Assembly: GCF_044324875.1 (NCBI RefSeq)
Contig: NZ_CP172187.1
Direction: 5' to 3' (one strand)
From: Escherichia coli
GTDB taxonomy: Bacteria; Pseudomonadota; Gammaproteobacteria; Enterobacterales; Enterobacteriaceae
DNA length: 64,000 nt
The translations under genes were made by a program, and so were the position numbers. Positions 1 to 64,000 of the stretch are shown here, piece by piece. Under the pieces are notes generated by a model. The model made no database searches. It worked only from the letters and a program-made list of their open reading frames with translations, and was not told where the DNA came from. Positions within the stretch are counted from its first letter, which is position 1. Each line of letters starts with the position of its first letter.

Positions 1-858
1 GTGACTGATCTTCAACAAACGTATTACCGCCAGGTAAAGAACCCGAATCCGGTATTTACACCCCGTGAAGGTGCCGGAACGCTGAAGTTTTGCGAAAAAC
101 TGATGGAAAAGGCGGTGGGCTTCACCTCCCGTTTTGATTTCGCCATTCATGTGGCACACGCCCGTTCGCGTGGTCTGCGCCGGCGCATGCCGCCGGTACT
201 GCGTCGACGGGCCATTGATGCGCTGCTGCAGGGGCTGTGTTTCCACTATGACCCGCTGGCCAACCGCGTCCAGTGCTCCATCACCACACTGGCCATTGAG
301 TGCGGACTGGCGACGGAGTCTGCTGCCGGAAAACTCTCTATCACCCGTGCCACCCGCGCCCTGACGTTCCTCGCAGAGCTGGGCCTGATTACCTACCAGA
401 CGGAATATGACCCGCTTATCGGGTGCTACATTCCGACCGACATCACGTTCACACCGGCACTGTTTGCCGCTCTCGATGTGTCTGAGGTGGCGGTGGCAGC
501 TGCGCGCCGCAGTCGTGTGGAATGGGAAAACAGACAGCGCAAGAAGCAGGGACTGGATGCACTGGGTATGGATGAACTGATAGCGAAAGCCTGGCGTTTT
601 GTGCGTGAGCGTTTCCGCAGTTACCAGACAGAGCTTAAGTCCCGGGGAATAAAGCGTGCCCGTGCGCGTCGTGATGCGGACAGGGAACGTCAGGATATTG
701 TCACCCTGGTGAAACGGCAGCTGACGCGCGAAATCGCGGAAGGGCGCTTCACTGCTAATCGTGAGGCAGTAAAACGCGAAGTGGAGCGTCGTGTGAAGGA
801 GCGCATGATTCTGTCACGTAACCGTAATTACAGCCGGCTGGCCACAGCTTCCCCCTGA
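1..858 (+). CDS. repA1: IncFII replication initiator RepA1 (complete, GTG start at window position 1)
   Basis: 285 aa ORF recognised as near-identical to the R100/NR1 RepA1 sequence ([29 protein letters not shown]...). Confidence 0.9.
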
Positions 859-999
859 AAGTGACCTCCTCAGAATAATCCGGCCCGCGCCGGAGGCATT
901 CGCACGCCTGAAGCCTGTCAGCGAACAAAAAAGCAGCACTGCATACAAAAAACAATCTCATCATCCCCCTTCAGGTGCATCCGGTTCCCCCTGTTTTTG

Positions 1000-1260
1000 A
1001 TGCAAAACACCTCTCACAGACGGGGAATTTTGCTTGTCCACATTTAACTGCAAGGGACTTCCCCATAAGGTTACAACCGTTCATGCCATAAAGCGCCAGC
1101 CGACAGCCTTACAGGGTGCAATGTATCTTTTAAACACCAGTTTATATCTCCTTTAAACTACCTAATTACATTCATTTAAAAAGAAAACCTGTTCACTGCC
1201 TGTCCTGTGGACAGACAGATAGCACCTCCCACCGCAAGCGGCGGGCCCCCACCGGAGCCA
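1000..1260. other. IncFII vegetative origin oriR region (approximate)
   Basis: Lies just downstream of repA1; DnaA-box-like TTGTCCACA near 1024 and inverted TGTGGACAG near 1208; AT-rich stretch. Confidence 0.4.
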
Positions 1261-1820
1261 TTTTAGTTACAACACTCAAATACAACCACCAGGAAAACCC
1301 CGGTCCAGCGCAGAACCGAAACAACAAAGCCCCTCCCTCATAACTTAAAAGCGGCCCCGCCCCGGCCCGAAGGGCCGGAACAGAGTCGCTTTTAATTATG
1401 AATGTTGTAACTACATCTTCATCGCTGTCAGTCTTCTCGCTGGAAGTTCTCAGTACACGCTCGTAAGCGGCCCTCACGGCCCGCTAACGCGGAGATACGC
1501 CCCGACTTCGGGTAAACCCTCGTCGGGACCACTCCGACCGCGCACAGAAGCTCTATCATGGCTGAAAACGGGTATGGTCTGGCAGGGCTGGGGATAGGTA
1601 AGGTGAAATCTATCAATCAGTACCGGCTTACGCCGGGCTTCGGCGGTTTTACTCCTGTGCCATATGTAGCCACATCATGCCGCCTTCCATGCCGCTGGCG
1701 CGGCATATACCGGCAGTACAGCTATCTGTGTTTGATAGTATTTAAAGCGACGTTTTTTTCTTGAACCTGTGTCACTTATAAGAGACAATATACACAGGTT
1801 AAGGGAATGAGGGCGGCAAG

Positions 1821-2156
1821 ATGCCTTACACGGCGAAACGATATCAGACAGAAAACGGTGAGATCCCATACACCGACTGGATGAAAAAATTAAGACGCAA
1901 AGACCAGGCCGCAGCGTTAAAGGTGGATTCCAGAATTGCCCGCGCTATGAGCGGAAATTTCGGAGATCATAAATTTGAAAGGGACGGTGTCTGGGAATTA
2001 CGGATTGATTACGGTCCTGGTTACAGGGTTTATTATTCAATCGAAGATGGCGAAATAATTCTTCTGCTCATTGGCGGGAATAAAAAAACTCAGACAGCCG
2101 ATTTAGATAAAGCCGTTAGTTATCTGCAAGATTTTAAAAAGAGGTCAAAAAAATGA
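1821..2156 (+). CDS. Type II toxin, RelE/ParE superfamily (HigB-like, toxin-first arrangement)
   Basis: 111 aa; motif VWELRIDYGPGYRVYY...IILLLIGGNK typical of killer proteins; 4-bp overlap with the following HTH gene. Confidence 0.7.
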   Translation: MPYTAKRYQTENGEIPYTDWMKKLRRKDQAAALKVDSRIARAMSGNFGDHKFERDGVWELRIDYGPGYRVYYSIEDGEIILLLIGGNKKTQTADLDKAVSYLQDFKKRSKK

Positions 2157-2503
2157 CAGCCACCAAAAATGTGAAGGCGCAGAAAAATGGTTATCCGGCA
2201 TCCGTTGATCACAATGCCGCCATGATTGAAGAATTGCGCGCAGATCCTGATTATGCAAACGCTTATCTTGCTAATGCCCTGGAAGAAATAAACGAGCCTG
2301 GTGGTTTAGGCGGTTTTCTTGTTGCGCTACGTCAGGTCATCGAGGCGCGAGGGGGGATTTCCGAAGCTGCCAGGAAATCTGGCCTTGCCCGTCAGAGTAT
2401 TTACCGCGCATTATCCCCGAACGGGAATCCGACCATCACAACACTTGCACAACTTACATCAGTAGCCGGATTACAGTTCACTCTCAGTAAATCCAGCCAC
2501 TAA
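2153..2503 (+). CDS. HigA-family HTH antitoxin (addiction module antidote)
   Basis: 116 aa with C-terminal helix-turn-helix (EAARKSGLARQSIYRAL); translationally coupled to the upstream toxin. Confidence 0.7.
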   Translation: MTATKNVKAQKNGYPASVDHNAAMIEELRADPDYANAYLANALEEINEPGGLGGFLVALRQVIEARGGISEAARKSGLARQSIYRALSPNGNPTITTLAQLTSVAGLQFTLSKSSH

Positions 2504-3221
2504 TCTCTCCGGTTCCCCCTGAGCGGGGGAATTTCACTGGCACTTATTGCGGGGAACAAAACCATCGGACGGGGGAAACATCTGTATTTCTGTGTGTCCT
2601 GGTGTAATACGGTGGATTTGTGTGTGTCTGGAAGCTTAATGCTAATGTATGCGTACATTAGCATTAAGCCTGTTTTCCCGTCGTGTCGGGGTCAGTCTGG
2701 GAAACGTACAATATTGTGTGTTTCTTGCTGTAGGGGAACGAGGTAACGTTTACACACTCGCGAGTGAGCGGATGAAATAATATCTCATTCAGTACTCTTT
2801 TTATCTGCTGCCGTTTTTTCCGGTGATTTTTTTTCTGCATACAGAAAAAAAGCCTGCCCGGAGGGCAGGCATGAAAGACAATCGCACAGTCAGTGTTGAA
2901 ATTAATGATGTCACGCATTTTCCCGGCGGATACACAAACCATCCCGGCCAGTACCGGCGGCATCGTAATCAACGTCTGCGGGCTGTGCAATGCTCTTTTT
3001 GCTGATTTAAGATAAAGTTATTACAGCCCCTGACGGAGACGAAAACAACGGCAGACAATATACGGGAAATATAATCAGACCGTTTTAATATTATTTCCAG
3101 GAACGCGACGAAGTCAGGCAGATTTATATATTTCTGGCCGGGCTGACATTCCGGATTGGTGTATATAATAATACGTTTGTGATATATTTATAATCGGTTT
3201 TATTATGTTGCCGGGGTATTT

Positions 3222-3643
3222 ATGGCCAGGAATCAGGAAAAGAAAACGCCCGTCATTGTGGTGAAAAAACGTCGCGTTATTTCACCTCCTGTCGTCGATA
3301 AAACAGAGACTGTCATTCCGCCTGTACCGGAAGTGGCGGTACCACCGGCAGCTGCTGATGCGCAGCTGCCAGCCCCCATCCCGGATGCGTCTCCTGCGCC
3401 TGCTGCCGTCGGAAAGAAAAGGAAAGGAAGACCACCACGCAGGCCCCTCAGAGAGCACTGGACACGGGAGTTCACCGACCAGTGCATGGAAAAGGTCAAG
3501 GCAATTTTCCCGCATCTTCGCGCTGAAGGCGGCGGTTTTCTGCCTCTCAGGGTCGGTATCTCCCGCGATATTACTGCCTGGCTGGCTGAGCACCCTGAAG
3601 CCGGACTCACCCGGGATGAATGGGACTGTGCCGTATCCTGTAT
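3222..3643 (+). pseudogene. ProQ/FinO-family RNA-chaperone gene, 5-prime part, interrupted by the Tn1721 left IR
   Basis: ORF runs into the IR at 3644; resumes in frame at 30015 with a FinO-like C-terminus. Confidence 0.6.
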
Positions 3644-3681
3644 GGGGGAACCGCAGAATTCGGAAAAAATCGTACGCTAAG
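3644..3681. repeat. Tn1721 terminal inverted repeat (left)
   Basis: GGGGGAACCGCAGAATTCGGAAAAAATCGTACGCTAAG. Confidence 0.8.
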
Positions 3682-3832
3682 CTAACGGTGTTCTCGTGAC
3701 AGCTCTTTGACTAGGCTTTCTAAGGCCATTCTGATAGCCCTGACTTCCTGAAAAGCCATGGCTAAAATTTGTGCGGCTAAAAGGGATAACCGATGGTAAA
3801 GTAAGTTATCCCTGTCGAGATACTGAAAAGCG

Positions 3833-5150
3833 TTATCCTCGTTTTTCCCAAAACTGTTTTGCCAGTTCGCTCAGAGCGCTAGTTAACTGAGCGACAGATT
3901 TCGCACTTTGCAAATTATTCTGCCCGGTCTGTACATTGGTATCAGCAGCATCGCGTATATTGATAATACTGCGGTTTATGTCTTCACTTACTGCTCCCTG
4001 CTGCTCGACCGCAGTCGCTATTTGCGCGTTCATGTCGGTAATTTCGTTAACGCGTTGGCCAATTCCATCAAGAGCTGTAGCTGCTTCCTCTGCGTGAGCT
4101 ACACTCGTGTGCGCTTGCCGACTACTTTGCTCCATGACTGTAACAGCGGATTGCGCTCGCTCTTGTAGAGCGCTGATCATGCTTTGAATATCCGTTGTCG
4201 ATTGCTGTGTGCGAGCAGCAAGACTGCGAACCTCATCGGCGACAACAGCAAAACCACGCCCCTGCTCACCAGCACGCGCGGCCTCAATTGCTGCGTTGAG
4301 TGCCAACAAATTCGTTTGCTCGGCGATCCCTCGTATAACGTCAAGAACTTTTGATATCTCGTTACTTTGACCTTCAAGCTCATGAATAACCTGAGTGGCT
4401 TGCCTAATTTCACCTTCAAGGGCAGTGATTGACTGGCTTGTGTGGGCTACCAGACGCTGGCCAGATGCCGTCTCAGTGTCTGCTCTTCCGGCCGCATCTG
4501 CAGCATGCTGTGCATTGCTCGCAACCTCTTGAATGCTTGCCACCATTTGGTTTACTGCCGTTGCTATTTGATCTGTCTCTGCCTGCTGCTCAACTGTAAG
4601 TACATTGCTTGACTCAATATCCTTTAGTAGGCCTCGGGTGTGTTCGCTAAGCCGATTTGATGCATCACCTATGCGACCTACTATGGCGCCTGTTTCAGCT
4701 TGCATCATTCGTAAAGCAAACTCTATTTGGCCAAACTCATCGGTGCGCCCAGTGTAGAGGGATTGACTTAATGGGTTATTGGAAATATTCCTGGCTCTTT
4801 CAACCAGTCTTCCAAGAGGAGAGAGAATAGCCAAAACACTAACAGAGCTTAAGCTTCCTGACATTAAAGTGGCTAACAATAAGCTGCTTATTGATGTATC
4901 AGTAAGCATGCCGGCAGCCATTGCGCTTGATATAATACTACCCCATATGAGCAAGAGTATTTTCACGGAAAAGCTAGCAGCCAATTTCGGCCTCGCGGCC
5001 TTCCCGCTTCTCAATTGAGCATATAATTTTTCCGCAGCCAAAACCTGCTCAGGTTCAGGCTTGGTCCTTACAGACTGGTATTCAACAATCGAACCATTCT
5101 TAGCTATTGGCGTTACATAAGCACTTACCCAATAGTGGTCGCCATTTTTA
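3833..5150 (-). pseudogene. mcp: Methyl-accepting chemotaxis protein gene of Tn1721 (mcp/orfI), 5-prime end truncated by IS1
   Basis: PAS-like region followed by MCP signalling domain ([31 protein letters not shown]); ORF abuts the IS1 end at 5151. Confidence 0.7.
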
Positions 5151-5165
5151 GGTAATGACTCCAAC

Positions 5166-5669
5166 TTATTGATAGTGTTTTATGTTCAGATAATGCCCGA
5201 TGACTTTGTCATGCAGCTCCACCGATTTTGAGAACGACAGCGACTTCCGTCCCAGCCGTGCCAGGTGCTGCCTCAGATTCAGGTTATGCCGCTCAATTCG
5301 CTGCGTATATCGCTTGCTGATTACGTGCAGCTTTCCCTTCAGGCGGGATTCATACAGCGGCCAGCCATCCGTCATCCATATCACCACGTCAAAGGGTGAC
5401 AGCAGGCTCATAAGACGCCCCAGCGTCGCCATAGTGCGTTCACCGAATACGTGCGCAACAACCGTCTTCCGGAGCCTGTCATACGCGTAAAACAGCCAGC
5501 GCTGGCGCGATTTAGCCCCGACATAGCCCCACTGTTCGTCCATTTCCGCGCAGACGATGACGTCACTGCCCGGCTGTATGCGCGAGGTTACCGACTGCGG
5601 CCTGAGTTTTTTAAGTGACGTAAAATCGTGTTGAGGCCAACGCCCATAATGCGGGCAGTTGCCCGGCAT
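5166..5669 (-). CDS. insB: IS1 InsB (transposase is made as InsAB by frameshifting)
   Basis: 167 aa ORF recognised as IS1 InsB. Confidence 0.9.
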
Positions 5670-5863
5670 CCAACGCCATTCATGGCCATATCAATGATTT
5701 TCTGGTGCGTACCGGGTTGAGAAGCGGTGTAAGTGAACTGCAGTTGCCATGTTTTACGGCAGTGAGAGCAGAGATAGCGCTGATGTCCGGCGGTGCTTTT
5801 GCCGTTACGCACCACCCCGTCAGTAGCTGAACAGGAGGGACAGCTGATAGAAACAGAAGCCAC
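5588..5863 (-). CDS. insA: IS1 InsA
   Basis: 91 aa, [42 protein letters not shown]... Confidence 0.9.
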
Positions 5864-6054
5864 TGGAGCACCTCAAAAACACCATCATACACTAAATCAG
5901 TAAGTTGGCAGCATCACCTAGGATTACAGGGGCATTCAGTTGAAAGGCGGCCCAGCCACTGGCATCACATACAGCGGATGTCACATTTGAACCGTCAATA
6001 CAAGCAATCACATTTGTCATCGTTTTATTCCTTTGTTGTTGTGTTGCTAATGGC

Positions 6055-6630
6055 TTAGTGACCAGACATCATTTTTTCAACTTCTTCTGGCTTATCGTGT
6101 ACCCCAAATTTATCGACTATGGTGGCACTGGCTTCGTTAAGGCCAATCAACTCAACCTCAGTCCCCTCGCGGCGGAATTTAATCACTACCTTGTCGAGGG
6201 CCGATACCGCGGTAATATCCCAAAAATGTGCTTGAGATAAGTCGATAGTCACTTTATCAACCACTTCCCTAAAATCGAATGAATTACTGAACTTATCTGA
6301 TGAAGCAAAAAAGACTTGTCCAATAACCTGATAATGGCGACCAGTGTCAGCAGCAGTCGTTGTACTCTTAACCACCATAAAACGTCCCACTTTATTAGCA
6401 AAAAATAGGGACGCGAGTAATACACCTACAAATACCCCAATTGCTAAGTTATGGGTAGCGACCACGACCACAACCGTCGCCACCATCACAAGGTTGGTTG
6501 ACATAGGATGATGCTTAAGATTACGGATTGAATCCCAAGAGAATGTACCGATAGCCACCATGATCATCACGGCAACCAGTGCCGCCATAGGAATAAGCTT
6601 TAACCACTCTCCTAAAAACACCACCATCAC
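6055..6630 (-). pseudogene. SulP-family anion transporter, C-terminal fragment (last TM helices and STAS domain)
   Basis: 191 aa; hydrophobic N-part then STAS-like tail; no N-terminal permease core upstream. Confidence 0.55.
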
Positions 6631-6775
6631 AAGTAAAAAAACGCCTGCAGCGAAGGATGATAAACGTCCGCGACCACCCGATTTAACGTTGATGATCGAA
6701 TGTCAATAAATTCAAAATTCAATCCTATCCTGACGCAATTTACACATGGCATCTGACATCAGGTTAGGGTATGCC

Positions 6776-7126
6776 TCAACCTGACGGCGGCGAATCACAA
6801 GCGTCCGGTTTGACGCTGGTTTCGGTCGCAGTGCTGGCCCGCGCCTGGAAGCGCTGATAGCACTCCAGCCCGCAGAAATGCTCCACGTACTCGGCCCCTT
6901 CCGGCGTGAAGGCGGCATCGAGCGGGATTTCCTTGCAGCACACGCAGCAACTGGTGCTCGGTTCATTGGCGTTCATGGTGGTGTTCCTCCATTGGTTGAC
7001 GAAGCCGACGAAGGCCGCCGCCGGCATCGGCCTGGCGAACAGGAAACCCTGCACCGTGTCGCAACCCGCCTGCCGCAACCACGCAAGGCAGTCGGGTGTT
7101 TCCACACCCTCGGCTACCACCTCCAT
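6776..7126 (-). pseudogene. tnpM: Tn21 urf2M, 3-prime part (EAL-domain tail plus tnpM portion), separated from its 5-prime part by the integron
   Basis: Translation starts immediately outside IRi: [46 protein letters not shown]... Confidence 0.65.
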
Positions 7127-7328
7127 TGTCGTTTTCAGAAGACGGCTGCACTGAACGTCAGAAGCCGACTGCACTATAGCAGCGGAGGGGTTGGATCCAT
7201 CAGGCAACGACGGGCTGCTGCCGGCCATCAGCGGACGCAGGGAGGACTTTCCGCAACCGGCCGTTCGATGCGGCACCGATGGCCTTCGCGCAGGGGTAGT
7301 GAATCCGCCAGGATTGACTTGCGCTGCC

Positions 7329-8342
7329 CTACCTCTCACTAGTGAGGGGCGGCAGCGCATCAAGCGGTGAGCGCACTCCGGCACCGCCAACTTTCAGCAC
7401 ATGCGTGTAAATCATCGTCGTAGAGACGTCGGAATGGCCGAGCAGATCCTGCACGGTTCGAATGTCGTAACCGCTGCGGAGCAAGGCCGTCGCGAACGAG
7501 TGGCGGAGGGTGTGCGGTGTGGCGGGCTTCGTGATGCCTGCTTGTTCTACGGCACGTTTGAAGGCGCGCTGAAAGGTCTGGTCATACATGTGATGGCGAC
7601 GCACGACACCGCTCCGTGGATCGGTCGAATGCGTGTGCTGCGCAAAAACCCAGAACCACGGCCAGGAATGCCCGGCGCGCGGATACTTCCGCTCAAGGGC
7701 GTCGGGAAGCGCAACGCCGCTGCGGCCCTCGGCCTGGTCCTTCAGCCACCATGCCCGTGCACGCGACAGCTGCTCGCGCAGGCTGGGTGCCAAGCTCTCG
7801 GGTAACATCAAGGCCCGATCCTTGGAGCCCTTGCCCTCCCGCACGATGATCGTGCCGTGATCGAAATCCAGATCCTTGACCCGCAGTTGCAAACCCTCAC
7901 TGATCCGCATGCCCGTTCCATACAGAAGCTGGGCGAACAAACGATGCTCGCCTTCCAGAAAACCGAGGATGCGAACCACTTCATCCGGGGTCAGCACCAC
8001 CGGCAAGCGCCGCGACGGCCGAGGTCTTCCGATCTCCTGAAGCCAGGGCAGATCCGTGCACAGCACCTTGCCGTAGAAGAACAGCAAGGCCGCCAATGCC
8101 TGACGATGCGTGGAGACCGAAACCTTGCGCTCGTTCGCCAGCCAGGACAGAAATGCCTCGACTTCGCTGCTGCCCAAGGTTGCCGGGTGACGCACACCGT
8201 GGAAACGGATGAAGGCACGAACCCAGTGGACATAAGCCTGTTCGGTTCGTAAGCTGTAATGCAAGTAGCGTATGCGCTCACGCAACTGGTCCAGAACCTT
8301 GACCGAACGCAGCGGTGGTAACGGCGCAGTGGCGGTTTTCAT
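7329..8342 (-). CDS. intI1: Class 1 integron integrase IntI1
   Basis: 337 aa tyrosine recombinase recognised as IntI1 ([41 protein letters not shown]...). Confidence 0.95.
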
Positions 8343-8498
8343 GGCTTGTTATGACTGTTTTTTTGTACAGTCTATGCCTCGGGCATCCAAGCAGCAAGCG
8401 CGTTACGCCGTGGGTCGATGTTTGATGTTATGGAGCAGCAACGATGTTACGCAGCAGGGCAGTCGCCCTAAAACAAAGTTAACCTCTGAGGAAGAATT

Positions 8499-8972
8499 GT
8501 GAAACTATCACTAATGGTAGCTATATCGAAGAATGGAGTTATCGGGAATGGCCCTGATATTCCATGGAGTGCCAAAGGTGAACAGCTCCTGTTTAAAGCT
8601 ATTACCTATAACCAATGGCTGTTGGTTGGACGCAAGACTTTTGAATCAATGGGAGCATTACCCAACCGAAAGTATGCGGTCGTAACACGTTCAAGTTTTA
8701 CATCTGACAATGAGAACGTAGTGATCTTTCCATCAATTAAAGATGCTTTAACCAACCTAAAGAAAATAACGGATCATGTCATTGTTTCAGGTGGTGGGGA
8801 GATATACAAAAGCCTGATCGATCAAGTAGATACACTACATATATCTACAATAGACATCGAGCCGGAAGGTGATGTTTACTTTCCTGAAATCCCCAGCAAT
8901 TTTAGGCCAGTTTTTACCCAAGACTTCGCCTCTAACATAAATTATAGTTACCAAATCTGGCAAAAGGGTTAA
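8499..8972 (+). CDS. dfrA1: Trimethoprim-resistant dihydrofolate reductase cassette, DfrA1 type
   Basis: 157 aa matching DfrA1 as remembered ([42 protein letters not shown]...); first cassette after attI1. Confidence 0.85.
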
Positions 8973-9064
8973 CAAGTGGCAGCAACGGATTCGCAAACCT
9001 GTCACGCCTTTTGTACCAAAAGCCGCGCCAGGTTTGCGATCCGCTGTGCCAGGCGTTAAACATC

Positions 9065-9856
9065 ATGAGGGAAGCGGTGATCGCCGAAGTATCGACTCAA
9101 CTATCAGAGGTAGTTGGCGTCATCGAGCGCCATCTCGAACCGACGTTGCTGGCCGTACATTTGTACGGCTCCGCAGTGGATGGCGGCCTGAAGCCACACA
9201 GTGATATTGATTTGCTGGTTACGGTGACCGTAAGGCTTGATGAAACAACGCGGCGAGCTTTGATCAACGACCTTTTGGAAACTTCGGCTTCCCCTGGAGA
9301 GAGCGAGATTCTCCGCGCTGTAGAAGTCACCATTGTTGTGCACGACGACATCATTCCGTGGCGTTATCCAGCTAAGCGCGAACTGCAATTTGGAGAATGG
9401 CAGCGCAATGACATTCTTGCAGGTATCTTCGAGCCAGCCACGATCGACATTGATCTGGCTATCTTGCTGACAAAAGCAAGAGAACATAGCGTTGCCTTGG
9501 TAGGTCCAGCGGCGGAGGAACTCTTTGATCCGGTTCCTGAACAGGATCTATTTGAGGCGCTAAATGAAACCTTAACGCTATGGAACTCGCCGCCCGACTG
9601 GGCTGGCGATGAGCGAAATGTAGTGCTTACGTTGTCCCGCATTTGGTACAGCGCAGTAACCGGCAAAATCGCGCCGAAGGATGTCGCTGCCGACTGGGCA
9701 ATGGAGCGCCTGCCGGCCCAGTATCAGCCCGTCATACTTGAAGCTAGACAGGCTTATCTTGGACAAGAAGAAGATCGCTTGGCCTCCCGCGCAGATCAGT
9801 TGGAAGAATTTGTTCACTACGTGAAAGGCGAGATCACCAAGGTAGTCGGCAAATAA
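9065..9856 (+). CDS. aadA1: Aminoglycoside 3-double-prime-adenylyltransferase AadA1 (streptomycin/spectinomycin)
   Basis: MREAVIAEVSTQLSEVVGVIERHLEPTLLAVHLYGSAVDGGLKPHSDIDLLVTV...; track ORF starts upstream at 9011. Confidence 0.9.
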   Translation: MREAVIAEVSTQLSEVVGVIERHLEPTLLAVHLYGSAVDGGLKPHSDIDLLVTVTVRLDETTRRALINDLLETSASPGESEILRAVEVTIVVHDDIIPWRYPAKRELQFGEWQRNDILAGIFEPATIDIDLAILLTKAREHSVALVGPAAEELFDPVPEQDLFEALNETLTLWNSPPDWAGDERNVVLTLSRIWYSAVTGKIAPKDVAADWAMERLPAQYQPVILEARQAYLGQEEDRLASRADQLEEFVHYVKGEITKVVGK

Positions 9857-10019
9857 TGTCTAACAATTCGTTCAAGCCGACGCCGCTTCGCGGCGCGGCT
9901 TAACTCAAGCGTTAGATGCACTAAGCACATAATTGCTCACAGCCAAACTATCAGGTCAAGTCTGCTTTTATTATTTTTAAGCGTGCATAATAAGCCCTAC
10001 ACAAATTGGGAGATATATC

Positions 10020-10367
10020 ATGAAAGGCTGGCTTTTTCTTGTTATCGCAATAGTTGGCGAAGTAATCGCAACATCCGCATTAAAATCTAGCGAGGGCTTT
10101 ACTAAGCTTGCCCCTTCCGCCGTTGTCATAATCGGTTATGGCATCGCATTTTATTTTCTTTCTCTGGTTCTGAAATCCATCCCTGTCGGTGTTGCTTATG
10201 CAGTCTGGTCGGGACTCGGCGTCGTCATAATTACAGCCATTGCCTGGTTGCTTCATGGGCAAAAGCTTGATGCGTGGGGCTTTGTAGGTATGGGGCTCAT
10301 AATTGCTGCCTTTTTGCTCGCCCGATCCCCATCGTGGAAGTCGCTGCGGAGGCCGACGCCATGGTGA
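10020..10367 (+). CDS. qacEdelta1: QacEdelta1 small multidrug resistance efflux protein (3-prime conserved segment)
   Basis: 115 aa [27 protein letters not shown]...; overlaps sul1 start. Confidence 0.9.
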
Positions 10368-11200
10368 CGGTGTTCGGCATTCTGAATCTCACCGAGGACT
10401 CCTTCTTCGATGAGAGCCGGCGGCTAGACCCCGCCGGCGCTGTCACCGCGGCGATCGAAATGCTGCGAGTCGGATCAGACGTCGTGGATGTCGGACCGGC
10501 CGCCAGCCATCCGGACGCGAGGCCTGTATCGCCGGCCGATGAGATCAGACGTATTGCGCCGCTCTTAGACGCCCTGTCCGATCAGATGCACCGTGTTTCA
10601 ATCGACAGCTTCCAACCGGAAACCCAGCGCTATGCGCTCAAGCGCGGCGTGGGCTACCTGAACGATATCCAAGGATTTCCTGACCCTGCGCTCTATCCCG
10701 ATATTGCTGAGGCGGACTGCAGGCTGGTGGTTATGCACTCAGCGCAGCGGGATGGCATCGCCACCCGCACCGGTCACCTTCGACCCGAAGACGCGCTCGA
10801 CGAGATTGTGCGGTTCTTCGAGGCGCGGGTTTCCGCCTTGCGACGGAGCGGGGTCGCTGCCGACCGGCTCATCCTCGATCCGGGGATGGGATTTTTCTTG
10901 AGCCCCGCACCGGAAACATCGCTGCACGTGCTGTCGAACCTTCAAAAGCTGAAGTCGGCGTTGGGGCTTCCGCTATTGGTCTCGGTGTCGCGGAAATCCT
11001 TCTTGGGCGCCACCGTTGGCCTTCCTGTAAAGGATCTGGGTCCAGCGAGCCTTGCGGCGGAACTTCACGCGATCGGCAATGGCGCTGACTACGTCCGCAC
11101 CCACGCGCCTGGAGATCTGCGAAGCGCAATCACCTTCTCGGAAACCCTCGCGAAATTTCGCAGTCGCGACGCCAGAGACCGAGGGTTAGATCATGCCTAG
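10361..11200 (+). CDS. sul1: Sulfonamide-resistant dihydropteroate synthase Sul1
   Basis: [55 protein letters not shown]...; track ORF has an upstream extension. Confidence 0.9.
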
Positions 11201-11327
11201 CATTCACCTTCCGGCCGCCCGCTAGCGGACCCTGGTCAGGTTCCGCGAAGGTGGGCGCAGACATGCTGGGCTCGTCAGGATCAAACTGCACTATGAGGCG
11301 GCGGTTCATACCGCGCCAGGGGAGCGA

Positions 11328-11828
11328 ATGGACAGCGAGGAGCCTCCGAACGTTCGGGTCGCCTGCTCGGGTGATATCGACGAGGTTGTGCGGCTGATGC
11401 ACGACGCTGCGGCGTGGATGTCCGCCAAGGGAACGCCCGCCTGGGACGTCGCGCGGATCGACCGGACATTCGCGGAGACCTTCGTCCTGAGATCCGAGCT
11501 CCTAGTCGCGAGTTGCAGCGACGGCATCGTCGGCTGTTGCACCTTGTCGGCCGAGGATCCCGAGTTCTGGCCCGACGCCCTCAAGGGGGAGGCCGCATAT
11601 CTGCACAAGCTCGCGGTGCGACGGACACATGCGGGCCGGGGTGTCAGCTCCGCGCTGATCGAGGCTTGCCGCCATGCCGCGCGAACGCAGGGGTGCGCCA
11701 AGCTGCGGCTCGACTGCCACCCGAACCTGCGTGGCCTATACGAGCGGCTCGGATTCACCCACGTCGACACTTTCAATCCCGGCTGGGATCCAACCTTCAT
11801 CGCAGAACGCCTAGAACTCGAAATCTAA
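11328..11828 (+). CDS. orf5: GNAT-family acetyltransferase orf5 of the 3-prime conserved segment
   Basis: 166 aa, recognised as orf5 of class 1 integron 3-prime CS. Confidence 0.8.
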   Translation: MDSEEPPNVRVACSGDIDEVVRLMHDAAAWMSAKGTPAWDVARIDRTFAETFVLRSELLVASCSDGIVGCCTLSAEDPEFWPDALKGEAAYLHKLAVRRTHAGRGVSSALIEACRHAARTQGCAKLRLDCHPNLRGLYERLGFTHVDTFNPGWDPTFIAERLELEI

Positions 11829-12395
11829 CGTCCGTTCGGGCATCGAGGTCCATGTCGGGGTGGGACGGGCCCGTGGCTTCAAGATCACTTGCAGTCCGAC
11901 CGCGATGTCTTGGTTGCGCGAGAGGTTGTCGACAATCACCAGCATGCGCACGCCGACCTTGCGCAGCAGTGCCAGAGCCAGTTGCTCCATTTCCGGCAAC
12001 CGTGGGCGTGGGCGCAGCGGCGCGCCCATCGCGGCGAGCAGCGCGACGTAGAAGCGGATCACGGACGGCTCGGACGGCATCTGCACGACCAACACCGGGA
12101 TGTGCTCCTGGTCGGCGTCGGAGCTGGCCGGGTGGGTGCGGCGGAACTTCTCGACGATCATCGACTTGCCATTGTTGGTCGGGCCAACCAGCAGCAGGTT
12201 GGGCATGCGTTGCTTGTTTGGCCACGCATAAAGGGCTTCCAGCCGGTTCAGCGCCTCGACTGCGCGCGGATAGCCGATCCAGCGGTCGGCGCGAAGGCGC
12301 TGGATGCGCTCGTCCGCCGGAAGACGGGCCAAGCCCTGGGCCGCCGGCAGCAGGTGGGACAGGTCGATGATGGGATATTCGTCCACGGCTACCAC
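11811..12395 (-). pseudogene. tniB: tniB-delta (truncated Tn402 NTP-binding transposition protein)
   Basis: Walker A motif LLLVGPTNNGKS; C-terminal part missing; directly abuts orf5 with no IS1326/IS1353 between. Confidence 0.75.
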
Positions 12396-14068
12396 TCCTC
12401 AATCTGGTCGAACGGTTTGGCGGGTGGCAAGTTGTCTGCCTGCGGGTCGGCAATATCCGTATCCGGCGGAACGGGCTTGTCCGGCCGAGCTGATGTCTTG
12501 AGGTGCTGGCGGCGATCCGCGTCACGCCGCGCCTTGCGTGTGGCCTTCTGCGCGCTGGTCACAATCTCACGCATCTGGCCGATCATGCGGAACAGCGCCG
12601 ACTCATCCACCTGTTCGCGCCCTTGCTGCCGCAGTTTCGCCAGCGCCTGCCGTTGTTCCCAGAGGGTGACAGCCGGATGCGACAAGGTACGGTAGGGAAT
12701 TTCCAGGTAATGCTGTCCCTCCGGTTCCAGGACCCAGATACGGCTGATGTCGCGCGGATCGCGCCGGATCAGAAAGGACGGCCAGCGTTCACGCCGCGCA
12801 ATCCACGGCTTGAGCGCATCGGCGTAGTAGTGGATGTGGTCGATGACAAAGCCGGTGCGGGTCAGCGTGCGCCGGAGGATCGGCAGAAAATCGACCAGGA
12901 ACGAAGTAGCGCGTGTGACGACGGCCGGTACGCCGACACGCGCCACGGCCTCGGCCCAGCGCGCGGCCGGCGGTTGGAGCAGGCCGTTGTGCACCGAACC
13001 GTGGTAGGTGCCGACCGCCAATGTGAGCCAGCGCTCTAGCTCGCGCAGCGTCAGGGCGGCCTTGTTTTCGGAATCGTAGTCGCCGCGCTGGTCAGGGTTG
13101 GAGAAGGTCGTTCCCGGCAGTTCGTCGTGAATCATCTGCATCGCCGTGCCGATGATCCGTTCCACGATGCCGCCATAGTGCGGCTGTCCCAGCGGGCGAT
13201 AGTCCAGCCGGATGCCATGCTGCTCGCAACCCCGGCGCAGGGCCTCGCTCTTGAACTCGGCCGCGTTGTCTAGGTAGAGCAGCAAGGGCTTGCCGCTCAT
13301 CTGCCAATCCATTTCCACGTTCAGTCCTTCCAGCCAAGGGCGCTTGTCGCAGGCGACATGCACGAGGCACAGGCCAACCGAAACGGCAGACGGCGCTTCC
13401 AGCGTGACGACCATGCCGAGCACGCAGCGGGTGAACACGTCGATGGCGAGGGTCAGGTACGGGCGGCCAATAGGTTGCCGGTCGCGGTCATCGACCACGA
13501 TCAGGTCGATGACCGTATGGTCTATCTGCACCTGCTCCAGCGGCGCGGTCACGGCAGGAGGCTCGCCGCCCACACCTTGTAGGTCACGAGCGGCATCCTG
13601 GCCTTCCCGCCGGCGGATGACCTTGCGCGGGTCAAGGCTAGCGATCCGTAAGGCCACGGTATTGCGCGCCGGCACTCGCAGTTTTTGAGCCTTGCACACC
13701 TGAGTGACTTCGCGGTGAAAGGCCGCTAGGCTGCGCTTCTGCTTGGTCAGGAACCGCTTTTGCAGTAGCTCGTGGATGACGCGCTCGACCGGTTCCGGCA
13801 AGCGCCCCTTACCTTTACCTCCACCGGACTGGCCGGGCACCAGATCCGTCACGAGGCCGCTGCCTTGCCGGGCACGCCGGATCAGAACGTATACCTGGCG
13901 CCGAGACAAGCCCAGCGCCTGAGCCGCCATATCGGCCGCTTCGTGCCCGACCGTCTCCGACTGCGCCAACGGACTGATGATCTCCGCACGACGGCGCGCA
14001 CGCTCCCAAGCCTCATCAGGCAGAGTGGCCACGCCTTGTTCTGGAATCCGTGGGGTGTCCGTCGCCAT
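12389..14068 (-). CDS. tniA: Tn402-family transposase TniA
   Basis: 559 aa from MATDTPRIPEQ...; DDE transposase; adjacent to IRt. Confidence 0.85.
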   Translation of the reverse strand: MATDTPRIPEQGVATLPDEAWERARRRAEIISPLAQSETVGHEAADMAAQALGLSRRQVYVLIRRARQGSGLVTDLVPGQSGGGKGKGRLPEPVERVIHELLQKRFLTKQKRSLAAFHREVTQVCKAQKLRVPARNTVALRIASLDPRKVIRRREGQDAARDLQGVGGEPPAVTAPLEQVQIDHTVIDLIVVDDRDRQPIGRPYLTLAIDVFTRCVLGMVVTLEAPSAVSVGLCLVHVACDKRPWLEGLNVEMDWQMSGKPLLLYLDNAAEFKSEALRRGCEQHGIRLDYRPLGQPHYGGIVERIIGTAMQMIHDELPGTTFSNPDQRGDYDSENKAALTLRELERWLTLAVGTYHGSVHNGLLQPPAARWAEAVARVGVPAVVTRATSFLVDFLPILRRTLTRTGFVIDHIHYYADALKPWIARRERWPSFLIRRDPRDISRIWVLEPEGQHYLEIPYRTLSHPAVTLWEQRQALAKLRQQGREQVDESALFRMIGQMREIVTSAQKATRKARRDADRRQHLKTSARPDKPVPPDTDIADPQADNLPPAKPFDQIEEW

Positions 14069-14142
14069 GCTCACCTCGCTTTGGTGCACACGAGTATTGA
14101 GCATAGTCGAGATTGGTGCAGATCACTTCTGATATTGAACTG

Positions 14143-14850
14143 TCAGGAGCTGGCTGCACAACAGCCATTACGCCCAATCAACTGGTGCAGTCGTCTTCTG
14201 AAAATGACATCCATGCCCAGCCCGTGCGCGAGCTGGATCACCGCCCGCACGATAGTTTGGTCACGGGCATCATCCGGGAGCCTGGCGACAAAGGATTGGT
14301 CGATTTTCAATGTGGTGATGGGGCAGCATTTCAGATGTTGCAGGCAGGAATAGCCGGTGCCGAAGTCGTCGGCGGCGAAGCGCACGCCGATGGCGCGCAA
14401 GGCGTCGAAACTGGCGAACAGGGCTGGATTGCCGAATGCGACCGATTCGGTCAGTTCGATCTCCAGAAGCTCGGCGGGCAGGGCCATATCGGCCAGCACC
14501 CGCTTTACCTCGTCGTCGAACGTTGGCCCAACCTGGCTGGCGGACACATTGATGGCAAGACGGAACGGTTGCCATGCCGGTCCTTGCCACTTGTGCATCT
14601 GGCGACAGGCCTCGCCCAGCACCCACGCGCCTATTTCCGGCATCAGGCCGAACGACTCGGCCAGCGGCAGGAACTGGCCGGGCGGCAACAGGCCAAGCCT
14701 CGGATGCCGCCAGCGCATCAACGCTTCCGCGCCAGCGATCCGGTGATCGCGCAGATCGACCAGCGGCTGGTAATGCAGGTCAAGCTGTCCGCGCGCCGCC
14801 GCCTGCGCCAACTCGGCCGCCGTCCATCCGGCGGGCTGCGAACTCGTCAT
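14143..14850 (-). pseudogene. urf2: Tn21 urf2 (EAL-domain protein), 5-prime part, reading through IRt
   Basis: [33 protein letters not shown]... EAL-domain N-part; continues at 7126 on the other side of the integron. Confidence 0.7.
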
Positions 14851-15083
14851 GATCCGCCCCGGAAGGCGCGCAGCAGCCGCGTTACGGCCAGAACGAACAA
14901 GCCGGTCAGCGCGAGCGCGGCAACACCCCAATGCTCGCCAAGGAAGGCACCGGCGGTCGTCCCGGCCAGCACGGCGGCGAGAATCGGCAGATGGCAGGGG
15001 CAGGTCAACACGGCCAGCGCACCCCACAGGTAGCCGGAAACGGGTTGGCGCGTCTCGGGCGGCAGTTTGTCAGGGGCGTTCAC
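14847..15083 (-). CDS. merE: Mercury resistance protein MerE (GTG start)
   Basis: 78 aa (M/V)[34 protein letters not shown]... Confidence 0.8.
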
Positions 15084-15442
15084 GGCAATGCCTCCTCGTG
15101 CGCCCGCTCGGCTGGCATGGAGGCCAGTTGCGCGTCCAGATGGGCCAACGCCGCGCGCCGCCGCTCGACCAACTGGCGCAGCACGGCAAGCTGCGCTGCG
15201 GCTTGTGCGCCGTCCGCTGCGTCGAGCGCACGGCACAGCCGCGCCAGGGCATCCAGGCCGATACCCGCCTCGAAGGCCGCGCGCACGAAGCACAGCCGTT
15301 GCAAGGCCGCATCGTCGAACACGCCGTAGCCGCCCGTGGTGCAGGCCACCGGCCGTAACAAGCCGCGCACCAGGTAGTCGCGCACGATATGTACGCTCAC
15401 CCCAACGTTATGGGCCAGTTGCGATACCGTGTAGGCGCTCAT
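15080..15442 (-). CDS. merD: MerD co-regulator
   Basis: [29 protein letters not shown]... MerR-like HTH. Confidence 0.85.
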
Positions 15443-15459
15443 CGCACACCTCCTTGTCC

Positions 15460-17205
<1,746 letters not shown>

Positions 17206-17628
17206 TCACAAGCGCTTGGCGGGGAGTTCGCAGCCGTCCGGTCCGCAACGGCGATGCGCCGGCGACACGAAGTCCCAGATCGACACCCCAATCATCAAGG
17301 CCAGGCCGACGTACATCAGGTTCGCCGTCCACCAGTTGCCGAGCAGCCAGACCGTGGCCGCAAACACGATGGCCGGGCCGATCATGCCGAGCAGACTGCG
17401 CAGCCATTGCCGATGACTGAACCAACCCAGCGCGTTCGCCAGGAAGGCCAGCGCGGCAAACAGCGGCAGCAGGCGGCTGATGAACAGTCCCTCGTACTGG
17501 CTCAAGAAGCCCAGCCCGATGGCCGCGCCGAAGCTGGCGAGGGCTGGAAAGCAGGCGGCGCAGCCCATCGCGGAAACGACGCTGCCGAGCGCGCCGGTTT
17601 TATCGGCAATGCGTGTCATCAGTCCCAT
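17206..17628 (-). CDS. merC: Mercury transporter MerC
   Basis: MGLMTRIADKTGALGSVVSAMGCAACFPALASFGAAIGLGFL... Confidence 0.85.
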   Translation of the reverse strand: MGLMTRIADKTGALGSVVSAMGCAACFPALASFGAAIGLGFLSQYEGLFISRLLPLFAALAFLANALGWFSHRQWLRSLLGMIGPAIVFAATVWLLGNWWTANLMYVGLALMIGVSIWDFVSPAHRRCGPDGCELPAKRL

Positions 17629-17663
17629 GAAGCGGCTCTCGCTGTTGTCGTTGGCTTGCTGGC

Positions 17664-17939
17664 TCACTGCTTGACGCTGGACGGATAGCCGGCGTCTGCG
17701 GTGGCCTTGGTCAGCTTCTGTACGCTGGCCTTGGTGTCGTCAAAAGTGACGACGGCCTCGCGCTTCTCGAAGCCCACATCGACCTTGCTCACGCCTTCGA
17801 CCTTGGAGAGCGCTTTCTTGACTGTGATCGGGCAGGCGGCGCAAGTCATGCCGGGAACCGCTAGCGTGACGGTCTGGGTAGCGGCCCACACCGGGGCAAC
17901 AGCGGCGGCGAGGGCAAGGGAGGCAAACAGTTTCTTCAT
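17664..17939 (-). CDS. merP: Periplasmic mercury-binding protein MerP
   Basis: 91 aa with signal peptide and GMTCAACP motif. Confidence 0.9.
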   Translation of the reverse strand: MKKLFASLALAAAVAPVWAATQTVTLAVPGMTCAACPITVKKALSKVEGVSKVDVGFEKREAVVTFDDTKASVQKLTKATADAGYPSSVKQ

Positions 17940-17952
17940 GATGAACTCCTGG

Positions 17953-18303
17953 TTAATAGAAAAATGGAACGACATAGGGAAATCCAAGCGCGACCAGGAC
18001 CAGCACGGCCACGATCCAGAAAATCAGCTTGTAGGTGGCGCGCACCTGCGGAATCGCGCAGACCTCACCTGGCTTGCATGCCTGCACGGGCCGGTAAATC
18101 CGCTTCCAGGCGAAGAACAGCGCCACTAGCGCCGCGCCGATGAACAACGGTCGATAGGGTTCCAGCACCGTCAGGTTGCCGATCCAAGCACCGGAGAAGC
18201 CCAGGGCGACCAGTACTAGCGGCCCCAGGCAGCAGGTCGATGCAAGAATGGCGGCCAGCCCGCCGGCGAAGAGCGCACCGCGCCCGTTTTGTGGTTCAGA
18301 CAT
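17953..18303 (-). CDS. merT: Mercury transporter MerT
   Basis: [36 protein letters not shown]... Confidence 0.9.
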
Positions 18304-18374
18304 ACGTTGGCCCTTTTGAATTTGGATTGGATAGCGTAACCTTACTTCCGTACTCATGTACGGAGTCAAGCGAT

Positions 18375-18809
18375 ATGGAAAATAATTTGGAAAACCTGAC
18401 CATTGGCGTTTTTGCCAAGGCGGCCGGGGTCAACGTGGAGACAATCCGCTTCTATCAGCGCAAGGGCCTGTTGCGGGAACCGGACAAGCCTTACGGCAGC
18501 ATCCGCCGCTATGGGGAGGCGGACGTGGTTCGGGTGAAATTCGTGAAATCGGCACAGCGGCTGGGGTTCAGTCTGGACGAGATTGCCGAGCTGTTGCGGC
18601 TCGACGATGGCACCCACTGCGAGGAGGCCAGCAGCCTGGCCGAACACAAGCTCAAGGACGTGCGCGAGAAGATGGCCGACTTGGCGCGCATGGAAACCGT
18701 GCTGTCTGAACTCGTGTGCGCCTGCCATGCACGAAAGGGGAATGTTTCCTGCCCGTTGATCGCGTCACTACAGGGCGAAGCAGGCCTGGCAAGGTCAGCT
18801 ATGCCTTAG
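18375..18809 (+). CDS. merR: Mercury-responsive regulator MerR (divergent from merTPCADE)
   Basis: 144 aa [33 protein letters not shown]... Confidence 0.9.
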
Positions 18810-18842
18810 CGTGCTTTATTTTCCGTTTTCTGAGGTGCCCCC
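18805..18842. repeat. Tn21 terminal inverted repeat (mer end)
   Basis: Reverse complement of GGGGGCACCTCAGAAAACGGAAAATAAAGCACGCTAAG. Confidence 0.8.
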
Positions 18843-19560
18843 TAATTGAGCATTTCCAGGCGCTTGCGCCTGGTCAACGAAAGAGTCAGCGCCGTAGGCG
18901 CTGCCATTTTTGGGGTGAGGCCGTTCGCGGCCGAGGGGCGCAGCCCCTGGGGGGATGGGAGGCCCGCGTTAGCGGGCCGGGAGGGTTCGAGAAGGGGGGG
19001 CACCCCCCTTCGGCGTGCGCGGTCACGCGCACAGGGCGCAGCCCTGGTTAAAAACAAGGTTTATAAATATTGGTTTAAAAGCAGGTTAAAAGACAGGTTA
19101 GCGGTGGCCGAAAAACGGGCGGAAACCCTTGCAAATGCTGGATTTTCTGCCTGTGGACAGCCCCTCAAATGTCAATAGGTGCGCCCCTCATCTGTCAGCA
19201 CTCTGCCCCTCAAGTGTCAAGGATCGCGCCCCTCATCTGTCAGTGAGGGCCAAGTTTTCCGCGAGGTATCCACAACGCCGGCGGCCGCGGTGTCTCGCAC
19301 ACGGCTTCGACGGCGTTTCTGGCGCGTTTGCAGGGCCATAGACGGCCGCCAGCCCAGCGGCGAGGGCAACCAGCCCGGTGAGCGTCGGAAAGGCGCTGGA
19401 AGCCCCGTAGCGACGCGGAGAGGGGCGAGACAAGCCAAGGGCGCAGGCTCGATGCGCAGCACGACATAGCCGGTTCTCGCAAGGACGAGAATTTCCCTGC
19501 GGTGCCCCTCAAGTGTCAATGAAAGTTTCCAACGCGAGCCATTCGCGAGAGCCTTGAGTC
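18843..19560. other. IncP-1alpha (RK2/RP4)-type oriV segment: GC-rich block, AT-rich block, DnaA box and 17-bp iterons
   Basis: Iterons CCCCTCAAATGTCAATA / CCCCTCATCTGTCAGCA / CCCCTCAAGTGTCAAGG / CCCCTCATCTGTCAGTG at 19160-19260 plus one near 19505; TGTGGACAG DnaA box at ~19150; no trfA in window. Confidence 0.7.
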
Positions 19561-19869
19561 CACGCTAGATCTATCTCATCTGCGCAAGGCAGAACGTGAA
19601 GACGGCCGCCCTGGACCTCGCCCGCGAGCGCCAGGCGCACGAGGCCGGCGCGCGGACCCGCGCCACGGCCCACGAGCGGACGCCGCAGCAGGAGCGCCAG
19701 AAGGCCGCCAGAGAGGCCGAGCGCGGCCGTGAGGCTTGGACGCTAGGGCAGGGCATGAAAAAGCCCGTAGCGGGCTGCTACGGGCGTCTGACGCGGTGGA
19801 AAGGGGGAGGGGATGTTGTCTACATGGCTCTGCTGTAGTGAGTGGGTTGCGCTCCGGCAGCGGTCCTGA

Positions 19870-20520
19870 TCAATCGTCACCCTTTCTCGGTCCTTCAACG
19901 TTCCTGACAACGAGCCTCCTTTTCGCCAATCCATCGACAATCACCGCGAGTCCCTGCTCGAACGCTGCGTCCGGACCGGCTTCGTCGAAGGCGTCTATCG
20001 CGGCCCGCAACAGCGGCGAGAGCGGAGCCTGTTCAACGGTGCCGCCGCGCTCGCCGGCATCGCTGTCGCCGGCCTGCTCCTCAAGCACGGCCCCAACAGT
20101 GAAGTAGCTGATTGTCATCAGCGCATTGACGGCGTCCCCGGCCGAAAAACCCGCCTCGCAGAGGAAGCGAAGCTGCGCGTCGGCCGTTTCCATCTGCGGT
20201 GCGCCCGGTCGCGTGCCGGCATGGATGCGCGCGCCATCGCGGTAGGCGAGCAGCGCCTGCCTGAAGCTGCGGGCATTCCCGATCAGAAATGAGCGCCAGT
20301 CGTCGTCGGCTCTCGGCACCGAATGCGTATGATTCTCCGCCAGCATGGCTTCGGCCAGTGCGTCGAGCAGCGCCCGCTTGTTCCTGAAGTGCCAGTAAAG
20401 CGCCGGCTGCTGAACCCCCAACCGTTCCGCCAGTTTGCGTGTCGTCAGACCGTCTACGCCGACCTCGTTCAACAGGTCCAGGGCGGCACGGATCACTGTA
20501 TTCGGCTGCAACTTTGTCAT
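19870..20520 (-). CDS. tetR: Tetracycline repressor TetR(A)
   Basis: MTKLQPNTVIRAALDLLNEVGVDGLTTRKLAERLGVQQPALYWHF...; divergent from tetA. Confidence 0.9.
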   Translation of the reverse strand: MTKLQPNTVIRAALDLLNEVGVDGLTTRKLAERLGVQQPALYWHFRNKRALLDALAEAMLAENHTHSVPRADDDWRSFLIGNARSFRQALLAYRDGARIHAGTRPGAPQMETADAQLRFLCEAGFSAGDAVNALMTISYFTVGAVLEEQAGDSDAGERGGTVEQAPLSPLLRAAIDAFDEAGPDAAFEQGLAVIVDGLAKRRLVVRNVEGPRKGDD

Positions 20521-20625
20521 GCTTGACACTTTATCACTGATAAACATAATATGTCCACCAACTTATCAGTGATAAAGAATCCGCGCGTTCAATCGGACCA
20601 GCGGAGGCTGGTCCGGAGGCCAGAC

Positions 20626-21825
20626 GTGAAACCCAACAGACCCCTGATCGTAATTCTGAGCACTGTCGCGCTCGACGCTGTCGGCATCGGCCTGATTATG
20701 CCGGTGCTGCCGGGCCTCCTGCGCGATCTGGTTCACTCGAACGACGTCACCGCCCACTATGGCATTCTGCTGGCGCTGTATGCGTTGATGCAATTTGCCT
20801 GCGCACCTGTGCTGGGCGCGCTGTCGGATCGTTTCGGGCGGCGGCCGGTCTTGCTCGTCTCGCTGGCCGGCGCTGCTGTCGACTACGCCATCATGGCGAC
20901 GGCGCCTTTCCTTTGGGTTCTCTATATCGGGCGGATCGTGGCCGGCATCACCGGGGCGACTGGGGCGGTAGCCGGCGCTTATATTGCCGATATCACTGAT
21001 GGCGATGAGCGCGCGCGGCACTTCGGCTTCATGAGCGCCTGTTTCGGGTTCGGGATGGTCGCGGGACCTGTGCTCGGTGGGCTGATGGGCGGTTTCTCCC
21101 CCCACGCTCCGTTCTTCGCCGCGGCAGCCTTGAACGGCCTCAATTTCCTGACGGGCTGTTTCCTTTTGCCGGAGTCGCACAAAGGCGAACGCCGGCCGTT
21201 ACGCCGGGAGGCTCTCAACCCGCTCGCTTCGTTCCGGTGGGCCCGGGGCATGACCGTCGTCGCCGCCCTGATGGCGGTCTTCTTCATCATGCAACTTGTC
21301 GGACAGGTGCCGGCCGCGCTTTGGGTCATTTTCGGCGAGGATCGCTTTCACTGGGACGCGACCACGATCGGCATTTCGCTTGCCGCATTTGGCATTCTGC
21401 ATTCACTCGCCCAGGCAATGATCACCGGCCCTGTAGCCGCCCGGCTCGGCGAAAGGCGGGCACTCATGCTCGGAATGATTGCCGACGGCACAGGCTACAT
21501 CCTGCTTGCCTTCGCGACACGGGGATGGATGGCGTTCCCGATCATGGTCCTGCTTGCTTCGGGTGGCATCGGAATGCCGGCGCTGCAAGCAATGTTGTCC
21601 AGGCAGGTGGATGAGGAACGTCAGGGGCAGCTGCAAGGCTCACTGGCGGCGCTCACCAGCCTGACCTCGATCGTCGGACCCCTCCTCTTCACGGCGATCT
21701 ATGCGGCTTCTATAACAACGTGGAACGGGTGGGCATGGATTGCAGGCGCTGCCCTCTACTTGCTCTGCCTGCCGGCGCTGCGTCGCGGGCTTTGGAGCGG
21801 CGCAGGGCAACGAGCCGATCGCTGA
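20626..21825 (+). CDS. tetA: Tetracycline efflux MFS transporter TetA(A) (GTG start)
   Basis: 399 aa, (M/V)KPNRPLIVILSTVALDAVGIGLIMPVLPGLLRDL... Confidence 0.9.
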   Translation: MKPNRPLIVILSTVALDAVGIGLIMPVLPGLLRDLVHSNDVTAHYGILLALYALMQFACAPVLGALSDRFGRRPVLLVSLAGAAVDYAIMATAPFLWVLYIGRIVAGITGATGAVAGAYIADITDGDERARHFGFMSACFGFGMVAGPVLGGLMGGFSPHAPFFAAAALNGLNFLTGCFLLPESHKGERRPLRREALNPLASFRWARGMTVVAALMAVFFIMQLVGQVPAALWVIFGEDRFHWDATTIGISLAAFGILHSLAQAMITGPVAARLGERRALMLGMIADGTGYILLAFATRGWMAFPIMVLLASGGIGMPALQAMLSRQVDEERQGQLQGSLAALTSLTSIVGPLLFTAIYAASITTWNGWAWIAGAALYLLCLPALRRGLWSGAGQRADR

Positions 21826-21856
21826 TCGTGGAAACGATAGGCCTATGCCATGCGGG

Positions 21857-22639
21857 TCAAGGCGACTTCCGGCAAGCTATACGCGCCCTAGGAGTGCGGT
21901 TGGAACGTTGGCCCAGCCAGATACTCCCGATCACGAGCAGGACGCCGATGATTTGAAGCGCACTCAGCGTCTGATCCAAGAACAACCATCCTAGCAACAC
22001 GGCGGTCCCCGGGCTGAGAAAGCCCAGTAAGGAAACAACTGTAGGTTCGAGTCGCGAGATCCCCCGGAACCAAAGGAAGTAGGTTAAACCCGCTCCGATC
22101 AGGCCGAGCCACGCCAGGCCGAGAACATTGGTTCCTGTAGGCATCGGGATTGGCGGATCAAACACTAAAGCTACTGGAACGAGCAGAAGTCCTCCGGCCG
22201 CCAGTTGCCAGGCGGTAAAGGTGAGCAGAGGCACGGGAGGTTGCCACTTGCGGGTCAGCACGGTTCCGAACGCCATGGAAACCGCCCCCGCCAGGCCCGC
22301 TGCGACGCCGACAGGATCTAGCGCTGCGTTTGGTGTCAACACCAACAGCGCCACGCCCGCAGTTCCGCAAATAGCCCCCAGGACCGCCATCAATCGTATC
22401 GGGCTACCTAGCAGAGCGGCAGAGATGAACACGACCATCAGCGGCTGCACAGCGCCTACCGTCGCCGCGACCCCGCCCGGCAGGCGGTAGACCGAAATAA
22501 ACAACAAGCTCCAGAATAGCGAAATATTAAGTGCGCCGAGGATGAAGATGCGCATCCACCAGATTCCCGTTGGAATCTGTCGGACGATCATCACGAGCAA
22601 TAAACCCGCCGGCAACGCCCGCAGCATCGCGACCGTCAT
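21857..22639 (-). CDS. pecM: EamA-family (PecM-like) transporter of the Tn1721 tet module
   Basis: 260 aa polytopic membrane protein; position after tetA as in Tn1721; start lies 76 bp from the Tn2/Tn3 IR. Confidence 0.7.
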   Translation of the reverse strand: MTVAMLRALPAGLLLVMIVRQIPTGIWWMRIFILGALNISLFWSLLFISVYRLPGGVAATVGAVQPLMVVFISAALLGSPIRLMAVLGAICGTAGVALLVLTPNAALDPVGVAAGLAGAVSMAFGTVLTRKWQPPVPLLTFTAWQLAAGGLLLVPVALVFDPPIPMPTGTNVLGLAWLGLIGAGLTYFLWFRGISRLEPTVVSLLGFLSPGTAVLLGWLFLDQTLSALQIIGVLLVIGSIWLGQRSNRTPRARIACRKSP

Positions 22640-22861
22640 CGGTGAGAAGTTCGGCAGGTATTGGGTGGTGACAATGTAGGTGCTGCCCCAAATGGCAGGT
22701 GCTATCGCTGTGAAGGGGTCTGACGCTCAGTGGAACGAAAACTCACGTTAAGGGATTTTGGTCATGAGATTATCAAAAAGGATCTTCACCTAGATCCTTT
22801 TAAATTAAAAATGAAGTTTTAAATCAATCTAAAGTATATATGAGTAAACTTGGTCTGACAG

Positions 22862-23734
<873 letters not shown>

Positions 23735-23904
23735 TCAATATTATTGAAGCATTTATCAGGGTTATTGTCTCATGAGCGGATACATATTTGAATGTATTTA
23801 GAAAAATAAACAAATAGGGGTTCCGCGCACATTTCCCCGAAAAGTGCCACCTGACGTCTAAGAAACCATTATTATCATGACATTAACCTATAAAAATAGG
23901 CGTA

Positions 23905-24625
<721 letters not shown>

Positions 24626-35782: not shown

Positions 35783-36405
35783 AGAATAACCTCTTTCACT
35801 AACGCTTCGATTTCTTGCTGGGCTTTATCATTTTGCGTTTCAAAAATTGTCATTGATTCGGCCCAAGCATCTCGATGTGCTTTACGATCACATACCCGGG
35901 AGTTTGCCAGATGCATTTCAGGGTAATCCTTAAGTACTTCAGCTGCCTCATTGGCTTCATTAACAAACATATTTGTGGGCGTCATGTTTAAAACGAGATA
36001 TCCCCGAACATCCTCATTAAAATCTTTTGCTGCTGTAAAAACGGAGCATGTATGAGGCACAACATCCAGGTCCATCTGAGATGGGCGCAAAGGAGAAATG
36101 AATACATCTGCGGCCATCAATCCACTACGCATTTCTGCGCTATCACGGCCAGCACAGTCTGCAATAACAAAATCATAGGATTTTTCGTGTTCCTTTAACA
36201 TGGCTTTGATGTTACCTGTCGCGCCTGTAACCGGAATATGAGGGAGATCTTCAGGGCGATTGTTGTACCAGGTTAATACTGATTTCTGGTCATCTGCGTC
36301 GACAATAATCACTCTATTGCCTAGTGACATCAGATACGCAGCTATAGATACCGCCAGTGTACTTTTACCTACCCCACCCTTTTGACTACCTAATACTATT
36401 ATCAT
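35779..36405 (-). CDS. parA: ParA-family partition ATPase (type Ib)
   Basis: 208 aa with deviant Walker A GSQKGGVGKST. Confidence 0.85.
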   Translation of the reverse strand: MIIVLGSQKGGVGKSTLAVSIAAYLMSLGNRVIIVDADDQKSVLTWYNNRPEDLPHIPVTGATGNIKAMLKEHEKSYDFVIADCAGRDSAEMRSGLMAADVFISPLRPSQMDLDVVPHTCSVFTAAKDFNEDVRGYLVLNMTPTNMFVNEANEAAEVLKDYPEMHLANSRVCDRKAHRDAWAESMTIFETQNDKAQQEIEALVKEVIL

Positions 36406-36529
36406 TATAGCCTCATATTAAGTTGTTAAGTTAACAACTTAATATTGCCATCTGAACGCGAATCATGCAATTATTTTTGTTATATTAACAACTTAACAAG
36501 TTATTAAGTATTTGATTTATAGATTAATT

Positions 36530-36585
36530 AATATAACAAGATAACAAGATAACAAGATAACAAGATAACAAGATAACAATATTAT
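36530..36585. repeat. Partition centromere-like iteron array upstream of parA (8-bp ATAACAAG units)
   Basis: Six tandem GATAACAA units; palindromic operator-like sequence at 36420-36450. Confidence 0.55.
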
Positions 36586-36600
36586 GGGTGGATTACATAT

Positions 36601-37872
36601 TCATAACTGGGCTACTGGCAAATCTGTCCATCTGGTGGTATACGCAGGAGAAAGCATTTCCCGTTTCATTTGCCATTCAGGGGCGGTTCCTCGCCCCGCA
36701 AACCACACTTTCCCTTTTCCAGACTGGTTCAGTTCATCGAGTGTTTTCATTAACTTTTCGCTGTTTTTACGGGGCTGGATCTCATCAAATAATCCCGGCT
36801 GCGCTATACCCGATGGTGTGAAATCAGCCAGCATGACTCCTGCCTTCATATAGCGGTACCCTTCACGCCAGACATGGTTTAAGGCTCTGCATGCGGCGGC
36901 AATAATGTCCCGGCTGTCCTGTGTGGGCAATGGAAGCTTTTCCACAGCGGCATTGCTGTAACAGGGTTCTTTTACTGCAAAGGGGGATGTCCGTACAAAT
37001 GTCGTCACCTGCCGGCAATACTGACGTTCCCCACGTAGTTTCTCTGCGGCCCGCTCTGCATACTGAACAACAGCCTGGTGCATGGCATCTTTGTCTGTGA
37101 TTCGTTCACCAAAACTGCGACTACAGACAATCTGCTGTTTTGCCGGTGGTGCTTCTTCCAGGGATATGCAGGACTCGCCGTTGAGTTCGCGTACCGTACG
37201 CTCAAGAATGACGCTGAAGTTTTTCCGGATGAATGCCGTGTTAGCCTGCGCCAGCTGCAGTGCTGTGTTAATACCCAGCGCATTCAGCTTTTCCGTCAGT
37301 CTGCGTCCTACTCCCCAGACCTCACCAACTGGCTGCAGCCCCAGTAGCTTCAAGGTCCGATTACGGTTTTCTGCCGTCAGCGCGACCACTCCGGAAAACT
37401 GTGGCCATTGCTTTGTTGCCCACTGTGCACTTTTAGCCAGCGTTTTTGTAGGCGCAATGCCCACCCCCATGGTGAGTCCTGTCCAGCTCTTTACCTGTTC
37501 CCTGAGCTGATGACCAAAAACCTCCGGAGAGATGCAATGATTTATCCCCCGCAAATCAATGAACATTTCATCAATTGAGTAGGGCTCAACTGCGGGAGAA
37601 AGCGACTCCAGAACAGCCATAACCCGTTGGCTCATGCTGTGGTACAGCGCATAATTGCTGGAAAATACATGTATTTTCTTCTCCAGGCGCATTTGTCTCA
37701 CCTGAAACCAGGGCTGCCCCATTCTGATGCCAAGGGCTTTTGCCTCCGGGCTGCGCGCGATCACACAGCCATCGTTATTGCTGAGTACGATGACCGGTTC
37801 GTTGCGAAGGTCCGGGCGGAAAACTTTTTCACATGAGGCGTAGAAACTGTTGATATCAGCCAGTGCAAACAT
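36601..37872 (-). CDS. impB: Y-family translesion DNA polymerase subunit (UmuC/ImpB/MucB-like)
   Basis: 423 aa; MFALADINSFYASCEKVFRPDLRNEPVIVLSNNDGCVIARS... Confidence 0.85.
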   Translation of the reverse strand: MFALADINSFYASCEKVFRPDLRNEPVIVLSNNDGCVIARSPEAKALGIRMGQPWFQVRQMRLEKKIHVFSSNYALYHSMSQRVMAVLESLSPAVEPYSIDEMFIDLRGINHCISPEVFGHQLREQVKSWTGLTMGVGIAPTKTLAKSAQWATKQWPQFSGVVALTAENRNRTLKLLGLQPVGEVWGVGRRLTEKLNALGINTALQLAQANTAFIRKNFSVILERTVRELNGESCISLEEAPPAKQQIVCSRSFGERITDKDAMHQAVVQYAERAAEKLRGERQYCRQVTTFVRTSPFAVKEPCYSNAAVEKLPLPTQDSRDIIAAACRALNHVWREGYRYMKAGVMLADFTPSGIAQPGLFDEIQPRKNSEKLMKTLDELNQSGKGKVWFAGRGTAPEWQMKREMLSPAYTTRWTDLPVAQL

Positions 37873-38309
37873 CAGCGTAACTCCCGCGTCCTGTGTATCA
37901 CGTGAGTGACAACACCAAAAATACAGATGTTTTCCGGATACAGTGTGCGGAACTCCGGGCTGTCTGAAACCGGCTCCAGTGCCGGGCGTGGGCGCAACAG
38001 CAGTCGTTTGACGGTGAACTCACCATCGATCTCAGCGATAACGATGTCCCCGTGTTGTGGTTTTTCGGCCCTGTCCACTACCAGCAGATCACCATTCTGC
38101 ACGCCAGCCTGGTTCATCGATTCACCGCTGGCGCGCAGAAAGAAGGTGGCTGCAGGTCTGCTGATGCAATAGCTGTTCAGATCCAGTTCCTGCTCAGCAT
38201 AATCAGTGGCAGGCGAAGGAAAACCGGCCTGGCAACGATCGGCAAACAACGGTCGCACGTAACTGTCATTGCCTGAAGGGTCAGCCGGACGGTGATAAAC
38301 GGTACTCAT
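37872..38309 (-). CDS. impA: UmuD/ImpA-like SOS mutagenesis protein (self-cleaving S24 peptidase)
   Basis: 145 aa; LexA-like C-terminal domain with RASGESM and K motifs. Confidence 0.85.
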   Translation of the reverse strand: MSTVYHRPADPSGNDSYVRPLFADRCQAGFPSPATDYAEQELDLNSYCISRPAATFFLRASGESMNQAGVQNGDLLVVDRAEKPQHGDIVIAEIDGEFTVKRLLLRPRPALEPVSDSPEFRTLYPENICIFGVVTHVIHRTRELR

Positions 38310-38554
38310 GCTGCAGGCAGCCAGCTGTCGTCCTGCCAGATTTCTTCCAGCAGAGACAGGATACGTTCTTTATCCTTGTCGTTGCGGGCTCCTGTGACAG
38401 ATACAGACGGGGCGCTGCCCTGGTCTATACGCAGCCAGATTTCCGGGTAGTGTGGTTTCAGACGTCGTTCGATTTCATTCTGTAGCGCCTGAAGTGTGCC
38501 TGATTTGAGGTTTTTTGTGCTCTGGCGGTCGAAAAGAATTTCAATGCGGATCAT
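38306..38554 (-). CDS. impC: DinI-like protein ImpC
   Basis: 82 aa from MIRIEILFDRQSTKNL...; first gene of the impCAB arrangement. Confidence 0.65.
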   Translation of the reverse strand: MIRIEILFDRQSTKNLKSGTLQALQNEIERRLKPHYPEIWLRIDQGSAPSVSVTGARNDKDKERILSLLEEIWQDDSWLPAA

Positions 38555-38581
38555 GTTCTCATCTCCCTTTTCTTTTGCTGT

Positions 38582-38597
38582 ATGTATATACAGTATT
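38582..38597. promoter_or_regulatory. LexA (SOS) box upstream of impCAB
   Basis: CTGTATGTATATACAG matches CTGT-N8-ACAG. Confidence 0.55.
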
Positions 38598-38863
38598 CTA
38601 ATAACTGAATCCACACACAGTCAAATGTCATTATTGTGACTAAAAAACGCTCAATTCTCTGAGGGTGTGGCTGTATGCCTGCTGTGGACTGCTGTGTCCA
38701 GCTTATCCACAGCATTTTGCGCACGGTTCTGTGAATAAAATACCTGGTTACCCAGGCCGTGCCGGCACGTTAACCGGGCTGCATCCAATGCAAGTGTGTC
38801 GCTGTCGCCGGCATCCTCACCAGGTCACTCAGCAGTCAGGGAGAAAAATGGCGGATGAAGTAT

Positions 38864-39217
38864 GACGGAGACGGTCGGGCAAGTGCCCGTTTCTTTTCCG
38901 ACAAAGGATGTCGCCGTGCTCCTCTTTTTACTGCGCCGGCTGACGCGGCGCGGCATAAACGCTGCCTGTGGTCAGTGTCCCGCGTCCGGCGGGCACGGGA
39001 CGGGCGCTTTTACCGCTCCCGGCTGGCGTCGGTGACAGTGTACGCCAGCCCGTCGCCCTTTTCTGATGAACGCCCTTCAAGCCGCTTTCGCGGCATAGCC
39101 TTGCCGTCAAAAAGACGACGGCTGCGGTATTCCACGGTCGGCCTGACCCGTTACCGGACGCGGTGAACAGCCCACAGGCAGCGGGGAACGGGCACCACAG
39201 GGGGGCCCTCCCGGTGC
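38864..39217 (+). repeat. Leading-region GC-rich repeat, family A copy 1 (354 bp)
   Basis: Near-identical to 40169-40522; immediately upstream of a gene start. Confidence 0.75.
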
Positions 39218-39221
39218 TCCT

Positions 39222-40163
39222 GTGAGGAGAATTCCCATGCCAAACTGGTGCTCAAATCGTATGTATTTTTCTGGTGAACCAGCACAGATCGCTGAGATTA
39301 AACGACTGGCCAGCGGTGCAGTCACACCGCTTTATCGCCGCGCCACAGATGAAGGTATTCAGCTGTTTCTGGCCGGTAGTGCCGGACTTCTGCAGACCAC
39401 TGAAGATGTGCGGTTTGAACCATGCCCCGGACTGACGGCTGCCGGACGTGGTGTTGTATCGCCGGAGAATATCGCGTTCACCCGCTGGCTGACACACCTG
39501 CAGAACGGTGTGCTACTGGATGAAAAAAACTGCCTGATGCTGCATGAACTCTGGCTGCAGAGTGGTACTGGCCAGCGTCGCTGGGAAGGATTACCGGATG
39601 AGGTCAGGGAAAGCATCACCGTGCATTTCACCGCCAAAAGAGGTAACTGGTGTGGCTTCTGGAGTAACGAGGATGTATCGGTGTGGTGGAACCGTCTGTG
39701 TGACAATGTACTGCCGGAAAAAACCATGCCGTTTGACCTGCTGACGGTTCTGCCCACCCGCCTGGATGTTGAAGTGAATGGCTTTAACGGTGGTGTTCTG
39801 AACGGTGTTCCTTCTGCGTATCACTGGTATACGGAACAGTATGGCGTGAAGTGGCCTGTGGGGTATGAGGTGAATATCAGCAGTCAGGGAGACAACTTCA
39901 TTCAGGTTGATTTCGACACGCCGTGGTGTCAGCCGGAAAGCGACGTTATTGCAGAATTAAGCCGCCGTTTCAGTTGCACACTGGAGCACTGGTATGCCGA
40001 GCAGGGCTGCAATTTCTGTGGCTGGCAGCGATATGAGCGTGGAGAGCTTGTTGATGTCCTGTGGGGGGAATTGGAATGGTCTTCCCCGACAGATGACGAT
40101 GAGCTGCCGGAAGTCACCGGACCTGCGTGGATTGTCGACAAGGTGGCGCATTACGGTGGATGA
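39222..40163 (+). CDS. Hypothetical leading-region protein (313 aa, Trp/Cys-rich)
   Basis: Good RBS GAGGAG; sits between the two family A repeats. Confidence 0.5.
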   Translation: MRRIPMPNWCSNRMYFSGEPAQIAEIKRLASGAVTPLYRRATDEGIQLFLAGSAGLLQTTEDVRFEPCPGLTAAGRGVVSPENIAFTRWLTHLQNGVLLDEKNCLMLHELWLQSGTGQRRWEGLPDEVRESITVHFTAKRGNWCGFWSNEDVSVWWNRLCDNVLPEKTMPFDLLTVLPTRLDVEVNGFNGGVLNGVPSAYHWYTEQYGVKWPVGYEVNISSQGDNFIQVDFDTPWCQPESDVIAELSRRFSCTLEHWYAEQGCNFCGWQRYERGELVDVLWGELEWSSPTDDDELPEVTGPAWIVDKVAHYGG

Positions 40164-40168
40164 ATTCT

Positions 40169-40522
40169 GACGGAGACGGGCGGGCAACCGCCCGTTTCTT
40201 TTCCGACAAAGGATGTCGCCGTGCTCCTCTTTTTACTGCGCCGGCTGACGCGGCGCGGCATAAACGCTGCCTGTGGTCAGTGTCCCGCGTCCGGCGGGCA
40301 CGGGACGGGCGCTTTTACCGCTCCCGGCTGGCACCGGTGACAGTGTACGCCAGCCCGTCGCCCTTTTCTGATGAACGCCCTTCAAGCCGCTTTCGCGGCA
40401 TAGCCTTGCCGTCAAAAAGACGACGGCTGCGGTATTCCACGGTCGGCCTGACCCGTTACCGGACGCGGTGAACAGCCCACAGGCAGCGGGGAACGGGCAC
40501 CACAGGGGTGCCCTCCCGGTGC
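40169..40522 (+). repeat. Leading-region GC-rich repeat, family A copy 2 (354 bp)
   Basis: Near-identical to 38864-39217. Confidence 0.75.
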
Positions 40523-40546
40523 CTTCTGTAAGAGAAGGAGGCTTTT

Positions 40547-41230
40547 ATGTCCCGTTTTATCCTGGGTGACTGCGTGCGAGTTATGGCCACGTTTCCGGAC
40601 AATGCTGTCGATTTCATCCTCACCGACCCGCCGTATCTCGTCGGTTTCCGTGACCGTTCCGGGCGCACCATTGCCGGTGACGTTAACGATGACTGGTTGC
40701 AACCTGCCAGCAATGAGATGTACCGCGTACTCAAAAAAGACGCTCTGTTGGTCAGCTTCTACGGCTGGAACCGTATTGACCGCTTTATGGCGGCCTGGAA
40801 ACGCGCCGGATTCAGCGTGGCAGGGCACCTCGTGTTCACCAAAAACTACACATCCAAATCTGCGTATGTCGCGTACCGCCACGAATGCGCCTACATCCTG
40901 GCAAAAGGCCGTCCACGTCTGCCACAAAACCCGCTGCCGGACGTGCTGGGCTGGAAATATTCGGGCAATCGTCATCACCCGACGGAAAAGCCTGTTACCA
41001 GCCTGCAACCGCTGATTGAGAGCTTCACACACCCGAACGCAATTGTGCTGGACCCGTTTGCAGGCAGCGGCTCAACCTGCGTTGCCGCCCTCCAGTCCGG
41101 ACGCCGGTATATCGGTATCGAGCTGCTTGAGCAGTATCACCGTGCCGGACAGCAACGACTGGCTGCCGTTCAACGGGCCATGCAGCAGGGGGCCGCGAAT
41201 GATGACTGGTTTATGCCGGAGGCTGCGTAA
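40547..41230 (+). CDS. Orphan DNA methyltransferase (amino-methyltransferase with DPPY motif)
   Basis: 227 aa; FILTDPPYLVGF motif and C-terminal AdoMet motif VLDPFAGSGSTCVAA; no adjacent restriction enzyme. Confidence 0.75.
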   Translation: MSRFILGDCVRVMATFPDNAVDFILTDPPYLVGFRDRSGRTIAGDVNDDWLQPASNEMYRVLKKDALLVSFYGWNRIDRFMAAWKRAGFSVAGHLVFTKNYTSKSAYVAYRHECAYILAKGRPRLPQNPLPDVLGWKYSGNRHHPTEKPVTSLQPLIESFTHPNAIVLDPFAGSGSTCVAALQSGRRYIGIELLEQYHRAGQQRLAAVQRAMQQGAANDDWFMPEAA

Positions 41231-41452
41231 ATGAACTATGCCGGACACGAAAAACTTCGCGCCGAAGTGGCGGAGGTGGCCAACACCATGTGTGACCTTC
41301 GGGCCAGGCTGAACGATATGGAGCATCGCTGTCGTTTTGATTCCGATGTGCTTGTTGAACGCCTGACACGCCAGACGCTGTATCGCGCCAATCGCCTGTT
41401 TATGGAGGCGTATACCGAAATTCTTGAACTGGATGCGTGCTTCAAAGATTAA
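41231..41452 (+). CDS. Hypothetical small leading-region protein
   Basis: 73 aa, start directly after methyltransferase stop. Confidence 0.4.
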   Translation: MNYAGHEKLRAEVAEVANTMCDLRARLNDMEHRCRFDSDVLVERLTRQTLYRANRLFMEAYTEILELDACFKD

Positions 41453-41464
41453 GGGGGAGACGAA

Positions 41465-41899
41465 ATGTACGGAACATGCGAAACACTCTGCCGGGAGCTG
41501 GCAGCGCAGTATCCGGGAGACACGCCGCTGATGCTGGTTGTCTGGTCCCCGGAAGAGATTCAGGCACTGGCTGACGGTATGGAAATTTCTCTGACCGATC
41601 ATGAAATCAGGACCGTCCTGTCGCGCCTGGAGGACATCCCGGAAGACCAGCGGAGTGAATCCGGTATTTCTTCTGCCGCTGCGATGGAGATTATCAGCAA
41701 CGTGAGCGAAAACCGCCAGGTGACCGTCCCTGCTGAACTGCTGGCGTCCCTGATTCAGACCGCCGAACAGGCACTGTGGAAACGTGAATGGGCCGCCCGT
41801 GATAACGGCCTTGCCGTCCCGGAATGTGTTACCCGCCGTCAGGCAGTGATTAATCAGGCCCGCACCCTGCTGAAAAACAACACACACGAAAACAACTGA
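41465..41899 (+). CDS. Hypothetical leading-region protein (paralog of the 43376 ORF)
   Basis: 144 aa; shares RQVTVPAELL / RHVTVPAMML segment with 43376-43798. Confidence 0.5.
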   Translation: MYGTCETLCRELAAQYPGDTPLMLVVWSPEEIQALADGMEISLTDHEIRTVLSRLEDIPEDQRSESGISSAAAMEIISNVSENRQVTVPAELLASLIQTAEQALWKREWAARDNGLAVPECVTRRQAVINQARTLLKNNTHENN

Positions 41900-42013
41900 T
41901 GTTATCGCCGCCTGCCCTCTGCCATTCAGAGACTGACCGGAACCGGGGCGGAACTGGTACTGTCCGGCAGTCAGTGGCAGTCGCTGCCGGTACTTCCGGC
42001 AGACGGAACGCAG

Positions 42014-42487
42014 GTGTCTTTCCCGTATGCCGGAGAATGGCTGACCGAAGACGAAATCAGGGCTGTTCTTGATGCGGTGCACGATGCGGTACGAAGCATC
42101 TGTTACCAGGTGGCAGAAGATACGCGGCGTATCCGTGCGGCGCTGACCACCACCGGTCAGACGTTGCTGACCCGCCAGACGCGCCGCTTTCGCCTGGTCG
42201 TGAAGGAAAGCGATCATCCCTGCTGGCTCGATGAAGATGACGAAAACCTGCCCGTAGTGCTCGATGTCATCGTGAACCGGGGCGCACGTTTTTCGGCAGT
42301 GGAAATGTACCTGGTCAGCGATTGTATTGAGCATATCCTGTCCAGTGGGCTGGCCTGCGATGTGCTGCGTATACCGGATGAACCGCCCCGCCGCTGGTTT
42401 GACCGTGGTGTTCTGCGGGAGGTGGTCCGGGAAGCCCGGACCGAAATCCGCAGCATGGCGGATGCCCTGGCAAAAATCCGTAAATGA
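42014..42487 (+). CDS. Hypothetical leading-region protein
   Basis: 157 aa, same strand and operon context. Confidence 0.45.
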
Positions 42488-42903
42488 TGACACTGGCGGG
42501 GTAAATCCCCGCCTTTTTCCTGCCGGTCCCCGGACAGAGCACAAAGGAAGTCGCCGCCGGCTCCGCTTTACCCGGCCATGCGGGGCATGGCCTTGTGGAT
42601 TTTCAGTTATGTGGCCTCAGCGTCGTGTGCGGGCTGTGCCGTGCCTCCATCGTAGCCGGGCTTCTGCGGGCGGGTTGCAAGGTAAGGTGAACCGCTGCGG
42701 TCACCCGGTCCCTCCTTCCCGTCTGCCGTGATTTTCCGGTCGTTCACCCGCTCAGATTTCGCGGTCTCACCCTCCAACTCCCGCCAGCCGTGTGCGTCAG
42801 GCTGCGGCTTCCCTTGCGCCCTTGCAACCCTGCAGGCCCGGCAAAGATGGAGGCACGGCACCGCCCGGTGTCGCGGAATATGTGAACAACGGAGGAAAAC
42901 ATC

Positions 42904-43329
42904 ATGCAATATGCGAAACCTGTCACTCTGAATGTTGAAGAGTGCGACCGTCTGTTTTTTCTGCCTTACCTGTTTGGCCAGGATTTTCTGTATGCCGAGG
43001 CATCTGTGTACGCGCTGGCGAAAAAAATGATGCCGGAATATGACGGCGGATTCTGGCACTTCATCCGCCTGCCGGACGGTGGCGGTTACATGATGCCGGA
43101 TGGCGACCGTTTTCATCTGGTCAACGGTGAAAACTGGTTTGACCGTACGGTCAGCGCCGATGCCGCAGGCATCATTGTGACTTCCCTTGTGATTAACCGT
43201 CAGTTGTGGCTGTACCACGACAGCGGTGATGCAGGACTGACTCACCTGTACAGGATGCGCGATGCGCAGTTGTGGAGCCACATCGAATTTCACCCCGAAT
43301 GCAATGCGATTTACGCGGCACTGGACTGA
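42904..43329 (+). CDS. KlcA/ArdB-family antirestriction-like protein
   Basis: 141 aa; pattern FLPYLFG...[19 protein letters not shown]...[10 protein letters not shown]...NAIYAALD parallels RK2 KlcA. Confidence 0.65.
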
Positions 43330-43375
43330 TTAACGGACGGGGCGGCAATGCCGCCCCTGTAAAGGAGACGAGAAC

Positions 43376-43798
43376 ATGTACTGTACTGTTAAAGAAATTA
43401 TCCGCGAAGTGCTGGATACAGACGTGCCGGACAGTGAATGCGTTTTTGCCGTGGTGCTGACCCGTGGGGATGTGCGCCACATAGCTCAGGACTGGAGTCT
43501 GGCAGACGATGAGCTGGAAACCGTCATGCAGCGGCTGGACGATGCCTTTGAGCATGGTGCGGATGTCAGCGTTGTTCACGACGTTGTTCGTGAACTGATG
43601 GAAGAAAAGCGCGCCAGCCGTCATGTGACAGTCCCGGCGATGATGCTGGAAAAAGTGATGGCGCTGGCAGGCAGTGAAATGAAGCGCCTGTATGCCGTCG
43701 GAAGTGAGAACGGGGGCGACGGTGACGCATTCGTCAGGGAGGAACGCGAAGCAATGGACGTTGTGTTACAGGCGCTGGACGGGGAGACGATGTCATGA
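43376..43798 (+). CDS. Hypothetical leading-region protein (paralog of the 41465 ORF)
   Basis: 140 aa; paralogous segment with 41465-41899. Confidence 0.5.
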   Translation: MYCTVKEIIREVLDTDVPDSECVFAVVLTRGDVRHIAQDWSLADDELETVMQRLDDAFEHGADVSVVHDVVRELMEEKRASRHVTVPAMMLEKVMALAGSEMKRLYAVGSENGGDGDAFVREEREAMDVVLQALDGETMS

Positions 43799-43986
43799 AT
43801 ATCAGCACAGAAACCCGCGAAATTCTGCGTAATTACAGGGCCGTGATTAATGCGCGGCGTCGTGAAATGGGGCAGAAACCGCTCACCACCGCGCAGATTG
43901 TTGATGAAATCTGCGATTTTGTGGCGAATCAGCAGGCGGTTTTCCTGGGCGGTCACTACATCTTACAGGGCAGCAGAAACAGGTGA
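43795..43986 (+). CDS. Hypothetical small protein, translationally coupled
   Basis: 63 aa, ATGA overlap with upstream gene. Confidence 0.3.
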   Translation: MNISTETREILRNYRAVINARRREMGQKPLTTAQIVDEICDFVANQQAVFLGGHYILQGSRNR

Positions 43987-44183
43987 TACAGGGGCAGGCG
44001 GTGGAGGCCGCCTGTCAGCCCGCGCGAAAACCCCTGGCAGGCTGACGCCTGCCGGAAGGGAAGCGGGCCACGCTGGCGCGTCGCCCGTTACCCTTCCCGT
44101 CTGTGATGTGTCTGACTCAGGAGTGTTTCTTTCTTATGTTGCGGAACTGTTCCTGATGTTGTTGTTGTTCCTTTATCTGCTGC

Positions 44184-44788
44184 TCTGATTCTGACTACTG
44201 CAGTGTTGTTCTGTCTGCCGGGCGCACCTTCGGCTCCCGGCTGCCTGGCGGCATCCGGTCGTCAGGCCCGACTCCGACAGGCAGCTGCTGGCGCACCTGC
44301 CAGTCTCCGCCGAACCCGCTGGCGCGGCTTCGGGCTGCCGCTACGGTCCGATGCGTGAAAACCCCGGGCTTGCAGCGACCGTTCTGGTCGCGCCGCCTCT
44401 GTCGCGCCGTGGCCTGCGCTCCAGGCATCCCGGCAAAAAGACGCCGGGATGTAAGGCGCAACGCCGTTTCGCAAACCGCGCTTCACGTCGTTGCTGCGGG
44501 TCCCTGCTCATTGCCTGCCGGGTGCCACACACCCGTATGAGTCCCTGTCGCCGGGGGCATAGACAGCCACAACCTGCCGCACTGACTGTCCAGGGTAAAT
44601 GAACAGCCCACAAAATTTTTTACCCAAAACCCGGTAAAAAATTTTGCGTTCTGCCCAGGACAGGTGCGTCAGGCCGTGGCAGTGATGCCCCTTGCGGCGA
44701 AGGTTCTCAAACGGGTGAAGTTCATACCACAGGGAATACAGCAGCAGGTTCCCGCGAAACGTCAAAACCGCGGCTCCCGAAACTCAAC
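44184..44788 (+). repeat. Leading-region GC-rich repeat, family B copy 1 (about 605 bp), candidate ssDNA promoter (Frpo-like)
   Basis: Near-identical copies at 47544-48147 and 55606-56210, each immediately upstream of a gene. Confidence 0.7.
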
Positions 44789-45027
44789 GGGTGATGTTCT
44801 TTAAAAATCAGGATTTATTTCAGGCTCCGGCAATACGCATTTATGTGTTCTGTCAGTCATCCGGCTGGCAGGTAATGAGAACGCAGGAACAGAAGGAGGA
44901 AAACACCGGAGAACGTCAGACGCAGATATGAAAAAAGCAGGCCGGGGAGGACCTGCTTAATCCACACCGCAAAAACTGTTCGAGCAGTTTCTGCGGTTCC
45001 ATTCAACAGTCATAAGGAGTTTCATTT

Positions 45028-45258
45028 ATGACGGTAAGTATTGTTTCACCTTCCGCAGCGGCTGTAAAGCCCCGCCGTCATCCCCGTTTCAGACGCGAAG
45101 ACATCCCCGCGCCGGAAATTGACCCCGTGCTGAAAGCCTTCGGGCGACACATAGCCCGGAGTTTTCACCGGGGGCGTGGTGTACACATCCCCGCCATGAA
45201 AAACACGGCCTTCGGGCAGGTGCTCCGCACACTCGAACTGAAACGCGCTTTTAACTGA
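45028..45258 (+). CDS. Hypothetical small protein
   Basis: 76 aa with strong AAGGAG RBS. Confidence 0.4.
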   Translation: MTVSIVSPSAAAVKPRRHPRFRREDIPAPEIDPVLKAFGRHIARSFHRGRGVHIPAMKNTAFGQVLRTLELKRAFN

Positions 45259-45309
45259 TGAGGTGAGCCGCCCCGCGAGGGGCGGCAACAGATGGAAGGA
45301 GAACATTTT

Positions 45310-46671
45310 ATGACATTAGCAGCAATCACCATGACCGCCCCGGAAGCCGCCAACCCTGTGCAGATGTACCGCGCGACCTACTCACCGGATGACAACAAAC
45401 TGCGCCTGTATGCCGCGTCACGTCTTGACCCGGAGACGTATAAAAAAGTGCATGATGCCGGTTTTCGCTGGGCACCCAAACAGGCGCTGTTTGTCGCGCC
45501 AGCCTGGACACCGGGCCGGGAAGACGTGCTCCTCTCACTTGCCGGAGAGATTGAGGATGAAGACAGCACGCTCGCTGAACGTCAGGAAGCACGGGCGGAG
45601 CGGTTTACCGGATACAGCGGAAAGCGGGCCAGTGAATCCGCACAGGCACTTGATGAAGTGGAAAGACTGGCCGCGATGATCCCGCCCGGTCAGCCCATTC
45701 TTGTGGGGCATCACAGCGAACGCCGCGCCCGTCGTGATGCGCAGCGTATTGAAAACGGCATGAAACGTGCCGTGATGCTCTTTGAGCGTGCGGAATACTG
45801 GGAGGAGCGGGCGCGGTCGGCACTGCTTCACGCGAAGTATAAAGAACGCCCGGACGTTCGCTGGCGTCGTATCAAAAAAATCGAAGCGGATTTGCGCAAG
45901 GCTGAAAAGACCATCGCGCAGTCGCAGAAATATCTGACGATGTGGCGGGCTGAATCGCTGGATCTGAATATGGCAAAACTCATCAGCAGTCATGACCATA
46001 TCAGCGCCTGTTTCCCGCTGGACAGGTATCCGCGCCCGGCAGAAAAAAGCCAGTATGAAGGAAGTCGATCGTTATGGTCGGCCCTGGATGATGACATCAT
46101 CACCACGGAGCAGGCCCGCGAAATTGCGATCCGCTGTCATGAACGGCAGATTCAGCATCAACAACGCTGGGTTAACCACTATCATAACCGCCTGATCTAT
46201 GAGCGTGCCATGCTGGACGAAAGCGGCGGCGTGGTTACCCGGACACAGGATTTTGAGCCGGGCGGACAGGTTTTCAGCCGGGGCGAGTGGCTGACCATCA
46301 TCCGCGTGAACAAAAGCAACGGGGCGGTGAGTTCAGTCACAACGCCGAATTACAGTTTTCTCGGGTACAGCGGCACGATGAAAGTGACACCCGATCGCAT
46401 CACGGACTACAAAGCACCATCGGCAGAAGAGGCTGCCGTCGCCAGTCAGGCCGCGAAGCGTCCGCCGGTAGTCAACTATCCGGGGGAAGGTTTCCGGGAA
46501 ATGACAAAGGCGCAGTGGGCCGCCCTGCCCCGGGACTGTAAGGCCGTGCGCAGTGTGGCAGAGACAGAAGACCACGGGGCATACCGCTACCGCCGCACAA
46601 TGGACAATAATTTCCGCCTGGTGAATGTGTATATCACTGACATGAAAATCACGGAAATCCCACAGAAATAA
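45310..46671 (+). CDS. Hypothetical leading-region protein (453 aa, possibly DUF3560-like)
   Basis: Long ORF with AGGAG RBS before MTLAAITMTAPEA; family assignment from memory only. Confidence 0.5.
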   Translation: MTLAAITMTAPEAANPVQMYRATYSPDDNKLRLYAASRLDPETYKKVHDAGFRWAPKQALFVAPAWTPGREDVLLSLAGEIEDEDSTLAERQEARAERFTGYSGKRASESAQALDEVERLAAMIPPGQPILVGHHSERRARRDAQRIENGMKRAVMLFERAEYWEERARSALLHAKYKERPDVRWRRIKKIEADLRKAEKTIAQSQKYLTMWRAESLDLNMAKLISSHDHISACFPLDRYPRPAEKSQYEGSRSLWSALDDDIITTEQAREIAIRCHERQIQHQQRWVNHYHNRLIYERAMLDESGGVVTRTQDFEPGGQVFSRGEWLTIIRVNKSNGAVSSVTTPNYSFLGYSGTMKVTPDRITDYKAPSAEEAAVASQAAKRPPVVNYPGEGFREMTKAQWAALPRDCKAVRSVAETEDHGAYRYRRTMDNNFRLVNVYITDMKITEIPQK

Positions 46672-46717
46672 GGTATATCCCCCCGGGAAATCCCCGGGGG
46701 ATGACGGAGATAATGAC

Positions 46718-47281
46718 ATGCACAGTCAGTTAAGAGAACGTATCCGGCTGATGCGCGCAAGGCTGGATAACGCCGCGCCGGTTGCTGAAATCCGGGCTGA
46801 ATCTCAGCTTTTTGTGACTCCTGCCCCGGTCTGTGATCGCCTGGTGACGCTGGCGGAAATCAGCAACCGTGATCACATTCTGGAACCCTCTGCCGGCACC
46901 GGGGCCATACTGCTGGCGATTCGGGATACCGCGCCGGAGGCCATGTGTGATGCGGTGGAGATTAACAGCGGGCTGGTCCGGTATCTGCGGGAAAATTTTA
47001 ACGGTGTCAGGGTACAGTGTGGCGACTTCATGGAATGGCAGCCGGTGCAGTATTACAGCCGGATCATTATGAATCCGCCGTTCAGTCACGGGCAGGATAT
47101 CCGGCATATCCTGCGGGCTTTTTCCCTGTTGCGTCCGGGGGGCGTTCTGGTTGCCGTCTGTCTCAACGGGCCGCGCCAGCAGGAGAAGCTGTTACCGTTT
47201 TCTGACGTCCGCGAGGAGCTGCCGCGCGGCACGTTTGCTTATACCGATGTCCCGACGATGATTATTCGTTTGCGTGCCTGA
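46718..47281 (+). CDS. Small SAM-dependent methyltransferase (NPPF motif), putative orphan DNA methylase
   Basis: 187 aa; ILEPSAGTGAILLAI AdoMet motif and IIMNPPFS catalytic motif. Confidence 0.65.
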   Translation: MHSQLRERIRLMRARLDNAAPVAEIRAESQLFVTPAPVCDRLVTLAEISNRDHILEPSAGTGAILLAIRDTAPEAMCDAVEINSGLVRYLRENFNGVRVQCGDFMEWQPVQYYSRIIMNPPFSHGQDIRHILRAFSLLRPGGVLVAVCLNGPRQQEKLLPFSDVREELPRGTFAYTDVPTMIIRLRA

Positions 47282-47460
47282 TGACACAGGGCTGGCGGGA
47301 GGATAAATGCCCGTCTGTCCGCGCCGGGAAAAGACCGCGCGCCGGTGGCGCTGAAAGGGGCCGCGCTCACGCGCCGCCCCTTTCATTACGCGGACGTTCT
47401 GATGGGGGCTTCTGTCTTTTCAGACCTGTCATTTGTCTGTTACTGATGATGTTGTTGTTC

Positions 47461-47526
47461 CTGCTACTGCTACTGCTACTGCTACTGCTACTGCTACTGC
47501 TACTGCTACTGCTACTGCTACTGCTC
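47461..47526. repeat. Hexanucleotide tandem repeat (CTGCTA)x11
   Basis: Perfect 66-bp array; absent from the corresponding position in the other two family B copies. Confidence 0.85.
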
Positions 47527-47543
47527 TTCTTTTTCCTGCTGCT

Positions 47544-48147
47544 CTGATTCTGACTACTGCAGTGTTGTTCTGTCTGCCGGGCGCACCTTCGGCTCCCGGC
47601 TGCCTGGCGGCATCCGGTCGTCAGGCCCGACTCCGACAGGCAGCTGCTGGCGCACCTGCCAGTCTCCGCCGAACCCGCTGGCGCGGTTTCGGGCTGCCGC
47701 TACGGTCCGATGCGTGAAAACCCGGCTTGCAGCGACCGTTCCGGTCGCGCCGCCCCTGTCGCGCCGTGACCTGCGCTCCAGGCATCCCGGCAAAAAGACG
47801 CCGGGATGTAAGGCGCAACGCCGTTTCGCAAACCGCGCTTCACGTCGTTGCGGCGGGTCCCTGCCCGTTGTTGTGTCCGGTGCCATTCACCTGTTTAAGC
47901 CCCTGTCGCCGGGGGCTGATACAGCCACAACCTGCCGCACTGACTGTCCAGGGTAAATGAACAGCCCACAAAATTTTTTACCCAAAACCCGGTAAAAAAT
48001 TTTGCGTTCTGCCCAGGACAGGTGCGTCAGGCCGTGGCAGTGATGCCCCATGCGGCGAAGGTTCTCAAACAGGTGATGGTGAATACCGGAGGGAACAAAG
48101 AGCAGGTCCCCGCAAAACGTCAAAACCGCGGCTCCCGAAACTCAACA
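47544..48147 (+). repeat. Leading-region GC-rich repeat, family B copy 2, immediately upstream of ssb
   Basis: Near-identical to 44184-44788 and 55606-56210. Confidence 0.7.
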
Positions 48148-48187
48148 GATGATGGGGGCTGAAAACATCAACAGAAGGAGACACATC

Positions 48188-51100
48188 ATGGCAGTTCGTG
48201 GCATTAACAAGGTCATTCTTGTCGGTGTGCGCCGTTGAAGCGCGGTGTTTTATGGAGTGTTGCCTGAAAAGCAACATGGCTTAGTGGTATAGCCATTGCA
48301 TACTGTGGTTAGCCTTGCTTGGTAACAGGCTCGGAGATCCTGAAAAGGAGAGGTGAACATAGCATCCACAGAAAAGGGTGGTGAATATGGAAATCGTTAT
48401 AAGTATCACCATTCAATGCAAGATGTATATGGATAAACTGGGTTTGTTGAAGTCGAGATCTATGTGGGAAACAGGAAACCAATAACGCAGAACGATTGAA
48501 GCGTTATTCCCGTACTAGCACAAGAAATCCGTCCGACGTTGATTGTGACCACTCTAACGGGCCAGCTATTGATGAAATAGTTAAACGATCGAAAGACATC
48601 CTAAGTACATCGCATCTCCACACCGTGAAACTACGGGACTACCTAAACTGGATTTATACCCAGCATGGTAGCGGAGTCTCCATAGTACTCAAGGTCGGCC
48701 TGTAATGGGTTCCGGCAGTCCGCATTATACGGAAGCAGCAAAGGTATAAATCAACCGGAAGGAAGATGAAAGCCTCACAGTGCTGCGGGGAAGGGAGACA
48801 GTTGTTAGATACATCAATCTCTAAGAGGAGGGTTAGCCAATGCTGCCTGATGAACTTGAGAAAAGATTAGATGGAATTGAGGATGCTTCAAAAAAAGGGT
48901 ATCCAGTACGTAATCTATACAAAATTGCGTGTGAGCCCGGACTGTGGCTGCAAGCCTACGTGAATATACGGGCCAATGCAGGTGCACTGACTCAAGGTGT
49001 ATCAACAGATACCATTGATGGCTTTTCTATCGAAAGAGCAGAGAAGCTGGCAAAAACATTGCGGAGTAGAGAATACGTAGCGAAACCTGTACGCAGAGTT
49101 CAGATCCCAAAAAAGGACGGAAAAACCAGACCGCTGGGGATTCCAGGTGGAGACGATAAACTGGCGCAAGAAGTAGCAAGAATTATTCTGGAAAGGGTTT
49201 ATGAACCAGTATTCTCTGAACACTCTCATGGATTCAGACCAAAACGTTCGTGTGAAACTGCGCTCAGATCTATTCGTCCAGTCTGGAACGGAGTTAAATG
49301 GATCGTGGATGTTGATATCAAAGGTTTCTTTGACAATATCCCCCACAAACTATTGCTGAATACACTGGCAGAGAAAATTAAGGATAAGAATTTCCTGAAA
49401 TTAATCGAACAGTGGCTGAAGGCAGGATATGTGGACAATTGGAAATACCATCGCTCATATTCTGGCACGCCACAAGGTGGGATAATTTCTCCCTTACTGG
49501 CAAATATATACCTCGACAAACTGGACCGTTTTGTAGAACAGAATTTAATTCCTGCATATACAAGCGGTACAAAACGAAGAGCGAATCCAGATATGAACAG
49601 GCTGGCCCATAAGATTCATAAACTACGAAAGAAAGTAGACGGTATGGCAACTGATTCTGAATCAGAAAAAGAAGCCATAAAGAAAGAAATTGAACGACTG
49701 CTTGAAGAAAAACGTTCTATACCATCTCAGGTCATGAACGATCCAAACTTCAGGCGTATGTACTATGTTCGATATGCTGATGACTTCGTAATCGGTGTCA
49801 TCGGCTCGAAGAAAGATGCTGAACATATATCAAGACAGGTCAGAAACTTTATTACTACTTCACTGGGATTGGAAGTTAATGAAGCAAAGACCAGGATCCG
49901 CCATATCTCAGAAGGAGTTAATTTTTTAGGCTATGAAATCAGACAGGCAGATGCAAAGAAATTGCTGAAGCAGAAAATGCAAGGGCGGCACGCTCTCCGG
50001 AGATCCACCACAGGAATTGTGCAGCTCTTCGTTCCTGACAATATAGCCGCTAAATTTTGTCACCAAAAGAAATATGGCTGTTATGAGAATGTGAAGGCTG
50101 TACATCGTTCAAGTCTACAAAATCTCAGTGAAGCTGAAATTGTTCTGACTTTCAACGCGGAAATGCGCGGATTGGCGAACTACTACAGTCTGGCGCTGGA
50201 CATGAAATATAAATTATCAAAATTATATTTCATATGGCAAATAAGCCTTTTTAAGACCCTGGCGAATAAACGACGTAGTTCAGTGAATAAAGTCGCCAAA
50301 TCGCTACGGCAAAATAATGGAGATCTGGCTATTACCGTTCAGGCCAAAAATGGATCCCGAAAGATTGAGGTTTTCAAACTCAAACATGTCAATCGCAACC
50401 GAACAACGATTGTCGATACGGAACCGAGAACCGCACATATCACAACCCGCACAACAGAGATCATGCGTCGATTAGGGGCAAGGATCTGCGAGTATTGTGC
50501 GAAGACTGGGCGCTGCGAAGTACATCATGTCAGAAAGCTAAAAGACCTGAAGAAAGGTCGTAAGGCCGGATATAAACCCAGCTTGTGGCAACTAATGATG
50601 ATCGCACGCCGCCGGAAAACGATGATTTTGTGCGCAAGTTGCCACGACAAGTTACATAGCGGAAAACTACCCGATTTGAGACAGGAAAAGGGAAGAATAC
50701 TCCTGCAACCACCTGTCTCAAGCGGGGATTCTGCTAAATGAGTTTATCCCCAATAAGCTAGCAATGGAGAGCCGTATGCACTGAAAGGTGCACGTACGGT
50801 TCGGAGGGGGGGTAACGGTGATCTAACTCAAGATAAGCAGGACATATTCGCCATTTATCTTGAAAGACCACACGTACCCTACCCTACCGTCTGGGAAAAG
50901 ATCCGGAAGTCCGTTACATCCCAAACGGGGGCGCAGTGGCAAACCTGCAGGTGGCCACGTCAGAAAGCTGGCGCGACAAACAGACGGGGGAGATACGGGA
51001 GCAGACAGAATGGCATCGCGTGGTGCTGTTCGGCAAGCTCGCGGAAGTGGCTGGTGAGTATCTGCGCAAGGGCGCGCAGGTCTACATCGAAGGTCAGCTT

Positions 51101-51376
51101 CGCACCCGTAGCTGGGAGGATAACGGTATCACCCGTTACGTCACCGAAATTCTTGTTAAGACCACGGGCACCATGCAGATGCTGGGACGTGCCGCAGGTA
51201 CTCAGACTCAGCCGGAAGAGGCGCAACAGTTCAGCGGTCAGCCTCAGCCGGAATCACAGCCGGAACCGAAAAAAGGAGGCGCGAAAACGAAAGGCCGTGG
51301 ACGTAAGGCCGCGCAGCCGGAGCCTCAGCAGCCGTCTGAACCCGCGTATGACTTCGATGACGACATTCCGTTCTAA
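48188..51376 (+). CDS. ssb: Plasmid single-stranded DNA-binding protein Ssb, interrupted by a group II intron (exon 1 48188-48226, exon 2 50888-51376)
   Basis: Exon 1 [13 protein letters not shown]; exon 2 [35 protein letters not shown]...DDDIPF; joined frame gives a 175 aa SSB. Confidence 0.8.
48227..50887 (+). mobile_element. Group II intron (about 2.66 kb) inserted in ssb
   Basis: Starts GTGCG; domain V-like GAGCCGTATGCACTGAAAGGTGCACGTACGGTTC at ~50768; encodes RT/maturase/HNH protein in domain IV. Confidence 0.8.
48840..50741 (+). CDS. Group II intron-encoded protein: reverse transcriptase, maturase and HNH endonuclease domains
   Basis: 633 aa; RT motifs incl. [13 protein letters not shown]-terminal HNH/Zn motif [17 protein letters not shown]...CASCHDKLH. 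Confidence 0.85.
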   Translation: MLPDELEKRLDGIEDASKKGYPVRNLYKIACEPGLWLQAYVNIRANAGALTQGVSTDTIDGFSIERAEKLAKTLRSREYVAKPVRRVQIPKKDGKTRPLGIPGGDDKLAQEVARIILERVYEPVFSEHSHGFRPKRSCETALRSIRPVWNGVKWIVDVDIKGFFDNIPHKLLLNTLAEKIKDKNFLKLIEQWLKAGYVDNWKYHRSYSGTPQGGIISPLLANIYLDKLDRFVEQNLIPAYTSGTKRRANPDMNRLAHKIHKLRKKVDGMATDSESEKEAIKKEIERLLEEKRSIPSQVMNDPNFRRMYYVRYADDFVIGVIGSKKDAEHISRQVRNFITTSLGLEVNEAKTRIRHISEGVNFLGYEIRQADAKKLLKQKMQGRHALRRSTTGIVQLFVPDNIAAKFCHQKKYGCYENVKAVHRSSLQNLSEAEIVLTFNAEMRGLANYYSLALDMKYKLSKLYFIWQISLFKTLANKRRSSVNKVAKSLRQNNGDLAITVQAKNGSRKIEVFKLKHVNRNRTTIVDTEPRTAHITTRTTEIMRRLGARICEYCAKTGRCEVHHVRKLKDLKKGRKAGYKPSLWQLMMIARRRKTMILCASCHDKLHSGKLPDLRQEKGRILLQPPVSSGDSAK

Positions 51377-51389
51377 CGAAAGACAGTGA

Positions 51390-51665
<276 letters not shown>

Positions 51666-51728
51666 GAGAGGTGCCGGACGGGAACGCGTCCGGCAGACAT
51701 ACAACCATCCCGGTCAAAGGAGAAATAT

Positions 51729-53686
51729 ATGTCAGTTACAGAGTCTAAGACAAAAACGGAGCGTAAATCCAGCCGTAAACCTGCAAAAACGCAGGAAACT
51801 GCACTGTCTGCCCTGCTGGCGCAGACGGAGGAAGTGAGCGTGCCGCTGGATTCACTGATTAAATCACCGCTGAATGTGCGCACGGTGCCGTATTCTGCGG
51901 AGTCCGTCAGTGAACTGGCTGATTCCATTAAGGGAGTCGGCCTGCTGCAGAATCTGGTTGTTCATGCCCTGCCAGGTGACCGTTACGGTGTCGCCGCAGG
52001 TGGTCGCCGACTGGCAGCACTCAACATGCTGGCAGAGCGTGACATCATTCAGGCTGACTGGCCTGTCCGCGTGAAAATTATTCCGCAGGAGCTGGCGACG
52101 GCTGCATCGATGACCGAGAACGGTCATCGTCGGGATATGCACCCTGCCGAACAGATTGCCGGATTCCGCGCAATGGCGCAGGAAGGCAAAACACCTGCGC
52201 AAATCGGTGATTTGCTGGGCTATTCACCCCGCCATGTCCAGCGAATGCTGAAACTGGCTGACCTTGCGCCTGTCATCCTCGATGCGCTGGCAGAAGACCG
52301 CATCACCACCGAACACTGTCAGGCGCTGGCGCTGGAGAACGACACCGCGCGTCAGGTGCAGGTGTTTGAAGCCGCTGCCAGTCAGGATGGGGTGGAAAAC
52401 CGGATGTGCGGGTTATCCGCAACCTGATTACGGAAAGTGAAGTGGCGGTGAAGGACAACACTAAATTTCGCTTTGTGGGGGCTGATGCTTTCTCGCCTGA
52501 CGAACTGCGCACCGATTTGTTCAGCGATGACGGGGACGGTTATGTCGACCGCGTGGCGCTCGATGCCGCCCTGCTGGAAAAACTCCAGGTTGTTGCAGAG
52601 TCCCTTCGGGAAGCAGAAGGCTGGGAATGGTGCGCCGGGCGCATGGAGCCAGTCGGTGAGTGCCGTGAGGATGCCGGAACATACCGCTGTCTGCCGGAGC
52701 CGGAAGCGGTGCTGACGGAGGCGGAAGAAGAACGCCTGAACGAACTGATGACGCGTTACGACGCGCTGGAAAACCAGTGTGAGGAATCCGACCTGCTGGA
52801 AGCAGAAATGAAGCTGATGCGCTGCATGGCGAAGGTCAGAGCGTGGACGCCGGAGATACGTGCCGGAAGCGGTGTGGTGGTGTCCTGGCGTTATGGCAAC
52901 GTATGTGTCCAGCGTGGTGTGCAGTTGCGCAGTGAAGATGACGCGACTGACGACGCTGACCGCACGGAACAGGTGCAGGAGAAAGCGTCAGTGGAGGAAA
53001 TCAGTCTGCCACTGCTGACGAAAATGTCTTCCGAACGCACGCTGGCAGTCCAGGCGGCACTGATGCAGCAACCGGACAAATCCCTGACACTGCTGGCATG
53101 GACGCTCTGCCTGAATGTGTTTGGCAGCGGAGCGTACAGTAAACCAGCACAAATCAGCCTGGAATGTAAACATTATTCGCTGACCAGCGATGCGCCGTCA
53201 GGGAAGGAAGGTGCCGCATTCATGGCGCTGATGGCAGAAAAAGCCCGTCTTGCGGCCCTGTTACCGGAGGGATGGTCACGGGACATGACGACATTCCTTT
53301 CACTCAGTCAGGAGGTGCTGTTATCCCTGCTCAGTTTCTGCACCGCGTGCAGCATCCACGGCGTTCAGACCCGCGAGTGTGGTCACACGTCACGCAGCCC
53401 GCTGGACACGCTGGAGAGCGCCATCGGTTTTCACATGCGCGACTGGTGGCAGCCGACAAAAGCAAACTTCTTCGGACACCTGAAAAAGCCGCAGATTATC
53501 GCAGCCCTGAATGAGGCAGGACTGTCCGGTGCCGCACGGGACGCGGAGAAGATGAAGAAAGGCGATGCGGCTGAACATGCAGAGTTCCATATGAAAGACA
53601 ACCGCTGGGTGCCTGGCTGGATGTGTGCACCACGTCCACAGACGGATACCACTGAACGCACTGATAACCTGGCTGATGCCGCCTGA
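51729..53686 (+). pseudogene. ParB-like nuclease domain protein gene, split by a +1 frameshift near 52400
   Basis: ORFs 51729-52427 and 52406-53686 overlap in different frames; first part has ParB/Srx-like N-domain; combined length about 650 aa. Confidence 0.6.
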
Positions 53687-53737
53687 TGAACAACCACACC
53701 GCCCCGCCGGAGACGGGGCGGCAGCAAGGGAGATACC

Positions 53738-54175
53738 GTGATGAAAACTGAACTGACCCTGAATGTCCTGCAGACCATGAACGCACAGGAATATGAAGAT
53801 ATCCGTGCTGCGGGAAGCGATATGCGCCGTAATCTCACTCACGAGGTGATGCGTAAAGTGGACGCACCGGCTAACTGGATGATGAATGGCGAGTATGGCA
53901 GTGAGTTCGGGGGCTTTTTCCCCGTCCAGGTTCGTTTCACGCCAGCCCACGAACGTTTTCACCTGGCGTTATGTTCACCGGGCGATGTCTCTCAGGTCTG
54001 GGTGCTGGTTCTGGTGAATGCCGGTGGTGAGCCGTTTGCGGTGGTTCAGGTGCAGCGGCGGTTTGCACCGGAAGCTGTCAGCCATTCACTGGCACTGGCG
54101 GCGTCACTGGATGCGCAGGGGTACAGCGTTAACGACATCATTCATATCCTGATGGCGGAAGGAGGTCAGGCATGA
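53738..54175 (+). CDS. psiB: Plasmid SOS inhibition protein PsiB
   Basis: [38 protein letters not shown]... Confidence 0.9.
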
Positions 54176-54891
54176 GCGCACGTTCACAGGCACTGGTTCC
54201 TCTCAGCACAGAGCAACAGGCCGCATGGCGGGCGGTGGCGGAGACCGAAAAACGCCGCCATCAGGGTAACACGCTGGCTGAATATCCGTATGCGGGTGCG
54301 TTTTTCCGCTGTCTGAACGGAAGCCGCAGGATATCGCTGTCTGACCTGCGATTTTTCATGCCGTCCCTGACCGCAGAAGAACTGCACGGCAACCGTCTTC
54401 AGTGGCTGTATGCCATCGATGTGCTGATTGAAACACAGGGCGAGGTCTGCCTCCTTCCCCTTCCCGGTGATGCAGCAGAGCGCTTGTTCCCGTCGGTGCG
54501 GTTTCGTGTCAGGGAACGCAGTCGCCATAAATCCGCGCTGGTCATGCAGAAGTACAGCCGCCAGCAGGCGAGGGAGGCAGAGCAGAAAGCCCGTGCGTAC
54601 CAGGCGCTGGTCGCTCAGGCTGAAATCGAACTGGCATTCCATTCGCCGGAAACAGTCGGAAGCTGGCATGCACGCTGGAGTGACCGGGTGGCAGAGCATG
54701 ACCTGGAAACCCTGTTCTGGCAGTGGGGCGAGCGTTTTCCGTCACTGGCCGGAATGGAACGCTGGCAGTGGCAGGATATGCCGTTCTGGCAGGTTATTGC
54801 GGAAGCCAGTCTTGCAGCAAGAGAGGCCGGTCACGCTGTCCGTGAGATGGAGCGGTGGATGGTGCCGAACAAACTCCGGGAGGCAGCGTGA
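54172..54891 (+). CDS. psiA: Plasmid SOS inhibition protein PsiA
   Basis: 239 aa, overlaps psiB stop. Confidence 0.85.
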
Positions 54892-55112
54892 TGCGGCAAC
54901 AATCACACGGATTTCCCGTGAACGGTCTGAATGAGCGGATTATTTTCAGGGAAAGTGAGTGTGGTCAGCGTGCAGGTATATGGGCTATGATGTGCCCGGC
55001 GCTTGAGGCTTTCTGCCTCATGACGTGAAGGTGGTTTGTTGCCGTGTTGTGTGGCAGAAAGAAGATAGCCCCGTAGTAAGTTAATTTTCATTAACCACCA
55101 CGAGGCATCCCT

Positions 55113-55325
55113 ATGTCTAGTCCACATCAGGATAGCCTCTTACCGCGCTTTGCGCAAGGAGAAGAAGGCCATGAAACTACCACGAAGTTCCCTTGTCTGG
55201 TGTGTGTTGATCGTGTGTCTCACACTGTTGATATTCACTTATCTGACACGAAAATCGCTGTGCGAGATTCGTTACAGAGACGGACACAGGGAGGTGGCGG
55301 CTTTCATGGCTTACGAATCCGGTAA
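55113..55325 (+). CDS. mok: Mok/FlmC-like overlapping reading frame of the hok/sok-type locus
   Basis: 70 aa ORF overlapping hok in another frame. Confidence 0.5.
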
Positions 55326-55329
55326 GTAG
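55171..55329 (+). CDS. hok: Hok/FlmA type I toxin (52 aa); antisense Sok-like RNA expected just upstream on the opposite strand
   Basis: [52 protein letters not shown]; below the 60-aa ORF track cutoff. Confidence 0.8.
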
Positions 55330-55605
55330 CAACCTGGAGGCGGGCGCAGGCCCGCCTTTTCAGGACTGATGCTGGTCTGACTACTGAAGCGCCTTTATAA
55401 AGGGGCTGCTGGTTCGCCGGTAGCCCCTTTCTCCTTGCTGATGTTGTACGGGCATGAACAACCTGACTTCAGGAAGGTCGTTTCCCTTCAGGAACGGGGA
55501 TGAACGCGCGCCTGCGGCGCCCGTTCTTTTCCCCCGCCTTCTCTGGTTATGGCCTGTCAGAAATCACATCACCTTCCCTGTGATTATTCTCTTTTTCTTC
55601 CTGCT

Positions 55606-56210
55606 CTGATTCTGACTACTGCAGTGTTGTCCTGTCTGCCGGCGCACCTTCGGCTCCCGGCTGCCTGGCGGCATCCGGTCGTCAGGCCCGACTCCGACAG
55701 GCAGCTGCTGGCGCACCTGCCAGTCTCCGCCGAACCCGCTGGCGCGGTTTCGGGCTGTCGCTACGGTCCGATGCGTGAAAACCCCGGGCTTGCAGCGACC
55801 GTTCCGGTCGCGCCGCCTCTGTCGCGCCGTGGCCTGCGCTCCTGGCATCCCGGCAAAAAGACGCCGGGATGTAAGGCGCAACGCCGTTTCGCAAACCGCG
55901 CTTCACGTCGTTGCTGCGGGTCCCTGCCCGTTGTTGTGTCCGGTGCCATTCACCTGTTTAAGCCCCTGTCGCCGGGGGCTGATACAGCCACAACCTGCCG
56001 CACTGACTGTCCAGGGTAAATGAACAGCCCACAAAATTTTTTACCCAAAACCCGGTAAAAAATTTTGCGTTCTGCCCAGGACAGGTGCGTCAGGCCGTGG
56101 CAGTGATGCCCCATGCGGCGAAGGTTCTCAAACAGGTGATGGTGAATACCGGAGGGAACAAAGAGCAGGTCCCCGCAAAACGTCAAAACCGCGGCTCCCG
56201 AAACTCAACA
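55606..56210 (+). repeat. Leading-region GC-rich repeat, family B copy 3
   Basis: Near-identical to copies 1 and 2. Confidence 0.7.
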
Positions 56211-56249
56211 GATGATGGGGGCTGAAAACCAGAGAGAGGAGAAAGCTGG

Positions 56250-56537
56250 ATGAGTACCCGAAATATCCACGTTAACACCGCGTCGTACACGATTCTTGTT
56301 GCCGGGAGGGAAAAAAACACCGGGGAAGAGTGGGACGTCCTGGAATTCAGCAGCCTGACTGAGCTGAAAAAATATCGCAAAAGCCACCCGGAAAAGATGG
56401 CCTTCAGCTATAGCTACGCGCTCAGCCGGGGTGTGGATACGCAGTTCCGCCATATCAACATTGCGGAAGCCGATCACTTCAAACAGTTCCTGCGTCAGAT
56501 TAAGCGTGCCGGCCTCGATATCCGGGCGATCTGCTGA
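56250..56537 (+). CDS. Leading-region protein (F orf95-like, 95 aa)
   Basis: 95 aa ORF directly downstream of repeat copy 3. Confidence 0.5.
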   Translation: MSTRNIHVNTASYTILVAGREKNTGEEWDVLEFSSLTELKKYRKSHPEKMAFSYSYALSRGVDTQFRHINIAEADHFKQFLRQIKRAGLDIRAIC

Positions 56538-56655
56538 CCGGATGTGATGAATATCCCTCCTGATTGTTGCAATCTTGTTAATGGAGATCGGGAGAGATGA
56601 TATTAAGCGGAAAAATTTTTTATTAAATTTATTCTTTCATAAAGGAGTAGCTGTT

Positions 56656-57477
56656 ATGCGATTAGCTTCCCGTTTTGGTCGGTATAATTCCATCCGTCGT
56701 GAACGTCCTTTAACGGATGATGAATTAATGCAGTTCGTGCCTTCGGTATTTTCCGGTGATAAACATGAGTCCCGGAGTGAACGTTATACGTATATTCCAA
56801 CAATCAATATCATCAATAAGTTACGTGATGAAGGTTTCCAGCCATTCTTTGCCTGTCAGAGTCGGGTTCGTGATTTGGGACGCCGCGAATACAGTAAACA
56901 TATGTTACGTCTTCGCAGGGAAGGGCATATTAACGGGCAGGAAGTTCCTGAAATTATCCTGCTTAATTCACATGATGGTTCATCCAGTTATCAGATGATC
57001 CCCGGAATTTTTCGTTTTGTCTGCACAAATGGCCTGGTGTGCGGAAATAATTTTGGCGAAATCCGTGTTCCACATAAAGGTGATATTGTCGGGCAGGTTA
57101 TCGAGGGAGCGTATGAAGTGCTCGGTGTCTTTGATAAGGTCACTGATAATATGGAGGCGATGAAAGAAATTCATCTTAACAGTGACGAGCAACATTTATT
57201 TGGCAGAGCTGCACTGATGGTCAGGTATGAAGATGAAAATAAAACGCCAGTGACACCTGAACAGATAATTACTCCCCGTCGTCGGGAAGATAAACAGAAC
57301 GATCTCTGGACAACCTGGCAGCGGGTTCAGGAGAATATGATAAAAGGTGGATTATCGGGGCGAAGTGCCTCCGGGAAAAATACCAGGACAAGAGCCATTA
57401 CAGGTATTGATGGTGATATAAGAATCAACAAGGCGTTATGGGTGATTGCCGAACAGTTCAGAAAGTGGAAGTCATGA
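56656..57477 (+). CDS. Leading-region protein (F orf273-like, DUF932-type)
   Basis: 273 aa from MRLASRFGRYNSIRRERPLTDDELMQF... Confidence 0.55.
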   Translation: MRLASRFGRYNSIRRERPLTDDELMQFVPSVFSGDKHESRSERYTYIPTINIINKLRDEGFQPFFACQSRVRDLGRREYSKHMLRLRREGHINGQEVPEIILLNSHDGSSSYQMIPGIFRFVCTNGLVCGNNFGEIRVPHKGDIVGQVIEGAYEVLGVFDKVTDNMEAMKEIHLNSDEQHLFGRAALMVRYEDENKTPVTPEQIITPRRREDKQNDLWTTWQRVQENMIKGGLSGRSASGKNTRTRAITGIDGDIRINKALWVIAEQFRKWKS

Positions 57478-57488
57478 TAATATAAGTA

Positions 57489-57520
57489 AAGCCCCGAAAA
57501 AATTTTCGGGGCTTTACTTA
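57489..57520 (+). terminator. Rho-independent terminator after the orf273-like gene
   Basis: GCCCCGAAAAAATTTTCGGGGC hairpin followed by T-rich tract. Confidence 0.5.
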
Positions 57521-57773
57521 TATTATCATTTTTCGGCATTGCTGTGTCGTCTGATATACCTCAATTTCATCGACCGGCTTTCCGGTTGTCTGTAAATATT
57601 GTGCCCGCGAAAAATGGTCTGGCAGGAGGCTGCGCAGTTACCGGGTATATATAAGATGGGTTCCCGCTTCGCGGGGCTTCGGCCAGTCAGTATTGTCACT
57701 CATATGATATTTTTGTGTGTGGCCTTCCATGCCGCTTTTGCGGCATAACCGGTATCTGACAATGTCTGTAAGA

Positions 57774-58283
57774 TTAATTGTTCTGCACGCTGTTAATTTC
57801 CGGAAGTGATTTCTTCGTGGCCGGAAGCCGGATACCTTTACTGCTTTTTATCCCGGTATAAATCCGGTAAACCTCTGATGCGTAGGCAAGACGTCTCTGG
57901 TTCTGGCGTTCGGATTTCCTGAATCCTGCATTGTATGCACCAACGGCCTCCCAGGTGACGCCCCATTTTTTAAATGCTATTGCCAGATAATAAGCACCGG
58001 TATAAATGTTCATGCAGGGATCTGTTGTCAGATGTTCTGGCTTAATTCCGTAGCGGGCCAGTTCGTTAAAATGCTGGGAATCTACCTGCATCAGTCCGCT
58101 GCCATATCCCGTTACCGGATTAATACCGATGGCATTAACCCGGTAACGGGATTCTTTCCATGATATTGCTCTCAGTAAATCAGGATCTATTTTGTAATCC
58201 CGGCCTGCAAGATCAAAGCAATCAGTGGCATGGCAGATCTCATTTATAAACATCAGGCAGATGGCTAACATCCATTTTTTCAT
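57774..58283 (-). CDS. Lytic transglycosylase (F orf169 / gene X homolog)
   Basis: 169 aa from [12 protein letters not shown]...; SLT motif AISWKESRY. Confidence 0.85.
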
Positions 58284-58339
58284 TTTTCCACCTCTGGTGA
58301 CTTTATCCGTAAATAATTTAACCCACTCCACAAAAAGGC

Positions 58340-58700
58340 TCAACAGGTTGGTGGTTCTCACCACCAAAAGCACCACACACTACGCAAAAACAAGTTTTTG
58401 CTGATTTGCCACTTGAATCATTAACTTATGTTTTAAATAATGTATTTTAATTTATTTTACATTATAAAAAGGATTCATTGGTGAATCGCATATGATTCAC
58501 CAATGAATTTAACACAACTCATAGATGAATCAGTAATAATAAAACAACGAGTTAAAGCGAATTGACTCTAGATTCAATTCGTGATGTGATTTGCTGCATG
58601 AATCGTAATTTTCGTAACTTGCGTCACGATTCGATTCATCGATGAATTGTCATTTTTTTATATGTGAAATAAATTTGATGCGATAAGAAAATAAAGAGGT
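58340..58700. other. oriT: Origin of transfer oriT (nick region near 58360-58370 on the minus strand, plus TraM/TraY/IHF binding region)
   Basis: Reverse complement contains TTTTTGCGTAGTGTGTGGTGCTTTTGGTGGTGAGAACCACCAAC, the F/R100-type nick region. Confidence 0.65.
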
Positions 58701-58706
58701 ATACAT

Positions 58707-59090
58707 ATGGCGAAAGTGCAGGCTTATGTCAGTGACGAAATTGTCTATAAAATAAATAAAATTGTGGAAAGAAGACGTGCAGAAGGAGCTAAAAGTACAG
58801 ATGTAAGTTTCTCAAGCATATCCACTATGCTTCTCGAATTAGGGCTTCGTGTATATGAGGCTCAGATGGAGCGTAAAGAGTCAGCGTTCAATCAGGCTGA
58901 GTTTAATAAGGTGCTTCTTGAATGTGCGGTAAAAACACAGTCAACAGTTGCTAAGATTTTAGGTATTGAGTCACTAAGCCCTCATGTTTCCGGGAATCCA
59001 AAGTTTGAATATGCGAATATGGTCGAAGATATCAGGGAGAAGGTGTCATCTGAGATGGAGAGGTTCTTTCCAGAAAATGATGAGGATTAA
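58707..59090 (+). CDS. traM: Relaxosome protein TraM
   Basis: 127 aa MAKVQAYVSDEIVYKINKIVERRRAEGAK... Confidence 0.9.
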   Translation: MAKVQAYVSDEIVYKINKIVERRRAEGAKSTDVSFSSISTMLLELGLRVYEAQMERKESAFNQAEFNKVLLECAVKTQSTVAKILGIESLSPHVSGNPKFEYANMVEDIREKVSSEMERFFPENDED

Positions 59091-59283
59091 AAAAGAATTA
59101 AAAGTTGATTTGCTTCAAATAACAGGATTTTGATCTGGTTCAATTTGATGACAATTAACCGCATAAAGGTTATATTAATTACGTGGTTAATGCCACGTTA
59201 AAAATTGAAACTGAAAATCGCCGATGCAGGGAGTTCAGACCTCCCTGCATCGACTGTCCATAGAATCCTTAACGGAGGTTCCT

Positions 59284-59970
59284 ATGTGTGCGCTGGATCG
59301 TAGAGAAAGGCCACTTAACAGTCAATCTGTAAATAAATACATCCTTAACGTTCAGAATATCTACAGAAATTCTCCCGTTCCGGTTTGTGTCCGTAACAAA
59401 AACCGGAAAATCCTTTATGCCAATGGGGCTTTTATTGAACTCTTTTCCAGAGAAGATAAACCCTTATCCGGAGAGAGTTATATACGTCTGCAGGTTGAAA
59501 TTTTTCTTTCATCACTTGAACTGGAATGCCAGGCTCTTGGACATGGCTCTGCATTTTGTCGTCGTTTTAATTTTCATGGCGAAATCTATCAGATAAGGAT
59601 GGAGAATGTTTCTTTTTATAATGACGAATCTGTTGTTTTATGGCAAATTAATCCGTTTCCTGATTATCCATTTTTTGCGTTAAATCAGAGTGGAAGTAAT
59701 ACAAATACTTCTGATAAATTAACGATATGGAATGATCTTTCTCCAGGGACATTGGTTGTTTTCTCTTTTTATATGCTGGGTGTTGGTCACGCAACAATTG
59801 CCAGAGAGTTGGGTATTACAGACAGAGCATCTGAGGATCGAATTAAACCAGTTAAACGGAAAATAAAAGAATTTTTTGAACACTTTGATTTATTCAGAGT
59901 GTCATGTATCTATAAAGGAGAAATAGATTCGCTATTAAGTATAATTCGTGAATTTTATAGTATTAAGTAA
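59284..59970 (+). CDS. traJ: Transfer operon activator TraJ (track ORF starts at 59224)
   Basis: Position between traM and traY; AT-rich codon usage typical of traJ. Confidence 0.7.
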
Positions 59971-59981
59971 ATGTTAAATAA

Positions 59982-60010
59982 GGCACGCCAATTTTGGCGT
60001 GTTTTTTTTC
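59982..60010 (+). terminator. Rho-independent terminator after traJ
   Basis: GGCACGCCAATTTTGGCGTG hairpin followed by T8. Confidence 0.55.
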
Positions 60011-60063
60011 GTCGGTTTCTGTGCAATCATGATTTTATTAGTCAGGAAACAGAGGTGAATTGA

Positions 60064-60291
60064 GTGAGGAGGCGTAACGCGAGAGGCGGGATAAGCAGAA
60101 CAGTCTCAGTGTATCTCGATGAAGATACAAATAACCGACTTATTCGGGCCAAAGATCGTAGCGGTAGAAGTAAAACTATAGAGGTTCAGATCCGTCTCAG
60201 AGATCATCTGAAACGGTTTCCTGATTTCTATAATGAAGAAATATTCAGGGAGGTGATCGAAGAGAACGAGTCAACATTTAAAGAACTTTAG
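60064..60291 (+). CDS. traY: Relaxosome accessory protein TraY (GTG start)
   Basis: 75 aa RHH protein. Confidence 0.8.
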   Translation: MRRRNARGGISRTVSVYLDEDTNNRLIRAKDRSGRSKTIEVQIRLRDHLKRFPDFYNEEIFREVIEENESTFKEL

Positions 60292-60324
60292 TTTTTATCT
60301 ATCAATATTAAACAGAGGAATCAT

Positions 60325-60684
60325 ATGAATACTGTTTTAAGTGTTCAGGGTGCTTCTGCGCCTGTTGAAAAGAAATCGTTTTTTTCTAAATTCACTCGTC
60401 TGAATATGCTTCGCCTGGTTCGCGCAGTGATCCCGGTTGCTGTTCTGATGATGTTCTTCCCGCAACTGGCAATGGCAGCACAGGGCCAGGACCTGATGCA
60501 GAGTGGTAACTCCACGGTTAAGGCGACCTTCGGTAAGGACTCCAGTGTTGTTAAATGGGTTGTTCTGGCTGAAGTTCTGGTCGGTGCTGTCATGTACATG
60601 ATGACCAAAAACGTCAAGTTCCTGGCCGGTTTTGCCATCATCTCTGTATTTATTGCTGTGGGTATGGCCGTCGTTGGCCTCTGA
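60325..60684 (+). CDS. traA: Propilin TraA (F-type pilin)
   Basis: [31 protein letters not shown]...[19 protein letters not shown]. Confidence 0.9.
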
Positions 60685-60698
60685 CAGGAAATAAAACG

Positions 60699-61010
60699 AT
60701 GTCGGGAGACGAGAATAAACTTAAGAAATATCGTTTCCCGGAAACACTGACCAACCAGAGCCGCTGGTTTGGCCTGCCACTGGATGAACTGATCCCCGCA
60801 GCAATCTGTGTTGGCTGGGGTATCACAACATCGAAATATCTGTTCGGTATTGGTGCAGCTGTTCTGGTTTATTTCGGGATTAAAAAACTGAAAAAAGGGC
60901 GGGGCAGTTCCTGGTTACGTGACCTGATTTACTGGTATATGCCAACAGCCCTGCTGCGCGGTATTTTTCATAATGTTCCCGATTCGTGTTTCCGGCAGTG
61001 GATTAAATAG
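60699..61010 (+). CDS. traL: Pilus assembly protein TraL
   Basis: Position and size in F-type tra operon. Confidence 0.8.
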
Positions 61011-61031
61011 AACTGATATCAGGATTGTTAT

Positions 61032-61598
61032 ATGGAACACGGTGCCCGTTTAAGTACCAGTCGTGTAATGGCCATCGCCTTTATATTTATGTCAGTGCTT
61101 ATTGTTCTCAGCCTCTCTGTTAACGTCATTCAGGGGGTGAATAACTACCGCCTTCAGAATGAGCAACGCACTGCCGTGACGCCAATGGCATTTAATGCCC
61201 CCTTTGCCGTGTCACAGAACAGTGCCGACGCCTCTTATTTACAGCAGATGGCGCTGTCATTTATTGCCCTCCGTCTGAATGTTTCATCAGAAACCGTCGA
61301 TGCCTCACATCAGGCGCTTCTGCAATATATCCGCCCGGGCGCACAGAACCAGATGAAAGTTATTCTGGCTGAAGAAGCGAAGCGTATTAAAAACGATAAC
61401 GTGAACTCAGCCTTTTTCCAGACCAGTGTTCGTGTCTGGCCTCAGTATGGCCGTGTGGAAATTCGTGGTGTGCTTAAAACCTGGATTGGTGATTCAAAAC
61501 CTTTCACTGATATCAAACATTACATCCTTATTCTGAAGCGGGAAAACGGGGTGACCTGGCTGGATAATTTCGGGGAAACAGACGATGAGAAAAAATAA
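61032..61598 (+). CDS. traE: Pilus assembly protein TraE
   Basis: 188 aa with N-terminal TM anchor. Confidence 0.85.
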
Positions 61599-62313
61599 TA
61601 CGGCAATAATATTCGGCGGCCTGTTTTTTTCCTGCAGCGTGATGGCCGCAAACGGTACGCTGGCCCCCACTGTGGTGCCAATGGTGAACGGTGGTCAGGC
61701 CAGTATTGCCATCAGCAATACCAGCCCGAATCTGTTTACCGTTCCCGGTGACCGGATTATCGCCGTGAACAGTCTGGATGGTGCCCTGACCAATAATGAG
61801 CAGACCTCCTCCGGCGGTGTGGTGGTGGCCACCGTCAACAAAAAGCCCTTTACGTTCATTCTGGAAACAGAACGTGGTCTGAATCTTTCCATTCAGGCCG
61901 TTCCCCGTGAAGGCGCGGGGCGTACCATTCAGCTGGTCAGTGACCTGCGCGGAACCGGAGAAGAAGCCGGTGCGTGGGAAACGTCCACGCCTTACGAATC
62001 CCTGCTTGTGACCATCAGCCAGGCTGTCCGTGGCGGAAAATTACCTGCAGGCTGGTATCAGGTTCCTGTGACAAAGGAAACCCTGCAGGCCCCGGCGGGG
62101 CTGTCTTCAGTGGCAGATGCCGTATGGACGGGGAATCACCTGAAGATGGTCCGCTTTACCGTGGAAAATAAAACGCTGTCTGCCCTGAATATCCGGGAAA
62201 GTGATTTCTGGCAGCCGGGAACCCGTGCCGTGATGTTCAGCCAGCCTGCCAGCCAGTTACTGGCAGGTGCGCGCATGGATGTGTATGTCATCCGTGACGG
62301 GGAGGGCAACTGA
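61585..62313 (+). CDS. traK: Pilus assembly protein TraK
   Basis: 242 aa with signal peptide. Confidence 0.85.
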
Positions 62314-63740
62314 TGGCCAGTATCAACACCATTGTGAAACGCAAGCAGTACCTGTGGCTGGGGATTGTGGTTGTCGGTGCAGCCTCCGCGATTGGTGGGG
62401 CACTGTATCTGTCTGATGTGGACATGTCCGGTAACGGTGAGGCGGTGGCTGAACAGGAGCCTGTACCGGATATGACCGGTGTGGTGGATACGACCTTTGA
62501 TGACAAGGTGCGTCAGCATGCCACCACAGAGATGCAGGTGACGGCAGCGCAGATGCAGAAGCAGTATGAGGAAATCCGTCGTGAGCTGGATGTCCTGAAC
62601 AAACAGCGCGGTGATGACCAGCGTCGTATTGAAAAGCTGGGACAGGATAATGCTGCCCTGGCAGAGCAGGTAAAAGCCCTGGGTGCAAATCCCGTCACCG
62701 CGACCGGTGAGCCAGTACCGCAGACGCCAGCCTCACCGCCCGGCCCGGAAGGCGAACCACAGCCAGGAAACACACCCGTATCTTTCCCGCCGCAGGGCAG
62801 CGTTGCTGTTCCACCGCCGACGGCGTTTTATCCCGGGAATGGTGTCACGCCACCACCACAGGTGACGTACCAGTCTGTGCCGGTGCCTAACCGGATACAG
62901 CGTAAGGTGTTTACCCGTAATGAGGGAAAACAGGGACCATCACTGCCGTACATTCCGTCAGGAAGTTTTGCGAAAGCCATGCTGATTGAAGGGGCGGATG
63001 CCAATGCCTCTGTCACCGGTAATGAATCCACGGTGCCGATGCAGCTGCGTATCACCGGCCTGGTGGAAATGCCGAACAGCAAGACGTATGACGCAACGGG
63101 ATGTTTTGTGGGTCTGGAAGCCTGGGGGGATGTGTCCAGTGAGCGTGCCATTGTACGCACCCGCAATATCAGCTGCCTGAAGGACGGCAAAACTATTGAT
63201 ATGCCGATTAAGGGGCATGTCAGCTTCCGGGGTAAAAACGGTATCAAGGGCGAAGTGGTGATGCGTAACGGCAAAATCCTCGGCTGGGCATGGGGCGCGG
63301 GATTTGTTGACGGTATCGGTCAGGGAATGGAGCGTGCCTCCCAGCCGGCTGTCGGGCTGGGTGCCACCGCTGCTTACGGGGCCGGCGATGTCCTTAAAAT
63401 GGGTATCGGTGGCGGCGCATCGAAAGCCGCACAGACGCTCAGTGACTACTACATCAAACGTGCCGAACAGTATCACCCGGTGATACCGATTGGTGCGGGC
63501 AACGAAGTGACCGTGGTGTTCCAGGACGGCTTCCAGCTGAAAACCGTGGAAGAGATGGCGCTGGAACGCACGCAGAGCAGAGCTGAAGAAGACAATCCGG
63601 AAAGTCCGGTTCCTGTTCCGCCATCGGCTGAAAGTCATCTTAACGGCTTTAATACTGACCAGATGCTGAAGCAGCTGGGCAACCTGAATCCGCAGCAGTT
63701 TATGTCCGGCAGCCAGGGAGGGGGCAACGATGGCAAATAA
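62313..63740 (+). CDS. traB: Pilus assembly protein TraB
   Basis: 475 aa with Pro-rich linker. Confidence 0.9.
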   Translation: MASINTIVKRKQYLWLGIVVVGAASAIGGALYLSDVDMSGNGEAVAEQEPVPDMTGVVDTTFDDKVRQHATTEMQVTAAQMQKQYEEIRRELDVLNKQRGDDQRRIEKLGQDNAALAEQVKALGANPVTATGEPVPQTPASPPGPEGEPQPGNTPVSFPPQGSVAVPPPTAFYPGNGVTPPPQVTYQSVPVPNRIQRKVFTRNEGKQGPSLPYIPSGSFAKAMLIEGADANASVTGNESTVPMQLRITGLVEMPNSKTYDATGCFVGLEAWGDVSSERAIVRTRNISCLKDGKTIDMPIKGHVSFRGKNGIKGEVVMRNGKILGWAWGAGFVDGIGQGMERASQPAVGLGATAAYGAGDVLKMGIGGGASKAAQTLSDYYIKRAEQYHPVIPIGAGNEVTVVFQDGFQLKTVEEMALERTQSRAEEDNPESPVPVPPSAESHLNGFNTDQMLKQLGNLNPQQFMSGSQGGGNDGK

Positions 63741-64000
63741 TATGTCACTCCGTCAGATATGCCATGCCACCCGGTATGTTGTTGTCCGGGGCCTGTGTTG
63801 GTTGTTCTGGTGTCTGAAATACGCCGTCATTCTGCCACTGGCCACAATGGCCCTGATGGCTCTGTTTGTTTTATGGAAGGACAACACCACACCGGGAAAA
63901 TTACTGGTTCAGGAAATTGACTTCGTAAGACAAACAGCCCCTGCCGGGCAGTTTCCTGTAAGAGAATGTTTGCCTTCTCTGCATGATCTTCCAGGAGCAG
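63730..64000 (+). CDS. traP: TraP (partial, continues beyond window end)
   Basis: MANNMSLRQICHATRYVVVRGLCWLFW... overlaps traB stop. Confidence 0.65.
   Translation, partial: MANNMSLRQICHATRYVVVRGLCWLFWCLKYAVILPLATMALMALFVLWKDNTTPGKLLVQEIDFVRQTAPAGQFPVRECLPSLHDLPGA

Follow-up and report, generated by a model that had tools for sequence, protein, structure and literature searches.

When a reading frame halts after 13 codons and resumes far downstream, is the gene broken, or is the intervening DNA removed from its transcript? This question is raised by the ssb gene of an F-like plasmid of Escherichia coli (NZ_CP172187.1), which was analyzed in a window of 64,000 nt; all coordinates refer to this whole stretch and to its plus strand unless another strand is given. 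An earlier sequence-only reading had placed a group II intron with a protein gene of its own in the gap.

Interruption of the ssb Reading Frame

The halt after 13 codons at position 48226 and the restart at position 50888, with 2661 nt between them, were reproduced directly from the sequence. Exon 1 (48188–48226) begins with the ATG at position 48188, and exon 2 (50888–51376) consists of 162 codons and the stop codon, ends in ...DDDIPF, and is additionally supported by a profile match. The 2661 nt between them (48227–50887) are delimited as a group II intron by the GUGCG...AC ends, the match to Rfam RF00029, the covarying domains I–III, and the copies found in other plasmids.

The proposal that joining the exons rebuilds an intact ssb was borne out. 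Translation of the joined exons gives a 175-aa SSB, whose residues 1–175 match positions 1–175 of the 175 positions of the plasmid-type SSB profile NCBIfam NF010292/PRK13732 (366.1 bits, cut-off 265). The 120-nt sequence across the spliced junction is present uninterrupted and with 100% identity in intron-less plasmids; an uninterrupted ssb site occurs in 2998 E. coli records. Exon 1 is identical in plasmids pEK499 and pSA186_3.

The insertion after ssb codon 13 at these coordinates is thus confirmed, and the boundary, profile, and domain evidence for an intron in ssb, taken in combination, is not attributable to chance. The interrupted gene is, as read earlier, the leading-region ssb of an F-like plasmid; Rfam recognizes the traJ 5′ UTR, FinP, and sok farther downstream, in support of the F-like context. 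Expression of ssb would be expected to depend on splicing of the intron.

Structure of the Intron RNA

The intron begins with GUGCG at position 48227, the start that the sequence-only reading had given, and ends with ...CUAC at position 50887. The same ends are found in all relatives, which also keep the 3′ end ...ACGTRCCYYACCCWAC. The covariance model of group II intron domains V–VI (Rfam RF00029) matches positions 50767–50887 with 67.4 bits (gathering score 40, E = 4e-11); the match spans model positions 1–77 of 77 and terminates precisely at the predicted 3′ splice site.

According to the RF00029 alignment and the ViennaRNA fold, domain V is a 34-nt hairpin at positions 50769–50802 with an AGC triad and a GAAA tetraloop. 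The hairpin had been recognized earlier, one base off, at 50768–50801. Domain VI, assigned from the same alignment and a fold, occupies positions 50805–50885 and contains a bulged A at position 50881; this base, which lies 7 nt from the 3′ splice site, is predicted to be the branch point.

For domains I–III, a consensus structure was calculated by RNAalifold from 11 related introns, and its columns were mapped to the window. Domain I, with its closing helices and internal branches, corresponds to positions 48232–48636 (alignment columns 6–452), domain II to positions 48639–48671 (columns 455–501), and domain III to positions 48676–48799 (columns 506–637). The consensus comprises 145 pairs in 30 helices, with compensatory changes on both sides in 109 pairs; domain I helices 1–22 are 82–100% paired, most of them with compensatory changes. 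In the alignment from which the structure was predicted, and in which it was also scored, 93.5% of cells are paired compared with 38–42% in slid controls and 75.9% in shuffles, and none of 500 shuffles matches the observed value. Domains I–III could therefore be modeled with covariation, in addition to the covariance-model check of the intron ends.

Intron-Encoded Protein and Intron Class

Within domain IV, an open reading frame at positions 48840–50741 encodes a protein of 633 aa and is preceded by a Shine–Dalgarno sequence, GGAGG, 8 nt upstream. The earlier description of this protein as a reverse transcriptase with YADD, a maturase region, and a C-terminal HNH module is upheld by Pfam: the reverse transcriptase region lies at about 49104–49940 (RVT_1, 1.7e-26) and includes YADD as residues 312–315 (49773–49784), the maturase/X region lies at about 50049–50309 (Intron_maturas2, 7.5e-10), and the HNH endonuclease lies at about 50487–50645 (AI2M-like_HNH, 3.8e-15). 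None of the catalytic YADD and HNH residues varies among 13 relatives, and the Pfam family matched by the maturase region is PF01348, not PF08388. The protein also exceeds the TIGR04416 cut-off (310.7 bits against 300).

Protein comparison for the assignment of the intron class showed a full-length homolog of LtrA. The best match among solved structures is LtrA itself (PDB 5g2x_C, E = 5.5e-119), with residues 25–604 aligned with residues 25–593; the next matches, from other lineages, reach 1e-48 or weaker and cover the reverse transcriptase region only. At the RNA level, a delta–delta′ pair immediately 5′ of EBS1 reads the first 3′-exon base and replaces a separate EBS3, which is a IIA feature. 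From the LtrA-type protein match and this pair we assign the intron to the mitochondrial-like (Ll.LtrB-like) lineage of IIA-like type; our rough neighbor-joining tree contains relatives of the intron protein only.

The similarity to Ll.LtrB of Lactococcus lactis extends to the order of protein regions (RT/X/DNA-binding/HNH) with full-length homology, to the GUGCG 5′ end, to the 34-nt domain V, and to the delta–delta′ position beside EBS1. The proteins are, however, clearly diverged in sequence, and the host phylum differs. Ll.LtrB sits in the relaxase gene ltrB of a conjugative element and spreads by conjugation. The relaxase is needed for transfer, whereas ssb, the target here, is probably dispensable.

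Predicted Recognition of the ssb Exons

Within exon 1, IBS1 (GTCGGT) occupies positions 48221–48226 and the probable IBS2 (TTCTT) occupies positions 48216–48220. The predicted partner of IBS1 lies in the loop of the stem at 48519–48547, where delta (G, position 48531) is followed directly by EBS1 (UCCGAC, 48532–48537). EBS1 is complementary to the exon from −6 to −2, and the partner of delta is the C at +1; at −1, the F-type ssb allele present here gives a U·U mismatch, while the I-type allele gives a G·U pair.

Across relatives, changes at exon positions −6 and +1 are accompanied by matching changes in the EBS1/delta loop. The delta–+1 pairing is seen in 12 of 13 intron/exon combinations, as G opposite C or as U opposite A, and in the outgroup L096 EBS1 forms six of six pairs with the exon of an unrelated gene.

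For EBS2 the picture is less clear. The tentative element AGGAA (48473–48477), in the variable loop 48468–48478, faces exon positions −11 to −7 (UUCUU), and its pairing is short here, 4–5 bp, with an ambiguous register. In the relatives L096, L094, L012, L095, and L004, the homologous loop forms 5–6 bp with the exon between −12 and −7; in L005, L007, L008, L010, and L097 it forms just 3–4 bp, and we regard the assignment as provisional. The loop AGAACGAUUGAA (48489–48500) was also considered as EBS2, with six of seven pairs possible; it was rejected, being nearly invariant among relatives with differing exons and showing no compensation, and is probably another tertiary-contact motif.

Identity and Distribution of the Intron

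The intron is a complete copy of a cataloged element, E.c.I11, and is not new. Plasmid pEC958 of E. coli ST131 has been described as carrying one group II intron, E.c.I11, outside its two resistance regions (PMC4398462). In the pEC958 record (NZ_HG941719.1), the ssb and intron segment is found in a single place with 99.4% identity over 3189 nt, with ltrA inside the leading-region ssb at the same ssb position as here. Since pEC958 carries the same element and its only group II intron bears that name, the identity follows. The E.c.I11 of pEK499 and pEC958 is a variant whose intron sequence differs from the present copy by 18 substitutions. The paper that reports E.c.I11 (PMC4398462) does not state that it splits ssb, and a literature search returned no report of splicing, retrohoming, or biochemistry for E.c.I11.

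Two other plasmid introns were considered as the same element and set aside. F-like resistance plasmids of the FII-33/F33:A-:B- type, such as pHN7A8, carry a group II intron in the backbone that serves as a lineage marker (PMC8765060, PMC6052338); that element, 2343 bp long, is not inserted in ssb, its site being a 77-aa hypothetical ORF downstream of ycjA. In the IncI-gamma plasmid p1ESBL, a putative group II intron, ESBL01_04913, is located in the leading region near ssb and formed new junctions in experimental evolution (PMC10104558). That intron interrupts yffB, upstream of the ssi3 promoter, and is encoded on the opposite strand, and the ssb of p1ESBL is intact with 175 aa (PMC10104558, supplementary tables); its protein was modeled on 6me0 and belongs to a lineage unlike that of E.c.I11.

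The intron is widespread. It is carried by 514 PLSDB records, with ssb flanks in every match listed; no fewer than 422 PLSDB plasmids have it within ssb, and copies with 99.4–100% identity over the whole query are present in at least 418. The intron protein is found at 99% identity or more in 494 plasmid records, and the intron occurs in 436 of 5426 complete E. coli genomes (8%). In the phage collection no close relative was found, every match having less than 45% identity.

About 90 plasmids contain truncated copies of the intron or copies adjoining a deleted ssb. Many large plasmids have a 634-nt 3′ intron remnant adjoining ssb exon 2, and in 48-kb plasmids exon 2 is deleted after about 39 nt. 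These cases imply that loss of ssb is tolerated and that its function need not be kept.

Eight chromosomal places contain the intron. Invasion of an essential chromosomal ssb would prove splicing; the one copy inspected in this respect proved to lie in an accessory ssb beside plasmid remnants (TrbC, IS elements), and another listed chromosomal match has F-type ssb flanks.

Recent Movement between Plasmids

Two plasmids of a single strain are informative about mobility. Relative to the present copy, the intron of pSA186_5 is 99.96% identical, while identity in ssb exon 2 falls to 87.5% and most of the upstream flank is unrelated, with a match of only about 200 nt; the intron of pSA186_3 is 100% identical. 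Intron identity of 99.96–100% amid so divergent an ssb and such diverged backbones points to recent homing and indicates that the intron moved between plasmids not long ago. The near-identical copies in the co-resident pSA186_3 and pSA186_5 point to transfer from plasmid to plasmid within a cell.

Proposed Mechanism and Alternative Explanations

We consider it very probable that the element is an intact, mobile E.c.I11 of mitochondrial-like IIA type that is spliced from the ssb mRNA and spreads by retrohoming. By analogy with Ll.LtrB and similar introns, it would be transcribed as part of the ssb mRNA, and the encoded protein would bind the intron RNA and aid splicing, giving ligated ssb mRNA and a lariat–protein particle. 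This particle would find an intron-less ssb by EBS1/delta and probably EBS2 pairing together with protein contacts and would reverse-splice into the sense strand; the HNH domain would then cut the opposite strand, and the reverse transcriptase would copy the intron in.

It is conceivable, though unlikely, that the intron, although mobile, is removed from transcripts of the F-type allele inefficiently or never; the insertion would then knock down or knock out a plasmid gene that is dispensable, and would simply be tolerated. The U·U mismatch at −1, in place of the G·U pair of the I-type allele, and the weak EBS2 pairing could be understood in this way; the 634-nt remnants and the exon 2 deletions show that plasmids survive without an intact ssb, and laboratory transfer of F-like plasmids is not known to require their ssb. 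Yet five of the six IBS1 pairs and two delta pairs remain, the ssb exons are undamaged and in frame in all full copies examined, and the relatives with enough flanking DNA, whose proteins have 50–84% identity, keep the start codon and, as far as the contig extends, the full-length SSB frame, L097 excepted.

Two further explanations were weighed. Were the intron an immobile relic, inherited vertically in one plasmid lineage, ssb would be a pseudogene, much as the NCBI pipeline has it in labeling the exon 1 piece an incomplete pseudogene and never joining the exons; the contrast in identity between the intron and the surrounding DNA described above contradicts this, and the 633-aa frame, the 494 plasmid records with nearly the same protein, and the preservation of every ribozyme domain make a relic very improbable. 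Still harder to credit is translation of an N-terminally truncated SSB within exon 2 without splicing, for which annotation speaks, and annotation only: in pEK499 and pEC958 the annotated CDS opens 3 nt inside exon 2. The annotated start is a CTG at position 50891, right after the intron 3′ end and without a Shine–Dalgarno sequence, and the product would lack residues 1–14, which every SSB profile covers and which form the first strand of the OB fold. Spliced, mobile E.c.I11 accordingly remains our preferred reading of the locus.

Hairpin Upstream of ssb and Probable Early Expression

About 95 nt upstream of the ssb start, nested inverted repeats on the minus strand (47870–48095) form a long imperfect hairpin of 215 nt, which belongs to the context of the intron and lies outside the intron itself. 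The calculated energy of the minus-strand DNA fold is −69.5 kcal/mol (z = −9.51), and none of 200 shuffles is as stable; the folded strand is the one expected to be transferred. Structures of such a kind have been described for the Frpo/ssi single-strand promoters (ssi3/Frpo2, PMC10104558), and we regard the hairpin as a candidate promoter of the Frpo/ssi type for ssb and the intron.

Early expression of both after transfer fits this arrangement, as judged from the fold prediction and the literature. With ssb directly behind such a hairpin, the intron and its protein would probably be made in a burst after plasmid entry, which could lead to invasion of the ssb genes of resident plasmids.

An Intron Lineage Associated with One ssb Site

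Less expected was the observation that one ssb codon serves as the insertion site throughout the intron lineage, even in bacteria that are only very distantly related. Nine of 11 relatives of the intron protein (50–84% identity) come from introns inserted at the same ssb codon boundary, between ..NKVxL[IV]G and [NRH]LGxDPE.., and include introns from Xenorhabdus, several metagenome contigs, and bins labeled Ktedonobacteraceae (Chloroflexota) and Rubrobacter (Actinomycetota). The EBS1/delta bases of the relatives follow local codon usage. Where the flank is long enough, the start codon is kept and the SSB frame is full-length as far as the contig reaches, in some cases with the C-terminal IPF tail; the exception is L097, in which the 3′ exon is not SSB-like past the junction.

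Among GTDB representatives, with one genome per species, only distant relatives with at most 47% identity were found, and 2 of 80 loci were in ssb, at other positions. A literature search gave no description of ssb as a homing site of group II introns. We tentatively suggest that E.c.I11 is the enterobacterial tip of an old LtrA-type clade specialized on one ssb codon boundary of mobile elements, whose particles are produced in a burst from behind the hairpin on cell entry and invade the ssb of resident plasmids; that this proposal is both correct and not previously described we regard as possible, at somewhat less than even chances.

If targeting of ssb throughout the lineage and early expression are true, the system would be a natural Gram-negative counterpart of Ll.LtrB and the relaxase gene, and the use that retroelements make of conjugation could be studied with E.c.I11 in a host that lends itself easily to experiments.

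Annotation of ssb in Public Records

In the NCBI annotation, the intron gene is named ltrA, and only exon 2 is given as ssb, with 161 aa and a start 3 nt into the exon. In hundreds of public plasmid records, ssb accordingly appears as a truncated gene or as pseudogene pieces beside ltrA; once the intron is recognized, ssb reads as a normal gene, and leading-region genes are no longer miscounted. Whether the intron is present, and in which of its two sequence variants, can serve as a marker of F-like and I-like plasmids, including pEK499 and pEC958 of ST131.

Split ssb Gene and Reconstitution of Its Frame

Direct reading of the sequence confirmed that the plasmid ssb frame stops after 13 codons at 48226 and resumes 2661 bp later at 50888. 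Exon 1 (48188–48226, plus strand) holds the start codon and thirteen codons in all, and exon 2 (50888–51376, plus strand) ends with the stop codon; the intervening 2661 nt (48227–50887, plus strand) begin with GTGCG and end with CCCTAC. On translation, the joined exons give a 175-aa protein that covers positions 1–175 of 175 of the plasmid-type SSB model NF010292 with 366 bits (cut-off 265). A spliced-junction query of 120 nt, taking 60 nt from each side of the intron, has uninterrupted matches of 100% identity in plasmids that lack the intron (e.g., NZ_AP018811.1), which defines the insertion site and settles in favor of the finding whether the exon join restores an intact ssb frame in other plasmids. 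The uninterrupted site is present in 2998 E. coli records, corresponding to 2662 of 5426 complete genomes.

Public annotations, including those of pEK499 and pEC958 among the records examined, never join the exons: the annotated "ssb" is a 161-aa frame whose start falls on a CTG codon located 3 nt into exon 2, and exon 1 is sometimes annotated as an "incomplete" pseudogene.

Ribozyme Domains and Intron-Encoded Protein

The Rfam model of group II intron domains V and VI (RF00029) matches 50767–50887 with 67.4 bits (gathering score 40, E = 4e-11), and the match terminates exactly at the predicted 3′ splice site. The Rfam alignment and the fold locate domain V, which the sequence-only reading had put near 50768–50801, at 50769–50802 (plus strand), with an AGC triad and a GAAA loop, and show a bulged A of domain VI at 50881.

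Since Rfam has no model for domains I–III, we aligned the 5′ 620 nt of eleven related introns. The RNAalifold consensus contains 145 pairs in 30 helices and consists of a large branched domain I (48232–48636) followed by domains II (48639–48671) and III (48676–48799), all on the plus strand. Changes on both sides were found in 109 of the 145 pairs. Paired cells made up 93.5%, a value inflated because one alignment served both to predict the structure and to score it, versus 38–42% with partners slid by 1–3 columns and 75.9% in shuffles, none of 500 shuffles reaching the observed value; despite the inflation, the number of compensatory pairs is well above both controls.

The predicted 633-aa protein, encoded at 48840–50741 (plus strand) with GGAGG 8 nt upstream, has the claimed reverse transcriptase, maturase, and C-terminal HNH modules: it contains the Pfam domains RVT_1, Intron_maturas2, and AI2M-like HNH, scores above the NCBIfam threshold for a group II intron reverse transcriptase/maturase, and carries YADD at residues 312–315. 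YADD and the HNH/zinc residues are invariant across an alignment of 13 relatives. Residues 25–604 are homologous to LtrA, the protein of the Lactococcus Ll.LtrB intron (PDB 5g2x, E = 5.5e-119), whereas proteins of other intron lineages match the reverse transcriptase region only, at 1e-48 or weaker. On this basis, we assign the intron to the mitochondrial-like, IIA-type group by protein homology rather than by formal classification.

Exon Recognition

The loop closed by the stem at 48519–48547 holds 5′-CG UCCGAC-3′ (48530–48537), in which UCCGAC (EBS1) is predicted to pair with GUCGG at exon positions −6 to −2, the adjacent 5′ G with exon +1 (C), and the next C with +2 (G). Among the relatives, position −6 covaries (G opposite C, or A opposite U), and the base 5′ of EBS1 tracks exon +1, being G if C and U if A, in 12 of 13 intron/exon combinations. 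These base changes next to EBS1 correspond to the δ–δ′ arrangement of IIA introns. In the outgroup intron L096, which lies in an unrelated gene, the EBS1 loop pairs 6/6 with its own exon.

The same intron occupies two ssb alleles. In the F-type site of the window, exon −1 (U) faces U, whereas in the I-type allele, with the exon ending GUCGGG, −1 forms a G·U pair; the F-type site is thus a slightly poorer match than the I-type one. EBS2 is probably AGGAA (48473–48477) in a variable loop, a tentative assignment because the pairing is short and uneven among relatives. The 12-nt loop AGAACGAUUGAA (48489–48500, hairpin 48481–48508) in domain I was rejected as EBS2, as it is nearly invariant although the exons of the relatives differ; perhaps it makes a tertiary contact.

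Distribution, Name, and Recent Movement

The segment of ssb plus intron is 99–100% identical in at least 418 PLSDB plasmids. A second plasmid search with 40-nt flanks and a strict threshold matched 514 records, 422 of them over at least 80% of the query; among the matches listed, each either extends into ssb at its two ends or represents a truncated copy adjoining ssb. Of 5426 complete E. coli genomes, 436 carry the intron, at 555 plasmid and 8 chromosomal positions. The one chromosomal copy inspected does not occupy the essential ssb gene but an accessory one with plasmid remnants next to it; 2 kb from this copy, a different group II intron protein gene (WP_001189123.1; locus L099, 11369–12877) lies inside an IS3-family element.

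The carriers include pEK499 and pEC958, and the latter is described as having one group II intron, E.c.I11, outside its two resistance regions (PMC4398462), which is consistent with the position of ltrA within the leading-region ssb of pEC958. The element is therefore already catalogued as E.c.I11 and routinely annotated as ltrA. Overall, the split ssb is real and was rightly interpreted; the element itself is known, widespread, and annotated.

The window intron matches the pSA186_3 copy without a single difference (100% identity), and one indel separates it (99.96% identity) from the copy in pSA186_5, a plasmid of the same strain as pSA186_3. The ssb exon 2 of pSA186_5 is only 87.5% identical to that of the window, and its upstream DNA is a largely different I-type leading region in which only ~200 nt match. 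Near-identical copies in diverged ssb and upstream DNA are evidence for recent movement of the intron. A second variant with 18 substitutions occurs in pEK499/pEC958 and a 48-kb plasmid. Across plasmid records, identity to the intron protein drops abruptly: 494 are at ≥99%, a handful at 80–99%, and the rest below 60%.

About 90 records hold truncated intron copies. In many large plasmids (match rows H93–H100, e.g., NC_007675.1), a 634-nt 3′ intron remnant is still joined to ssb exon 2, and in 48-kb plasmids exon 2 is deleted ~39 nt past the intron and followed by a truncated ParB gene (locus L003, 6690–6730). Given the truncated copies and those with ssb deleted, plasmids evidently tolerate ssb loss.

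Relatives and ssb as a Target

Extending the initial observation, a protein search gave relatives at 84% identity in Xenorhabdus budapestensis, 75–66% in metagenomes, and then 55–48%. When target genes were read from the encoding contigs of eleven relatives, nine were inserted in ssb at precisely the equivalent position, between the Gly codon that ends ..NKVxL[IV]G and the codons for [NRH]LGxDPE.., including contigs of genome bins labelled Ktedonobacteraceae and Rubrobacter. The surrounding genes are of kinds typically found on mobile elements (topoisomerase III, DUF3577, AcaB, SLT, RadC, DUF3150, transposases). The two exceptions are L094, in a Rad52/Rad22-family gene, and L096, in an unnamed ORF. 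In a rough neighbor-joining tree without support values, the nine ssb-inserted relatives form one clade with L094 beside it. The L094 intron (1201–3769) encodes a 53% identical protein, its δ base is unpaired with exon +1, and its host gene has another single-strand DNA-binding function.

A scan of one genome per species yielded 80 LtrA-type loci that are more distant (≤47% identity); only two of these lie in ssb, both at different positions: after ..CAQY in Aneurinibacillus terranovensis (L052) and after ..LQIRS in a Halanaerobiales genome bin (L080). Because these positions differ from the E.c.I11 site, the insertions indicate that group II introns have colonized ssb at three or more sites. 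In the freely accessible papers searched, we found none that names ssb as a homing target of group II introns. What merits follow-up is the lineage-wide targeting of ssb, together with its possible link to early expression of the leading region.

Plasmid Context and Proposed Mode of Action

Rfam matches above threshold downstream of ssb, to sok (54997–55173) and to the traJ 5′ UTR and FinP (59181–59290), identify the window as part of an F-like plasmid whose leading region contains ssb, with ssb transcription running towards oriT. The expected transferred strand, which is also the template for ssb, is the minus strand. On this strand, a 215-nt imperfect hairpin (47870–48095; DNA fold, z = −9.5 versus shuffles) lies ~95 nt upstream of the ssb start. 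Frpo/ssi single-strand promoters are described as driving an ssb-led operon early after transfer (PMC10104558), and the hairpin looks like a candidate promoter of this type. As it matches that description, it is reasonable that intron RNA and intron protein would be produced within the early ssb-led transcript. Expression of ssb may need intron splicing, and the resulting particle could home into the intron-less ssb of plasmids resident in the recipient.

The hairpin region (~47957–48162 of the window) is labelled "frameshifted single-stranded DNA-binding protein" by NCBI's pipeline at L002 2771–2976 and in pEC958 (L100) at 15748–15953 and 23805–24010, the label also covering a second copy further along the leading region; this probably reflects misannotation of repeated promoter-like elements. 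Further above-threshold Rfam matches are an aminoglycoside leader/attI site (8432–8503), which suggests a class 1 integron, and the antisense RNA AS-pc01 (44932–45033). A perfect 6-bp tandem repeat, CTGCTA, with 10.8 copies at 47461–47525 seems to be the counterpart of a variable GCTACT repeat that has been reported in the yddA gene of F33 plasmids (PMC6052338).

What the first reader, a model, noticed from the sequence alone, without database searches (positions are those of the whole stretch)
51729..53686. ParB-like nuclease gene of the leading region is split by a frameshift
Two ORFs (51729-52427 and 52406-53686) overlap by 22 bp in different frames and together span about 650 codons. Around GAAAACCGGATGTGCGG (near 52395-52412) one extra C would fuse them (ENPDVRVIRNL...). 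This could be a pseudogene, a sequencing error in a short run, or programmed frameshifting.
Basis: seen in the sequence. Interest (0 to 1): 0.4.

Follow-up and report, generated by a model that had tools for sequence, protein, structure and literature searches.

The report
Frameshifted plasmid ParB-like gene (yubM)
A conserved but poorly understood plasmid gene that sits between ssb and psiB has lost a single C and is therefore broken into two reading frames; the loss is a real, inherited mutation seen in several independent assemblies, and broken copies of this gene are common, so the finding is ordinary.

Summary
The two overlapping ORFs (51729-52427 and 52406-53686) are real. Together they are one gene, the 652-codon ParB-like leading-region gene known as yubM (F), yfhA (IncI1) or parB2 (pED208). 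It lies in the cluster ssb-DUF905-yubM-psiB-psiA. At least 4,963 plasmids carry it as a single 1959-bp ORF. The window differs from an otherwise identical allele (plasmid p135-2) by one missing C in a CC doublet: GCCGCCTGCC became GCCGCTGCC, the surviving C is window 52375, codon 216. Sequencing error is very unlikely. The window and p135-2 show no gaps over 27.8 kb, and the exact frameshifted 232-aa product is encoded on 7 contigs from independent public assemblies, all with the same deletion. Programmed frameshifting is not supported: the split is not conserved, the 58-nt overlap zone has no slippery heptamer, and there is no unusual RNA structure. The break falls inside an ordered helix, not a linker. 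Disruption of this gene is common (10 of 60 sampled plasmids, 8 different lesions checked). Published experimental evolution found recurrent loss-of-function mutations here. Verdict: an ordinary, real pseudogene allele of low interest.

The parts
51729..53686 (+). Whole yubM/yfhA/parB2 pseudogene (1958 bp; the intact gene is 1959 bp, 652 codons).
   Evidence: It aligns end to end with the intact gene of p135-2 (NZ_CP080262.1, WP_045146531.1) with one gap and no substitutions.
52374..52376 (+). Lesion: codon 216. One C of a CC doublet is deleted (GCC GCC TGC became GCC GCT GCC). The first altered residue is 217.
   Evidence: Four-way DNA alignment with L001, L002 and L003; the same gap appears against pEC958.
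51729..52427 (+). ORF1: 216 native residues (ParB_N 38-131, HTH_ParB 136-219) plus 16 out-of-frame residues (ASQDGVENRMCGLSAT), ending at TGA.
   Evidence: ORF list. Pfam ParB_N scores 33.9 bits (cut-off 26.3) and HTH_ParB 34.3 bits (cut-off 22.6).
52370..52427 (+). The 58-nt zone where both frames are open. It has no X_XXY_YYZ heptamer and no unusual RNA structure.
   Evidence: Frame analysis; RNA fold of 52370-52500 gives z = -0.92.
52406..53686 (+). ORF2: the remainder of the gene (native residues 227-652), listed from the first GTG after a stop. It is the uncharacterised C-terminal module. Whether it is translated is unknown.
   Evidence: ORF list. No Pfam or NCBIfam hit. Large homolog family, almost always fused to the ParB N-terminal module.
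50888..51376 (+). ssb 3' exon (upstream gene of the operon). The 5' 39 nt of ssb lie before the intron, at 48188-48226.
   Evidence: Comparison with the intron-free contig L007; Pfam SSB.
51432..51665 (+). DUF905 gene between ssb and yubM.
   Evidence: Pfam DUF905, E = 1.1e-34; annotated at the same place in relatives.
53738..54175 (+). psiB, immediately downstream (52 nt after the yubM stop).
   Evidence: Pfam PsiB, E = 1.5e-60.
54172..54891 (+). psiA.
   Evidence: Pfam PsiA, E = 8.5e-39.
51490..53930 (.). Approximately 2.4-kb recombination patch. Inside it the window matches the I-complex allele (p135-2). Outside it the window matches the F-type pEC958 allele. The deletion is the only difference from p135-2 within the patch.
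   Evidence: Differences per 100 nt against both relatives.

Best explanation
This is a real, vertically inherited single-nucleotide deletion that turns the leading-region ParB-like gene yubM/yfhA/parB2 into a pseudogene or truncated gene. One C of a CC doublet in codon 216 was lost from an allele that is otherwise identical to intact copies. Translation from the normal ATG gives 216 native residues, covering the ParB N-terminal (ParB/Srx) domain and almost the whole HTH, followed by 16 aberrant residues and a stop at 52425-52427. The remaining 436 codons, a conserved but uncharacterised C-terminal module, are out of frame. ORF2's GTG 'start' is only the first start-like codon after a stop in that frame. 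The shown steps are the lesion, its derived state, its reproducibility in independent data, and the absence of recoding signals. The inferred steps are loss of full-length function, and that this is tolerated or even favoured: the gene is dispensable for transfer in the laboratory, and its loss can increase transfer rate in some hosts. A possible polar reduction of psiB/psiA expression is also only inferred.
For: (1) One gap and no substitutions against the intact 1959-bp gene of p135-2; pEC958 and pCREC-591_1 also have the extra C. (2) At least 4,963 plasmids carry a match covering at least 80% of the gene. Annotated copies are a single 'ParB/RepB/Spo0J family partition protein' CDS of 1959 bp in the same ssb-DUF905-X-psiB-psiA synteny. 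(3) The assembly is clean: 27,782 nt against p135-2 show 4 mismatches and no gaps. (4) The exact 232-aa frameshifted product is encoded on 7 contigs (GCA_022972835.1, GCA_022972715.1, GCA_902848135.1, GCA_902846475.1 and Logan assemblies of ERR2060076, ERR1790084 and ERR1622252; about 12 samples). All carry the deletion allele, and five of the seven are 100% identical to the window over up to 3,071 nt; the other two differ only outside the gene. One of them (L007) lacks the group II intron that the window has in ssb, so the allele exists in at least two structural variants of the backbone. (5) No PLSDB plasmid (among the 5,000 best-scoring matches kept) and no complete E. coli genome has the deletion allele, so it is derived and lineage-restricted. 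(6) The break lies inside a confidently modelled helix (residues 206-219, pLDDT about 96), not in a linker. (7) Disruption of this gene is common: 10 of 60 evenly sampled plasmids have no listed CDS here, and all 8 that were inspected are broken by different lesions, namely 3 nonsense codons, several frameshifts and a 5' deletion. pTB-nb2 has another 1-bp deletion in the same allele. (8) Literature: pED208 deleted for parB2 transfers normally and does not raise SOS (PMC8406263). In IncI1 plasmids, loss-of-function mutations including frameshifts arose repeatedly in this operon during experimental evolution, consistently affecting yfhA, and a yfhA deletion raised transfer rate in one host (PMC10104558).
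Against: Raw reads were not available, so the independent contigs are the only check on read support. Their sequencing technology is inferred from the short-contig draft assemblies and was not verified. The seven contigs could come from closely related isolates, so they show reproducibility rather than many independent origins. No expression data exist, so residual function of the N-terminal fragment or translation of ORF2 cannot be excluded.
Confidence: 0.9

Rival explanations
1. Functional split gene: the deletion is real, but both halves are still made. ORF1 would be a stand-alone ParB_N+HTH protein. ORF2 would be translated by coupling or re-initiation at GTG 52406, 20 nt upstream of the ORF1 stop, so function is partly retained.
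For: The 22-nt overlap geometry resembles translationally coupled genes. A weak GGGGTGG motif lies 10 nt upstream of the GTG. ORF2 is still fully open in every contig that spans it. A few distant relatives of the C-terminal module are 410-450 aa proteins without the N-terminal part (P0248, P0268, P0295, P0296).
Against: The break is inside an ordered helix, and residues 217-226 would be in neither product. ORF2 being open carries no information, because there are no substitutions in the gene since the deletion. Almost all of the listed full-length homologs have the two modules fused. The short relatives were not checked for truncation at contig ends.
Confidence: 0.07
2. Sequencing or assembly error: the plasmid really carries an intact gene and one C was dropped by the sequencer or the polishing step.
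For: It is a single-base indel, the commonest kind of assembly error. The sister record pTB-nb2 has a different single-base deletion in the same allele.
Against: The site is a CC doublet, not a long homopolymer, and is not a CCWGG site. There are no gaps in 27.8 kb against p135-2. The identical deletion is present in 7 contigs from at least four separate accession series.
Confidence: 0.02
3. Programmed -1 ribosomal frameshifting or another recoding event restores a full-length protein.
For: The downstream frame is -1 relative to ORF1, and both frames are open for 58 nt.
Against: The two-frame arrangement is absent from thousands of homologs and from alleles that are otherwise identical. The overlap zone has no X_XXY_YYZ heptamer. 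There is no run of A or T long enough for transcriptional slippage. The RNA fold of the zone is not unusual, z = -0.92.
Confidence: 0.01

Closest known systems
[quoted passage not shown]
   Same: The gene is the same. It is 99.95% identical in DNA to annotated intact copies (one gap). The synteny is the same. The ParB_N and HTH_ParB domains are the same. UniRef names cluster members 'Uncharacterized protein YubM' (PMC8406263; PMC10104558).
   Different: Here the reading frame is broken at codon 216, so the 652-aa protein cannot be made by standard decoding.
Loss-of-function mutations of yfhA in experimentally evolved IncI1 ESBL plasmids (PMC10104558)
   Same: The same gene, and the same class of lesion (frameshift or premature stop) in the same operon. 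The allele here is of the I-complex type.
   Different: Those mutations arose in a 15-day laboratory experiment and were shown to raise transfer rate in one host. Here the allele is a natural one on an F-type backbone, and its effect was not measured.
Chromosomal and plasmid partition ParB / Spo0J / Noc / KorB (CTP-dependent DNA clamps)
   Different: No parA partner is adjacent and no parS was identified. The C-terminal 430 residues are an unrelated, uncharacterised module rather than the short ParB dimerisation domain. The pED208 parB2 deletion had no detectable effect on transfer or on SOS induction (PMC8406263).

Membership tests
YubM/YfhA/ParB2 leading-region ParB-like gene | Position between ssb-DUF905 and psiB-psiA in the leading region of a conjugative plasmid. 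| tested here: met
   Pfam SSB, DUF905, PsiB and PsiA on the flanking ORFs. The gene order is the same in p135-2, pCREC-591_1 and pEC958.
YubM/YfhA/ParB2 leading-region ParB-like gene | Near-identity to annotated members over the full length. | tested here: met
   100% coverage with one gap against 9 plasmids; at least 4,963 plasmids match over 80% or more of the gene.
YubM/YfhA/ParB2 leading-region ParB-like gene | A single uninterrupted ORF of about 650 codons. | tested here: not met
   A 1-bp deletion in codon 216 splits it into ORFs of 232 aa and 426 aa. It is therefore a pseudogene allele of the family, not an intact member.
ParB/Srx superfamily (ParB N-terminal domain plus HTH) | ParB_N and HTH_ParB profile matches above the curated cut-offs. 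| tested here: met
   ORF1 scores 33.9 bits for ParB_N (cut-off 26.3) and 34.3 bits for HTH_ParB (cut-off 22.6). TIGR00180 parB_part scores 64.4 bits (cut-off 58.45) on the intact protein.
ParB/Srx superfamily (ParB N-terminal domain plus HTH) | Conserved arginine patch GxxRxxA and the ENxxR box of the nucleotide-binding pocket. | tested here: met
   GGRRLAA aligns to GERRYRA of Spo0J. G91, R94 and N131 are invariant and E130 is nearly invariant (at least 90%) in 83 diverse homologs.
Canonical ParABS partition ParB | An adjacent parA ATPase gene and a cognate parS centromere. | tested here: not met
   The neighbours are ssb, DUF905 and psiB, with no ParA gene adjacent. No parS search was done.
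Canonical ParABS partition ParB | CTP binding and hydrolysis, and sliding-clamp behaviour. | not testable with these tools
   This needs biochemistry.
Programmed -1 ribosomal frameshift site | The two-frame arrangement is conserved among homologs. | tested here: not met
   Homologs are single ORFs. No PLSDB plasmid among the 5,000 best-scoring matches and no complete E. coli genome shares the deletion.
Programmed -1 ribosomal frameshift site | A slippery heptamer X_XXY_YYZ in the overlap zone. | tested here: not met
   None is found in 52370-52427.
Programmed -1 ribosomal frameshift site | A stimulatory downstream RNA structure. | tested here: not met
   The minimum free energy of 52370-52500 is not different from shuffles, z = -0.92.
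Sequencing/assembly artefact | The change is not reproducible in independent data sets. | tested here: not met
   The same deletion is found in 7 contigs from 4 NCBI assemblies and 3 Logan run assemblies.
Sequencing/assembly artefact | It lies in a long homopolymer and is accompanied by other indels in the assembly. | tested here: not met
   The site is a CC doublet, and there are no gaps in 27,782 nt against p135-2.

The most novel reading that the evidence does not exclude
The deletion is not just tolerated decay. It may be a field example of adaptive loss of yubM/yfhA. In this reading, natural plasmids recurrently inactivate this widely conserved leading-region gene because, in some hosts, its loss raises conjugative transfer, as experimentally evolved IncI1 plasmids showed. 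This allele, carried on an F-type backbone after recombination from an I-complex plasmid and persisting through gain or loss of an intron, would then be one such selected variant. Roughly 7-17% of sampled plasmids carry other disrupted copies.
Probability: 0.15. Interest if true: 0.4.

Novelty: already known. Interest (0 to 1): 0.12.

Why it matters
The finding matters little on its own. It is one more pseudogene allele of a known, frequently disrupted plasmid gene, and annotation pipelines already flag such cases as 'frameshifted'. There are three useful by-products. First, the exact lesion and proof that it is real mean that annotators should keep it as a pseudogene rather than 'correct' it. 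Second, disrupted copies of yubM/yfhA are common in natural plasmids, which fits published evidence that losing this gene can raise transfer rate in some hosts and could motivate a proper population-level test. Third, the conserved 430-residue C-terminal module of this family has no Pfam or NCBIfam model and no convincing structural relative, so the function of a gene present in thousands of resistance plasmids remains open.

Tried and rejected
(1) Sequencing error was rejected, for the reasons given under the rival explanations.

(2) Programmed frameshifting was rejected.

(3) 'Naturally two genes' was rejected.

(4) I tested whether yubM is disrupted more often than its neighbours, using an evenly spaced sample of 60 plasmids for psiB-psiA. 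The result was inconclusive. psiB is missing in about 2-3 of 60 but is 4.5 times shorter, so the rate per kb is similar. psiA's absence from many gene tables looks like an annotation artefact, because pEC958's psiA is flagged 'frameshifted' although it is identical to the window's full-length ORF.

(5) The search for homologous proteins returned only copies at least 89% identical, which were useless for modelling. The 50%-clustered representative search was used instead.

(7) A literature search for 'yubM' returned only noise from an author's name.

(8) The promoter and terminator scan found no + strand promoter between ssb and psiB, but the counts did not exceed those of shuffles. The single-operon reading therefore rests on gene spacing and on the literature.

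(9) Some frameshifts in the sampled disrupted copies, especially L018 with many frame changes, may themselves be assembly errors. Only the three nonsense alleles and the 5' deletion are robust.

Full report
**Observation**

The + strand carries ORF 51729-52427 (232 aa, ATG start) and ORF 52406-53686 (426 aa, GTG start). They overlap by 22 nt, and the second lies in the -1 frame relative to the first.

ORF1 has ParB_N (residues 38-131) and HTH_ParB (136-219) matches above Pfam's cut-offs. ORF2 matches no Pfam or NCBIfam model. The flanking genes are:
- upstream: ssb and a DUF905 gene
- downstream: psiB and psiA

traJ 5' UTR/FinP lies at 59.2 kb and sok at 55.0 kb. This is therefore the leading region of an F-type conjugative plasmid, and the closest backbones over 40-64 kb are pEC958/pEK499-like.

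**What the two ORFs are**

A megablast of 51729-53686 against PLSDB hits at least 5,000 plasmids, and 4,963 of them cover 80% or more of the query. The annotated copies are a single 1959-bp CDS called 'ParB/RepB/Spo0J family partition protein'. UniRef calls members of the same 90% cluster 'Uncharacterized protein YubM'. [quoted passage not shown] In IncI1 plasmids it is called yfhA (PMC10104558).

**The lesion**

Nine plasmids match over 1959 nt where the query has 1958. A four-way alignment shows that the only difference from p135-2 (NZ_CP080262.1) over the whole gene is one missing C. GAAGCCGCCTGCCAG in p135-2 reads GAAGCCGCTGCCAG in the window, and the surviving C is 52375.

- Codon 216 changes silently (GCC to GCT), and the first altered residue is 217.
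- ORF1 is therefore 216 native residues plus 16 aberrant ones.
- GTG 52406 corresponds to native V227, so residues 217-226 belong to neither ORF.
- The ancestral junction is FEAACQSGWGGKPDVRVIRNL.

ORF2's frame is closed by TGA at 52367-52369, so both frames are open only over 52370-52427.

**Real mutation or error?**

- *Quality of the assembly.* The window and p135-2 share a 27,782-nt stretch (7674-35455) with 4 mismatches and no gaps. The assembly is therefore not indel-prone.
- *Sequence context.* The site is a CC doublet, not a homopolymer run.
- *Reproducibility.* The exact 232-aa product, including its frameshift-specific tail, was looked up by identity and is encoded on 7 contigs. These are four NCBI draft assemblies (GCA_022972835.1, GCA_022972715.1, GCA_902848135.1, GCA_902846475.1) and three Logan assemblies of public runs (ERR2060076, ERR1790084, ERR1622252). 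Together they stand for about 12 samples.
- *Identity of those contigs.* All seven contain the deletion allele and none contains the intact string. Five are 100% identical to the window over up to 3,071 nt. The few differences in the other two lie outside the gene: at a contig end in both, plus one substitution at 51521 in L012.
- *Two backbone variants.* One contig (L007) lacks the group II intron that interrupts ssb in the window. The allele therefore exists in at least two structural variants of the plasmid.
- *Absence elsewhere.* No PLSDB plasmid among the 5,000 best-scoring matches kept by the search, and no complete E. coli RefSeq genome, carries the deletion. The best matches to an 80-nt probe are 98.8%, which is one gap.

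I conclude that the deletion is real, derived and lineage-restricted. That the independent contigs come from short-read data is my inference from their lengths. It was not verified.

**Programmed frameshifting**

A -1 shift inside 52370-52427 would be needed.
- The zone contains no X_XXY_YYZ heptamer.
- It has no A or T run suited to transcriptional slippage.
- Its RNA fold is unremarkable, z = -0.92.
- The arrangement is absent from thousands of homologs and from alleles that are otherwise identical.

Recoding is therefore not supported.

**Origin of the allele**

Counting differences per 100 nt shows a mosaic. Outside about 51,490-53,930 the window is identical to F-type pEC958. Inside that 2.4-kb patch it is identical to the I-complex allele of p135-2 (typed IncK2/Z), and it is 98.6% identical to IncI-gamma/K1 plasmids. 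The deletion is the only difference within the patch. It therefore arose recently on a recombinant allele.

**What is lost**

The N-terminal 220 residues align to Spo0J, ParB and Noc structures. The best is 1vz0 at E = 1e-17, with GGRR aligned to GERR.

A search with the C-terminal 436 residues against 50%-clustered representatives finds 2,239 relatives at E <= 0.001. The full-length ones are 600-720 aa, with this module at about residues 200-650. In a sample of them the N-terminal part matches ParB_N and/or HTH_ParB, and the C-terminal part matches nothing.

An alignment of 83 diverse members shows G91, R94, N131 and Q209 invariant in the N-terminal part, and conserved blocks throughout the C-terminal part.

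An AlphaFold2 model of the intact protein is confident, with mean pLDDT 90.3 and pTM 0.72. It places residue 216 inside helix 206-219, in a region with pLDDT about 96. The break is therefore not at a domain linker.

The most likely outcome is therefore a truncated ParB_N+HTH fragment and loss of the full-length function. Translation of ORF2 by re-initiation is possible but unsupported.

**How ordinary is this?**

- In an evenly spaced sample of 60 of the 5,000 best-matching plasmids, 10 have no CDS listed at the gene.
- I fetched 8 of them, and all are truly disrupted, each differently:
  - in-frame stop codons at about codons 151, 287 and 442;
  - single or multiple frameshifts;
  - one 5' deletion.
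- pTB-nb2 has another 1-bp deletion, at codon 511, in the same allele.
- Some of those frameshifts may be assembly errors. The nonsense alleles and the 5' deletion are not.
- A control sample for psiB-psiA did not show that yubM is hit more often per kb.

Published work fits tolerance of loss. Deleting parB2 from pED208 did not detectably change transfer or mating-induced SOS, although ParB2 is translocated to recipients (PMC8406263). In IncI1 ESBL plasmids, loss-of-function mutations, including frameshifting insertions and premature stops, arose in parallel in this operon and consistently affected yfhA. A yfhA deletion raised transfer rate in one host strain but not in another (PMC10104558).

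**Verdict**

Three points need correcting: the position of the lesion, the ancestral junction sequence, and the 'nuclease' label.

The finding is an ordinary pseudogene allele of a known gene and of low interest. The most novel reading still open is that such natural loss-of-function alleles are selected because they raise transfer in some hosts. I give that reading a probability of about 0.15.

Noticed in passing
window 48227-50887 (+): A 2,661-nt group II intron (GTGCG...CCTAC; RT/maturase ORF 48840-50741, 633 aa; Rfam Intron_gpII at 50767-50887) is inserted in ssb between codons 13 and 14 (KVILVG|RLGKDPE). The empty site, with an intact 175-aa ssb, is seen in contig L007 (GCA_022972835.1). 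pEC958 carries the same insertion.
   Followed up: partly
window ~51,490-53,930: A roughly 2.4-kb recombination patch. The 3' end of the DUF905 gene, yubM and the 5' end of psiB are of the I-complex (IncK2/Z p135-2) allele, embedded in an F-type (pEC958-like) leading region. In 100-nt bins outside the patch, identity to p135-2 falls to about 35-70% in the most divergent ones.
   Followed up: yes
window 44168-44796, 47508-48166, 55590-56229 (+): Three direct repeats of about 640 nt in the leading region, 91-98% alike. PGAP labels the equivalents in pEC958 as 'single-stranded DNA-binding protein, frameshifted' pseudogenes. From their position upstream of operons, they probably contain the ssi/Frpo single-strand promoter regions described in the literature.
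   Followed up: no
window 54172-54891 (+); L006 14358-15120: psiA is a full-length 239-aa ORF with a complete Pfam PsiA match. Yet the identical sequence in pEC958 is flagged 'frameshifted' by PGAP, and psiA is missing from the gene tables of about half of the sampled plasmids. This is probably an annotation artefact rather than real decay.
   Followed up: partly
window 1-44057 vs NZ_CP080262.1: The window shares long, nearly identical stretches with the chicken E. coli plasmid p135-2 (typed IncK2/Z, with an IncFII-family repA). One stretch is 27.8 kb with 4 mismatches and covers the resistance region (Tn3/blaTEM-1, tet(A), mer, class 1 integron dfrA1-aadA1-sul1). The transfer region, however, is F-type. 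This points to recent exchange between F-type and I-complex plasmids.
   Followed up: partly
L002 (NZ_CP033633.1 pTB-nb2), locus ~4533; window-equivalent 53261: A sister plasmid carries a different single-base deletion (a T of a TT doublet, codon 511) in the same yubM allele. PLSDB lists no CDS there.
   Followed up: partly
[not shown]
   Followed up: partly
window 53697-53723 (+): A G+C-rich hairpin of 12 pairs with no T-run on the + strand lies between the yubM stop and psiB. Its role is unknown.
   Followed up: no
window 44932-45033 (-), 8432-8503 (+): Rfam hits above the gathering score: AS-pc01 (antisense to pHK01_035) and the AAC_AAD leader/attI site of the class 1 integron.
   Followed up: no
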